From Vicinamibacterales bacterium (GTDB lineage Bacteria; Acidobacteriota; Vicinamibacteria; Vicinamibacterales; UBA2999): a DNA stretch of 44,395 nucleotides. Shown in pieces: positions 1 to 44,395 of this stretch (its first letter is position 1; each line of letters begins with the position of its first letter). The notes under the pieces are model-generated. The model was given only the letters and a program-made list of their open reading frames with translations, did not search any database and was not told the DNA's origin. A program made the position numbers and the translations under genes. The stretch covers positions 1 to 44,395 of the forward strand of contig JBIIDF010000003.1 in NCBI GenBank assembly GCA_044238535.1, in the 5' to 3' direction.

Positions 1-50
1 GTGCTGGATGTGGAAGGCTGGCGTCCCCTGCCGGCCGATTGTCCGTCGCG

Positions 51-2606
51 CTAGCGCGGCGGGCGGGCCAGCCACTGCGGCCCTTCGTCTCCGATCGGTG
101 CGCCCGGAGGTGCCGGAGCCGCCGGCAGCATGGTGGTCGGCGCGTTGGGGCGCTCGAGGAAGCGACGGATGTCGGCCGCCAGCAGCATGTGCTGTGCCGC
201 ATCGGCGTCAGACTTACCCGCGTCGGGCGCGATACGCGTGGCCAGCCGCTGCAGCTTCAGTGAGGCCATGGCCCGCACCTGCGCATTCTGATTGGCGGCC
301 GCCAGACCCATGAGCCGGTCGACCATCACGCGCTGTGTGGCGCGGCGGATTTCTTCCTCATAGGGATTGGCGGCGGTGGCGTCGAAGGTGGCTTTCACGA
401 GCCGGTCGATCACCTCGTCCAGCCCGGGCAGGCTCGGGTCGACGGCGTGCTGCGCCACCATGCGGGCGGCCCGTTCAGAGTCGAGCACAAAGCCGATGGT
501 GACGTCGGCCGCGATGGCCCCGGGGGCGATCGGGTCGAAGCCTTCGCCGGTCGTGCGCGGGAACAGCTCGCGGTGCATCGCAAAGCCGGGCGGACGCGGC
601 GGAATGCTGTCGAGCACCTTCCTCGGAATGGTCAGCTCGGACGGCGTGAGCGTGGCGGCCAGTGACTCGAGCGCCCTGCGCTGGTTGGCGGCCGACTCCC
701 ACTTGACCGGTGTGCGACCGTCTCCGCGCATGGCATAGATGTAGTCCTGCCCGGCGATCATCGAAGACGCGCTTTCGACGGTATAGCGGTGATACATGAA
801 GACGGGCACCAGCGGTTCCTCGATGGTGGCCATCGGCGCGCCGTTCCGGATGGTCTCGGGTCCGAGGCGGTCGAGTGCCGAGCGGCGAATCTTCATGAGA
901 CGGTCGAGTTCGTCGGCCTGATTGACCCCGTTCGACCACTGTTCGACGCGCGGGTGGATGTTGGAGTCCTGGTTGGTGAAGTAGCGCAGGTCCTGGTCCC
1001 ACGCCTCAGCGAGGATGCGCGTCAGCTCGGCGTCGACATTGGTGCCCGGGGCGAACTCGCGATAGCCGAAGTTGATGGCCACCTTGTCCCACGCGCCGAT
1101 TTCGGCCGTGTAGGCCTTCGACAGGTCGAGCGTGCCGTCTGGCCTGAGCTCGGCCAGCGGATGCGGATAGTCCATCACCGAGATGCGGCCCTTCGTGCTG
1201 TCGTAGTAGTTGTGGCCAAGGCCCAGCGTATGGCCCACCTCGTGCGCCGACAGCTGGCGGATGCGCGCCATCGCCGTGTCGTAGGCGACCTGCGAGACTT
1301 CGTTGCCCGACTTGTAGGGCGACAGCAGCCCCTCGATGATCATGTGGTCCTGGCGGTCGCGCAGCGAGCCGAGCGTGACGGTGCCCTTGATGATTTCCCC
1401 GGTGCGCGGGTCGGCGATCGATCCGCCCGTGCTCCATCCGCGTGTGGAGCGGTGCACCCAGTTGATCATGTTGTAGCGGATGTCCATCGGGTCGGCACCC
1501 TCGGGAAGCACCGCGACCTTGAAGGCGTTGCGGAACCCGGCGGCCTCGAAGGCCTGGTTCCACCACGACGCGCCCTCGATCAGGGCTTTCTGCACATCGG
1601 GCGGGGCTCCGGGGTCGACCCAGTATTCGATGGGCTTCACCGGCTCACTGATGGCGGCCTTCGGATCTTTCTTCTGCAGCCGGTGCTTGCGGATGTAGCG
1701 CACGATCATCGGCTCGTTCACCTTCGCGCTGTAGTCGGCGAAGGCCAGGCCGCCGTAGCCGGCACGCGGGTCGTCGACGCGCGGCGTGAAGTTGCTGTCC
1801 GGCAGTTCGACAAACGACATGTGCTGGCGCAGGGTGACCGAATCCGGGGTGGGTGTGACGCTGGCCACGGTGCCCGAGAACATGCCGCTTGTGCGGCCGA
1901 CCATCCCGGCCACGGCCGGTGCGGGGATCAGCTCGGGCCCCTGCATCGGACCGGCGCCACCGCGGCCCGAGGGGGGCTGTTCGTTGACAAAGGTCAGGAT
2001 GACGTCGACTTCGGTGTTCTTCGGGAAGCCCTTCACGTTGGGCAGATTGAACCCGCTGCGCGTGCGGTCGACGCGGTAGTTACCCGGCCGCAGCCCGGCG
2101 ACCGCGCCGAACACATCACGCACGAAAAAATCGGTGGCATCGACCAGCACCCGGGGCCCGGTCTCGGCCACGACGGTGAAGCCCCAGAGCATCGACTTGG
2201 CAAACGAGTCTTCCACGGCCTTGCGTTCCAGCGGATTGGTGCTGCTCGCCCGGAAGGTCTGGTTGGGTTGCACCAGCACCATGCGCGCGCCGAGGCGCTG
2301 GAAGAGCACGAGCCGGCCCTGCCCGCCGATGCCGCGGTCGAGCCCGAGGTCGTTCGACCCGAGTCCGGCGGCAAGACCGGTCGAGTAGAGGAACGGCGTC
2401 TCGCCGTGAGCGATCTCGAGCAGCATTGTGCCGGCCCGGTCGTCCGAGTAGAGCGGATAGTAGCCATCGATTTTTCTGAGGCCGCTGACGCGGTCTTCAA
2501 TCGTGGGCAGCGCACCACCCTGACGGGCGGGTGGGGGGGCCGGCTGGGCGGTTGCGGTGGCGGCGGCGGCCACAAGGGCCAGCAGCACAAGACCGTGTCT
2601 GAACAT
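51..2606 (-). CDS. Secreted zinc-dependent metalloprotease (Met-zincin, DUF5117/DUF4953-type)
   Basis: HEVGHTLGLGH zinc motif followed by an SVMDY Met-turn. Signal peptide MFRHGLVLLALVAAAATATA. Start placed at ATG 2606, behind an AAGGAG SD. Confidence 0.9.
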   Translation of the reverse strand: MFRHGLVLLALVAAAATATAQPAPPPARQGGALPTIEDRVSGLRKIDGYYPLYSDDRAGTMLLEIAHGETPFLYSTGLAAGLGSNDLGLDRGIGGQGRLVLFQRLGARMVLVQPNQTFRASSTNPLERKAVEDSFAKSMLWGFTVVAETGPRVLVDATDFFVRDVFGAVAGLRPGNYRVDRTRSGFNLPNVKGFPKNTEVDVILTFVNEQPPSGRGGAGPMQGPELIPAPAVAGMVGRTSGMFSGTVASVTPTPDSVTLRQHMSFVELPDSNFTPRVDDPRAGYGGLAFADYSAKVNEPMIVRYIRKHRLQKKDPKAAISEPVKPIEYWVDPGAPPDVQKALIEGASWWNQAFEAAGFRNAFKVAVLPEGADPMDIRYNMINWVHRSTRGWSTGGSIADPRTGEIIKGTVTLGSLRDRQDHMIIEGLLSPYKSGNEVSQVAYDTAMARIRQLSAHEVGHTLGLGHNYYDSTKGRISVMDYPHPLAELRPDGTLDLSKAYTAEIGAWDKVAINFGYREFAPGTNVDAELTRILAEAWDQDLRYFTNQDSNIHPRVEQWSNGVNQADELDRLMKIRRSALDRLGPETIRNGAPMATIEEPLVPVFMYHRYTVESASSMIAGQDYIYAMRGDGRTPVKWESAANQRRALESLAATLTPSELTIPRKVLDSIPPRPPGFAMHRELFPRTTGEGFDPIAPGAIAADVTIGFVLDSERAARMVAQHAVDPSLPGLDEVIDRLVKATFDATAANPYEEEIRRATQRVMVDRLMGLAAANQNAQVRAMASLKLQRLATRIAPDAGKSDADAAQHMLLAADIRRFLERPNAPTTMLPAAPAPPGAPIGDEGPQWLARPPR

Positions 2607-2662
2607 GCACACTCCTTCGGCCGTCATTCTACGATGGGGGCTGCGCCGGGGGCGCATCCCAA

Positions 2663-3016
2663 ATGACGCACGCACCCATTTACAAAATTGTGGACCTCGC
2701 AGCGTGGCACGCCGCCGAAGCCGCCGGGACCTTCACCGGGGCCGCTATTGATGTGCAGGACGGGTTCATCCATTTCTCGTCGGCCGCGCAGGTCGCCGAG
2801 ACCGCGGCGAAGCACTTCGCCGGACAATCGCACCTGCTGCTGGTGGCCGTGCGTCCCGAGGCCCTCGGAGAGGCCCTGCGATGGGAACTGTCGCGGGGAG
2901 GCGCGCTCTTTCCGCATCTGTACGGACACCTGCCGCTGTCGGCAGTGTCCGCTGTCACGCCGCTCCCGCTCGGCCCCGACGGTCGTCACGTCTTTCCCGC
3001 CGATCTGGAACGCTGA
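2663..3016 (+). CDS. DUF952 domain-containing protein
   Basis: IYKI...W, DGFIHFS, WE.SRGG.LFPHLYG motifs typical of DUF952. Confidence 0.9.
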   Translation: MTHAPIYKIVDLAAWHAAEAAGTFTGAAIDVQDGFIHFSSAAQVAETAAKHFAGQSHLLLVAVRPEALGEALRWELSRGGALFPHLYGHLPLSAVSAVTPLPLGPDGRHVFPADLER

Positions 3017-3168
3017 GACTCGGCAACCGGCAGGGCCACCCGTCTGGCGTCCTGAGTCGCCACCCGAACACCGGTGCCCCTGCACGCCTCCGGTGTGTCC
3101 CACGGCGGTGGTCCCGGGCGGGCCTGCGCGCTCGACCCCGGTCTCTTTTCCAGCCTCTGTCCCTGGAG

Positions 3169-3645
<477 letters not shown>

Positions 3646-3703
3646 GGGGGCTCCTTGGTTCGCGGCCCGCGGGCGGGCCACCCTGCGATTGTAAGATGGC
3701 CGC

Positions 3704-4606
3704 ATGGTCACGCTGCCAGTCATCGGGCTCCTGTCCCTGGTGCTCCAGGGGACACCGGGAGGCGCTGGCCCCGACCCCGCGCTGCGTACCACCTACCGGT
3801 GCGGCGGCGATCTGGTAATACCGGTGTGGGCGTCCGGTGCGGGCCTCGATCTCTTTCTCGACGGACGCCTCGAGCGGCTTGTGGCTCCGCGCCCGTCGCA
3901 GCCTCGCTATGTGAATGAGCGCCGCGAGTGGCGTGTGACGCGCGACGGCGCGCGGCTGTCGATTCCCGGGCAGAGCGACACACTGCGACAGGACTGCGTG
4001 CCCGACGGTCACCAGAGCTTCGTGCCGTCGATCGGGCCGCAGGTGGTGACGTGCGACGATGCGCGCAGCGTGGTGCTGCGGCCGCGGCTCGAGGGGCTGC
4101 GGATCGATTTTCAGGGAGAGTCGTTCGACCTGCGCGAGGTGCCGCAGCCAGGCGGCATCCTCTACCTCGGGGCTCAGCGCCGATGGCGCGGCAAGCCTGG
4201 CGCCCTCACGCTATCGGACGCAGACGGCTCGCGCGTGCAGGCGCGCAACTGCCGCTGGGTCGGGGCGGCAGAGACGGCGCGCCTCGAGGGCACGGTCCGC
4301 GTGAACGGTGGTCGCTCCCTGCCACCCGGGACCATCGTCGAGGTGCGGCTCGTCGAGGCGTCGCGTGCCGACGCCCAGGCGACGTCGCTGGCGCGGCAGG
4401 TGCTGATCGTACCGGCCGGGTCGGCGCCGTTCCCGTTTGCGGTGACGTATGCGCCAGCGGTCGTGCCGATGGGTGGACATTATCTGCTGCAGGCAACCGC
4501 CTCGGTGCAGGGCCGCGTGCGCTGGCGGACGACGACGGCGGTCGTGGTGCTGTCGGATGAGATGCGCGCCGGGCCGGTGACCCTCGCGCTCGAGCCGATG
4601 CGGTGA
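3704..4606 (+). CDS. Exported protein with two MliC-like domains and a C-terminal YbaY/YscW-like domain
   Basis: N-terminal hydrophobic signal, then two ~70-aa units each bracketed by Cys (YRC...QDC; VTC...RNC). The C-terminus GTV...LPPGT.VEVRLVEASRADA...PFPFAVTY is YbaY-like. Confidence 0.65.
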   Translation: MVTLPVIGLLSLVLQGTPGGAGPDPALRTTYRCGGDLVIPVWASGAGLDLFLDGRLERLVAPRPSQPRYVNERREWRVTRDGARLSIPGQSDTLRQDCVPDGHQSFVPSIGPQVVTCDDARSVVLRPRLEGLRIDFQGESFDLREVPQPGGILYLGAQRRWRGKPGALTLSDADGSRVQARNCRWVGAAETARLEGTVRVNGGRSLPPGTIVEVRLVEASRADAQATSLARQVLIVPAGSAPFPFAVTYAPAVVPMGGHYLLQATASVQGRVRWRTTTAVVVLSDEMRAGPVTLALEPMR

Positions 4607-4656
4607 GCGGGTGGGCCCCGTGACGCGCGGGAGCTGGAGCAGCGTCGGCGCGCCGC

Positions 4657-6897
4657 TCAGAAGCTGAACAGATGCGTGTACTTGAGGGTCAGCGCGCGGG
4701 CGGGGAGCTGCTGGGCTGTGGGGCGACTGATGTCGATGAAGTGCGTGTCGTTGTAGACCAGGAAGAGGTCGCTCAACGGCCGGTGTATGAAGTGATAGCG
4801 GATGTTTGACGCCAGCTGCCGCGTGACGCTGTTGTACTGAATGAACGCCGACAGGAACATCCGCGTCGAGAACGACGCATCGATGCGGGCCACGGCGAGC
4901 CCGGTGGTGAAGCGCGTGGCCGGCAGCGTGACGACATCACGACTGTAGGTGAGGCTGGTCGCCAGTTTCTCGCTGAGGCGCATACGGCCGCCCAGCGAGA
5001 ACCCCGTGCGCGATCCGTTGTAGAACTCTCCGCCGCGGAACTGGAAACCTGGTGCGAACCGGCGCGCCACCTGCGCGTCGTATGACGCCACATAGTTGAT
5101 GAACTGATAGCGGCCCGGGGCAATCGACTGGCCTGGGGCAATGCCCTGGGGGCGGAACGCCGCCACCAGCAGCTCTTCGTCCCAGGTGGCCGCGAACTCG
5201 GCCACCGAGGCATCGGCCATTTCGACCTGCACGGTCGGGCTGATGAGCGCCGTCTCCACGCCGATGGGCCTGCCCGTCGCCGGGTTGATGCGGCCGCGCG
5301 TGAAGCGCGACATCGGCAGCTGTGGACGGATCTCGCGGATGCGCCGTGCCATTCGCGTCGGCCTCACGCGACGCATCAGGTTGGTCGTGAGGATGTCGAC
5401 GCCCTGCCGCGGCACAAACCCCAGTTCGTCGCGGAATGTGTCACCGAGCGAGGTGTAGCTCAGCGTGTACTGCGTGAGACCGCGGTCGACCTGCGTACCG
5501 GCGCGCCAGGCGAGGCCCTCGCCGATGCCGTTCTTCTCAGACCGCATGATCATGCCGTCGACCTGCCATTCGCGCGTGGGATTGAGGCGCGTATCGGCTC
5601 CGAATAGCCGGTTGTAGCCCGCGCCGCGTTCCTTGCCGAGGTAGAACACGCCCGCCGACGAATTGCGGAAGAATTCGCGACCGAGTCGCAGCACGGTGAC
5701 GTTCGCTGCGGGCAGCGGGGCGAGGCCACCCGTGCGCACCTCCTGTTCGGTCTGCATGTTGAGCATCGCGACGCTGGTGCGGCCCACCTTGCCGGTGAGT
5801 CGTCCCCCACCGACCACCGGGATGGGCGTGCCGGTGTCGCTGAGGCCGATGGTGCGGCTGAAGAACGGCACCAGATTGCTGCTGCTCGAGGCGGGCGGGC
5901 CGATTTGGAAGGCGCCCTGATTTTCCAGAAAGAATTCACGCTTTTCCGGGAAAAACAGACTGAAGCGGGTGAGGTTGATCTGCTGGGCGTCGGTTTCCAC
6001 CTGCGAAAAATCAGTGCGCACCGTTGCGTCGAGCACCAGGTTGGTGCCGATGCCAATCTTGGCATCGAGCCCACCATCGAACCGGGTCGAGTCGACCTGC
6101 TGGAGGTGGCGCGCCTCGCCGATGGCAAACGGCTTCAGCCGGATGTTGCGGCCGGGCGTCACGCCGCGGATACCCTCGAGCACTCCGGCGTATGACGTCT
6201 TGAACTGGTTGAACTGGCGGGGCACGGGATTCCACACGGTCTGTTCGTTGCTGTGCCTGATCAGGCGGAACACCTGCAGGCCCCACACCTGCAGCTCGCT
6301 GCGGGGAAAGCGCAGCTGCTTGAAGGGAATGGCCTCTTCGACGGTCCATCCGTGCTCGTCAATCGTCGACCGGCAGGTCCACGCCCCATCCCAATTCGCA
6401 TTGATCGTGCGGCCATCGTCGTATGACTGCGAATCGCGGATGGCGCAGCCGGGATTGGTCTGGAAGTTGTAGGCGTTGAGCTTGTCGAGGAACGTGTCGA
6501 GCACCACGACAAAGAGGTCGCCGGCACGGGCATTGAAGTCGCGCTTGAGCTCGTTGACGACGAGGCGCGAGGGTTCATCTTCGTGGAACCGTGCGCCGAT
6601 GTAGAGATGCTCTTCGTCGTAGAGGAAGCGGATTTCCGAGCGATGCGCATCGGAGACTGGTGCGCCTTCGGCGGGCTGCTGCTGCACGAAGTGGTCGGCG
6701 ACCGGTGTTGACTGCCATTCACCTTCGGACAGCTGCCCGTCGATGGTGATGCGCCCGCGTTCGATGCGGGTGGCCTGTGCGCGCTTCTGCGGTGCGGTGG
6801 TTGCCGGCGGTGCCTGTGCAGCGGCCCGGTGCGGCATGACGAGCAGGCCGCAGCAGAGCACGAATGTATTGAGCGATGCGAAACGAACCTGAAGCAT
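4657..6897 (-). CDS. DUF5916 / CBM9-like outer-membrane protein
   Basis: Signal peptide, ITIDGQLSEGEW...YDEEHLYIG (CBM9-like), DFSQVETD..QINLTRFSLFFPEKREFFLE and FFSRTIG motifs, aromatic C-terminal F. Confidence 0.88.
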   Translation of the reverse strand: MLQVRFASLNTFVLCCGLLVMPHRAAAQAPPATTAPQKRAQATRIERGRITIDGQLSEGEWQSTPVADHFVQQQPAEGAPVSDAHRSEIRFLYDEEHLYIGARFHEDEPSRLVVNELKRDFNARAGDLFVVVLDTFLDKLNAYNFQTNPGCAIRDSQSYDDGRTINANWDGAWTCRSTIDEHGWTVEEAIPFKQLRFPRSELQVWGLQVFRLIRHSNEQTVWNPVPRQFNQFKTSYAGVLEGIRGVTPGRNIRLKPFAIGEARHLQQVDSTRFDGGLDAKIGIGTNLVLDATVRTDFSQVETDAQQINLTRFSLFFPEKREFFLENQGAFQIGPPASSSSNLVPFFSRTIGLSDTGTPIPVVGGGRLTGKVGRTSVAMLNMQTEQEVRTGGLAPLPAANVTVLRLGREFFRNSSAGVFYLGKERGAGYNRLFGADTRLNPTREWQVDGMIMRSEKNGIGEGLAWRAGTQVDRGLTQYTLSYTSLGDTFRDELGFVPRQGVDILTTNLMRRVRPTRMARRIREIRPQLPMSRFTRGRINPATGRPIGVETALISPTVQVEMADASVAEFAATWDEELLVAAFRPQGIAPGQSIAPGRYQFINYVASYDAQVARRFAPGFQFRGGEFYNGSRTGFSLGGRMRLSEKLATSLTYSRDVVTLPATRFTTGLAVARIDASFSTRMFLSAFIQYNSVTRQLASNIRYHFIHRPLSDLFLVYNDTHFIDISRPTAQQLPARALTLKYTHLFSF

Positions 6898-6969
6898 TGC
6901 GCGGGGTCATGATACGCGACCGGGTGCGCGGCTTGCCGGTCTCCCCCGTCTCAGTGGTTCAATGGCAGG

Positions 6970-7782
6970 ATGATTTCTGACACGAGAGTGGCGGCCTCGC
7001 GCATTGGGGCCGATGATGCGCCGCGTGCGCTGGTGATGCTGCACGGCATCTACGGGCGCGGGCGTAACTGGCAGGGCATCGCGCGGGCGTTGGTGGCGGC
7101 TCGGCCCGACTACGCCTGCTGGCTGGTTGACCTGCCGCATCACGGCGACTCGGGCCGCGGGCCCGGTGCGCCCGGGGTGCGCGACTGTGCCGAGGCCGTG
7201 CTGGGCTGGCTGGCCTCGACGGGGCTGACGCCGCGCGCTTTGCTGGGGCACTCGTACGGCGGGAAGGTGGCGTTGGCGATGCTGCCGTCCCTTCATGCGG
7301 TGCCGCTCCAGGTGTGGGTCATCGATTCCACGCCGGAAACCAAGCCCGCCAGCGGCAGTGCCTGGGACATGCTGCGCCTGGTGCGCCGGTTGCCCGCGCG
7401 GTTTACCAGCCGTCAGGAGGCGCAGGAGGCGCTGATGGCGGGCGGTGTCGAACTGGGCGTGGCGCAGTGGATGGCCACCAACCTGGTGCGCGACGGCGAC
7501 CACCTGCGGTGGGGGCTCGACTTCGAGGTGATGGACGCGCTGCTGCACGACTTCTTCCGGACCGACATGTGGGCGCCCGTCGAGCAGCGATCACCGCTGC
7601 ACGACATTCATGTGCTGAAGGCAACGCGGTCCGAAGCGATCTCAGCGGGGGCGCTGGCACGACTGCAGGCCGCGGCGGGTGCGGGACTGACCGTGCACAC
7701 CGAAGAGGGGGGGCACTGGATTCACGCGGAGCGGCCCGACCTGATGGTGCGTCTGCTGAGCGAGGGGTTGCCGCGGCCGTAG
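6970..7782 (+). CDS. Alpha/beta-fold hydrolase (YbfF/ABHD11-like esterase)
   Basis: LHGIYG, DLPHHG, nucleophile elbow GHSYGG, C-terminal GHWIHAERP. Confidence 0.9.
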   Translation: MISDTRVAASRIGADDAPRALVMLHGIYGRGRNWQGIARALVAARPDYACWLVDLPHHGDSGRGPGAPGVRDCAEAVLGWLASTGLTPRALLGHSYGGKVALAMLPSLHAVPLQVWVIDSTPETKPASGSAWDMLRLVRRLPARFTSRQEAQEALMAGGVELGVAQWMATNLVRDGDHLRWGLDFEVMDALLHDFFRTDMWAPVEQRSPLHDIHVLKATRSEAISAGALARLQAAAGAGLTVHTEEGGHWIHAERPDLMVRLLSEGLPRP

Positions 7783-7906
7783 CGGGTGTCCGCGTGCGGA
7801 CGCGGGAGGCTAGTGGGACCCGGCCGGATGATGTCGGGGACGTGCGCTGCGGACGAAGGTCTGAGACAGTCCGGGCAGAGGGCGTCCCGGGAGCGGGGCC
7901 GCGACG

Positions 7907-7932
7907 GCCCGGGCGCCGAGCGGCACCCGGGC
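7907..7932. terminator. GC-rich hairpin between convergent genes, possible terminator
   Basis: GCCCGGG-C-GCC...GGC-A-CCCGGGC inverted repeat with no clear U-tract. Confidence 0.3.
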
Positions 7933-7948
7933 GCAGTCGCGTGCGGTG

Positions 7949-8401
7949 TTACGGGGTGACGAGGAAGCGGATGGCGCCGGTTTCGGCCACCGGCTTGCCG
8001 GCCGCTGATGCCTTCACCTGCCAGAAGTAGGCCTCGGGTTCCAGGGCGATGGTATTGGGCAGGTGGGCCTCGGTGGTGGTCAGCGCCGGGCTTTCCCAGA
8101 GCACGCGGCCATCGGTGACGGCCGTCACCTTGACCACATACGCGTCAGCGCCGGGCACGGCTTCCCAGCGGAACAGGTCGATGTGTCCCGACGAGCTGCC
8201 TTCCTTGGGCTCGAGCGGAATGATGACGCCGGCTGGCGCAGCCGCCGGTGTGGCGGGAGCCGCCGAGGTGTCGGCCGCAGGGGCCGGAGTGGCCGGTGCC
8301 TCAGCCGGTGTGGACGAGCCGCCACCGCAGGCTGCGGTCACCAGGACCACGGCAGCCGTTGACAGCATCACTGACAGTCGCGAACGAAGTGTGACGTGCA
8401 T
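7949..8401 (-). CDS. Hypothetical lipoprotein (Pro/Ala linker plus small FnIII/Ig-like beta domain)
   Basis: Lipobox-like VTAAC, a PA-rich linker, then FRWEAVPGADAYVV...YFWQVKA. TATGAT -10 lies 6 nt upstream of the ATG. Confidence 0.75.
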   Translation of the reverse strand: MHVTLRSRLSVMLSTAAVVLVTAACGGGSSTPAEAPATPAPAADTSAAPATPAAAPAGVIIPLEPKEGSSSGHIDLFRWEAVPGADAYVVKVTAVTDGRVLWESPALTTTEAHLPNTIALEPEAYFWQVKASAAGKPVAETGAIRFLVTP

Positions 8402-8431
8402 CTGAAAATCATAGCGCGTATGCTGTGCGGC
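8402..8431. promoter_or_regulatory. Back-to-back leaderless promoters
   Basis: Plus strand: TATGCT (8419-8424) 7 nt before ATG 8432. Minus strand: TATGAT (8413-8408) 6 nt before ATG 8401. Neither gene has an SD. Confidence 0.6.
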
Positions 8432-9028
8432 ATGAAGACCATGTCCTCGGTGCTGACCGCGACCCTCGTGCTGGCCCTGCCCCTCGTGGCGGCGGCTCAG
8501 GCCCCCGCCCCCGGTGCTGCCCCGGCGCAGCCGCCCCGCCCGGCCCTGACGCTGACCACGCCGGCATTTCCCGACGGCGACCCCATTCCCGTGAAGTACA
8601 CGCAGGCCGGTGAGCAGGTTTCGCCTGTGCTCAACTGGACCAACGTGCCGGCCGGCACGCAGAGCTTTGTGCTGCACATGCGCGACCCCGACGTGGCGCG
8701 CAATCGCGGCACCGAAGATCAGGTGCACTGGCTGGTGTGGAATCTCCCCGGCACGGCGACCGGCCTTCCGGAAGGGGTACCCAAGGGCGCGACGCTGCCG
8801 GATGGCAGCCAGCAGGTCAGCGCAAGCGGCCCGGTTTACCGTGGCCCCGGCGCTCCGGCGTCAGGGCCGCAGCATCACTACACATTCGAGCTCTATGCCC
8901 TCGACACGAAGCTCGACGTGCCGGCTGGCGCTGATGCGTGGGTGACCCGCACGGCGGTGTGGAAGGCCATGGAAGGCCACGTGCTCGGCAAGGCCGTCTA
9001 CGTCGGGCTGTTCCGTCGGCCGCAGTAG
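8432..9028 (+). CDS. YbhB/YbcL family Raf kinase inhibitor-like (PEBP) protein
   Basis: SP.LNW, DPD, HWLVWNLP, Y.GP.AP..GP.HHYTFELYALD motifs and a signal peptide. Confidence 0.93.
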   Translation: MKTMSSVLTATLVLALPLVAAAQAPAPGAAPAQPPRPALTLTTPAFPDGDPIPVKYTQAGEQVSPVLNWTNVPAGTQSFVLHMRDPDVARNRGTEDQVHWLVWNLPGTATGLPEGVPKGATLPDGSQQVSASGPVYRGPGAPASGPQHHYTFELYALDTKLDVPAGADAWVTRTAVWKAMEGHVLGKAVYVGLFRRPQ

Positions 9029-9261
9029 CGCGGACGGGTCGGCGGGCGTGGCTGTCCTCGTCCGCCGTTCCGGTCGCCACTCGTCGTACGACGTCCACGA
9101 GGCATTCTTCGGCCCTGAGACGCCGCGACGACGGACGCTCTTCGACCGATCTCTCGTCCGTATCGCTGGCCCTGTGCGCCTCTGAGCCGGCACCCGGCGA
9201 CGCCTCGACGCGCACGTCTCGCGTCTGCATGCATGGGGCGGGCCGCACGGCCACGGCCGTC

Positions 9262-10953
9262 TCAGGGCGCAGTCGCCGGCAACGTCGGCACAAACGACGG
9301 CAGTGCGTAGGCGAAGATCATCGAGATGATGCCCATCACCACCATCAGCAGCACACTGTGCCTGATCGTGAACCGGAACAGCCGGCTCTCATCGTCGGCG
9401 GTCATACCCGTCGCAGCGACGGCCACGGCGATGCTCTGCACGGAAATCATCTTGCCCATCACGCCGGCGGCCGAGTTCACCGAGGCGGTCAGCACGGGGT
9501 TCAGGCCCAGCGCATTGGCCGTCACCACCTGCAGGTTGCCGAAGAGCGCGTTGGCCGACGTGTCGCTGCCCGTGAGGAATACACCCAGCCATCCGACGAC
9601 GGCGCTGAAGAAGGGGAAGGCGACGCCACTGGCCGCGAGGGCGAGGCCGAGGGTTGAGGTCATGCCCGAGTAATTCATCAGGTAGGCCAGCCCCAGCATC
9701 GAGGCAATCGTCAGCATCGCAAAGCTCAGCTGCGCGAACGTGGCCCGATAGATGCCCACCACCTGCCGCGGCTTCACGCCGAGCAGCAGCGCCGTGACCA
9801 GCGTGGCCAGGAAGCACGCCGTGCCCGAGGCGCTCAGCCAGTTGAGCGTGAACACCGCCGCGTAGGGTGCGGGCGCCGCCGTCACGGGCGGAATGCGCGT
9901 GATGGCATTGTGCAGTCCGGGCACCATGATTCCGTTCAGCCCGGTGGGTGCCTGGGGCAGCCACGAGGGCATCACACCGTGCGTCCAGCGGTCGATGGCC
10001 GCCTTGATCTCGGGCTCGCCCCACGTGAGCACAAACACCACCAGCAGCAGGTAGGGCAGCCAGGCCAGCAGCATGTCGCGCCCCGAGTGCTTCAGTGAGG
10101 CATGCGTGACCGGCGCGTCGCCGTCGAGGCGCATGATCGAGGCGGGCTTCCACAGCTTGAGCACGGCCACCATCACCACGATGCAGGTGAGCGAACTGAG
10201 GATGTCGGTCAGCTCGGGGCCCATGTAGTTCGACACAAAGAACTGCATGCCCGCGAATGACAGGCCGCACGCCAGGATGGCGGGCAGCACTTCCAGGGCC
10301 CGCTGCCGTCCCGCCATGACCACGATGAGATAGCCGGGGATGATGACCGAGATCATCGCGCAGAGGCGTCCGACCATGGCCGACAGCGGCAGCACCGGCA
10401 GGCCCGTGACGTTGGCGAGTGTGGTCACGGGAATCCCGATGGAACCGAAGGCCACAGGTGCTGTGTTGGCCAGTAGGCAGATCCCTGCGGCATAGAACGG
10501 ATTGAAGCCGAGCCCCGCGAGCATGGCGCCCGACACGGCGACCGGGGCGCCGAAGCCGGCGGCTCCTTCGATGAAGGCCCCGAACGAGAAGGCAATGAAC
10601 ATGGCCTGCAGCCGGCGGTCATCGGTGAGGCTGCCGACCGAGTCCTTGATGATTTCGAACTTGCCCGTGTCGACGGCCAGGCGATAGAGCATGATCGACG
10701 AGAAGACAATCCAGGCGATGGGGAAGAGGCCGTAGGCCGCTCCGTAGACGGTCGAGATGAGAGCCATCGGCACCGGCATGCCGTAGACGCCGACGGCGAC
10801 GGCCAGGGCGGTGGCCAGTGCGGCCAGGGCGGCCTTCCATGACGGCAGGCGCCAGACACCGAGCAACAGGAAGAGCACCAGGATGGGCAGGGCGGCGACC
10901 GGGGCCGAGAGGGCCAGACTGCCGCCGAGGGGTTCATAGTTGTGCTGCCACAT
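9262..10953 (-). CDS. lctP: L-lactate/glycolate permease (LctP family)
   Basis: Polytopic membrane protein with FIEGAAGFGAP, LANTAPVAFGS.G.P, FLTGSDTSANALFG and GKMIS.QSIAV. ATG 10953 has an AGGAG SD. Confidence 0.93.
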   Translation of the reverse strand: MWQHNYEPLGGSLALSAPVAALPILVLFLLLGVWRLPSWKAALAALATALAVAVGVYGMPVPMALISTVYGAAYGLFPIAWIVFSSIMLYRLAVDTGKFEIIKDSVGSLTDDRRLQAMFIAFSFGAFIEGAAGFGAPVAVSGAMLAGLGFNPFYAAGICLLANTAPVAFGSIGIPVTTLANVTGLPVLPLSAMVGRLCAMISVIIPGYLIVVMAGRQRALEVLPAILACGLSFAGMQFFVSNYMGPELTDILSSLTCIVVMVAVLKLWKPASIMRLDGDAPVTHASLKHSGRDMLLAWLPYLLLVVFVLTWGEPEIKAAIDRWTHGVMPSWLPQAPTGLNGIMVPGLHNAITRIPPVTAAPAPYAAVFTLNWLSASGTACFLATLVTALLLGVKPRQVVGIYRATFAQLSFAMLTIASMLGLAYLMNYSGMTSTLGLALAASGVAFPFFSAVVGWLGVFLTGSDTSANALFGNLQVVTANALGLNPVLTASVNSAAGVMGKMISVQSIAVAVAATGMTADDESRLFRFTIRHSVLLMVVMGIISMIFAYALPSFVPTLPATAP

Positions 10954-11044
10954 AGTATCGAGCGCTCCTGACCGTGAGGGGGGAACCACGGAAACTGTCG
11001 CTGCTTATAGCACACGCATGCCGTTCGGCCTATACAATGTCCGG

Positions 11045-12103
11045 ATGCTGATTGCTTCCCGCGCCCGTCATGCACTGCTGACTGTTCTGAGCCTGACCCT
11101 GCTGGTGAGTGCCTGCAAGGGCACCGGTGGGGCGCCGGCTCCTGCCTCGCCCGACACGTGGGCGACCGTTGATGGCCGTGCCATCAGCCGCGATCTGGTG
11201 GAGAAGTCGTATCGCCGCACGGCGCAGACCACCCCGGCCCCTTCCGAGGAAGAGGCGCTGGCGGCCAAGCTGACCTTGCTGAACGAGCTGATCGTGCAGG
11301 ACATTCTCGTGAACACGGCCAAGGCCCTCAAGCTCGAGGTGCCCGACAGCGAGCTCGATACGGCCTACAACGAGGGCCGCAAAGACATCCCCGAGGAACA
11401 GTTCCAGCAGCAGCTGACGGCACGCAACCTGACCGCCGCCGACATGCGCGAGGAGCTGCGCCGCGAGATGCTGTCACAGAAGGTGCTCGAGGCCGAGGTG
11501 ACGAAGAAGGTCTCGGTGAGCGATGCCGAAATCACGGCATTCTTCGAGGCGAACCGTTCGCAGTTCGAGCTTGCCGAAGATGCCTACCGCATCGGACAGA
11601 TTGTGGTGACACCTGTGCGCGAGCCCCAGCAGACCAACCGCACGGGAAACGACGCGACCACGGCCCAGGAGGCCAATGCGAAGATTCAGATGCTGATGGA
11701 GCGGCTGAAGCAGGGCGCGACCTTCTCGGACGTGGCTGCGGACTTCTCGGAAGATGGTGAGACGGCGCAGCGCGGGGGTGACCTCGGATTTGTGCCCCTG
11801 TCGGCCCTGCAGCGCGCGCCGCAGAAGCTGCGGGATGCGGTGCTCAAGTCGGAACCGGGGTCGGTGACGCTGGTCAGCGAGGGCGGCGGTCACACGCTGG
11901 TGGCGCTCATTGCGAAGGAACCGGCCGGCAAGCGTGATCCGAGCATGCCCGAGGTGAAGGCCCGCATCACTGATGCCATCCGAGGCCGCAAGGAACAGCT
12001 GCTGCGGGCGGCCTACCTGTCGGCGGTGCGGAACAATGCGGCCGTGGTGAACCACCTGGCGGCACGGCTGGTGGCTGGCCAGGGCGCCCTGCCGAAGCCC
12101 TGA
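11045..12103 (+). CDS. SurA/PrsA-like parvulin peptidyl-prolyl isomerase lipoprotein
   Basis: Lipobox LVSAC, SurA N-domain (ATVDGRAI), PpiC motif F...A..FSED..TA.RGGDLGF. Confidence 0.88.
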   Translation: MLIASRARHALLTVLSLTLLVSACKGTGGAPAPASPDTWATVDGRAISRDLVEKSYRRTAQTTPAPSEEEALAAKLTLLNELIVQDILVNTAKALKLEVPDSELDTAYNEGRKDIPEEQFQQQLTARNLTAADMREELRREMLSQKVLEAEVTKKVSVSDAEITAFFEANRSQFELAEDAYRIGQIVVTPVREPQQTNRTGNDATTAQEANAKIQMLMERLKQGATFSDVAADFSEDGETAQRGGDLGFVPLSALQRAPQKLRDAVLKSEPGSVTLVSEGGGHTLVALIAKEPAGKRDPSMPEVKARITDAIRGRKEQLLRAAYLSAVRNNAAVVNHLAARLVAGQGALPKP

Positions 12104-12154
12104 GCCCAGGGAGCGGCGCCTGCGGTACCTGCGGGTGCCGCGAGTGAGTGAGAC

Positions 12155-12195
12155 ACGGCCTCAGTGGTCCGGATGTACCGGATGACTGAGGCCGT
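12155..12195. terminator. Strong hairpin between convergent genes, likely bidirectional terminator or stabiliser
   Basis: ACGGCCTCAGT-GG-TCCGG-ATGTA-CCGGA-TG-ACTGAGGCCGT, with a perfect 11-bp outer stem. Confidence 0.55.
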
Positions 12196-12257
12196 TGCTG
12201 TTGTGGGGGAGGCGCATGGGGTGCCCGAGGTGCGGGTTGCCGGTCTCACCCGCGACG

Positions 12258-13523
12258 TTAGAGCGCGTCGTCCTTGGTTTCGCGGCTGAGCCCCTGGCCG
12301 ACGAGCGAGAGGACCGTGGCCGCCGAGAGGTAGTAGCCGACGGCCGAGAGGCTGTAGGTGGTCGCCAGCCAGGTGGCGACATACGGTGCGAGCGACGCAC
12401 CAAAGATGCCTGCAAAGTTGTACGCCAGCGAACTGCCGGTGTAGCGCACGGTCGTCGGGAACAGTTCGGCGAGCACGGTGCCGAGGGGGCCGTAGGCCGA
12501 GCCCACGAGGGCCATGCCAAGGGCCATCATCACCGTGGCGCCGACGGTGCCGCTTTCAAACAGGGGGGCAAACACGAGGCCGAAGAGGAACGTGGCTGCC
12601 GACACCTGCATCAGCAGGCGTCGTCGTCCGCGTTCGGCGAGCAGGGCCGACACGGGAATGGTGGCGGCAAAGAAGCACACCCCGAACAGCTGGATGAACA
12701 GGAACTGCTCGCGCGTGTAGCCGAGGGCACTGGTGCCCCACGACAGCGAGAAGACCGTCATCAGATAGAAGTTCACGTAGACCGCCAGGGCGATGAGCGT
12801 GCCGAGCACGACGGCGCCGGTGTGATGGCGGATGACGGTGAGCAGCGGCACCTCGCGGTGTGCCTGCGCCGCTACGGCTTTCTGGAAGACGGGCGTTTCG
12901 GTCACAGAGAGCCGGACATAGAGCCCGAGGCCCACGAGCAGCGCGCTCGAAATGAACGGCACACGCCAGCCCCAGTCGAGGAACTGTTCGTTGGTCAGTG
13001 TGCGTGACAGCAGCAGGAAGATGCCACCGGAGAAGAAGAAGCCGATGGGGGCCCCGAGCTGCGGGAACATGCCGTACCACGCGCGCTTGCCCGGGGGCGC
13101 GTTCTCGGTCGCGAGCAGCACGGCGCCGCCCCATTCCCCGCCGATGCCCAGACCCTGTCCGAAGCGGAAGACCGCCAGCAGCACCGGTGCGAGCAGCCCC
13201 AGCGTCTCGTAGGACGGCAGCAGCCCGATGGCCATCGTCGACAGACCCATGGTGAGCAGCGCGGCGACAAGCGTCGCCTTGCGGCCGATGCGATCGCCGA
13301 AGTGACCGAAGAGCACCGAGCCGATGGGTCGAGCGACGAAGGCGACGGCAAAAGTGGCGAGAGACGCCAGGGTGGCGGTGGCCGGTTCCGAGGCTGGGAA
13401 GAACAGCCTCGGAAAGACCAGCACCGCCGCAGTGGCGTAGATGTAGAAGTCGAAGAACTCGATCGCCGTGCCGATGAGGCTGGCGAGGAGAATCTGTCGG
13501 GGCGTGTTGACCGCGCGTGTCAC
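12258..13523 (-). CDS. MFS transporter, metabolite:H+ symporter (MHS/ShiA-like)
   Basis: IEFFDFYIY, FGHFGDRIGRK, QGLGIGGEWGGA, WGWRVPF and ELFPT.VRYTG motifs. The GTG start overlaps the upstream TGA (GTGA). Confidence 0.93.
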   Translation of the reverse strand: MTRAVNTPRQILLASLIGTAIEFFDFYIYATAAVLVFPRLFFPASEPATATLASLATFAVAFVARPIGSVLFGHFGDRIGRKATLVAALLTMGLSTMAIGLLPSYETLGLLAPVLLAVFRFGQGLGIGGEWGGAVLLATENAPPGKRAWYGMFPQLGAPIGFFFSGGIFLLLSRTLTNEQFLDWGWRVPFISSALLVGLGLYVRLSVTETPVFQKAVAAQAHREVPLLTVIRHHTGAVVLGTLIALAVYVNFYLMTVFSLSWGTSALGYTREQFLFIQLFGVCFFAATIPVSALLAERGRRRLLMQVSAATFLFGLVFAPLFESGTVGATVMMALGMALVGSAYGPLGTVLAELFPTTVRYTGSSLAYNFAGIFGASLAPYVATWLATTYSLSAVGYYLSAATVLSLVGQGLSRETKDDAL

Positions 13524-14512
13524 TTGCCGGCGGCCGGGGCGTTGGCGATCAGGAACGGTTCGATTTCTGTCGCCACCGCATCGGTGCGGTAGAACGTGTC
13601 CGAATAGCTGAGCCCGGCGACCGTCTTGTACTGGACCTTGGTGCCCGACAGCTTCGTCTCGTAGGCTTTGGCGAGCTCGAGGCCGCTCTGATCCGCGCCG
13701 CCGAGCACCCAGAGGGTGGGCACCTTGAACGCTGCGGGTTCCATCGGGGGATATTCGGTGAGCGCGCCGAGCGCCAGGGCCGAGCGGGCCACGCCGGCCT
13801 TCCAGGCGTCCTGGTCACCGGGTGACAGGCTGCTGAGCTTGAAGGTGCCCGCCTTGTCGGCGTCGAGCAGCGGCTTCCACTTGGCCCGCATGGCGAGCAT
13901 GGCGTCCTTCACCGGGCCAGTGACGGTGGGTCCCATGTCGGCACTGATGAGCACGGCGCCCGACAGACGGTCGGACTGCGCGGCGAGATAGCGGCCGATG
14001 CTGGCCCCGTGGCCGAAGCCGACGAGCAGGAACTGCTTGACACCCGCGGCGTCGGCGACGGCGAGAATGTCACCGGTCATGCGGTCGAGGGCATAGGCCT
14101 CGGCGGTGTCGGGCTTCCCGCTGCCGCCGCTGCCGCGCATGTCGAGGGTGATGACCGTGAAGCGCTTTGCGAAGCGCTCGACATAGCCGCGTTCGACCCA
14201 CGAGCGCCGCGTCTGTCCGCCGCCATGCACGAGGATGAGCGCGGGCCCTGCACCGGTCTTCTCGTAGGCGATGAGGGTGCCGTCGGCTGCCTTGGCCGTC
14301 GGGGTTGCGGGGGTAGCTGGTGCGGCCGGTGCGGCGGCCGGCGCGGCAGTGGCCGTGCGGCCAGCCGGAGCTGGACTGGCCGGGGCGGGGCTGCTGGGCG
14401 TGGTCGTGGCCGTACCGGCTGGCTGTGCGCACGCGGCGGCGAAGATCGAGAGAGAGAAACCTGCGATGGCTGCGCCTGAGCGGGTCATCGCAAGGGAACG
14501 TGCCGTGAACAT
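13520..14512 (-). CDS. Alpha/beta-hydrolase-fold lipoprotein, apparently lacking the catalytic Ser and His
   Basis: Lipobox FAAAC, PA-rich linker, DGT.IAY...G.GPALILVHGG and D.RG.G.S. The elbow reads GFGHG and the His region reads GLSY. GGAGG SD. Confidence 0.85.
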   Translation of the reverse strand: MFTARSLAMTRSGAAIAGFSLSIFAAACAQPAGTATTTPSSPAPASPAPAGRTATAAPAAAPAAPATPATPTAKAADGTLIAYEKTGAGPALILVHGGGQTRRSWVERGYVERFAKRFTVITLDMRGSGGSGKPDTAEAYALDRMTGDILAVADAAGVKQFLLVGFGHGASIGRYLAAQSDRLSGAVLISADMGPTVTGPVKDAMLAMRAKWKPLLDADKAGTFKLSSLSPGDQDAWKAGVARSALALGALTEYPPMEPAAFKVPTLWVLGGADQSGLELAKAYETKLSGTKVQYKTVAGLSYSDTFYRTDAVATEIEPFLIANAPAAGK

Positions 14513-14590
14513 GGAACTACGTGCCTCCAAACGCGAAGTGTAAACCAAACCCTGTCGCCCGTGAGATGCTAAGGTTCGGTCTGATGCGAT

Positions 14591-14674
14591 ATGCCTGAAC
14601 CTGTCTGGCGCGCGGCCGTGCGCACCTTTATTGAGGTGTTCAAGGCCATCTACAACGAACCCCCCGGCTGTTGA
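14591..14674 (+). CDS. Possible 27-aa small protein MPEPVWRAAVRTFIEVFKAIYNEPPGC
   Basis: ATG...TGA with mostly G/C third positions, TAAGGT upstream (14570-14575) and a hairpin downstream. No SD. Confidence 0.35.
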   Translation: MPEPVWRAAVRTFIEVFKAIYNEPPGC

Positions 14675-14838
14675 GTGCCGAACGTGAGGTCACTGGACGG
14701 TGACCTGCTGAGCCGGCGTGCCACCCCTGCGGCGGCGGCGTCTTTGCCTGCGGAGCGATCGAACGACCCTGCGACGACGAGCCGGTAGTCCCTGGGGGTG
14801 GCGGGAGCCAGACCCAGCCCTTGCGCGTTGTCGTGAAG

Positions 14839-14892
14839 TTAACACCGCCGTAACCGTTCTGCGACATCGCTGTTGCAGTCGGCTTCTACCGT
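14839..14892 (+). promoter_or_regulatory. Pho-box-like direct repeats plus -10 of the TonB-dependent receptor gene
   Basis: TTAAC(14839), GTAAC(14850), GCGAC(14861), GTTGC(14872) at an 11-bp period, then 10 nt, TACCGT(14887), 6 nt, ATG. Confidence 0.55.
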
Positions 14893-14898
14893 AGGTGG

Positions 14899-17745
14899 AT
14901 GCACTCAGCGATATCTCGCCTGCGGATTGCCCTGTTTGTCATCGGATGTCTGTCTGCCGGGCCGAGCGTGGCCCTGGCACAGTCGGGCATCGGCACGGGC
15001 ACCATTGATGGAACGGTGGTCGATAGCGACAAGGCCGCGATGCCGGGGGTCACCGTGGACGTTCGTGACCAGTCGACGGGATTGACCCGTCAGGCGGTGA
15101 CCGATGCCCGCGGGCGTTTCGCGCTGGTCGCCTTGTCCCCTGGCGTGTATGCCCTCGAGGGGACGCTGGCCGGGTTTGCGCCGGTGCGACGCGAGCAGGT
15201 GGCGGTGACCGTGGGCGACACGGTGACGCTGTCGCTGACCATGACGGTGGCGGGAGTGACCGAGACGGTCGCCGTCACCGCGCGGGTGAGCGGCCTCGAT
15301 ACCCGGGGTGCCGCCACGGCGTCGTTCGTGAACGAACGCGCGATTCAGGAACTGCCGGTGCGCGGGCGCAACTTTGCCGAGTTCGTGCAGCTCACCCCAG
15401 GCGTGGTTCAGGAGGGCGACCGCTTTGGTCTCGTCATGGGTGGACAGCGCTCCATCAACTCGAACGTCTCGATCGACGGCGTCGACTTCAATGACCCGCT
15501 GCAGGGCAATCAGCGCGGGGGTAACGAGTCGGCCTTCTTCTTTCCCCAGGCGGCCATCCGCGAGTTTCAGGTGGTGCGCAGCGGCGCAGGTGCCGAGACA
15601 GGCCGCACCAGCGCCGGCCTGGTGAATGTGGTCACCAAGTCGGGCACCAACACCATCAATGGTGAAACGTTTTTTCTCAACCGCAACAAGGCCCTGACGT
15701 CGCCCGATGCGTTCGACCGCAAGCTCAACAACCAGCAGAACCAGTTCGGCGGCGCAGCCGGTGGTCCGATCCGCGCCAACCGTGCGTTCTACTTTGCGGC
15801 CGTCGAGCAGAACTTCCTGCGCGTGCCGTTCGTGGTCAAGTTCCAGACGCAGGCGGCCGGCGTGCCGGTGCCCGCCGCGCTGCAGGCCCTCGAAGGCGAG
15901 CAGTTCGGCACGAACAACCCGACGGCAGTCTTTCTCAAGACCGACTGGGTGCTGGGCGCCCGGTCGCGCCTCGAGGCGCAGTACACCTACGCGCGCCTGC
16001 GCGGCGACAACTTCAACTTTGACTCGCCCCAGCTGGATACGGCTACGACGGCGAACTTCCGCCGCGAGACACAGAGCCATGCCGGGAAGGTGAGCCTCAA
16101 CACCGTGGCGCGGCCTACGGTCGTCAATGAGCTGCGGCTGCAGTATGCGACGGACGACCGGACGGAAACGCCGAACTCGCTGCTGCCGCAGATCACCATC
16201 AACGGCTTCGGCACCATCGGCGGAGACTCGGGCCGCCCGCGCTTCTTCGAGGCACGCCGCCTGCAGGTGACCGACTCGCTGACGCTGGTGCGCGGCAGGC
16301 ACACCGTGCGCATCGGGGGCGACGTGAACATCACGCCGTCACGGCAGCAGCGCGAAAGCAACATCATCGGCCGCTACGACTTCACCTCGCTGGCCAACTA
16401 CAACGCCGGCGTCATTTCGCGGTATCGCCAGACGCTGCCGACGTTCGACCTGCAGGAACTGTTTTACGAAGCCACCCAGAAGGAAGCGGCGGCCTACATT
16501 CAGGACGCCTTCACGGTGAACAGCCGGCTGACCATCAATGCCGGGTTCCGGTGGGAGGGCCAGTGGAACCCCGACCCGCCGCGGCCGAATCCGGCCTATC
16601 CCCAGACCGCGGAGATTCCCGACGACCTGACGATGTTCCAGCCCCGCCTGAGTGCGGCGTGGGACCTGACCGGCCAAGGAAAGACGGTGGTGCGGGCCTC
16701 GGCGGGCATCTTCAACGCGCGCACGCCGGCGAATTTGTTCCAGCGCGTGTTCAGTGACAATGGCATCACGACGGTGGCGGTCGACAGCCGCATCGATACG
16801 ACGCTGCTGAGCCAGCTGACCTTCCCGAACGCGTATCCCGGGTTGGCCGCGGGGGTGCGTATCGGGCCGCAGCGCATCTTCGGTTTCGACCCGAACTTCC
16901 AGAACCCCGAAACGACCGGTCTGTCGGCGACGGTCGAGCATCGTGTGGCTGAGGCCCTGCAGGTCTCCGCAGGCTACATCCGCAACCGCACCATTCATCT
17001 GCAGCGGCGGATCGATCGCAACCTGTTCGCCCCGACGATCGCCGACACCGGCCTGCCGGTGTTTCCGTCGACCCGTCCCAATCCGACGATCGCTCAGCTT
17101 GAAATGAACGAATCAACGGCCCGGTCGCAGTACGACGCCCTGGTGCTGTCCGGCAATGGCCGCATGGGTCGCATGCAGTGGCAGATGGGCTACACCTTTG
17201 CGAAGAACTGGGATGACGACTCGAACGAGCGCAACTTCAGCCGGCAGCCGACCCTGAATCCGTTCAACCTCGCCGACGAGTGGGCGCCGTCGAAGCAGGA
17301 CGTGCGACACAATTTCACGGCGAATGCGATTACGGTGCTGCCGGGTGGCGTGACGCTGTCGGGCATTCTGCTCGCGCGGTCGGGGCTGCCGTACACGGCG
17401 GTGATTGGCAGCGACCAGCAGCGCGATGCCAATGATGACAATGACCGCGCCATCATCAACGGACGTGTGGTGCCGCGCAATTCGTTCAGGCAGCCGGGCT
17501 TCTTCAATCTGGATCTGCGCCTGATGAAGCAGGTGCGCCTCCGCGGGCGCTCGTCGCTGGCCCTGCTGGTCGACGTGCTCAACGCCACACGTGCGAAGAA
17601 CCTGAACTTCGGCAACGACGGCATCAGCGTCTACGGCACGCCCGCCAGCCCGGTGGCGACGGCGGGTCGGCCGCTCTACGCGCCATCGACGGCCCGCTTC
17701 GGGGGGCCCCGCCAGATTCAGCTGGGCGCACGGCTGATGTTCTGA
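14899..17745 (+). CDS. TonB-dependent receptor (Oar-like, N-terminal carboxypeptidase-regulatory-like domain)
   Basis: Signal peptide, GTI.GTV.D...PGVTV...TD.RG.F, I.ELP..GRNF...QLTPGV, EFQV...AE.GR.SAG.VNVVTKSGTN, C-terminal QLGARLMF. Confidence 0.93.
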   Translation: MHSAISRLRIALFVIGCLSAGPSVALAQSGIGTGTIDGTVVDSDKAAMPGVTVDVRDQSTGLTRQAVTDARGRFALVALSPGVYALEGTLAGFAPVRREQVAVTVGDTVTLSLTMTVAGVTETVAVTARVSGLDTRGAATASFVNERAIQELPVRGRNFAEFVQLTPGVVQEGDRFGLVMGGQRSINSNVSIDGVDFNDPLQGNQRGGNESAFFFPQAAIREFQVVRSGAGAETGRTSAGLVNVVTKSGTNTINGETFFLNRNKALTSPDAFDRKLNNQQNQFGGAAGGPIRANRAFYFAAVEQNFLRVPFVVKFQTQAAGVPVPAALQALEGEQFGTNNPTAVFLKTDWVLGARSRLEAQYTYARLRGDNFNFDSPQLDTATTANFRRETQSHAGKVSLNTVARPTVVNELRLQYATDDRTETPNSLLPQITINGFGTIGGDSGRPRFFEARRLQVTDSLTLVRGRHTVRIGGDVNITPSRQQRESNIIGRYDFTSLANYNAGVISRYRQTLPTFDLQELFYEATQKEAAAYIQDAFTVNSRLTINAGFRWEGQWNPDPPRPNPAYPQTAEIPDDLTMFQPRLSAAWDLTGQGKTVVRASAGIFNARTPANLFQRVFSDNGITTVAVDSRIDTTLLSQLTFPNAYPGLAAGVRIGPQRIFGFDPNFQNPETTGLSATVEHRVAEALQVSAGYIRNRTIHLQRRIDRNLFAPTIADTGLPVFPSTRPNPTIAQLEMNESTARSQYDALVLSGNGRMGRMQWQMGYTFAKNWDDDSNERNFSRQPTLNPFNLADEWAPSKQDVRHNFTANAITVLPGGVTLSGILLARSGLPYTAVIGSDQQRDANDDNDRAIINGRVVPRNSFRQPGFFNLDLRLMKQVRLRGRSSLALLVDVLNATRAKNLNFGNDGISVYGTPASPVATAGRPLYAPSTARFGGPRQIQLGARLMF

Positions 17746-17875
17746 TCCGCAGTCTCAAAGATTTACGCGACTGTCGTGAGGACGCCGCGTCATCGTGACG
17801 CGCGTCCTGCACACTGGAGTGCATGCGGCGGCGGGTGTTCATGCCCGCGCCGCTCACGATAGTCTCCTCCTCTTC

Positions 17876-17910
17876 GGCCACATCCTGCGTTGGGATGTGG
17901 CTGTTTTTTT
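17876..17910 (+). terminator. Rho-independent terminator
   Basis: GCCACATCC-loop-GGATGTGGC stem followed by TG and T7. Confidence 0.85.
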
Positions 17911-17945
17911 GCGCGGGCCGAGCGTGCGAGACGAAAGGGACGTCG

Positions 17946-19235
17946 TCAGTCGGCCGTGGACAGCCACGGCCAGGTGCTGGCGGTCGGGCGTGGCTGTGCT
18001 GTGGTGCACGCGGCCGCAGCCCGATGCTCACACAGCAACTGCTCGAGCAGCTGAAAATGCTCGTGGGCGACCAGCGGCCAGTGGTGCTGCGCAGCGGTCT
18101 CGGCTGCGCGCTGCACCCGTCGCGGTTCAGGCGCCAGCGACGCAGCCGTCACCGCGGCGGCGAGTCCGGCGCCCCCTGGCGGCGCCAGCCAGGCATTGTC
18201 GTCGGTGGCATAGCTCAGCACACCGCCCGCACGTGGAACGACGACGGGAACGCCGGAGGCCATGGCCTCGAGGGGGCCGATGCCGAACGGTTCCTTTGGG
18301 TTGGGATGCACGAAGACGTCGAGGCTGGCGTAGTGCGCGGCGAGCATTTCACGGTCGGTGATGCCCGGCACATGCAGCACACGTCCCCGGACGCGCCGCT
18401 CAGCATCGTGCATGAAGGCGTCCAGTGCCGGACCGTCACCAATCACGACGAGGCGATAGTCGCGGTGGCCCGAGGCACGCAGGTGTTCGAGCATGTCGAT
18501 CAGGGCATCAAGATGCTTTTCCGGTGACACGCGGCCCACGTAGCCGAGCAGCACGCTCCCGAGCGTTCCGCCGCACGCGGCTAGCAGATGGTTCCGCAGC
18601 GTGGCCTTTCGCGCGTCGGGTCGGAACCTGTCGCTGTCGACACCCATGCGGGCGAGTGTCACATCCGGATGATCCCCGGGGCCGTAGGCGGCGTGCAGTT
18701 CACTGGCGGTATATGCCGAATTGGCCAGATGCCGATCGAACGCGGGACGGTAGAGCCGTCGCATGTACCAGCGGGAGAACCATCGGCCCGCGGCGCCCGG
18801 GGTGACATAGGATGCGATGTTGTCATCCATCCGCTCGGAAGACATCGCCACCGTAGTCGGCATGCGCGGCAACCCATAGGCGCCCATTCTGAGCGCATAC
18901 CCGAGATACAGCAGCGTGTATTTGTCACAGACCTCGATGAGGTCGGGTTGCCAGGCTCTCAGCAGCCGTGCCAGTGGCGCGTGGCGCGGGGGCCAGTAGT
19001 GACGCGGCATCAGCAGGCGATAGCGCCGGTCGAAGGCCGGGGCGGGGTGTGCCTGCAGCGTATGCACCTCAACGCCGGGAGCGACATGTTCCACCGCGTC
19101 GTGCTCACCTGGAATGACGACGGCGAAGGGACGGCCGGTTCGCGCGGCCTCGGCGGTCAGCGCCGACACGAACGTGCGAATGCCTCCGGAGGCCGGGTGC
19201 ACATAGTTGGTGAGCAGGAGAATGCGTGGGGTCAC
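17946..19235 (-). CDS. Glycosyltransferase family 4 (GT-B)
   Basis: ILLLTNY....GGIRTF, GVD...F.P, YVGRVSPEK and EPFGIGPLEAMASG motifs. The GTG start at 19235 is coupled to the upstream TGA. Confidence 0.9.
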   Translation of the reverse strand: MTPRILLLTNYVHPASGGIRTFVSALTAEAARTGRPFAVVIPGEHDAVEHVAPGVEVHTLQAHPAPAFDRRYRLLMPRHYWPPRHAPLARLLRAWQPDLIEVCDKYTLLYLGYALRMGAYGLPRMPTTVAMSSERMDDNIASYVTPGAAGRWFSRWYMRRLYRPAFDRHLANSAYTASELHAAYGPGDHPDVTLARMGVDSDRFRPDARKATLRNHLLAACGGTLGSVLLGYVGRVSPEKHLDALIDMLEHLRASGHRDYRLVVIGDGPALDAFMHDAERRVRGRVLHVPGITDREMLAAHYASLDVFVHPNPKEPFGIGPLEAMASGVPVVVPRAGGVLSYATDDNAWLAPPGGAGLAAAVTAASLAPEPRRVQRAAETAAQHHWPLVAHEHFQLLEQLLCEHRAAAACTTAQPRPTASTWPWLSTAD

Positions 19236-19753
19236 GCGGCCCGTCCATTCCAGAGCAGCCGTGGGATGCGCCGCAGATCGTCGTGCAGGGGCCTGGCGCC
19301 CGGTCCGACGACCATGACCCCGCGTCGCATCAGCCAGACGCTGAACGAGGTCGTGATCATGCTCATCGTGACCGAGGCGACGATGCTGCGGCCGAGCTCC
19401 GGTGTGCCTGCGGTCAGATGGAGCAGCAGTTCGAGGGCGTGGCTGACTCCGGGCACCACCACCATGGCCACCGCCGTGGCGACGGCCGGCGGGTGCGCTT
19501 GCCGGAATGCCTGTGTCAGCGCCCCATAGAAGCCCGACATCAGGAAGCGATATCCGAACTCGACCCCAAGCGCGAGCAGCGCCGGCTTCCAGCCGGCCGA
19601 CAAGTTCAGGGTGAAGAACAGCCCTGCGCGCGAGACGGCGCTCGTGACCGCGGCCTTGTAGTTCCAGCGGGCGAACACGAGCGAACCTGGATGCCGGCAC
19701 AGGCACCCGACCACCTGCCAAGGCGACAGGCCATGAGGCAGATGGGAGTCCAC
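19232..19753 (-). CDS. Hypothetical integral membrane protein (about 4 TM)
   Basis: RWNYKAA, then hydrophobic stretches with GFYGALTQAFR and H.LE..H...GTP. It lies 5 bp after the PHP stop and overlaps the GT4 start. Start codon uncertain. Confidence 0.75.
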   Translation of the reverse strand: MDSHLPHGLSPWQVVGCLCRHPGSLVFARWNYKAAVTSAVSRAGLFFTLNLSAGWKPALLALGVEFGYRFLMSGFYGALTQAFRQAHPPAVATAVAMVVVPGVSHALELLLHLTAGTPELGRSIVASVTMSMITTSFSVWLMRRGVMVVGPGARPLHDDLRRIPRLLWNGRAA

Positions 19754-19758
19754 AGCGA

Positions 19759-20676
19759 TCAGGCCGCGAAGTCGGGCACGACTCGCTGCACCCTGGCGGG
19801 GGCCCCGACCAGCTCGGCCATCAGCAGGCGGTTGAACCGCTCTTCCCTGAGGAAGTGCAGGTAGGCACCCACCAGGGCCACAGGCACGAGCGGCAGGCCG
19901 AAGGCGCCACCCCACAGCATGCCCTGCGCGCGGCCCGATGTGGGCTGCTGCCAGGCCGTGCGGATGTTCTCGCTGTAGAACGACCCCGAGAACCGCAGGA
20001 TGTCCTCGGCGAGGGTGCCCCAGTGTCCGTGTCGGCCGCCTACGATGGCCCGACCCGCCCACAGGCCTTCCATGAACGACTCGCGGTCGGTGGCACCCGG
20101 CACTTCGGTCCACGTCTCTCCGACGCCGCGCCGATGGTGTGCATCACTGCCCGCCACTGTGCGCAGCCCCGTTGCGTCGGCCACCCAGGCGGCGGTGCGG
20201 TTCTGAATCGGCAGGCGTGATCCGTTGATGACCTCGAGCGCATCGACCCATGGCAGCAGCGCCGCCAGATGTGCCGAGGTCAGGCAGCCTGCGACGCTGG
20301 AGCCGATATGGTTCAGGGTCGTGAACAGCCGCTGCTCCCGCAGATAGGGCATGAGTTCGCGCACGTCCGTGCGCAGGCGCTGCACTTCCGCATGTGTGGC
20401 CGGCGTGAGGCCGAGCACATTCAGATGCACCTTCACCGGATCACCGGGAAACTCACCGGTCACTTCGCAGCCGACGATGACATCGGGCCGATGCGCGAGC
20501 TCAAGCGCTCCGCTGATGACATCGTGATCCGTGATGCACACCAGGTCCATACCGCGCTGCTTCGACAGCGAGTAGACATCGTCGGGTGTGTTGTACGACT
20601 CGCGGAGCACATGCTGCAAGGGACGAATCGTGCTGTAGCCGGAATGCATGGTATGCACGTGCGCATCAAGCTTCAC
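19759..20676 (-). CDS. PHP-domain metal-dependent phosphoesterase
   Basis: DAHVHT, ITDHD, GCEVT, NH, EVING and GSDAH metal-ligand motifs. GTG start behind an AGGAGG SD. Confidence 0.92.
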   Translation of the reverse strand: MKLDAHVHTMHSGYSTIRPLQHVLRESYNTPDDVYSLSKQRGMDLVCITDHDVISGALELAHRPDVIVGCEVTGEFPGDPVKVHLNVLGLTPATHAEVQRLRTDVRELMPYLREQRLFTTLNHIGSSVAGCLTSAHLAALLPWVDALEVINGSRLPIQNRTAAWVADATGLRTVAGSDAHHRRGVGETWTEVPGATDRESFMEGLWAGRAIVGGRHGHWGTLAEDILRFSGSFYSENIRTAWQQPTSGRAQGMLWGGAFGLPLVPVALVGAYLHFLREERFNRLLMAELVGAPARVQRVVPDFAA

Positions 20677-20727
20677 GGGAACCTCCTGACACGCTGGGTG
20701 TGTCACCCCCAGTTATCGCAGGTGCAC

Positions 20728-20754
20728 ACGACAGCCGTGCATCGGCGAGACAAC
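20728..20754 (-). promoter_or_regulatory. Weak candidate Pho-box-like repeats upstream of the PHP operon
   Basis: Minus strand GTTGT, GATGC, GTCGT at an 11-bp period. The -10 is unclear. Confidence 0.25.
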
Positions 20755-20801
20755 ACCCGAGGAAAATCCGTCTATCAACCGCGTGACGGTGGTGCATCAT
20801 C

Positions 20802-20844
20802 GTCACACGGCTGTCACGCGCCGTTGACGTCGACCGCGTATCGT
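20802..20844 (+). promoter_or_regulatory. Pho-box-like direct repeats plus -10 of the methyltransferase gene
   Basis: GTCAC(20802), GTCAC(20813), TTGAC(20824), then 10 nt, TATCGT(20839). Confidence 0.6.
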
Positions 20845-20854
20845 CACACTGCTG

Positions 20855-21475
20855 ATGACCTCGACGTACTGGCTGCTGCTGGCCGCGCTGCCCCTGCTCG
20901 CGGTGGAACGCGTGGCCTATGCACTGATCTGGCGCAGACCCACGGCCTTCCGCGCGGTGTGCAACCGGCTGGGTTGGACTGACCCGGTGCGCGTGCTGCG
21001 CTGGCTGTTTGTCGCATTCAAGGTGCTGCAGTTCGCCGTCTTCCTGCTGTGGATCGGCGGGCATGGTGGCGTGCAGCCGCTGCACTGGCCACCCGGTATC
21101 GCCGGCGTGATCGCGGTGCTGGCAGTGGCGACGGGGCAGACGCTGAATATCTCGGTGTTTGTGCGACTCGGTTCCGTCGGCGTGTTCTACGGCACGCGCT
21201 TCGGTCACGTCGTGCAGTGGTGCACCGGCTTTCCGTTCTCACTGCTCTCGCATCCCCAGTATGTCGGCACGGTGCTCAGCATCTGGGGCCTGTTCCTGCT
21301 GACCCGCTACCCTGCGCCGGACTGGTTTCTGCTGCCGCTGCTCGAGACGGCGTACTACGTCATGGGGGCGATAGCGGAACGAGTGCCGCCACCCGACGCA
21401 GCAGCGGCTCACCCATCCGCACCGTCTGTCCTGCCGCCACCCCCTCGGCCAGCACCACTCCCCTGGACGCGATGA
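20855..21475 (+). CDS. Phospholipid N-methyltransferase, PEMT/Opi3/PLMT (ICMT-fold) type
   Basis: Multi-TM protein with GQ.LN.SVF..LG..GVFYG.RFG....W.T.FPF....HPQYVG motif. Confidence 0.85.
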   Translation: MTSTYWLLLAALPLLAVERVAYALIWRRPTAFRAVCNRLGWTDPVRVLRWLFVAFKVLQFAVFLLWIGGHGGVQPLHWPPGIAGVIAVLAVATGQTLNISVFVRLGSVGVFYGTRFGHVVQWCTGFPFSLLSHPQYVGTVLSIWGLFLLTRYPAPDWFLLPLLETAYYVMGAIAERVPPPDAAAAHPSAPSVLPPPPRPAPLPWTR

Positions 21476-22268
21476 CGATGACGGTCGAGCCATGTTCAAA
21501 GTAGCCGACCTCGTCGCCCCGCGTCAGCGGTGTGCTGCCGGGCACGACGCACTGAGCGTGCCGGTCACGTTCGGCCCAGCCGGGCACGACGGGCAGCACA
21601 ATGCCCGACACCAGAATCGCACCCACGGGCACCAGGACTACCGTCGACGGCTCGCCGTGCAGGGCGAAGGGCAGCACCGCCCGAGTGTTTCGGACGTAGA
21701 GACGCGGCAGCCACTGCACCGTGGGCGGATTCACATTCCAGGCGGCCCCGGGCACGTGACGCACGTCGAGCAGTGTGGCTGTGTCAGGGGTATGGAAGCG
21801 GTGATACATCGCCGGTGTCAGCCTCAGCGTGACAAAGACGCCGTCGACGCACCGGGCCGCGAGCGCGCGGTCCGTGAGCAGGTCTTCGAGGGTGTAGGTA
21901 AGGCCCTTGGCCTGCACCAGGAGGCCATCGGTCACCGGCCCTGCGGACATGACCTGCCCGTCGCAGGGCGACACGAGGTGCTGCGGGTCGGCGTCGATGG
22001 GTCGGGCTCCGGGGCGCAGGCGCCGGATGAAGCATGCGCGCATCGATGGGAACTGCGACTCGGCCGCTTCCTCCAGATGCAGGTCACCTGCGACCCAGGT
22101 GAGTACGCGAATCAGCAGCGCGGCAGCCAGGGGCTGTTCCCAGCGACTGAGCCAGGCCACCACAGGAGCGGTGAGAGGGCCCGGCAGGATGTTGCTGACC
22201 AGCACACGGCACGCATCGACGAATCGACGCTGAAGGGGAGGCGATGGTGACGTCAGTGGTGATGACAT
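21360..22268 (-). CDS. psd: Phosphatidylserine decarboxylase-family pyruvoyl enzyme
   Basis: F.RRLRPGARPI, SPCDG, QAKG.TY.L..LL, YHRFH.P and the GST autocleavage site (HGSTV). Start uncertain (ATG 22268 or GTG 22208). Confidence 0.88.
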   Translation of the reverse strand: MSSPLTSPSPPLQRRFVDACRVLVSNILPGPLTAPVVAWLSRWEQPLAAALLIRVLTWVAGDLHLEEAAESQFPSMRACFIRRLRPGARPIDADPQHLVSPCDGQVMSAGPVTDGLLVQAKGLTYTLEDLLTDRALAARCVDGVFVTLRLTPAMYHRFHTPDTATLLDVRHVPGAAWNVNPPTVQWLPRLYVRNTRAVLPFALHGEPSTVVLVPVGAILVSGIVLPVVPGWAERDRHAQCVVPGSTPLTRGDEVGYFEHGSTVIVIASRGVVLAEGVAAGQTVRMGEPLLRRVAALVPLSPP

Positions 22269-23944
22269 GGAGCCTTTCCGTTGGGGGAGTGGGAGGGGCC
22301 GCCTGGATCGCTCGCCGCGTGTGGCGCCGCCTGCGGCTGTCGAGGGCCAAACATGGGTCGCTGGCGGGTCATGTGCGCTGGGCGAAGCGTTTGTCGCGGT
22401 TGCTGGTGACTGTCGACTATGAGGCGCCGCAGGTGTTTGCCTGCGACGGGGCCCCACCGGCCGTGGTCGAGCAGCGGCATCAGGCGTTCGATGCCCTGAT
22501 GGCGGCTCTGCGCGAACAGTCGCCACAGTCGACGGCACTGGCGGCTGTGGCTCGCCCCCGTGTGTCGGACATGCAGTTCACGTCGCGCTATCGCGTGCCA
22601 CCGGTCTTCAGCCGTTATGTGCGCGAACGGCTGCCGGCAGCCCCGTTTCTGGTGGAATCGCGCGGAAGCACGCTGACGACGATTGACGGTCAGGTGCTCT
22701 ACGACCTCGCCGGTTCGTATGGCGTGACCCTGTTCGGCACGCCGTTCTACGCCGACTGCATCCGGGCTGGTGTGGCAGAGGTTGCGACGCTCGGGCCGGT
22801 GCTCGGTGCCTACCATCCGCTGGTCGCCGACAACGTGCGCCGGCTTTGCGACATTTCCGGCATGGACGAGGTGTCGTTCCACATGTCGGGCACCGAAGCG
22901 GTGATGCAGGCGGTTCGCCTGGCGCGCTATCACAGCGGGCGCTCGCATATTGTGCAATTCTGCGGGGCCTATCACGGCTGGTGGGACGACGTGCAGCCAG
23001 GGGTCGGCAATCCGAGTGCGCCGGGCGACGTGTACGTGCTGAGCGAGATGAGTGCTGCCACGCTGCGCGTGCTCGCCACCCGCGATGACATCGCGTGTGT
23101 GCTGGTCAATCCGCTGCAGGCCCTGCATCCGAATCGGGGAGCACCCTCGGACGGCACGCTGCTGTCCAACGAGCGGACCGCCGGTTATGACCGCGCGGCC
23201 TATGCGGCGTGGCTGCGCCAGCTGCGCGAGGTCTGCACGGCGCGCGGCATCGCCCTGATCTTCGATGAAGTGTTTCTCGGCTTCAGGCTTGCGCGCGGCG
23301 GGGCTCAGGAATACTTCGGCGTGGCGGCCGACCTCGTGACCTATGGCAAGACGCTTGGTGGCGGACTGCCGGTGGGCGCCGTCTGCGGACGCCAGCGATG
23401 GATGCGGCGTTTCCGTGAGGACCGTCCCTCGGATATCTGCTTTGCACGGGGCACCTTCAATGCCCATCCCTATGTGATGGCGACGATGCACGAATTCCTG
23501 ACGCGGCTCGACGATGATCGGCCGGGCGCACCCTCGTTGCGGCGGCAGTACGGCAGCATCGAAGGTGTGTGGATCACACGCATCGCTGCCCTCAACGACG
23601 CACTGACGGCCCGAGAGCTGCCGGTGCGGCTGGTCCACATGCTGTCGGTGGCGACCGTGCTCTATTCGGCGCCATCGCGCTTCAACTGGATGCTCCAGTT
23701 CTACCTGCGCCGGCATGGGCTGCTGCTGTCGTGGGTCGGCACGGGGCGATTCATCTTCAGCCATGCAACGACCGACGAGGAGTGGGCCGAAATCATCCGC
23801 CGCGTTGTGGCTGCGTGTGAAGACATGCGCGGCGGGGGATGGTGGTGGGTGCCCGCAGGCGCGACCACCCGCACCGTCCGCCGGGAGGCGACCGGCGAGC
23901 TGGTGCGGGCAACCTGGCAGTCGTGGATCAGGCGGGCTCGGTGA
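22244..23944 (+). CDS. Class III PLP aminotransferase, GSA-aminomutase-like, with N-terminal extension
   Basis: SGTEAVM, GAYHGW, IFDEVFLGFR, DLVTYGK(PLP)TLGGG and RGTFNAHP motifs. GGAGG SD before ATG 22244. Confidence 0.9.
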   Translation: MVTSVVMTWSLSVGGVGGAAWIARRVWRRLRLSRAKHGSLAGHVRWAKRLSRLLVTVDYEAPQVFACDGAPPAVVEQRHQAFDALMAALREQSPQSTALAAVARPRVSDMQFTSRYRVPPVFSRYVRERLPAAPFLVESRGSTLTTIDGQVLYDLAGSYGVTLFGTPFYADCIRAGVAEVATLGPVLGAYHPLVADNVRRLCDISGMDEVSFHMSGTEAVMQAVRLARYHSGRSHIVQFCGAYHGWWDDVQPGVGNPSAPGDVYVLSEMSAATLRVLATRDDIACVLVNPLQALHPNRGAPSDGTLLSNERTAGYDRAAYAAWLRQLREVCTARGIALIFDEVFLGFRLARGGAQEYFGVAADLVTYGKTLGGGLPVGAVCGRQRWMRRFREDRPSDICFARGTFNAHPYVMATMHEFLTRLDDDRPGAPSLRRQYGSIEGVWITRIAALNDALTARELPVRLVHMLSVATVLYSAPSRFNWMLQFYLRRHGLLLSWVGTGRFIFSHATTDEEWAEIIRRVVAACEDMRGGGWWWVPAGATTRTVRREATGELVRATWQSWIRRAR

Positions 23945-24533
23945 AGGCGGCGGGGTTGGCGGGCTCGCCTTTGAGGAGACGCAGCGGCGCCCGGTGATAC
24001 AACTTTACGTCGTGAAACGGGTCGGTCAGGATTTTCGTGACCCACACCACACCGGTCTGCACATCACGTGTCACACTGAGCAGGACGCCGCGGCCGAACA
24101 GTGCGGCGGCGGCGACGGCCATCCAGATGCGCGCGATGTTGTCGACCAGCGCACCGACGGACGCGGCCGGCGTCAGCCATCCGCCGAATGAAGGGTCAGC
24201 CAGCAGCAACAGCGGGGATGCTGCCCAGGCGATGTGCAGCAGCACCTTGCGATGCAGGTTGTAGCCGACCTTGATGTCTTCCTTGTGGTCGTGTGTCGCC
24301 TCGTTGATGGCGTCGTACGTTTTCGGTTCGAAGAAGAAGTGACCGATCTGGCGCGACGGCATCGCCACCATCCAGGCGAGCAGCACCGCCAGTGTCGGCT
24401 CGGTCCATGCCACGGCATAGCAGGCCAGGAACGTCACGGCACTGACAAAGTGCAGCGACTGATTGACCAGGTTGTGATGATAGTAGCGATGGTCGTCCCA
24501 TCGCTGTTCCGCCAGCGCTTCGGTAAATGTCAT
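23928..24533 (-). CDS. Mpo1/DUF962-like His-rich membrane protein
   Basis: YHH..VNQSLH and RQIGHFFFEPK motifs resemble the Mpo1/DUF962 His motifs. Several TM segments. GAGGAG SD. Confidence 0.65.
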   Translation of the reverse strand: MTFTEALAEQRWDDHRYYHHNLVNQSLHFVSAVTFLACYAVAWTEPTLAVLLAWMVAMPSRQIGHFFFEPKTYDAINEATHDHKEDIKVGYNLHRKVLLHIAWAASPLLLLADPSFGGWLTPAASVGALVDNIARIWMAVAAAALFGRGVLLSVTRDVQTGVVWVTKILTDPFHDVKLYHRAPLRLLKGEPANPAAFTEPA

Positions 24534-24575
24534 GCGTGCACTCCTCACGGGTTGTCGCGTCACAACCGCCGTTCC

Positions 24576-24640
24576 ACCATGCGGCAGATGTGTGACGCGC
24601 GCGTGACAGGCGCGCAAACTCGGCGCAACAGCAGGCGAAC
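24576..24640 (-). promoter_or_regulatory. Pho-box-like repeats plus -10 for the DUF962-like gene
   Basis: Minus strand GTTCG, GTTGC, TTTGC, GTCAC(24607-24603), GTCAC(24596-24592) at an 11-bp period, then 10 nt, CATGGT. Confidence 0.55.
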
Positions 24641-24649
24641 GGTGTCGTT

Positions 24650-24703
24650 GTCACACAGCCGTTGCCCGGTCGACATGGCGATGTCATGGACGCAGGGCAC
24701 GCT
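24650..24703 (+). promoter_or_regulatory. Pho-box-like repeats plus -10 for the second GT4 gene
   Basis: GTCAC(24650), GTTGC(24661), GACAT(24672), GTCAT(24683), then 10 nt, CACGCT(24698), 6 nt, ATG 24710. Confidence 0.6.
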
Positions 24704-24709
24704 GGCGCC

Positions 24710-25939
24710 ATGCGGATTGCCATCCTGACGGACAATGACTTCGGGAAGGTGAACGGAGTCACCACCACACTGAAGGCGGTTCTGCGGTACGCGCCACCCG
24801 ACCTTCGACTGCGTGTCTTCACCGCATGCCGAGAAGAAGCGGATACGCCCGAGTATCGTGCGCTTGTGGCCCGCGGAATGCCCATTCCCTGTTATCGCGA
24901 AATGGAAATGTTCTGGCCGGGTCGGACGCGACTCAAGGCCGAGGTGCAGCGCTTTGCGCCCAGCGTGCTGCACCTGACGACGCCGGGTCCGATCGGCCTC
25001 GCGGCGCTGCATATTCAGCGGGCGCTGCGCCTGCCGATGGTGGGGAGCTTCCACACCGATCTCGCGGCCTATGCGCACCTGCTCACCGGATCACGCGCGG
25101 CGGGCCGGGTGATGGCCGGGTTCCTCAGGTGGCCGTATGGCAAGTGCGAGCACGTACTGGCTCCGTCCGAGGCAACGCGACAGCTGCTGCTGGCTGGACG
25201 GGGTCGTGCCGCCGATTCGGTAAGCATCTGGCGACGGGGTGTGGATACGAGCGCCTATGCGCCCGTACATCGCTCAGCTGCACTCCGGGAGTCATGGGGC
25301 GTCAGCGATGCGCGGCCGGCAGTGCTGTATGTCGGAAGGGTCTCGAAAGAGAAGGGTCTCGACCTGCTGGCCCCGCTGACGCGCGCCCTCTCGGAGGCCG
25401 GCCACGCGCACCGACTGGTCGTGGTGGGCGAGGGTCCCTACCTGGACGAACTGCGTCGGATCCTGCCGGACGCGGTGTTCACCGGGGTGCTCGGTGGCGC
25501 GGCTCTCGCAGAGGCCTATGCATCGGCTGATGTCTTCGCCTTTCCCAGCGCGACGGATACGGCCGGCAATGTTGTGCTGGAAGCGCAGTCCAGTGGCCTG
25601 CCGGTCCTGGTCACCAACATGGGCGGCCCGCAGGAAAATCTCGACGCCGGCACGAGCGGCCTGGTGCTGCCTGCCGGAGACGTGTCGGCCTGGGCCCGTG
25701 CGCTCGGGCCCATGATTCGCGACCGGCGGTGGCGACAGTCGCTGGGGCACGGCGCCCGCGCCTATGCCGAACGCCGCAGCTGGCACGAGGCGCTCGCGCC
25801 ACTCTACGGGTGGTATCGCCTGCTGGCATCGCAGGCCCCTCGCGTATCATCGGGACACGCATGGATGACGGCTCCCGCCCTTTCTCGACCGCAGCACTCA
25901 TCGGCACCGGCGTCATGGGCCGGGGCATTGCCCAGCTGA
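24710..25939 (+). CDS. Glycosyltransferase family 4 (Agt/MgdA-like diacylglycerol glycosyltransferase candidate)
   Basis: MRIAILTD......NGVTTTL, H.TTPGPIG, SFHTD...Y, RGVD, YVGRVSKEKGL and DTAGNVVLEAQ.SG motifs. Confidence 0.9.
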   Translation: MRIAILTDNDFGKVNGVTTTLKAVLRYAPPDLRLRVFTACREEADTPEYRALVARGMPIPCYREMEMFWPGRTRLKAEVQRFAPSVLHLTTPGPIGLAALHIQRALRLPMVGSFHTDLAAYAHLLTGSRAAGRVMAGFLRWPYGKCEHVLAPSEATRQLLLAGRGRAADSVSIWRRGVDTSAYAPVHRSAALRESWGVSDARPAVLYVGRVSKEKGLDLLAPLTRALSEAGHAHRLVVVGEGPYLDELRRILPDAVFTGVLGGAALAEAYASADVFAFPSATDTAGNVVLEAQSSGLPVLVTNMGGPQENLDAGTSGLVLPAGDVSAWARALGPMIRDRRWRQSLGHGARAYAERRSWHEALAPLYGWYRLLASQAPRVSSGHAWMTAPALSRPQHSSAPASWAGALPS

Positions 25940-27396
25940 CCGCGCAGGCCGGCCTGCGCACGCGGCTCTACGACACCAGACCAGGCGCCGCCGAGGCGGC
26001 CCGCGACGGCATTACGCAGGTGCTGCAGCAGCTCGCCGCGAAGGGACGGATGACGGCCGAGGCCGCCACGGCCGCTGCAGACCGCATCGTCGTGGCCGAC
26101 CGCCTGGAGGATCTGGCCGCCGCCGACCTCGTCATCGAAGCCATCGTCGAGCGCCTCGAGGCGAAGCAGGCGCTCTTCACCGCGCTCGAGGCTCTGGTGT
26201 CACCCTCGTGCGTGCTCGCCACCAACACCTCGTCGCTGTCGGTGACCGCCATTGCCGCGGCCCTGCAGCAGCCGGATCGCATGGCCGGGTTCCATTTCTT
26301 CAACCCGGCGCCGCTCATGAAGATCGTCGAGGTGGTGGCCGGTGCGCGCACGTCCGAGGCGACCTGCGCGGCGCTGTGCGACCTGACGCGCGCCTTCGGT
26401 CACCGGCCTGTCCGTGTGCGCGACTGGCCCGGGTTCCTGATCAACCATGCCGGCCGCGCGTATGTCACCGAGGCCATGCGGGTGCTGGCAGAGGGCGTGG
26501 CCGCGCCGGCTGACATCGACCGCATCATGCGCGAGGCCGCCGGCTTCCGCATGGGGCCCTGCGAGCTGCTCGACCTGACGGGGCTCGATGTGTCGCATCC
26601 GGTGATGGAATCGATCTATCGCCAGTTCTACGAGGAGCCGCGCTTCCGTCCCTCGCCCGAAACGCAGCGCCGCCTTGAGGCCGGACTGCTCGGCCGCAAG
26701 AACGGCGAGGGCTTCTACGTCTATCGCGATGGTCGTGCGGTGGTCGACGCAGAGGCGGCGCCACCTGCAGATCGTCCCCTGGCGGTGTGGGTCAGCCGCT
26801 CCGATGCGGCGTATGGCGAGGCTCTGGTGGCCTTCCTGCGCGCGCTGCCGGCATCACCGGTCATCGAAGACACCGCGGCGCCGTCCGCGGAGGCGCTGTG
26901 CCTGGTGACCCCGCTCGGCATCGACGCGACGACAGCCGCGCTAGCCGAGCAGCTCGATCCGGCGCGCACCGTGGCGGTCGACATGCTGTTCGGCCTGGCC
27001 GGGCGCATCACGCTGATGCATACGCCGCTCACGAGTGCCGCGATGCGTCGCGCCGCGCACGGCCTGATGGCGTCGGGCGGACACGCGGTGACCATGGTGG
27101 CCGATAGCCCTGGCGCCGTGGCGCAGCGCGTGGCGGCGGCGATCGTGAACGTGGGCTGTGACATTGCGCAGCAGCGGATTGCCTCGCCCGAGGACATCGA
27201 TCCGGCCGTGCAGTTGGGGCTGGGCTATCCACGCGGTCCACTGGCCCTGGGTGATGCGCTGACGCCGGCCCGCGTCCTGCAGGTGCTCGAGGGCCTCCAT
27301 CGCCTGACGGGCGATCCCCGCTATCGGCCGAGCCTGTGGCTCCGGCGCCGGGCGGCGCTGGGCGTGTCGCTGACCACACCCGACAGGGCCGACTGA
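25861..27396 (+). CDS. paaH: 3-hydroxyadipyl-CoA / 3-hydroxyacyl-CoA dehydrogenase PaaH
   Basis: GTGVMGRGIA Rossmann motif, EAIVE.LE.K, NTSSLS, HFFNPAPLM, duplicated C-terminal domain. Adjacent to paa genes. Confidence 0.88.
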   Translation: MDDGSRPFSTAALIGTGVMGRGIAQLTAQAGLRTRLYDTRPGAAEAARDGITQVLQQLAAKGRMTAEAATAAADRIVVADRLEDLAAADLVIEAIVERLEAKQALFTALEALVSPSCVLATNTSSLSVTAIAAALQQPDRMAGFHFFNPAPLMKIVEVVAGARTSEATCAALCDLTRAFGHRPVRVRDWPGFLINHAGRAYVTEAMRVLAEGVAAPADIDRIMREAAGFRMGPCELLDLTGLDVSHPVMESIYRQFYEEPRFRPSPETQRRLEAGLLGRKNGEGFYVYRDGRAVVDAEAAPPADRPLAVWVSRSDAAYGEALVAFLRALPASPVIEDTAAPSAEALCLVTPLGIDATTAALAEQLDPARTVAVDMLFGLAGRITLMHTPLTSAAMRRAAHGLMASGGHAVTMVADSPGAVAQRVAAAIVNVGCDIAQQRIASPEDIDPAVQLGLGYPRGPLALGDALTPARVLQVLEGLHRLTGDPRYRPSLWLRRRAALGVSLTTPDRAD

Positions 27397-27398
27397 CG

Positions 27399-28484
27399 TC
27401 AGCGGTTTGTGTCGGCGTGCCGGGCAGACCGGGGCGCGCGCGTACGCACGGGGCGCGAACCCGCGCTGCCCTCGGGTGTTCGAGTCACGCGGAGCTGCGT
27501 TTCCCGTGAGAGGCGTCGTCGTGTCACGGGAGGAGCCGCGGCGGCCACGACCTCGCGCTCCAGAAGTTCCTGGGTGAGCACCCCCCCGAACCGCCCCAGT
27601 GCCGAGGCATCGAGGTCGTGCCAGGCGCCAGCCGTGCCCCTCGCGTCGGACACCACCGACTGCAGGTGCGTTTCCGACCCCGCAAAGACCCGCGCATACA
27701 GCGACTGGCAGAGGGCGTAGGCGCGGCCCCCGGCCCAGTCGTCCGGCAGCAGCGCGGTGGGCAGACGCGGATCGCGCAGGACGATGCGGCGGTATTCGTG
27801 GGCGAGCAGCGTGCGCACGACGAAGCTGTCGGCGGGTGAGAGCGCCTGCCCCTGTGCCAGCGCCTCGTCAATCGGACCGAAGGTGCGGATGAGGCGCTCG
27901 TAGCGATCGCTGAGGTCGGCGAGGTTCCAGCTGGCCTGCACCAGCTGCTGCTCGTCTGCGCGCGACTGGAGGGCGGCCTGCACGACAACGGCGCCGGCCG
28001 ACAGGCCCAGCAACTGCAGGTGTCCGGTGACCGCCCGGGGCGTGCATGTGGGGTGCACGAAGACTTCCGGGCTCATGCGTCCGAACCCGAGCCACTGCAG
28101 CTCGCGGGCGGCCGTGTCGCGGATGGTCAGCCCGGCCGGCATCAGCACCATCGTCCACGTGCGGTGCGGCAGCTCGGGCGGGGGCTCGTAGATGCGCTGG
28201 GCGGCGTCGGCGCTCCGTGCCTTCCCGACGGGCGTGAGGCGATACACGCTGATGCGGCCGATGCGCTGGGGGTGAAACCACCCGTCGTGGGTGAGGCGTG
28301 AGGCCGACGTGCGCACCAGGCGCTCGGTGAGGCCGAAGGGCGCGGCCAGTGCGATGAGGCTGCCCAGGGCAAGCGAGCCGCCGTGCGGGGCGACGGCGTC
28401 ACCGAAGAGGGTGACGAGCAGCGAGCCCCCGCGCAGCGGGCGGCGCTGGCGGAAGGTCCGGAGGGCAGAGGCAACGGCGCGCAC
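27399..28484 (-). CDS. paaX: Phenylacetate degradation repressor PaaX
   Basis: [46 protein letters not shown] motifs. Divergent from paaA. Confidence 0.93.
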
Positions 28485-28496
28485 ACCTCATGGTAA

Positions 28497-28538
28497 ATGA
28501 CACAAAACGCTGTTGCAACGGAGCCTTTTTGGTGTCAT
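28497..28538. promoter_or_regulatory. PaaX operator (long-spaced inverted repeat)
   Basis: ATGACAC(28497-28503)-N28-GTGTCAT(28532-28538) with A and T tracts inside, lying between paaX and paaA. Confidence 0.7.
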
Positions 28539-28576
28539 ATTCCGGACAGTCATCCTTGCCCGACACAGGAGCCGCC

Positions 28577-29563
28577 ATGCACACCCCTGCCATCCCTGCC
28601 CTCACGCCCGTGCCCCCGGCCGACGAGACCGAGCGGCTGGCGCGGTTCCAGGCGCATGTCGATGCGGAAGAAAAGATCGAGGCCAAGGCATGGATGCCCG
28701 AGGCCTACCGCCGCACGCTGGTCCGCCAGATCTCGCAGCATGCGCATTCCGAGATTGTGGGCATGCTGCCCGAGGGCAACTGGATCACCCGCGCGCCGTC
28801 GCTGCGCCGCAAGGCCGTGCTGATGGCCAAGGTGCAGGACGAGGCGGGCCATGGCCTGTACCTCTACAGCGCCGCCGAGACGCTGGGGGTGTCGCGGGCC
28901 GAGCTGATGGACCAGCTGCTGGCGGGCACGGCCAAGTATTCGAGCATCTTCAACTACCCGACGCCGACCTGGGCCGATGTCGGCGCGATTGGCTGGCTGG
29001 TCGATGGCGCGGCGATCATGAATCAGGTGGCGCTCTGCCGCTGCTCGTATGGCCCCTATGCGCGGGCGATGGTTCGTATCTGCCGCGAGGAAAGCTTTCA
29101 CCAGCGGCAGGGCTTCGAAATCATGCTGACGCTGGCGCGCGGCACCGACGCGCAGCGGGCGATGGCGCAGGATGCGCTGAACCGGTGGTGGTGGCCGAGC
29201 CTGATGATGTTCGGCCCGAGCGACCGCGAGAGCGTGCACTCGGCGCAGTCGATGCGGTGGAAGATCAAGCGCGTGTCGAACGACGACCTGCGCCAGAAGT
29301 TCGTCGACGCCACCGTGCCACAGGCCGAGTTCCTGGGACTCACCGTGCCCGATCCGGCAGTGCGCAAGGACGAGGCGACGGGCCACTACCACTTTGGCGA
29401 GATGCCGTGGCACGAGTTCCACGAGGTGCTGAAGGGCAACGGCCCCTGCAACCGCGAGCGGATGGCCGCGCGCCGTGCGGCGCACGAGGGCGGGGCCTGG
29501 GTGCGCGAGGCGGCCCTGGCCTACAGCCGCAAACAGCAGGCGCGGCAGTCACGCGCCAGCTAA
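28577..29563 (+). CDS. paaA: 1,2-phenylacetyl-CoA epoxidase subunit A
   Basis: [35 protein letters not shown] and EESFHQRQG diiron motifs. AGGAG SD. Confidence 0.97.
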
Positions 29564-29579
29564 TCCGGAACCACAGCCG

Positions 29580-29873
29580 ATGACCACGCCACCGCAGGAC
29601 TGGGCGCTTTACGAAGTGTTCGTGCGGGCCCGTGCGGGCCTCGACCACAAGCATGTCGGCAGTCTGCATGCGGCCGACCCGCAGATGGCGCTGCAGCATG
29701 CGCGCGATACCTATACGCGTCGGCAGGAAGGCGTCAGCATCTGGGTGGTCCGGTCCGACCAGATTTCCGCCTCGGATCCGTCTGATGCCGATGCGCTGTT
29801 TTCACCGGCGGACGATAAGGTCTACCGGCACCCGACCTTCTACACCATTCCCGAGGGAGTCGAAGGACTGTGA
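29580..29873 (+). CDS. paaB: 1,2-phenylacetyl-CoA epoxidase subunit B
   Basis: W.LYEVFVR...GL.HKHVGSLHA.D, YTRR.EGVSIWVV and YRHPTFY motifs. Confidence 0.97.
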   Translation: MTTPPQDWALYEVFVRARAGLDHKHVGSLHAADPQMALQHARDTYTRRQEGVSIWVVRSDQISASDPSDADALFSPADDKVYRHPTFYTIPEGVEGL

Positions 29874-30667
29874 CGGCGGCGTCTTCATCCGCGCCGCTCA
29901 ACAGCGCTGGTGTGGCCACAGACGATCTGTGCGAACTGTTGCTGCGCCTCGGCGACAGCAGCCTCATTCTGGCGCAACGGCTCGGTGAGTGGATTGGCCA
30001 TGCGCCGGCTGTGGAAGAAGATCTGGCGCTCTCGAACACGGCGCTCGACCTGGTGGGTCAGGCGCGTGCATTTCTCACCTATGCCGGCGAGCTCGAGGGG
30101 CGCGGCCGCGACGAAGATGCGCTGGCCTTCCTGCGTGACACGCGCGACTACCGCAACCTGCTGCTGACCGAGCAGCCCAACGGCGACTTTGCCGTGACGC
30201 TCGTGCGGCAGTGTCTGTTCGACCTGTTCCAGGGCGAATTGTTTGCGGCACTGTCGCAGTCGACGGACCAGCGGCTGGCGCAGGTGGCGCGCAAGGCCCT
30301 CACCGAGACGACCTATCACGTGCAATACAGCAGCGGTTGGGTGACGCGCCTCGGCGATGGTACCGACGAGAGCCACCGGCGTGCCCAGCAGGCGCTCGAT
30401 GATTTGTGGCGGTTTACCGGCGAGATGTTCACGGCCGATGCGGTCGAACAGCGGCTGACGGACGCCGGGGTGCTGCCGTCCCTGCCCTCCCTGCGTGCGG
30501 GATGGCTGGCGGCCCTTGATGTCGTGCTGCGTGACGCCACGCTGACCCGTCCGGCAGACGGCTTCTTCCACACGGGCGGCAAGCAGGGCCATCACGGCGA
30601 GGGGCTGGGGCGAATGCTGGCCGAGATGCAGTTCCTGCAGCGTGCCTATCCGGGCGCCTCGTGGTAG
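29870..30667 (+). CDS. paaC: 1,2-phenylacetyl-CoA epoxidase subunit C
   Basis: LRLGD..LIL.QRL.EW.GHAP..EED.AL, EQPNGDFA and EMQFLQRAYPGASW motifs. Confidence 0.95.
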   Translation: MTAASSSAPLNSAGVATDDLCELLLRLGDSSLILAQRLGEWIGHAPAVEEDLALSNTALDLVGQARAFLTYAGELEGRGRDEDALAFLRDTRDYRNLLLTEQPNGDFAVTLVRQCLFDLFQGELFAALSQSTDQRLAQVARKALTETTYHVQYSSGWVTRLGDGTDESHRRAQQALDDLWRFTGEMFTADAVEQRLTDAGVLPSLPSLRAGWLAALDVVLRDATLTRPADGFFHTGGKQGHHGEGLGRMLAEMQFLQRAYPGASW

Positions 30668-30678
30668 GGAGCGGTGCG

Positions 30679-31158
30679 ATGACGCCTCACGACATCGAAC
30701 AGCGCGCCTGGGCAGCCCTGCAGTCTGTGCCCGATCCCGAGCTGCCGCTGCTCACGGTGATCGACCTCGGCATCATCCGGCACGTGCGGGCCACCGCCAG
30801 CGGAGGCGTCTCTGTGGGCGTGGCGCCGACCTATCTTGGATGTCCTGCGACGGCGGTGATTGAGCAGTCGGTGGGCGATGCCCTGCGGGCCGAAGGGTTT
30901 CCCGAGGTGCAGCTCCAGACGGTGCTCGATCCGCCATGGACCACCGACTGGATGACCGATGACGGGCGTCGCAAGCTGCGCGAGCTGGGCATTGTCCCGC
31001 CGGACCGCCCGGCATCGCGGGGCATGCAGGCCGCCGCCTGTCCCCAGTGCGGGTCGCCGCAGACCTCACTGGTGAGCGTCTTCGGTTCCACGCCCTGCAA
31101 GGCGCTGCTCCGCTGCGACAGCTGCCTCGAGCCGTTCGAGCGGTTCAAGTGCCTGTGA
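30679..31158 (+). CDS. paaD: 1,2-phenylacetyl-CoA epoxidase subunit D
   Basis: V.DPELP...DLGIIR, PTY.GCPA, PWTTDW, CPQCGS, FGST.CKAL..C..CLEPF..FKC motifs. Confidence 0.95.
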   Translation: MTPHDIEQRAWAALQSVPDPELPLLTVIDLGIIRHVRATASGGVSVGVAPTYLGCPATAVIEQSVGDALRAEGFPEVQLQTVLDPPWTTDWMTDDGRRKLRELGIVPPDRPASRGMQAAACPQCGSPQTSLVSVFGSTPCKALLRCDSCLEPFERFKCL

Positions 31159-31186
31159 CCCACGCCTCACCTGCGCTGTCCCTGCC

Positions 31187-32278
31187 ATGACCACGTTCCA
31201 TGCGCTCCGCGTGACCGACATCACCCCGGTGGCCGACGATGCCGTCGCCGTGACGTTCGGCGTGCCTGACGCGCTGCGCGAACAGTATCGCTATGCCCCA
31301 GGGCAGCACATCACGCTGCGCCTGATGATGGACGGCGTCGAGATTCGCCGGCCCTACTCGATTTGCAGCAGCGCCGGAGCCCAGCAGGTTCGCATCGGGG
31401 TGCGGCAGGTGGCCGGCGGACTGGTGTCGACCTACATCAACCGCACGCTGCGCGTGGGCGACCTCGTCGATGTCATGCCACCCGCGGGTCGCTTCACGGT
31501 GCCCATGGACGCGCGGCACCGGAAGACGTATGCGTTTTTCGCGGCTGGCTCTGGCATCACGCCGATCCTGTCGAATCTGGCCAGCGTGCTCGAGTCGGAA
31601 CCGCAGAGCCAGTGCCTGCTCTGCTTCGGGAACCAGACCGTGGCGAGCACGATGTTTGCCGACGAGCTGATGGCCCTGAAGAACCGCTACATGACGCGGC
31701 TCGAGCTGTGCTTCTTCCTGAGCCGCGAGTATCAGGATATTCCGCTGTTCAACGGCCGCCTCGATGCCGCCCGGGTGCAGGCACTGGTGCCGACGGTGTT
31801 CGGCGAACGCCACTTCGACGACTGTTTCGTGTGCGGACCCGGCGAGATGATCGACGAGGTGAGCGCGGCCCTGATCGCAGCCGGTGTGGTCGATGCGGGC
31901 CACGTGCACAGCGAGCGGTTTGTGGCAGGCCCCAGGCCGGTGTCGGCCGGGATGGCGGCGGCAGCCGCGCAGGCGGCCGAGGAGGCGGGGGCCGCCATGA
32001 CCGCCGTCACGGTGGTGATGGATGGCCGCACGCGCACCTTCCGCATGCCGCAGTCGGGCGAGACGCTGCTTGACGCCGGCCTGCGTCAGGGACTCAACCT
32101 GCCCTACTCGTGCAAGGCCGGGGCGTGTGCGACATGCCGCTGCCGGGTCACCAGTGGCACGGCACACATGGCCGTGAACCATTCCCTCGAGCGGTGGGAA
32201 GTCGAGGCCGGCTATGTGCTGACATGCCAGTCGGCGCCGACCACCGACGCCATCACGCTCGACTACGACGTGCGGTAG
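31187..32278 (+). CDS. paaE: 1,2-phenylacetyl-CoA epoxidase reductase subunit E (FAD/NAD plus 2Fe-2S)
   Basis: RPYSI, AAGSGITP, CGP..M and C-terminal PYSCKAGACATC...LTCQ motifs. Confidence 0.95.
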   Translation: MTTFHALRVTDITPVADDAVAVTFGVPDALREQYRYAPGQHITLRLMMDGVEIRRPYSICSSAGAQQVRIGVRQVAGGLVSTYINRTLRVGDLVDVMPPAGRFTVPMDARHRKTYAFFAAGSGITPILSNLASVLESEPQSQCLLCFGNQTVASTMFADELMALKNRYMTRLELCFFLSREYQDIPLFNGRLDAARVQALVPTVFGERHFDDCFVCGPGEMIDEVSAALIAAGVVDAGHVHSERFVAGPRPVSAGMAAAAAQAAEEAGAAMTAVTVVMDGRTRTFRMPQSGETLLDAGLRQGLNLPYSCKAGACATCRCRVTSGTAHMAVNHSLERWEVEAGYVLTCQSAPTTDAITLDYDVR

Positions 32279-32284
32279 ACACCC

Positions 32285-33064
32285 ATGCCCTACGACACCC
32301 TTCAGTGGTCCGTGACCGAGCGCGTGGCGCGGCTCACGCTGAACCGGCCCGATCGCCTGAACAGCATCACGGTGCAGATGCACGGCGAACTGCGCGACGC
32401 TCTCGGGCGTGTCGAGGCCGAGGGCGCACGCGTGCTGGTGCTGAGCGGTGCCGGGCGCGCGTTCTGCGCAGGGCAGGATCTCGCCGACCCGGCCGTCACT
32501 GCCGAGTCGGATCTGGGCGACTACATCGCGCAGCATTATGCGCCGCTCATCGAGGCGCTGCGCGCACTGCCCGTGCCGACCGTCGCGGCCGTGAACGGCG
32601 TGGCCGCCGGCGCGGGTGCCAGTCTGGCGCTGGCGTGCGATCTGGTCATCGCGGCGCAGTCGGCGTCCTTCCTTCAGCCGTTCTGCCAGCTGGGACTGGT
32701 GCCCGACTCTGGCGCGACCTGGCTGCTGCCGCGTCTGGTGGGACACGCACGGGCCTTGGGGCTCACGCTGCTGGGCGATCGCCTGCCGGCCCCGCAGGCG
32801 GCCGACTGGGGGCTCATCTGGAAGGCCGTCCCGGACGCGGAGTTTGCCGCCACGGTCTCGGAGCTGGCGGCCCGACTGGCTGCGGCTCCCACACGCGGCC
32901 TGGTCTGCACGCGGCAGGCGCTGCAGGCGGCGGCGACGCACACCCTGCCGCAGCAGCTGGTCCTCGAGGGTGAGCTGCAGCGAACCCTTGGACGCACCCA
33001 CGATTATGCCGAAGGCGTGGCGGCGTTCCTGGCCAAGCGTCCACCGGTCTTCACGGGACGCTGA
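32285..33064 (+). CDS. paaG: 2-(1,2-epoxy-1,2-dihydrophenyl)acetyl-CoA isomerase (crotonase family)
   Basis: LNRPDRLNS, FCAGQDL, NGVAAGAGA.LALACD, GLVPDSG and DYAEGVAAF motifs. Located in the paa operon. Confidence 0.92.
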   Translation: MPYDTLQWSVTERVARLTLNRPDRLNSITVQMHGELRDALGRVEAEGARVLVLSGAGRAFCAGQDLADPAVTAESDLGDYIAQHYAPLIEALRALPVPTVAAVNGVAAGAGASLALACDLVIAAQSASFLQPFCQLGLVPDSGATWLLPRLVGHARALGLTLLGDRLPAPQAADWGLIWKAVPDAEFAATVSELAARLAAAPTRGLVCTRQALQAAATHTLPQQLVLEGELQRTLGRTHDYAEGVAAFLAKRPPVFTGR

Positions 33065-33107
33065 GAGACACGATGCGCACACGGCCCTTTCTGTCGGAGC
33101 AGTGACC

Positions 33108-34313
33108 ATGACCCACGCCTTCATCTGTGACGCCGTCCGCACGCCGATTGGCCGCTATGGCGGTTCGCTCGCATCGGTCCGCACCGACGACCTTGCCGCG
33201 GTGTCGCTGCGTGCGCTGGTCGCGCGTCAGCCACAGGTCGACTGGGCGGCCGTTGACGAGGTCTATCTCGGCTGCGCGAACCAGGCCGGCGAAGACAACC
33301 GCAATGTGGCGCGCATGGCGACACTGCTGGCCGGTCTGCCGCAGAGTGTGCCGGGCGCGACGGTCAACCGGCTGTGCGGTTCGGGCCTTGATGCCGTGGG
33401 TCTGGCCGCGCGGGCGATTCGTGTCGGCGATACGTCGCTGGTGCTGGCCGGCGGAGTGGAGAGCATGTCGCGGGCGCCCTACGTGATGGGTAAGGCCGAC
33501 ACGGCATTCTCGCGGGCCATGAAGATCGAAGACACGACCATCGGCTGGCGGTTCGTGAATCCGGTGTTCCGCCAGCAGTTCGGTACCGACTCGATGCCCG
33601 AGACGGCCGAGCACGTCGCGGCCGAGTTCAGCATTGCGCGCGCCGACCAGGACGCCTTCGCGCTCCGCAGTCAGCAGCGCTGGGCCGCAGCCCAGGCCGC
33701 AGGACGGTTTGCCGACGAGCTGATTCCGGTGGCCGTTCCCGCAGGCAAGGGCGAGACCCGTCACGTGACCGTCGACGAGCATCCGCGACCCGACACCACC
33801 CTGGAACAGCTGGCCCGGCTCAAGGGCGTGGTGCGCCCCGACGGTACCGTCACGGCAGGCAACGCCTCGGGCGTGAATGACGGCAGCTGCGCGCTGCTGC
33901 TGGCCAGCGAGGCGGCGATGGCGCGTTTCGGCCTGACGCCCCTGGCTCGTGTCGTGGCGCAGGCCACGGCCGGGGTCGCTCCGCGCATCATGGGCATCGG
34001 CCCGGTGCCGGCCACGCAGGCCGTGCTTGCCCGTGCCGGCCTGTCACTGGCGCAGATGGATGTCATCGAACTGAACGAGGCGTTTGCGGCCCAGGGCCTT
34101 GCCGTGACGCGCCAACTTGGCCTGCCAGACGATGCCGCGCATGTGAATCCGAATGGCGGAGCCATTGCGCTGGGACATCCGCTGGGGGCCAGCGGTGCCC
34201 GTCTGGCCACCACGGCGGCCTACCAGCTGCGGCGCACCGGTGGACGCTATGCCCTGTGCACGATGTGCATCGGCGTGGGGCAGGGCATCGCCCTGGTCCT
34301 CGAACGCGTCTGA
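33108..34313 (+). CDS. paaJ: 3-oxoadipyl-CoA / 3-oxo-5,6-dehydrosuberyl-CoA thiolase (PaaJ/PcaF)
   Basis: NQAGEDNRNVARM, NRLCGSG, NEAFA, GHPLGASG and MCIGVGQG motifs. GGAG SD before ATG 33108. Confidence 0.93.
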   Translation: MTHAFICDAVRTPIGRYGGSLASVRTDDLAAVSLRALVARQPQVDWAAVDEVYLGCANQAGEDNRNVARMATLLAGLPQSVPGATVNRLCGSGLDAVGLAARAIRVGDTSLVLAGGVESMSRAPYVMGKADTAFSRAMKIEDTTIGWRFVNPVFRQQFGTDSMPETAEHVAAEFSIARADQDAFALRSQQRWAAAQAAGRFADELIPVAVPAGKGETRHVTVDEHPRPDTTLEQLARLKGVVRPDGTVTAGNASGVNDGSCALLLASEAAMARFGLTPLARVVAQATAGVAPRIMGIGPVPATQAVLARAGLSLAQMDVIELNEAFAAQGLAVTRQLGLPDDAAHVNPNGGAIALGHPLGASGARLATTAAYQLRRTGGRYALCTMCIGVGQGIALVLERV

Positions 34314-34343
34314 ACGGGCAGCAGGTCCGTAACCCGCGAGGTA

Positions 34344-36413
34344 ATGACGATGACGCTGCGCAACTATGTGTGTGACCAGTGGCACCAGCCGGAGGCCGGG
34401 CTGACCGCGCTTCGCAGTGCCACGACGGGCGACGTGGTGGCGCAGGCTTCCACACAGGGTCTCGATTTCGCGTCTGTGCTGCGGCACGCGCGCGACGTGG
34501 GCGGTCCCCACCTGCGTGCGCTCACGTTCCACGAACGGGCCGCGATGCTGAAGGCGCTCGCCAGGGACCTGACGGAACGCAAGGACGAGTTCTATCCCGT
34601 ATCGTTCGCCACTGGTGCCACGCGTCGTGACTCGTGGATCGACATCGAGGGGGGCTTCGGCACCCTGTTCGTGTATGCCAGCAAGGGCATGCGCGAGCTG
34701 CCGAACGCGCGCGTCTATGCCGATGGTCCGCCCGAGATCATCTCGAAGCAGGGCACCTTCCTCGGCCAGCACATCTGCCTGCCCCTCGACGGTGTCGCGG
34801 TCCACATCAACGCGTTCAACTTTCCCGTGTGGGGCATGCTCGAGAAACTGGCGCCGACCCTGCTGGCCGGCGTGCCGGCCGTCATCAAGCCGGCCACCTC
34901 GACGTCGTATCTGGCGGCGCGCGTGTTCGAGGCGATCATCGCGTCGGGCATCCTGCCGCCGGGCGCCGTGCAGCTACTGTGCGGATCGGTGGGCGATCTG
35001 TTCGATCACCTGACCGGACAGGATGTCGTGTCGTTCACCGGCTCGGCGTCGACGGCGCTACGGCTCAAGACGCATCCGGCGGTGGTGGCCAACGCCGTTC
35101 GCTTCATCGCCGAGACCGACTCGCTCAACTCGTGCATCCTCGGGCCCGACGCGGTGCCGGGCACCGACGAGTTCGACTTGTTCGTGAAGGAAGTGGTCCG
35201 CGAGATGACGGTGAAGGCCGGGCAGAAGTGCACGGCCATCCGGCGAGCATTTGTGCCGCAGCCACTGACGGCCGACGTGATCAAGGCGCTGCAGGCGGCG
35301 CTGGCTCGCATCACGGTGGGTGACCCCGCACTCGACGGCGTGCAGATGGGCCCGCTGGCCTCGCTCGACCAGCGGCGCGAGGTGCTGGCGCGGGTCGAGG
35401 AACTGCGGCAGGAAGCCGATGTGGTGTCGGGCGACATGGCGACGCTCTCACCGAAGGGTGCCGATGCGACGGCGGGGGCCTTTGTGCCGCCGTTCCTCCT
35501 GGTGTGCCGCGATGCGGCGCGTGCCCGCGCGGTCCACTCTGTGGAAGCCTTCGGGCCGGTCTGCACGGTGATTCCCTATGCCGACCTCGACGAAGCCATC
35601 GCGCTCACGCGGCGCGGCGAGGGCAGCCTGGCCGGGTCGATTTTCACGCGCGACGATGAAGTGGCGACGCGGCTGGTGATGGGGCTGGGGCCGTATCACG
35701 GACGTCTGCTCGTGGTGAACCGCGACTGCGCGAAGGAATCGACGGGTCACGGGTCGCCGCTGCCGCATCTCGTGCATGGCGGCCCGGGTCGTGCCGGCGG
35801 TGGCGAGGAACTCGGTGGCATCAGAGGCGTGCTGCACTACATGCAGCGCACGGCGATTCAGGGTTCGCCGCAGACGTTGACGGCCATCACCGGCCGCTTC
35901 GTGAAGGGTGCGACCGAGCACGATCCGGGCACGCATCCGTTCCGCAAGGCGTTCCACGACCTGCGCATCGGCGACACCCTCTGGAGCGCTGAGCGCACCA
36001 TCACCATCGACGACATCGAACGCTTCGCCGACCTCAGCGGCGACCGTTTCTATGCCCACATGGACCAGGCGCTGGCGTCGCGCAATCCCTTCTTTCCGCA
36101 GGGCCGTGTCGCCCACGGCTACTTCCTGATCTCGGCAGCGGCCGGGTTGTTCGTCGACCCGGTCTTCGGGCCGGTGCTGGCCAACTACGGCATCGACCAT
36201 CTGCGGTTTCTGTCGCCGGCCTATCCGGGCGACGTCATCCGCGTACGGGTCACGTGCAAGGAGAAGACGCTCCGCGCGGGGAAGGGCTACGGTGAAGTGC
36301 GCTGGGACACCGACATTGTGAACCAGCGCGGCGAGACCGTTGCCAGCTACGACGTGCTGACCATGGTGAGTGAACATCCGACCCCCGAGGGACCTGTCAC
36401 GCCCGATCGCTGA
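34344..36413 (+). CDS. paaZ: Bifunctional oxepin-CoA hydrolase / aldehyde dehydrogenase PaaZ
   Basis: ALDH domain (INAFNFPVWGMLEK, KAGQKCTAIRR, EAFGPV) fused to a MaoC domain (GD.FYAHMD, VAHGYF). Confidence 0.96.
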   Translation: MTMTLRNYVCDQWHQPEAGLTALRSATTGDVVAQASTQGLDFASVLRHARDVGGPHLRALTFHERAAMLKALARDLTERKDEFYPVSFATGATRRDSWIDIEGGFGTLFVYASKGMRELPNARVYADGPPEIISKQGTFLGQHICLPLDGVAVHINAFNFPVWGMLEKLAPTLLAGVPAVIKPATSTSYLAARVFEAIIASGILPPGAVQLLCGSVGDLFDHLTGQDVVSFTGSASTALRLKTHPAVVANAVRFIAETDSLNSCILGPDAVPGTDEFDLFVKEVVREMTVKAGQKCTAIRRAFVPQPLTADVIKALQAALARITVGDPALDGVQMGPLASLDQRREVLARVEELRQEADVVSGDMATLSPKGADATAGAFVPPFLLVCRDAARARAVHSVEAFGPVCTVIPYADLDEAIALTRRGEGSLAGSIFTRDDEVATRLVMGLGPYHGRLLVVNRDCAKESTGHGSPLPHLVHGGPGRAGGGEELGGIRGVLHYMQRTAIQGSPQTLTAITGRFVKGATEHDPGTHPFRKAFHDLRIGDTLWSAERTITIDDIERFADLSGDRFYAHMDQALASRNPFFPQGRVAHGYFLISAAAGLFVDPVFGPVLANYGIDHLRFLSPAYPGDVIRVRVTCKEKTLRAGKGYGEVRWDTDIVNQRGETVASYDVLTMVSEHPTPEGPVTPDR

Positions 36414-36443
36414 GACGCGGCGCGCCTGTCGGACCACATCGAT

Positions 36444-38510
36444 ATGACTGATCACTCTGCCCTCTCTCCCTCCGCGTCCATCGAGCGGCCGCACCTCGAC
36501 CCGGCGGTGGACTGGCGCCGGCTGGCGCATCTGTTCCTCGTGTCGCGTGCGCTCGACCACGTGGAAGAGACGCAGCTGCTGCCCGAGCGCAAGACGACCT
36601 ATCAGTTCTCGGCACGCGGGCACGAACTGGGTCAGCTGCTGCTGGGCGCGATGCTGACGCATCCGCACGATGCGGCTGGTGGCTACTACCGCTCGCGTCC
36701 GCTGATGCTGGCGCTGGGTCTATCGGCGGCTGACTCGCTGGCCGGCGGCATGGGCAAGAGCGGCGGGGTCAGTGAAGGACGCGACATTGGCGTCGTGCAC
36801 AACCATCCTTCCACGGGCGGTGCAACCGGTCTGCCCACCGCAGGTGGCGTGGGCACGCAGTACTCGACGTCAGCGGGCTGGGCCCGGGCGATCGCCTACT
36901 ATCGCGACACGCTGGGCGATGCGGCCTACACCGGTGCGCTGGCCGTGGCGCTGGGAGGCGACGGGTCGGTGGCCACCAACGGCTTCTGGTCGGCCCTGAC
37001 GGTGGCGACGACGCAGCGGCTGCCGATGCTGTTCTACATCGAAGATAACGCCTACGGACTGTCGGTACCATCGACGGTGCAGACACCGGGCGGCAACATC
37101 GCGCGCAATCTGGCGTCGTTCGGCCACCTGCAAATTTTCGACGGCGACGGCTGCGACCCCGTCGAGGCCGCCCACCTGATGCGCTCGGCCATCACTCACG
37201 TGCGCCGTGGCGATGGACCTGCACTGTTGCGTCTGACCATGCCCAGGCTGTCGGGTCACTCGGGGCAGGACACGCAGGCCTATAAGCCTTCGACCCTCGT
37301 GGCCGACGAGCAGTCTCGCGACCCGCTCGTGCGGCTGCGCGCGGCGATGGTGGGCGATGTCTGCACAGACGAGGAGTGGATGGCCATCGAGGCAGCGGCT
37401 GCGCGCGAGGTACGCGACGCGCTGACTGACGCCCTGTCGAGGCCCGATCCTGATGCCAGCCTGGTACTGCGGCATGTGTTCGCCGAGGGCGACGAGGCTC
37501 CGGACATCGTCGAACCCGAACCGGTCGTCGAGAACCCGGCGCGCATCAACATGCTGACCGCCATTCGCCGCACCCTCGACGTCGAGCTGTCGCTCAACCG
37601 CCACATGGTGGTGTTTGGCGAGGACATCGGCCCCAAAGGGGGCGTGCATGCGGCGACGCTCGGTCTGCAGGACAAGTACGGCGCGGGCCGCGTATTCGAT
37701 ACGAGCCTGTCCGAGGAAGGAATTATCGGCAACGCCGTGGGCATGGCCATCGCAGGACTGCGCCCGGTCGCGGAGATTCAGTTCCGCAAGTATGCCGATC
37801 CGGGTGCCGAGCAGATGCACGACTGCGGCACCATCCGCTGGCGTACCTCCAACCGGTTTGCCGCACCCATTGTCGTGCGCATTCCCGGCGGATTTGCGAA
37901 GGTCGGTGACCCCTGGCACAGCCAGTCGAACGAAGTGGAATGGGTGCACAACCCGGGCTGGCAGGTGGTCATGCCGTCGAATGCGGAAGACGCCGTCGGG
38001 CTGCTGCGCGCCGCCCTGCGGAGTCCGAACCCGACCATCTTCTTCGAACACCGCGCCATGCTCGATGCGCCGTGGGCCAGGCGACCCTATCCGGGTGACA
38101 CGTTCGTGGTGCCCATCGGCAAGGGGAAGATGGTGCAGACCGGCGAGCAGCTGACGGTGGTGACCTGGGGCGCGATGGTCGAACGGTGTGTGCAGGCCGT
38201 TGCTGTGGCCGGTGTGACGGCGGACATCATCGACCTGCGGTCGCTGGCCCCGTGGGACCGCGAGCTGGTGCTGTCGTCGGTGCGCCGCACGCGGCGCTGC
38301 CTCATCGTGCACGAAGACACCCTGACGGCCGGGACCGGCGCCGAGATAGCGGCGGTGGTGGCGCATGAGGGCTTCTTCGACCTTGATGCGCCCGTCACAC
38401 GGCTGGCTACGCCCGATGTGCCGTTGCCCTATAACACCACCCTGATGGATGCTGTGCTGCCATCGGTCGACGCCATCGTCGACCGCATGACGCACGTGCT
38501 GGGTTTCTAG
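36444..38510 (+). CDS. Fused E1 alpha/beta subunit of a 2-oxoacid dehydrogenase (BCKDH-like, TPP-dependent)
   Basis: GDG...EDN TPP motif, GHS..D, then a beta domain with GEDIG.KGGV, RVFDT.LSE.GI and PVAEIQF. Confidence 0.92.
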   Translation: MTDHSALSPSASIERPHLDPAVDWRRLAHLFLVSRALDHVEETQLLPERKTTYQFSARGHELGQLLLGAMLTHPHDAAGGYYRSRPLMLALGLSAADSLAGGMGKSGGVSEGRDIGVVHNHPSTGGATGLPTAGGVGTQYSTSAGWARAIAYYRDTLGDAAYTGALAVALGGDGSVATNGFWSALTVATTQRLPMLFYIEDNAYGLSVPSTVQTPGGNIARNLASFGHLQIFDGDGCDPVEAAHLMRSAITHVRRGDGPALLRLTMPRLSGHSGQDTQAYKPSTLVADEQSRDPLVRLRAAMVGDVCTDEEWMAIEAAAAREVRDALTDALSRPDPDASLVLRHVFAEGDEAPDIVEPEPVVENPARINMLTAIRRTLDVELSLNRHMVVFGEDIGPKGGVHAATLGLQDKYGAGRVFDTSLSEEGIIGNAVGMAIAGLRPVAEIQFRKYADPGAEQMHDCGTIRWRTSNRFAAPIVVRIPGGFAKVGDPWHSQSNEVEWVHNPGWQVVMPSNAEDAVGLLRAALRSPNPTIFFEHRAMLDAPWARRPYPGDTFVVPIGKGKMVQTGEQLTVVTWGAMVERCVQAVAVAGVTADIIDLRSLAPWDRELVLSSVRRTRRCLIVHEDTLTAGTGAEIAAVVAHEGFFDLDAPVTRLATPDVPLPYNTTLMDAVLPSVDAIVDRMTHVLGF

Positions 38511-38531
38511 CGGTCAGATACGGATTTCTCC

Positions 38532-39740
38532 ATGGCAACGATCGACATTCTCATGCCCGCCGATCAGGCGGAAGGGACCGAAGCCACCGTCGGCACCTGG
38601 CTCAAGCAGGTCGGCGACAGCGTGGCGCTGCACGAGCCGCTCGTGGAGATCACGACGGACAAGGTCAACATGGAAGTGCCGGCGCCAGCGGCCGGCGTGC
38701 TGGTCGAGGTGTGCTGTGCGGCGGGCACGCGTGTCGAGCCCGGCGCAGTGCTGGGCCGGCTGTCGACCGACCACACGGCTGCCATTCGCACCGACCAGGC
38801 GATGACGGCTGCGCCCCGTCCGGTGCCGGCGGTTATGCCGTCGACGGCGCCGCCAGCTGCCGCACTGGGACTCACCCCGGCCGTGCGGCAGCTCCTCAAA
38901 CAGCACCAGCTGGACGCCGCGCAGGTGCCGGCCACAGGGCCAGGCGGTCGCCTGACCCGCGAAGACGTTCTGGCGTTTGTCGAGCAGCGGCACGTGACCG
39001 ACGACAGCAGTGTCCCGGCCCCGGCTGGACGGCAGGCGCGTCCCTCGCGCCGCGTGCCTCATACCCCGATGCGGCGCAGCATCGCCAGCAACATGGCGCG
39101 CAGCCTCGCGGCGGCACCGCACGTGACGTCGGTGTTCGAGGCCGACATGTCGGCGATTCTCGCGGATCGCGAAGCCCGCAAGGCGGCGACGGGTGCGGCC
39201 CCGACAGTGACTGCCTATGTGGTGACGGCCGTGGTCACGGCGCTCTCCCGTGTGCCCGAAGTCAACAGTCGCTGGCATGAAGATGCCGTGGAAATTTTCG
39301 AGGACGTCAACATCGGCGTCGGTGTGGCGACCCCGGATGGCGGGTTGATCGCGCCGGTGATTCACGGCGCGCAGCATCTGTCACTCGAGGCGATTCATGC
39401 ACGGCTCGACGACGTGACCGTCCGTGCGCGCGCAGGCACGCTGTCGCAGGCGGATGTGTCGGGCGGCACCTTCACCATTTCCAATCATGGGGTCAGCGGC
39501 AGCCTGCTGGCGGCGCCCATCATCATCCCGCAGCCGCAGGCGGCGGTGCTGGGCGTGGGTGCCCTGCAGCGGCGGCCGGTGGTGCGGCTCATCGATGGCA
39601 CCGAAGCCATTGTGGTCAGGCCCATGGTGTATGTGACGCTGACCCTCGACCACCGCGTGCTTGATGCGCAGCAGTCGAACGCGTTCATGGTGGCGTGTGT
39701 CTCGGCGCTCGAGAGCCCGGTGAGTGCCGGGTCGAAGTAG
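38532..39740 (+). CDS. Dihydrolipoamide acyltransferase E2 of a 2-oxoacid dehydrogenase
   Basis: Lipoyl domain TDKV, PSBD TPAVR.L...ATGPGGRLT.EDV, catalytic TFTISN and DHRVLD. Confidence 0.94.
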   Translation: MATIDILMPADQAEGTEATVGTWLKQVGDSVALHEPLVEITTDKVNMEVPAPAAGVLVEVCCAAGTRVEPGAVLGRLSTDHTAAIRTDQAMTAAPRPVPAVMPSTAPPAAALGLTPAVRQLLKQHQLDAAQVPATGPGGRLTREDVLAFVEQRHVTDDSSVPAPAGRQARPSRRVPHTPMRRSIASNMARSLAAAPHVTSVFEADMSAILADREARKAATGAAPTVTAYVVTAVVTALSRVPEVNSRWHEDAVEIFEDVNIGVGVATPDGGLIAPVIHGAQHLSLEAIHARLDDVTVRARAGTLSQADVSGGTFTISNHGVSGSLLAAPIIIPQPQAAVLGVGALQRRPVVRLIDGTEAIVVRPMVYVTLTLDHRVLDAQQSNAFMVACVSALESPVSAGSK

Positions 39741-39749
39741 TCCGGCGGC

Positions 39750-40232
39750 ATGTCGGCGCTGGACGAACGCACGGCGCTTTTCAGCCCGTGCCGCCGCTAC
39801 CGCTACACGCTGTGGCGTCGCTGGGGAGGACGCCGGGGCTATGCGATGTTTGTCGGGCTCAATCCGAGTACGGCCGATGAAGAACGTGACGACCCGACGG
39901 TCCGTCGATGCATCGGCTACGCACGGGCCTGGGGTTACAGCGGACTGTGCATGACGAACATCTTTGCCTTTCGGGCGACCGACCCGGCGGTGATGCTTGC
40001 CGAACCGGACCCTGTTGGAGCCGACAACGACTACTGGCTCGTCGAATCGGCACGTCGTGCCGCGATCGTCGTAGCGGCGTGGGGGGTGCACGGCGCGCAT
40101 CGCGATCGGCACGCGCAGGTCAGGGCGCTGCTGCCCTCACTGCACCGGCTGCGCCTGACGATGCACGGCTATCCCGGTCATCCGCTGTATCTGCCGAAGG
40201 CCCTGAAGCCACGTGCGTGGCCGGCGGACTGA
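39750..40232 (+). CDS. DUF1643 domain-containing protein
   Basis: YRY.LWR.W, GLNPSTAD...DDPT.RRC, N.FA.RAT.P, AAWG and P.HPLY motifs. Confidence 0.9.
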   Translation: MSALDERTALFSPCRRYRYTLWRRWGGRRGYAMFVGLNPSTADEERDDPTVRRCIGYARAWGYSGLCMTNIFAFRATDPAVMLAEPDPVGADNDYWLVESARRAAIVVAAWGVHGAHRDRHAQVRALLPSLHRLRLTMHGYPGHPLYLPKALKPRAWPAD

Positions 40233-40247
40233 CCTCGCGTGTGCCGG

Positions 40248-41258
40248 CTAGGCACGAATCGCCCAGCGCATCTTGCAGGCGGCCGCACGGCGGTCGGCGC
40301 GTGTTTCTGCTTTCAGGGAGCGGAGGGGTGTGCGTGCGATGCGCGCGTAGAGTCCCCGGCGCAGCCCGTCGCCGAAGGCGTCGATGACACGCCGCTCCTC
40401 TCCTGAGTGAAACGTCAGGATCACGACACGCCCACCGGGGGCCAGGCAGTCGGGCAGCTGCGCGAGCAGGGCGTCGAGTGCTGCCAGTTCATCGTTGACG
40501 GCGATGCGGAGCGCCTGGAACGTGCGTCGTACAGAGCGTCTGATTTCGGGTCGTGTGAGCCCGAGGCCTGAGGCGTCGAGCCCGAGGCGGATGCGGCGTT
40601 CGAGGGCGTGCGTGGTGGTGATCGGGGCGTGTGTCAGCAGGTCGGCGATGCGCTGCGCGTGCGGCTCGTCGGCGTTGACTTCGAGCAACCGGGCCAGTGC
40701 GGCGGGGTCGAGCGAGGCCAGCCACTCGGCCGCCGTGCGGTTGCTGGACGGGTCGAGGCGCATGTCGAGCGGACCGACTCCGGTGAAGTGAAATCCGCGG
40801 GTCTCGTCGTCGAGCTGCAGCTGGGAGATGCCCAGGTCGACGAGGATGGACTGGGCCCTGTCCACGCCGCAGGCCTGCATGGTGCGGTGCAGATCACGGA
40901 AGGAGGCGTGCCGGGCGGTGAACTGCACGGAGGCCGGCACCTGCGCGCGGAGGCGGGGCGTGGCGACCGCGAGCGCGTGGGGATCGGCATCGACGGCGAG
41001 CAGATGCCCGCCGGGATCCAGCAGAGGCAGCAGTGCCGAGGCGTGCCCCCCGCCCCCCAGCGTGGCGTCGACGACGACATCGCCCGGGGCCGGGTGCAGG
41101 CATCGCAGCACCTCGGTGCAGAGCAGCGGGCGATGCGGGCTGGCGGCGAGGGCCGCGGCACAGGCCCGCCGGTGACGCGCGGGCGTCCTAGGGATCCCCG
41201 GGCGTGCGGGTGGAAAGATCTGGATGCGGTCGAGATGTTGCGGCGGCGTGGCAGACAT
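40248..41258 (-). CDS. rsmH: 16S rRNA m4C1402 methyltransferase RsmH/MraW-like (orphan, divergent)
   Basis: H.P....EV, DATLGGGGHA, DLGIS..QLD...RGF, GPLDMR, FQALRIAVNDEL and FHSGE motifs. Start uncertain. Confidence 0.85.
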   Translation of the reverse strand: MSATPPQHLDRIQIFPPARPGIPRTPARHRRACAAALAASPHRPLLCTEVLRCLHPAPGDVVVDATLGGGGHASALLPLLDPGGHLLAVDADPHALAVATPRLRAQVPASVQFTARHASFRDLHRTMQACGVDRAQSILVDLGISQLQLDDETRGFHFTGVGPLDMRLDPSSNRTAAEWLASLDPAALARLLEVNADEPHAQRIADLLTHAPITTTHALERRIRLGLDASGLGLTRPEIRRSVRRTFQALRIAVNDELAALDALLAQLPDCLAPGGRVVILTFHSGEERRVIDAFGDGLRRGLYARIARTPLRSLKAETRADRRAAACKMRWAIRA

Positions 41259-41302
41259 GGCGGCAGGCCACCCCGCGGGGCGGTGACCTGCCGCAGGGTA
41301 GC

Positions 41303-42730
41303 TCAGAACGTCTCGGACCCGTAGAACTCTCCGAGCAGCTCCTGTTCGCTGGGCCGATCGTCCGGGATTGTTCGGCTGACCCAGGTGGTGTTCATGTAGT
41401 GCTTCACGCTGATGTTCTCACTGGTGATGTTTCCACCCCAGGTGCCGCAGCCGAGGCTGGCGGTCATCGGCATGCCGTTGTCGAAGCTGCCGGCGTTTCC
41501 CCGCACGTTGGGCTGCCGCACCATGATGCGGCTGACGGGTGCCATGAGCGCGAGGCGGTGGATGTGGTCGTCGTTGAACGAGGCGATGCCCACCGAGTGC
41601 CCCTTGCCGCCGACCTCGAGAATGGCCGCGACCATCTCGAGCAGTGCATCAAAGGTGTCGTAGCGGAACGTGGCCAGCACGGGCGACAGCTTCTCGCCCG
41701 AGAATCGGTGCGCCTTTCCGACGTGGGCCTCTTCAACGATGATGAACGAGCGGTCATCGGGCAGGGCGATACCGGCCTTTGCCGCGATGACTGACGCGGC
41801 GCGTGCCACCGTGTCGAGTGTGCGGCGCCCTTCGCCGTCCCACATCACGGCTTCGAGCCGGGCCTTCTCCTCGGGGGAGGCGAGATAGCCGCCTTCGGCC
41901 TGGAGGTGGGTGAGGAAGGCGTCGTAGACCGTGCGGTCGATGAGCAGGTTGCCATCGCACGAGCAGCCCGAGCCGTGATTCTGCGTTTTGCTGATCCGCG
42001 TGTTCCTGGCGGCGTCGGCCAGGTCGGCGGTCTCGTCAACAACCACGGTGGCGTTGCCGGCACCGACGCCGTAGGCCGGTTTGCCTGAGCTGTAGGCGGC
42101 GCGCACCATGGCGGTGCCGCCGGTGGCGATGGTGAGGTCGCAGATGCCCATCAGGTGCTGCGCGAGGGGAATACTCGGCGTCTCGAGGCACAGCACGAGG
42201 TCGGCCGGGGCCCCCTGGCGCTCGAGTGCGGTGCGCAGGACCCGGGTGATTTCGAGGGCCGTGCGTCGGCTCATCGGATGCGGCGAGAAGATAACGGCGT
42301 CGCGGCACTTGACGGCGTTGATGGCCATGTTGACCATCGTGACGAGCGGGTTGGTGACGGGCAGGATGCCGGCGATGACCCCTGCGGGCTTGGCGTATTT
42401 GACGAGGCCTTTGACCGGGTCGTCTTCGATGATGCCGACGCTGGGCGTGCGGAGCGCATCGCGCAGGATGCCGAGAATCTTCCAACGGCGGGCGGGCACA
42501 CCATCGGCACTGCCCATGCCGCTTTCGTCGACGCTCATGCGCGTGAGCCGTCCGAAGGTGTCTTCATTGGCGGTGGCCCACGCCAGGGCGCGGCACAGGT
42601 GGTCGACCTGTGCCTGGTCGAAGGCGAAGGCGGTGGTCATGGCGGCGCGTGCGCGACCCAGCAGGTCGTGCGCGGCGCGCTGTTCATCGTCGGTGAGCGG
42701 TCGGGCCATCGTGGAACTAAGGGTAGACAT
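41303..42730 (-). CDS. CoA-acylating aldehyde dehydrogenase (AdhE-N/SauS/SucD-like)
   Basis: KPAGVI....P.TNP, SPHP, ATGG..MV.AAYSSGKPAYGVGAGN, catalytic Cys in GSGCSCD, EKLSPVL and SLGCGTWGGN motifs. Confidence 0.9.
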   Translation of the reverse strand: MSTLSSTMARPLTDDEQRAAHDLLGRARAAMTTAFAFDQAQVDHLCRALAWATANEDTFGRLTRMSVDESGMGSADGVPARRWKILGILRDALRTPSVGIIEDDPVKGLVKYAKPAGVIAGILPVTNPLVTMVNMAINAVKCRDAVIFSPHPMSRRTALEITRVLRTALERQGAPADLVLCLETPSIPLAQHLMGICDLTIATGGTAMVRAAYSSGKPAYGVGAGNATVVVDETADLADAARNTRISKTQNHGSGCSCDGNLLIDRTVYDAFLTHLQAEGGYLASPEEKARLEAVMWDGEGRRTLDTVARAASVIAAKAGIALPDDRSFIIVEEAHVGKAHRFSGEKLSPVLATFRYDTFDALLEMVAAILEVGGKGHSVGIASFNDDHIHRLALMAPVSRIMVRQPNVRGNAGSFDNGMPMTASLGCGTWGGNITSENISVKHYMNTTWVSRTIPDDRPSEQELLGEFYGSETF

Positions 42731-42822
42731 GTATGATTGTTAATGCAAGACTACGTCTTCTCAGGCATACTGCGAGGGCATGATGCCGCGTGCATGCGCG
42801 CGCGCATTCGGGAGCACTGGCG

Positions 42823-43662
42823 ATGACAGGACCGTCCGCGACCACAGAGGAACCGACTACGGCACCGGCCCAGGCGGCGACGCCCGCTGCGGGGATGGCT
42901 CCGTGGCGCACCGCGATCGCCGATTCACACGACGGACAGATTCGGCTGCGGGGCTACGACGTCACGGCGTTGATGGGTGGCCGCACGTTTGCCGACACGA
43001 TTTTCCTCCTGCACCAGGGACGGTTACCGTCGGACGCCGAGCGGCAGCTGCTCAATTCGATTCTGACGGCCTGTTCCGACCACGGACCCGGGTCCCCGTC
43101 GTGTGCCACGGCGCGGCTGGCTGCGTCCGGGAACCGGCAGTCGCTGTCGGCCGCCATTGCGGCAGGGATTCTCGCCATCGGGAACGACCACGGCGGCGCG
43201 GGCGAAGCCTGCATGGATGTCATCGCGGCCGGTGTGGCGCGCGTGCACCGGGACGGCGTATCAATGGACGAGGCAGCGGGCCTCGAGTTGGCGGCGATGC
43301 GGACGGACGGACGCCGGATGCCGGGGTTTGGTCATCGGGTGCATGCCGTCGACCCGCGCACCACGGTCCTGTTCGAGCAGGCGCGTCGCGGTCAGGTGGC
43401 GGGTGAGGGCGTGGCGTTTATCGAGGCCATGGATCGGGCGCTTCGGGCGAGCGGCAAGTCGCTGCCGATCAATATTGACGGGGCCCTGGCGGCGATTCTG
43501 CACGATCTCGGCTTTCCGCCGGCGTTCGGCAAGCTGGTGTTCATCATCGGCCGTGTGGCTGGCCTGTCGGCCGAAGTGCTCGAGGAGTACACGCGCGAGA
43601 AGCCGATGCGCATCCGGATTCCCGTGCAGTACGACGGGACCGGTCCTCGCGAATTGCCCTGA
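42823..43662 (+). CDS. Citryl-CoA lyase-like protein (short citrate synthase family)
   Basis: WRTAI, I.LRGYD, DHG, HGGAGE, PGFGHRVH..DPR and NIDGA motifs. Start uncertain (GGGAG SD before ATG 42823). Confidence 0.88.
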   Translation: MTGPSATTEEPTTAPAQAATPAAGMAPWRTAIADSHDGQIRLRGYDVTALMGGRTFADTIFLLHQGRLPSDAERQLLNSILTACSDHGPGSPSCATARLAASGNRQSLSAAIAAGILAIGNDHGGAGEACMDVIAAGVARVHRDGVSMDEAAGLELAAMRTDGRRMPGFGHRVHAVDPRTTVLFEQARRGQVAGEGVAFIEAMDRALRASGKSLPINIDGALAAILHDLGFPPAFGKLVFIIGRVAGLSAEVLEEYTREKPMRIRIPVQYDGTGPRELP

Positions 43663-43684
43663 CCGAGTCGAGGTCCCCTGAGCC

Positions 43685-44095
43685 ATGTCGCATCGGACCG
43701 ATCGCTTCATTCTGCTGCTTCTGACGGCGCTGGTCCTGATGCTGGGGGCGGCGCTGACGGGGGCCTATCAGCTCTTCGGCTACGCCCTCGTCGGTGCCAT
43801 TGGTGTGACGGCCGCGCTCGGGTTCGTGCGCAGGGGTGTCCCTCTCTCGTGGGCGCCGCCCGTGGCCGCCACCGCGGTGCTCCTCGCAGCCTTCATCGGC
43901 ATGTTCCGCTTCGAGCACGCGACGGTGGCGTCTCCTGCGGATACCTGGTGGGGCTTCCAGCCCGGGACCGCCTTTCTGATTTACGGCGTGTGGATTCCCG
44001 CGTTTTTCACGTTGGCCCTGGGTTACGCGCTGGTGTTTGACCGTATCGCGGCGGCTGAGGCAACCGCCCCAGACGAGGCACGTCGGCATGAGTGA
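43685..44095 (+). CDS. Small multi-TM membrane protein, probable accessory partner of the symporter
   Basis: About 4 hydrophobic segments. Overlaps the start of the SSS gene. Confidence 0.75.
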   Translation: MSHRTDRFILLLLTALVLMLGAALTGAYQLFGYALVGAIGVTAALGFVRRGVPLSWAPPVAATAVLLAAFIGMFRFEHATVASPADTWWGFQPGTAFLIYGVWIPAFFTLALGYALVFDRIAAAEATAPDEARRHE

Positions 44096-44395
44096 CCAGA
44101 CGCTGATCATCGCCATGATGGCCCTGACGATCGGGATTACCCTGGCCATCGGCATCCACTCGTATTTCGAGGCACGGACACAGCAGCAGTATTTCGCCTA
44201 CGGGCAGAACCTCCGATGGTTCGTGCTGGGATTGGCCACCTTCTCGACCGTCATGAGCGGGTTCGGCTTTGTCGGAGGCCCTGGTCTTGTCTACAGCCTC
44301 GGCAGCACCAGTTTCTGGATGACCTTCGCCGCGGCGCTGGGCATTCCCCTGTCGTTCGCGCTGGTGGGCCAGAAGCTGCATGCGCTGGCCGGGCC
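44088..44395 (+). CDS. Sodium:solute symporter (SSS family), 5' part, truncated by the window end
   Basis: Not in the ORF track. Translates as MSDQTLIIAMMALTIGITLAIG...YFAYGQNL.WFVLGLATFSTVMSGFGFVGGPGLVY, which carries an SSS signature. Confidence 0.85.
   Translation, partial: MSDQTLIIAMMALTIGITLAIGIHSYFEARTQQQYFAYGQNLRWFVLGLATFSTVMSGFGFVGGPGLVYSLGSTSFWMTFAAALGIPLSFALVGQKLHALAG

What the first reader, a model, noticed from the sequence alone, without database searches (positions are those of the whole stretch)
14839..25939. Candidate undescribed phosphate-starvation membrane-lipid remodelling system (9 genes, shared regulatory signature)
Seen: a TonB receptor, GT4, an unknown membrane protein, a PHP phosphoesterase, a PEMT-type methyltransferase, a PSD-like decarboxylase, a class III aminotransferase, an Mpo1-like protein and a second GT4 are contiguous. 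Four of their promoters carry the same 11-bp repeat architecture. Established: P-starved bacteria use PhoB to induce a phospholipase (PlcP) and a GT4 (Agt) or BtaA/BtaB to replace phospholipids with glyco- or betaine lipids. No PlcP, BtaA/B, SqdB or OlsB-like gene is visible in this window. Inference: PHP frees diacylglycerol and the GT4s make glycolipids. The aminotransferase, pyruvoyl decarboxylase, N-methyltransferase and Mpo1-like oxidase would then build a P-free, N-methylated amino head group, i.e. a new betaine- or amino-lipid route. Inducing ordinary PE/PC synthesis under P limitation would be paradoxical, which points to non-canonical substrates.
Basis: partly seen in the sequence, partly recalled or inferred. 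Interest (0 to 1): 0.88.

Follow-up and report, generated by a model that had tools for sequence, protein, structure and literature searches.

The report
Phosphate-starvation lipid remodelling gene island
A freshwater acidobacterium carries a gene island that most likely rebuilds its membrane lipids when phosphate runs out, and its core of three enzymes occurs in hundreds of bacterial species without ever having been studied.

Summary
The nine genes are real, contiguous and carry the stated domains. The island is two modules plus a separate receptor gene, not one nine-gene system.

**Module A** is a PSD-like decarboxylase, a membrane-anchored class-III aminotransferase and an Mpo1-like protein.
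- The trio is syntenic in 80 loci from Proteobacteria, Myxococcota and Acidobacteriota (PSD 78/80, Mpo1-like 76/80, a GT4 64/80).
- Natural gene fusions tie its members together.
- Two unrelated phospholipid-N-methyltransferase types have joined it: PEMT here, PmtA-like in Bradyrhizobium.

**Module B** is a PHP phosphoesterase, two GT4s and a small membrane protein. It is a Vicinamibacterales operon that looks like a stand-in for PlcP–Agt.

**Regulation.**
- Pho-box-like 11-bp repeats sit in two divergent promoters here.
- In the 80 loci they are about 8-fold enriched in the module's non-coding DNA.
- Neighbours elsewhere include PlcP-like, UDP-glucose dehydrogenase, OlsB and Ppk/Ppx genes.

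Phosphate-starvation lipid remodelling is therefore well supported. The product, and whether it lacks phosphorus, remains unknown. No paper on the trio was found.

The parts
14839..14855 (+). Weak 11-bp-spaced TTAAC/GTAAC pair upstream of the receptor gene (candidate low-affinity Pho box)
   Evidence: Read. The block GAAGTTAACAC..CGTAAC..GTTC is kept in G004 while the 100 bases before it are full of indels. The GTAAC half-site also occurs in sites of other loci.
14899..17745 (+). TonB-dependent receptor with a carboxypeptidase-regulatory-like N-domain; separate transcription unit
   Evidence: Pfam. Terminator-like hairpin at 17875-17903. Orthologue 95% identical in G004. A comparable receptor gene was found in only 2 of 80 distant loci.
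17946..19235 (-). GT4 glycosyltransferase a, last gene of the PHP operon
   Evidence: Pfam. Best NCBIfam match is NF053787 at 124.6 bits against a cut-off of 480. Its GTG start overlaps the stop of the upstream ORF in GTGA. Orthologues in G004, G012 and G020.
19232..19714 (-). Small membrane protein of about 160 aa with no known family
   Evidence: No Pfam or NCBIfam hit. Conserved in G004 (90%), G012 (48%) and G020 (52%), always between or next to the GT4 genes. Atlas neighbours are unnamed Acidobacteriota clusters.
19759..20676 (-). PHP-family metal-dependent phosphoesterase with C-terminal long helices (probable membrane anchor); proposed stand-in for PlcP
   Evidence: PHP_C 43.2 bits. AlphaFold model pLDDT 88.3. 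Foldseek best hits are PHP phosphoesterases: RNase AM 7ug9 at E 2e-10, PsfC, TM0559. H6, H8, E71, H84, H123, D178 and H180 are invariant in 22 sequences. A GT4 follows directly in G002, G012 and G015.
20801..20828 (+). Pho-box-like direct repeats (CGTCAC..CTGTCAC..CGTTGAC at 11-bp spacing) in the PHP|PEMT divergent promoter
   Evidence: CTGTCACGCGCCGTTGAC is kept in G004. G012 has 10/12 sites upstream of its PEMT gene.
20855..21475 (+). PEMT-type membrane methyltransferase
   Evidence: PF04191 53.4 bits. Found in exactly the genomes that have the aminotransferase orthologue: G000, G004, G012 and G015, out of 41 searched.
21360..22268 (-). Accessory PSD-family pyruvoyl decarboxylase (second copy in the genome)
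   Evidence: PF02666 180 bits. TIGR00163 145.6 bits against a cut-off of 111.75. A housekeeping 212-aa PSD lies elsewhere, on C33. Catalytic D, H, H and G-S are invariant in 75/75. Tyr137 is replaced by Arg and Ser166 by Asn in 75/75.
22262..23944 (+). Membrane-anchored class-III aminotransferase, the signature gene of the conserved trio
   Evidence: PF00202 110 bits. Start at M7 by alignment; mean column identity 72%. Best solved relative is the mycosubtilin synthase aminotransferase domain 6kfm at E 4e-43, ahead of GSA aminomutases at 5e-33. HemL model 158 bits against a cut-off of 527.
23928..24533 (-). Mpo1-like (DUF962) His-rich membrane protein, probable Fe-dependent oxygenase
   Evidence: PF06127 26.6 bits. 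H15, H19, H28, H65, E69, D74 and E85 are invariant in 18 sequences. Natural fusions to a PmtA-like methyltransferase, to PSD and to the aminotransferase.
24592..24608 (-). Pho-box-like repeat (TGTCACGCGCGCGTCAC) upstream of the Mpo1-like gene
   Evidence: Kept in G004.
24648..24665 (+). TTGTCAC-N4-CCGTTGC element upstream of GT4b, resembling the element before PEMT
   Evidence: Read. Identical apart from one base in G004. Similarity to the PEMT element was judged by eye only.
24686..25939 (+). GT4 glycosyltransferase b, the copy that travels with the trio in other phyla
   Evidence: Pfam. tblastn finds a relative (28-38% identity) beside the trio in 64 of 80 loci. It directly follows PHP in G002, G012 and G015.

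Best explanation
This is a phosphate-starvation (PhoB-type) regulated membrane-lipid remodelling island made of two separable modules.

**Module B** (PHP phosphoesterase, small membrane protein, GT4a, GT4b) is a Vicinamibacterales counterpart of the PlcP-Agt pair.
- The membrane-anchored PHP enzyme removes the phosphorylated head group of a phospholipid.
- The GT4 enzymes glycosylate the resulting lipid to make glycolipids.

**Module A** (Mpo1-like oxygenase, class-III aminotransferase, PSD-like pyruvoyl decarboxylase, plus the PEMT methyltransferase in this lineage) is a widespread, uncharacterised head-group tailoring pathway. It works on a membrane lipid. The most likely order is:
1. Oxidation of a hydroxy group or hydroxy-acid to a carbonyl.
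2. Transamination to an alpha-amino acid.
3. Decarboxylation to a primary amine.
4. N-methylation.

The result would be an ethanolamine- or choline-like, possibly phosphorus-free, zwitterionic or cationic lipid that replaces PE/PC.

**Shown:** gene content, synteny, fusions, motif enrichment and neighbourhood.
**Inferred:** the regulator, all substrates, the order of steps and the product.
For: **Co-conservation of the trio.**
- Across 80 loci from at least five major lineages: PSD 78/80, Mpo1-like 76/80, GT4 64/80.

**Fusions.**
- Methyltransferase-Mpo1 fusions (for example P0128, 53 members), an Mpo1-PSD fusion (P0149) and an Mpo1-aminotransferase fusion (P0151).
- Open frames of 824 and 770 aa span Mpo1-like plus aminotransferase in L057 and L061.

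**Methyltransferases.**
- Two unrelated methyltransferase types were recruited.
- PEMT here has a phyletic pattern identical to the aminotransferase in 41 genomes.
- A PmtA-like class-I enzyme (NF045882, 162 bits) sits in 25 Bradyrhizobium-type loci.

**Pho-box-like sites.**
- Two exact sites in the window, both in cluster promoters.
- In the 80 loci, 0.70 sites per kb in the module's non-coding DNA against 0.09 per kb in flanking non-coding DNA.
- 54 of 80 loci have a site in a module promoter.

**Neighbours elsewhere**: Metallophos/PlcP-like (8+3 loci), UDP-glucose dehydrogenase (8), OlsB (2), Ppk and Ppx (3 each).

**Other points.**
- PHP-GT4 is a conserved operon, and the PHP fold with intact metal ligands was confirmed.
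- The cluster's PSD is an extra copy.
- No OlsB-type gene was found in 5 Vicinamibacterales genomes.
- BtaA was found in only 1 of 20 genomes that carry the trio.
- The organism is widespread in lake and river metagenomes.
- The PlcP-Agt system with Pho boxes is established (PMC4796936, passages read).
Against: - No induction data exist.
- The window's own PSD|aminotransferase junction has no recognisable site.
- The looser motif is not enriched window-wide: 5 found against 9.05 expected.
- Genome-wide, 23 sites reach 11/12. Of the 10 downstream ORFs examined, only 3 are Pho-regulon-like (NPP phosphodiesterase, TonB receptor, GT4). The other 7 are unrelated or have no family.
- The Pho box could not be calibrated on pstS.
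  - pstS and pstB are not assembled in this MAG.
  - No PBP_like_2-type PstS over the cut-off was found in G004.
  - No PhoB candidate reaches the TIGR02154 cut-off: 224 bits against 296.
- PSD, PEMT and PmtA-like enzymes are the canonical PS-to-PE-to-PC enzymes, so the product may contain phosphorus.
- The Mpo1 assignment is marginal (26.6 bits against a cut-off of 24).
- No PHP-family phospholipase C is among the structural neighbours.
- GT4 orthology to Agt was not tested, because no reference sequence was to hand.
- Many of the 80 loci are close kin (25 Bradyrhizobium-type), so the counts overstate independence.
Confidence: 0.6

Rival explanations
1. Module A is a conditional but otherwise ordinary phospholipid pathway. 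The extra PSD and the PEMT/PmtA-like enzymes make PE, monomethyl- and dimethyl-PE or PC from phosphatidylserine. The aminotransferase and the Mpo1-like protein supply or recycle the serine-type head group, for example by converting phosphatidylglycerol via an oxidised head group to phosphatidylserine. The product still contains phosphorus. Its role under phosphate stress would be to convert lipids into the form that the head-group-cleaving enzyme prefers, or to keep membrane charge balanced.
For: - The PSD passes the curated PSD model (TIGR00163 145.6 bits against 111.75) and keeps all catalytic residues.
- The methyltransferases belong to the two known phospholipid N-methyltransferase families.
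- Bradyrhizobium Pmt paralogues methylate PE when expressed in E. coli (PMC8590670, passages read). Whether any of them is the cluster gene was not tested.
- The best curated match of all the GT4s is a phosphatidylglycerol-head-group glycosyltransferase, though far below its cut-off.
Against: - A housekeeping PSD already exists in the genome.
- The side chains that bind phosphate in E. coli PSD, Tyr137 and Ser166 (PMC7952604), are invariably Arg and Asn here (75/75). This is weak evidence, because the genome's own short-type PSD has Phe at the first position.
- The neighbours PlcP-like, Ugd and OlsB are all phosphorus-sparing functions.
- Making more phospholipid under Pho control is hard to rationalise.
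Confidence: 0.22
2. The repeats bind another OmpR/PhoB-family regulator, for example an envelope-stress or metal regulator. The island would then be an envelope-lipid modification system unrelated to phosphate supply.
For: - Eleven-base direct repeats are common to the whole OmpR/PhoB family (recalled knowledge).
- One genome-wide site lies between a CpxP-like gene and a response regulator.
- 7 of the 10 ORFs examined downstream of sites are not phosphate-related.
- A response regulator of unknown specificity lies next to the trio in L044.
Against: - The half-site TGTCAY with 11-bp spacing is the Pho-box consensus (recalled). Pho boxes at plcP clusters are reported in PMC4796936.
- In Proteobacteria the sites lie beside PlcP-like, Ppk/Ppx and OlsB genes.
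- Other sites in this genome precede an NPP phosphodiesterase.
- pstS lies on the same contig as the island in G012, about 15 kb away.
Confidence: 0.12
3. Module A acts on a soluble amino acid or amine rather than on a lipid, for example to make or salvage ethanolamine, choline or a polyamine-like compound. Its nearness to lipid genes would be only loosely functional.
For: The PSD family has members that act on free amino acids: tryptophan decarboxylase PsiD (PMC11929908) and a fungal arginine decarboxylase (PMC12904898). Both were seen only as a search listing and the start of the abstract.
Against: - The aminotransferase has a conserved N-terminal hydrophobic segment.
- The Mpo1-like protein is an integral membrane protein.
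- Both methyltransferase partners are of phospholipid type.
- A lipid GT4 is adjacent in 64/80 loci.
Confidence: 0.06

Closest known systems
PlcP-Agt phosphate-starvation lipid remodelling (Sinorhizobium, Agrobacterium, SAR11, Phaeobacter, Pseudomonas)
   Same: A head-group-cleaving phosphoesterase gene lies directly next to a GT4 glycosyltransferase gene, with Pho-box-like sites upstream. In related loci of other phyla the homologous GT4 lies beside a Metallophos (PlcP-type) gene and UDP-glucose dehydrogenase. That fits glucuronosyl- or glucosyl-diacylglycerol synthesis (PMC4796936).
   Different: In the window the phosphoesterase is PHP-fold, not calcineurin-like. There are two GT4 genes plus an unknown small membrane protein. 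The trio of PSD-like, aminotransferase and Mpo1-like genes has no counterpart in the described system.
PS to PE to PC pathway (Psd plus PmtA/PEMT)
   Same: A pyruvoyl decarboxylase of the PSD family is combined with a phospholipid-N-methyltransferase-type enzyme. The catalytic residues are intact.
   Different: It is an extra copy beside a housekeeping Psd. It is always paired head-to-head with a membrane aminotransferase and an Mpo1-like protein. The phosphate-contacting residues are replaced. It carries Pho-type promoter motifs. No phosphatidylserine synthase gene is in the module.
BtaA/BtaB betaine-lipid (DGTS) synthesis
   Same: It would serve the same need: a zwitterionic, N-methylated lipid made from diacylglycerol under phosphate limitation. 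Methylation is an integral step.
   Different: There is no homology. BtaA (PF11899) was found in 1 of 20 trio-bearing genomes and in 0 of 5 Vicinamibacterales genomes. The chemistry here involves transamination and decarboxylation rather than transfer of an aminocarboxypropyl group.
Aminotransferase domain of mycosubtilin/iturin synthase (MycA) and GSA aminomutase (HemL)
   Same: These are the closest solved relatives of the aminotransferase (E 4e-43 and 5e-33). Both handle carbonyl groups on acyl or aldehyde substrates.
   Different: The protein here is stand-alone, with a roughly 130-residue N-terminal extension that includes a hydrophobic segment. It fails the HemL model (158 bits against 527).
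Yeast Mpo1, the Fe(II)-dependent 2-hydroxy fatty acid dioxygenase
   Same: Pfam family PF06127, and a His-rich membrane protein.
   Different: The match is marginal and only N-terminal. The bacterial protein is part of a head-group pathway and is often fused to a methyltransferase. No activity is known for it.

Membership tests
PlcP-Agt lipid remodelling system | PlcP: calcineurin-like metallophosphoesterase acting as phospholipase C | tested here: not met
   No Metallophos domain in the nine genes; a PHP-fold enzyme stands in that place. Metallophos genes lie beside the GT4 in 8+3 of the 80 related loci.
PlcP-Agt lipid remodelling system | GT4 glycosyltransferase (Agt) adjacent to the phosphoesterase | tested here: inconclusive
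   The GT4 domains are present and adjacent. Orthology to characterised Agt could not be tested because no reference sequence was to hand.
PlcP-Agt lipid remodelling system | Pho box upstream | tested here: met
   Met at motif level only. Binding was not tested.
PlcP-Agt lipid remodelling system | Induction by phosphate limitation and formation of glycolipids from diacylglycerol | not testable with these tools
   Needs culture, RNA-seq and lipidomics. The metatranscriptome contigs show only that fragments are present in an RNA library.
Phosphatidylserine decarboxylase (PSD) | Family models over their curated cut-offs | tested here: met
   PF02666 180 bits against 22. TIGR00163 145.6 bits against 111.75.
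Phosphatidylserine decarboxylase (PSD) | Self-cleavage G-S motif and the Asp/His catalytic residues (E. coli D90, H144, H147, G253-S254) | tested here: met
   Invariant in 75 of 75 sequences. Mapping is and PMC7952604.
Phosphatidylserine decarboxylase (PSD) | Phosphate-contacting side chains Tyr137 and Ser166 of E. coli PSD | tested here: not met
   Arg and Asn in 75 of 75. The position is not universal among true PSDs: the genome's own housekeeping copy has Phe.
Phosphatidylserine decarboxylase (PSD) | Decarboxylates phosphatidylserine | not testable with these tools
   Needs an enzyme assay.
Glutamate-1-semialdehyde aminomutase (HemL) | Equivalog model over its cut-off | tested here: not met
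   TIGR00713 158.2 bits against a cut-off of 527.3. HemL-like paralogues at 34-41% identity are found in the related genomes.
Mpo1 2-hydroxy fatty acid dioxygenase | PF06127 over its cut-off, and conserved His residues | tested here: inconclusive
   26.6 bits against 24, covering profile positions 7-67 of 95. Four His are invariant in 18 sequences. Their correspondence to the yeast catalytic residues was not mapped.
PEMT-type phospholipid methyltransferase | PF04191 over its cut-off | tested here: met
   53.4 bits against 25. No NCBIfam model matched. Substrate untested.
BtaA/BtaB betaine lipid synthesis | BtaA (PF11899) present | tested here: not met
   0 of 5 Vicinamibacterales genomes, though no control genome rang in that call. 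1 of 20 trio-bearing genomes.
HexS N-acetylglucosaminyl-phosphatidylglycerol synthase (NF053787) | Equivalog model over its cut-off | tested here: not met
   124.6 and 126 bits against a cut-off of 480. It is merely the best of the curated GT4 models.

The most novel reading that the evidence does not exclude
The PSD-like, aminotransferase and Mpo1-like trio, with a fused or adjacent N-methyltransferase, is a new biosynthetic route to a phosphorus-free, amine-bearing and N-methylatable membrane lipid. The lipid would be a functional replacement for PE/PC. Its head group would be built in place on a diacylglycerol- or glycolipid-derived precursor by oxidation, transamination, pyruvoyl-dependent decarboxylation and methylation. 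The route would be used under phosphate starvation by hundreds of soil and freshwater species that lack BtaA/BtaB. In Vicinamibacterales the diacylglycerol would be supplied by a PHP-fold phospholipase that replaces PlcP.
Probability: 0.3. Interest if true: 0.9.

Novelty: new variant of a known kind. Interest (0 to 1): 0.74.

Why it matters
Replacing phospholipids with phosphorus-free lipids is a main way in which bacteria and algae cope with scarce phosphate. It shapes phosphorus budgets in lakes, oceans and soils.

- Only a few routes are known: PlcP-Agt glycolipids, BtaAB betaine lipids, OlsBA ornithine lipids and SQDG.
- The trio described here is conserved and fused in informative ways. 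It carries Pho-type promoter sites. It sits in the phosphate-stress lipid loci of Bradyrhizobium, many freshwater Burkholderiales (Polynucleobacter, Limnohabitans), Myxococcota and Acidobacteriota. In the papers I could search it has no assigned product.
- Working it out would probably add a lipid class or pathway, and would give a new marker gene for phosphorus stress in metagenomes.
- A PHP-fold enzyme in the place of PlcP would be a new kind of lipid phosphoesterase.

Tried and rejected
**Rejected readings.**
- One nine-gene operon or system. The receptor gene ends at a terminator and is not co-conserved. PHP occurs without the trio in G002 and G020.
- The aminotransferase as HemL.
- The downstream 3-hydroxyacyl-CoA dehydrogenase as part of the island. 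It belongs to a paa cluster with PaaX.

**Tried without result.**
- The repeat finder returned only chance-like coding matches.
- Calibrating the Pho box on pstS, pstB or phoB of this genome failed. PstB and PstS were not found in the MAG, PhoU sits at a contig end, and no PhoB reaches the cut-off. G004 shows no PBP_like_2 PstS over the cut-off.
- phmmer of PHP against solved structures found nothing. The fold search was needed instead.
- The Atlas searches gave only unnamed or DUF962 clusters.
- The Arg/Asn replacement in PSD was considered as proof of a substrate without phosphate. It was rejected as decisive because the housekeeping PSD has Phe at the first position.
- I tried to reason out a substrate (glucuronosyl-diacylglycerol, ornithine lipid, 2-hydroxy fatty acids, the phosphatidylglycerol head group). 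None is singled out by the data.
- Metatranscriptome contigs X19 and X20 hold short pieces of the receptor, GT4a, PHP, PSD, aminotransferase and GT4b genes. DNA carry-over cannot be excluded and contigs cannot rank expression. Parts without cover say nothing.

**Literature.** Eight searches found no paper that treats the trio.
- Term searches inside PMC9239053 gave 0 hits for aminotransferase, decarboxylase, DUF962, semialdehyde, aminomutase and 'unknown lipid'.
- PMC13700237 gave 0 hits for the first five of those terms. It was not searched for 'unknown lipid'; glycosyltransferase, searched in its place, gave 3 hits.
- PMC4796936 gave 0 hits for aminotransferase and decarboxylase.
- Supplementary tables of these papers, which may list induced genes, could not be seen.
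- One search was badly framed and wasted.
- Whether the Bradyrhizobium cluster methyltransferase is one of the published PmtX enzymes could not be checked.

Full report
**What is there.** The window is contig C190 of a 3.0-Mb, 407-contig MAG with about 68% G+C.

Close relatives of its PHP protein are named Vicinamibacterales. One of them lies on a contig of the same length as G012:C61. The organism is therefore an acidobacterium of that order.

Near-identical DNA is held by lake, river, freshwater and aquaculture metagenomes of at least 14 studies besides the possible source.

The genes, in order, are:
- TonB-dependent receptor, 14899-17745 (+)
- GT4a, 17946-19235 (-)
- a 160-aa membrane ORF without family, 19232-19714 (-)
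- PHP phosphoesterase, 19759-20676 (-)
- PEMT, 20855-21475 (+)
- PSD, 21360-22268 (-)
- class-III aminotransferase, 22262-23944 (+)
- Mpo1-like, 23928-24533 (-)
- GT4b, 24686/24710-25939 (+)

The next genes are paaH and paaX, which are unrelated.

PHP, the small ORF and GT4a form an operon. The stop of the small ORF and the GTG start of GT4a overlap in GTGA. A 13-bp hairpin with a T-run follows the receptor gene.

**The repeats.**
- GTCAY-N6-GTCAY occurs exactly twice in the 44 kb. Both copies lie in the two divergent promoter regions of the island, at 20802-20817 and 24592-24607 (0.44 expected, 5 of 100 shuffles reach two).
- A looser pattern is not enriched over the whole window (5 against 9.05 expected).
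- In the close relative G004 the block CTGTCACGCGCCGTTGAC before PEMT and both elements between the Mpo1-like gene and GT4b are kept.
- Before the receptor gene, a TTAAC/GTAAC pair at 11-bp spacing survives as an island in otherwise rearranged DNA.
- The PSD|aminotransferase junction, where the two starts nearly touch, shows no site.
- So the 'four promoters' claim holds for two intergenic regions that serve four genes, plus a weaker fifth site.

**Is the motif a Pho box in this organism?** This could not be calibrated directly.
- No PstB or PstS is in the MAG, PhoU sits at a contig end, and no PhoB candidate reaches the strict cut-off.
- Genome-wide, 23 sites match TGTCAY-N5-TGTCAY at 11 of 12 or better.
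- Of the ten downstream ORFs I scanned, three are of Pho-regulon type: an NPP-type phosphodiesterase, another CarboxypepD-type TonB receptor, and another GT4. Seven are not. This evidence is mixed.

**The comparative test.**
- The aminotransferase has full-length orthologues in only 3 of 40 relatives: G004 at 90%, G015 at 66% and G012 at 50%.
- It has 55-62% identical relatives in Bradyrhizobium, Methyloversatilis, many Burkholderiales, Steroidobacteraceae, Polyangia, Holophagales, Acidobacteriaceae and Vicinamibacteria.
- In the best 80 loci, tblastn with the window's proteins finds PSD in 78, Mpo1-like in 76 and a GT4b-like gene in 64. Nearly always the order is PSD(-) aminotransferase(+) Mpo1(-). 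By contrast PHP is found in 1, the receptor in 2, and PEMT and the small ORF in 0.
- The conserved core is therefore the trio, usually with a GT4.
- Among 41 genomes of the own order, PEMT is found in exactly the four genomes that have the trio. PHP is found in those four plus G002 and G020.
- PHP is directly followed by GT4b in G002, G012 and G015. In G020 the order is GT4b, small ORF, GT4a, PHP.
- Hence there are two modules.

**Context of the trio elsewhere.** I clustered the ORFs within 7 kb of the aminotransferase, with a GC3 filter, so the counts are lower bounds. Domain scans of representatives show:
- a class-I methyltransferase whose best curated match is phospholipid N-methyltransferase PmtA (162 bits, with the next family at 79), lying between the Mpo1-like gene and the GT4 in 25 Bradyrhizobium-type loci;
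- calcineurin-like phosphoesterases next to the GT4 in 8+3 loci;
- UDP-glucose 6-dehydrogenase in 8 loci;
- an MFS transporter in 9 loci;
- OlsB in 2 loci;
- Ppk and Ppx in 3 loci each.

PlcP-Agt clusters with Pho boxes, and Agt making glucosyl- and glucuronosyl-diacylglycerol, are established (PMC4796936, passages read).

**Pho-box-like sites across the 80 loci.**
- Sites at 11/12 or better number 78 inside the module span and 29 outside it.
- Restricted to DNA not covered by likely genes, the density is 0.70 per kb inside against 0.09 per kb outside.
- 22 of 25 Bradyrhizobium-type loci and 32 of 55 other loci have a site in the PSD|aminotransferase gap, or within 350 bases upstream of the Mpo1-like gene or the GT4.
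- Kin share sites, so these are not independent counts. The sites do differ in sequence and position between lineages.

**Functional coupling within the trio.**
- A search for longer proteins found Mpo1-like domains fused to the PmtA-like methyltransferase (several clusters, for example P0128 with 53 members), to a PSD domain (P0149) and to the aminotransferase (P0151).
- In L057 and L061, open frames of 824 and 770 aa span the Mpo1-like gene plus the aminotransferase.
- Some other listed fusions (GDPD, PHO4, CorA, GT4) may be gene-calling read-through.

**The single proteins.**
- *PSD.*
  - It is an extra copy. G000, G004 and G012 have it besides a 212-aa housekeeping PSD, and G008 has only the latter.
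  - It keeps D90, H144, H147 and G253-S254 in 75 of 75 sequences.
  - It has Arg for Tyr137 and Asn for Ser166, the side chains that bind the lipid phosphate in E. coli PSD.
  - The housekeeping copy has Phe at the first position, so this is only a hint.
- *Aminotransferase.* It is closest to the beta-ketoacyl-aminating domain of mycosubtilin synthase (E 4e-43), ahead of GSA aminomutases (5e-33). It fails the HemL model.
- *Mpo1-like protein.* It has four invariant His and several invariant acidic residues. Its Pfam match is marginal.
- *PHP.* Its model (pLDDT 88.3) has the PHP barrel followed by long C-terminal helices. It matches only PHP phosphoesterases, and the metal-ligand residues are invariant. 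A lipid substrate is inferred from the anchor and the operon.

**Other P-free routes.**
- No OlsB-type domain was found in five Vicinamibacterales genomes.
- No BtaA was found there either, though no control rang in that call.
- BtaA was found in 1 of 20 trio-bearing genomes.

**Reading.** Phosphate-starvation lipid remodelling is the best-supported frame.

Module B most likely does what PlcP-Agt does, with a different phosphoesterase fold.

For module A, each enzyme class fits a sequence of oxidation, transamination, decarboxylation and N-methylation that yields an ethanolamine- or choline-like head group. The recruitment of two unrelated phospholipid-type methyltransferases supports an amine that is methylated.

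Whether the scaffold carries phosphate is open. The canonical PS-to-PE-to-PC reading remains a serious rival.

**Literature.** Eight full-text searches and term searches in three phosphate-limitation papers found nothing on the trio. Supplements were closed.

Noticed in passing
window 14591-14706: A 27-codon ORF (14591-14674, MPEPVW...PPGC) is followed by a perfect palindrome, AGGTCAC-N6-GTGACCT, at 14687-14706. The block lies upstream of the TonB receptor and is about 95% conserved with G004. The five differences inside the ORF are two synonymous and three conservative changes (V/L, I/V, I/L), while the DNA after the block is full of indels. This suggests a real small protein or leader peptide.
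   Followed up: partly
G012:C61:28422-29198 (L104): In relative G012 a PstS-type phosphate-binding protein gene lies on the same contig as the island, about 15 kb from the aminotransferase gene.
   Followed up: no
L103 (G012:C61), aminotransferase and PSD genes: In G012 the aminotransferase and the cluster's PSD each contain one in-frame TGA, and GT4a matches in two pieces. The trio may be decaying there, or the assembly may have errors.
   Followed up: no
L102 (G004:C2), between GT4a and the receptor orthologue: G004 has a second TonB-dependent receptor gene (26% identical to the window's) inserted between GT4a and the receptor orthologue.
   Followed up: no
G000:C181:6457-7779 (L106 2458-3780): A third GT4 gene elsewhere in the genome is preceded by a perfect 12/12 site, TGTCACGGTCCTGTCAC. 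It may be a further phosphate-regulated glycolipid gene.
   Followed up: partly
window 8396-9028: A YbhB/PEBP-family (phosphatidylethanolamine-binding protein) gene lies 6 kb upstream of the island. No link to the island was tested.
   Followed up: no
window 21360-21475 and 25861-25939: Convergent PEMT and PSD reading frames overlap by about 115 bases at their 3' ends. GT4b appears to overlap the start of paaH by about 79 bases. The true ends were not checked.
   Followed up: no
L016, L018, L022, L024, L030, L032, L038, L062: An ORF of about 300 aa with no Pfam or NCBIfam match recurs near the trio in 8 loci of Burkholderiales, Polyangia and others. It is a possible further member of the pathway.
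   Followed up: partly
L044 12934-13710: In the Vicinamibacteria MAG locus an OmpR-type response regulator gene lies directly after the Mpo1-like gene and before a TonB receptor gene.
   Followed up: no
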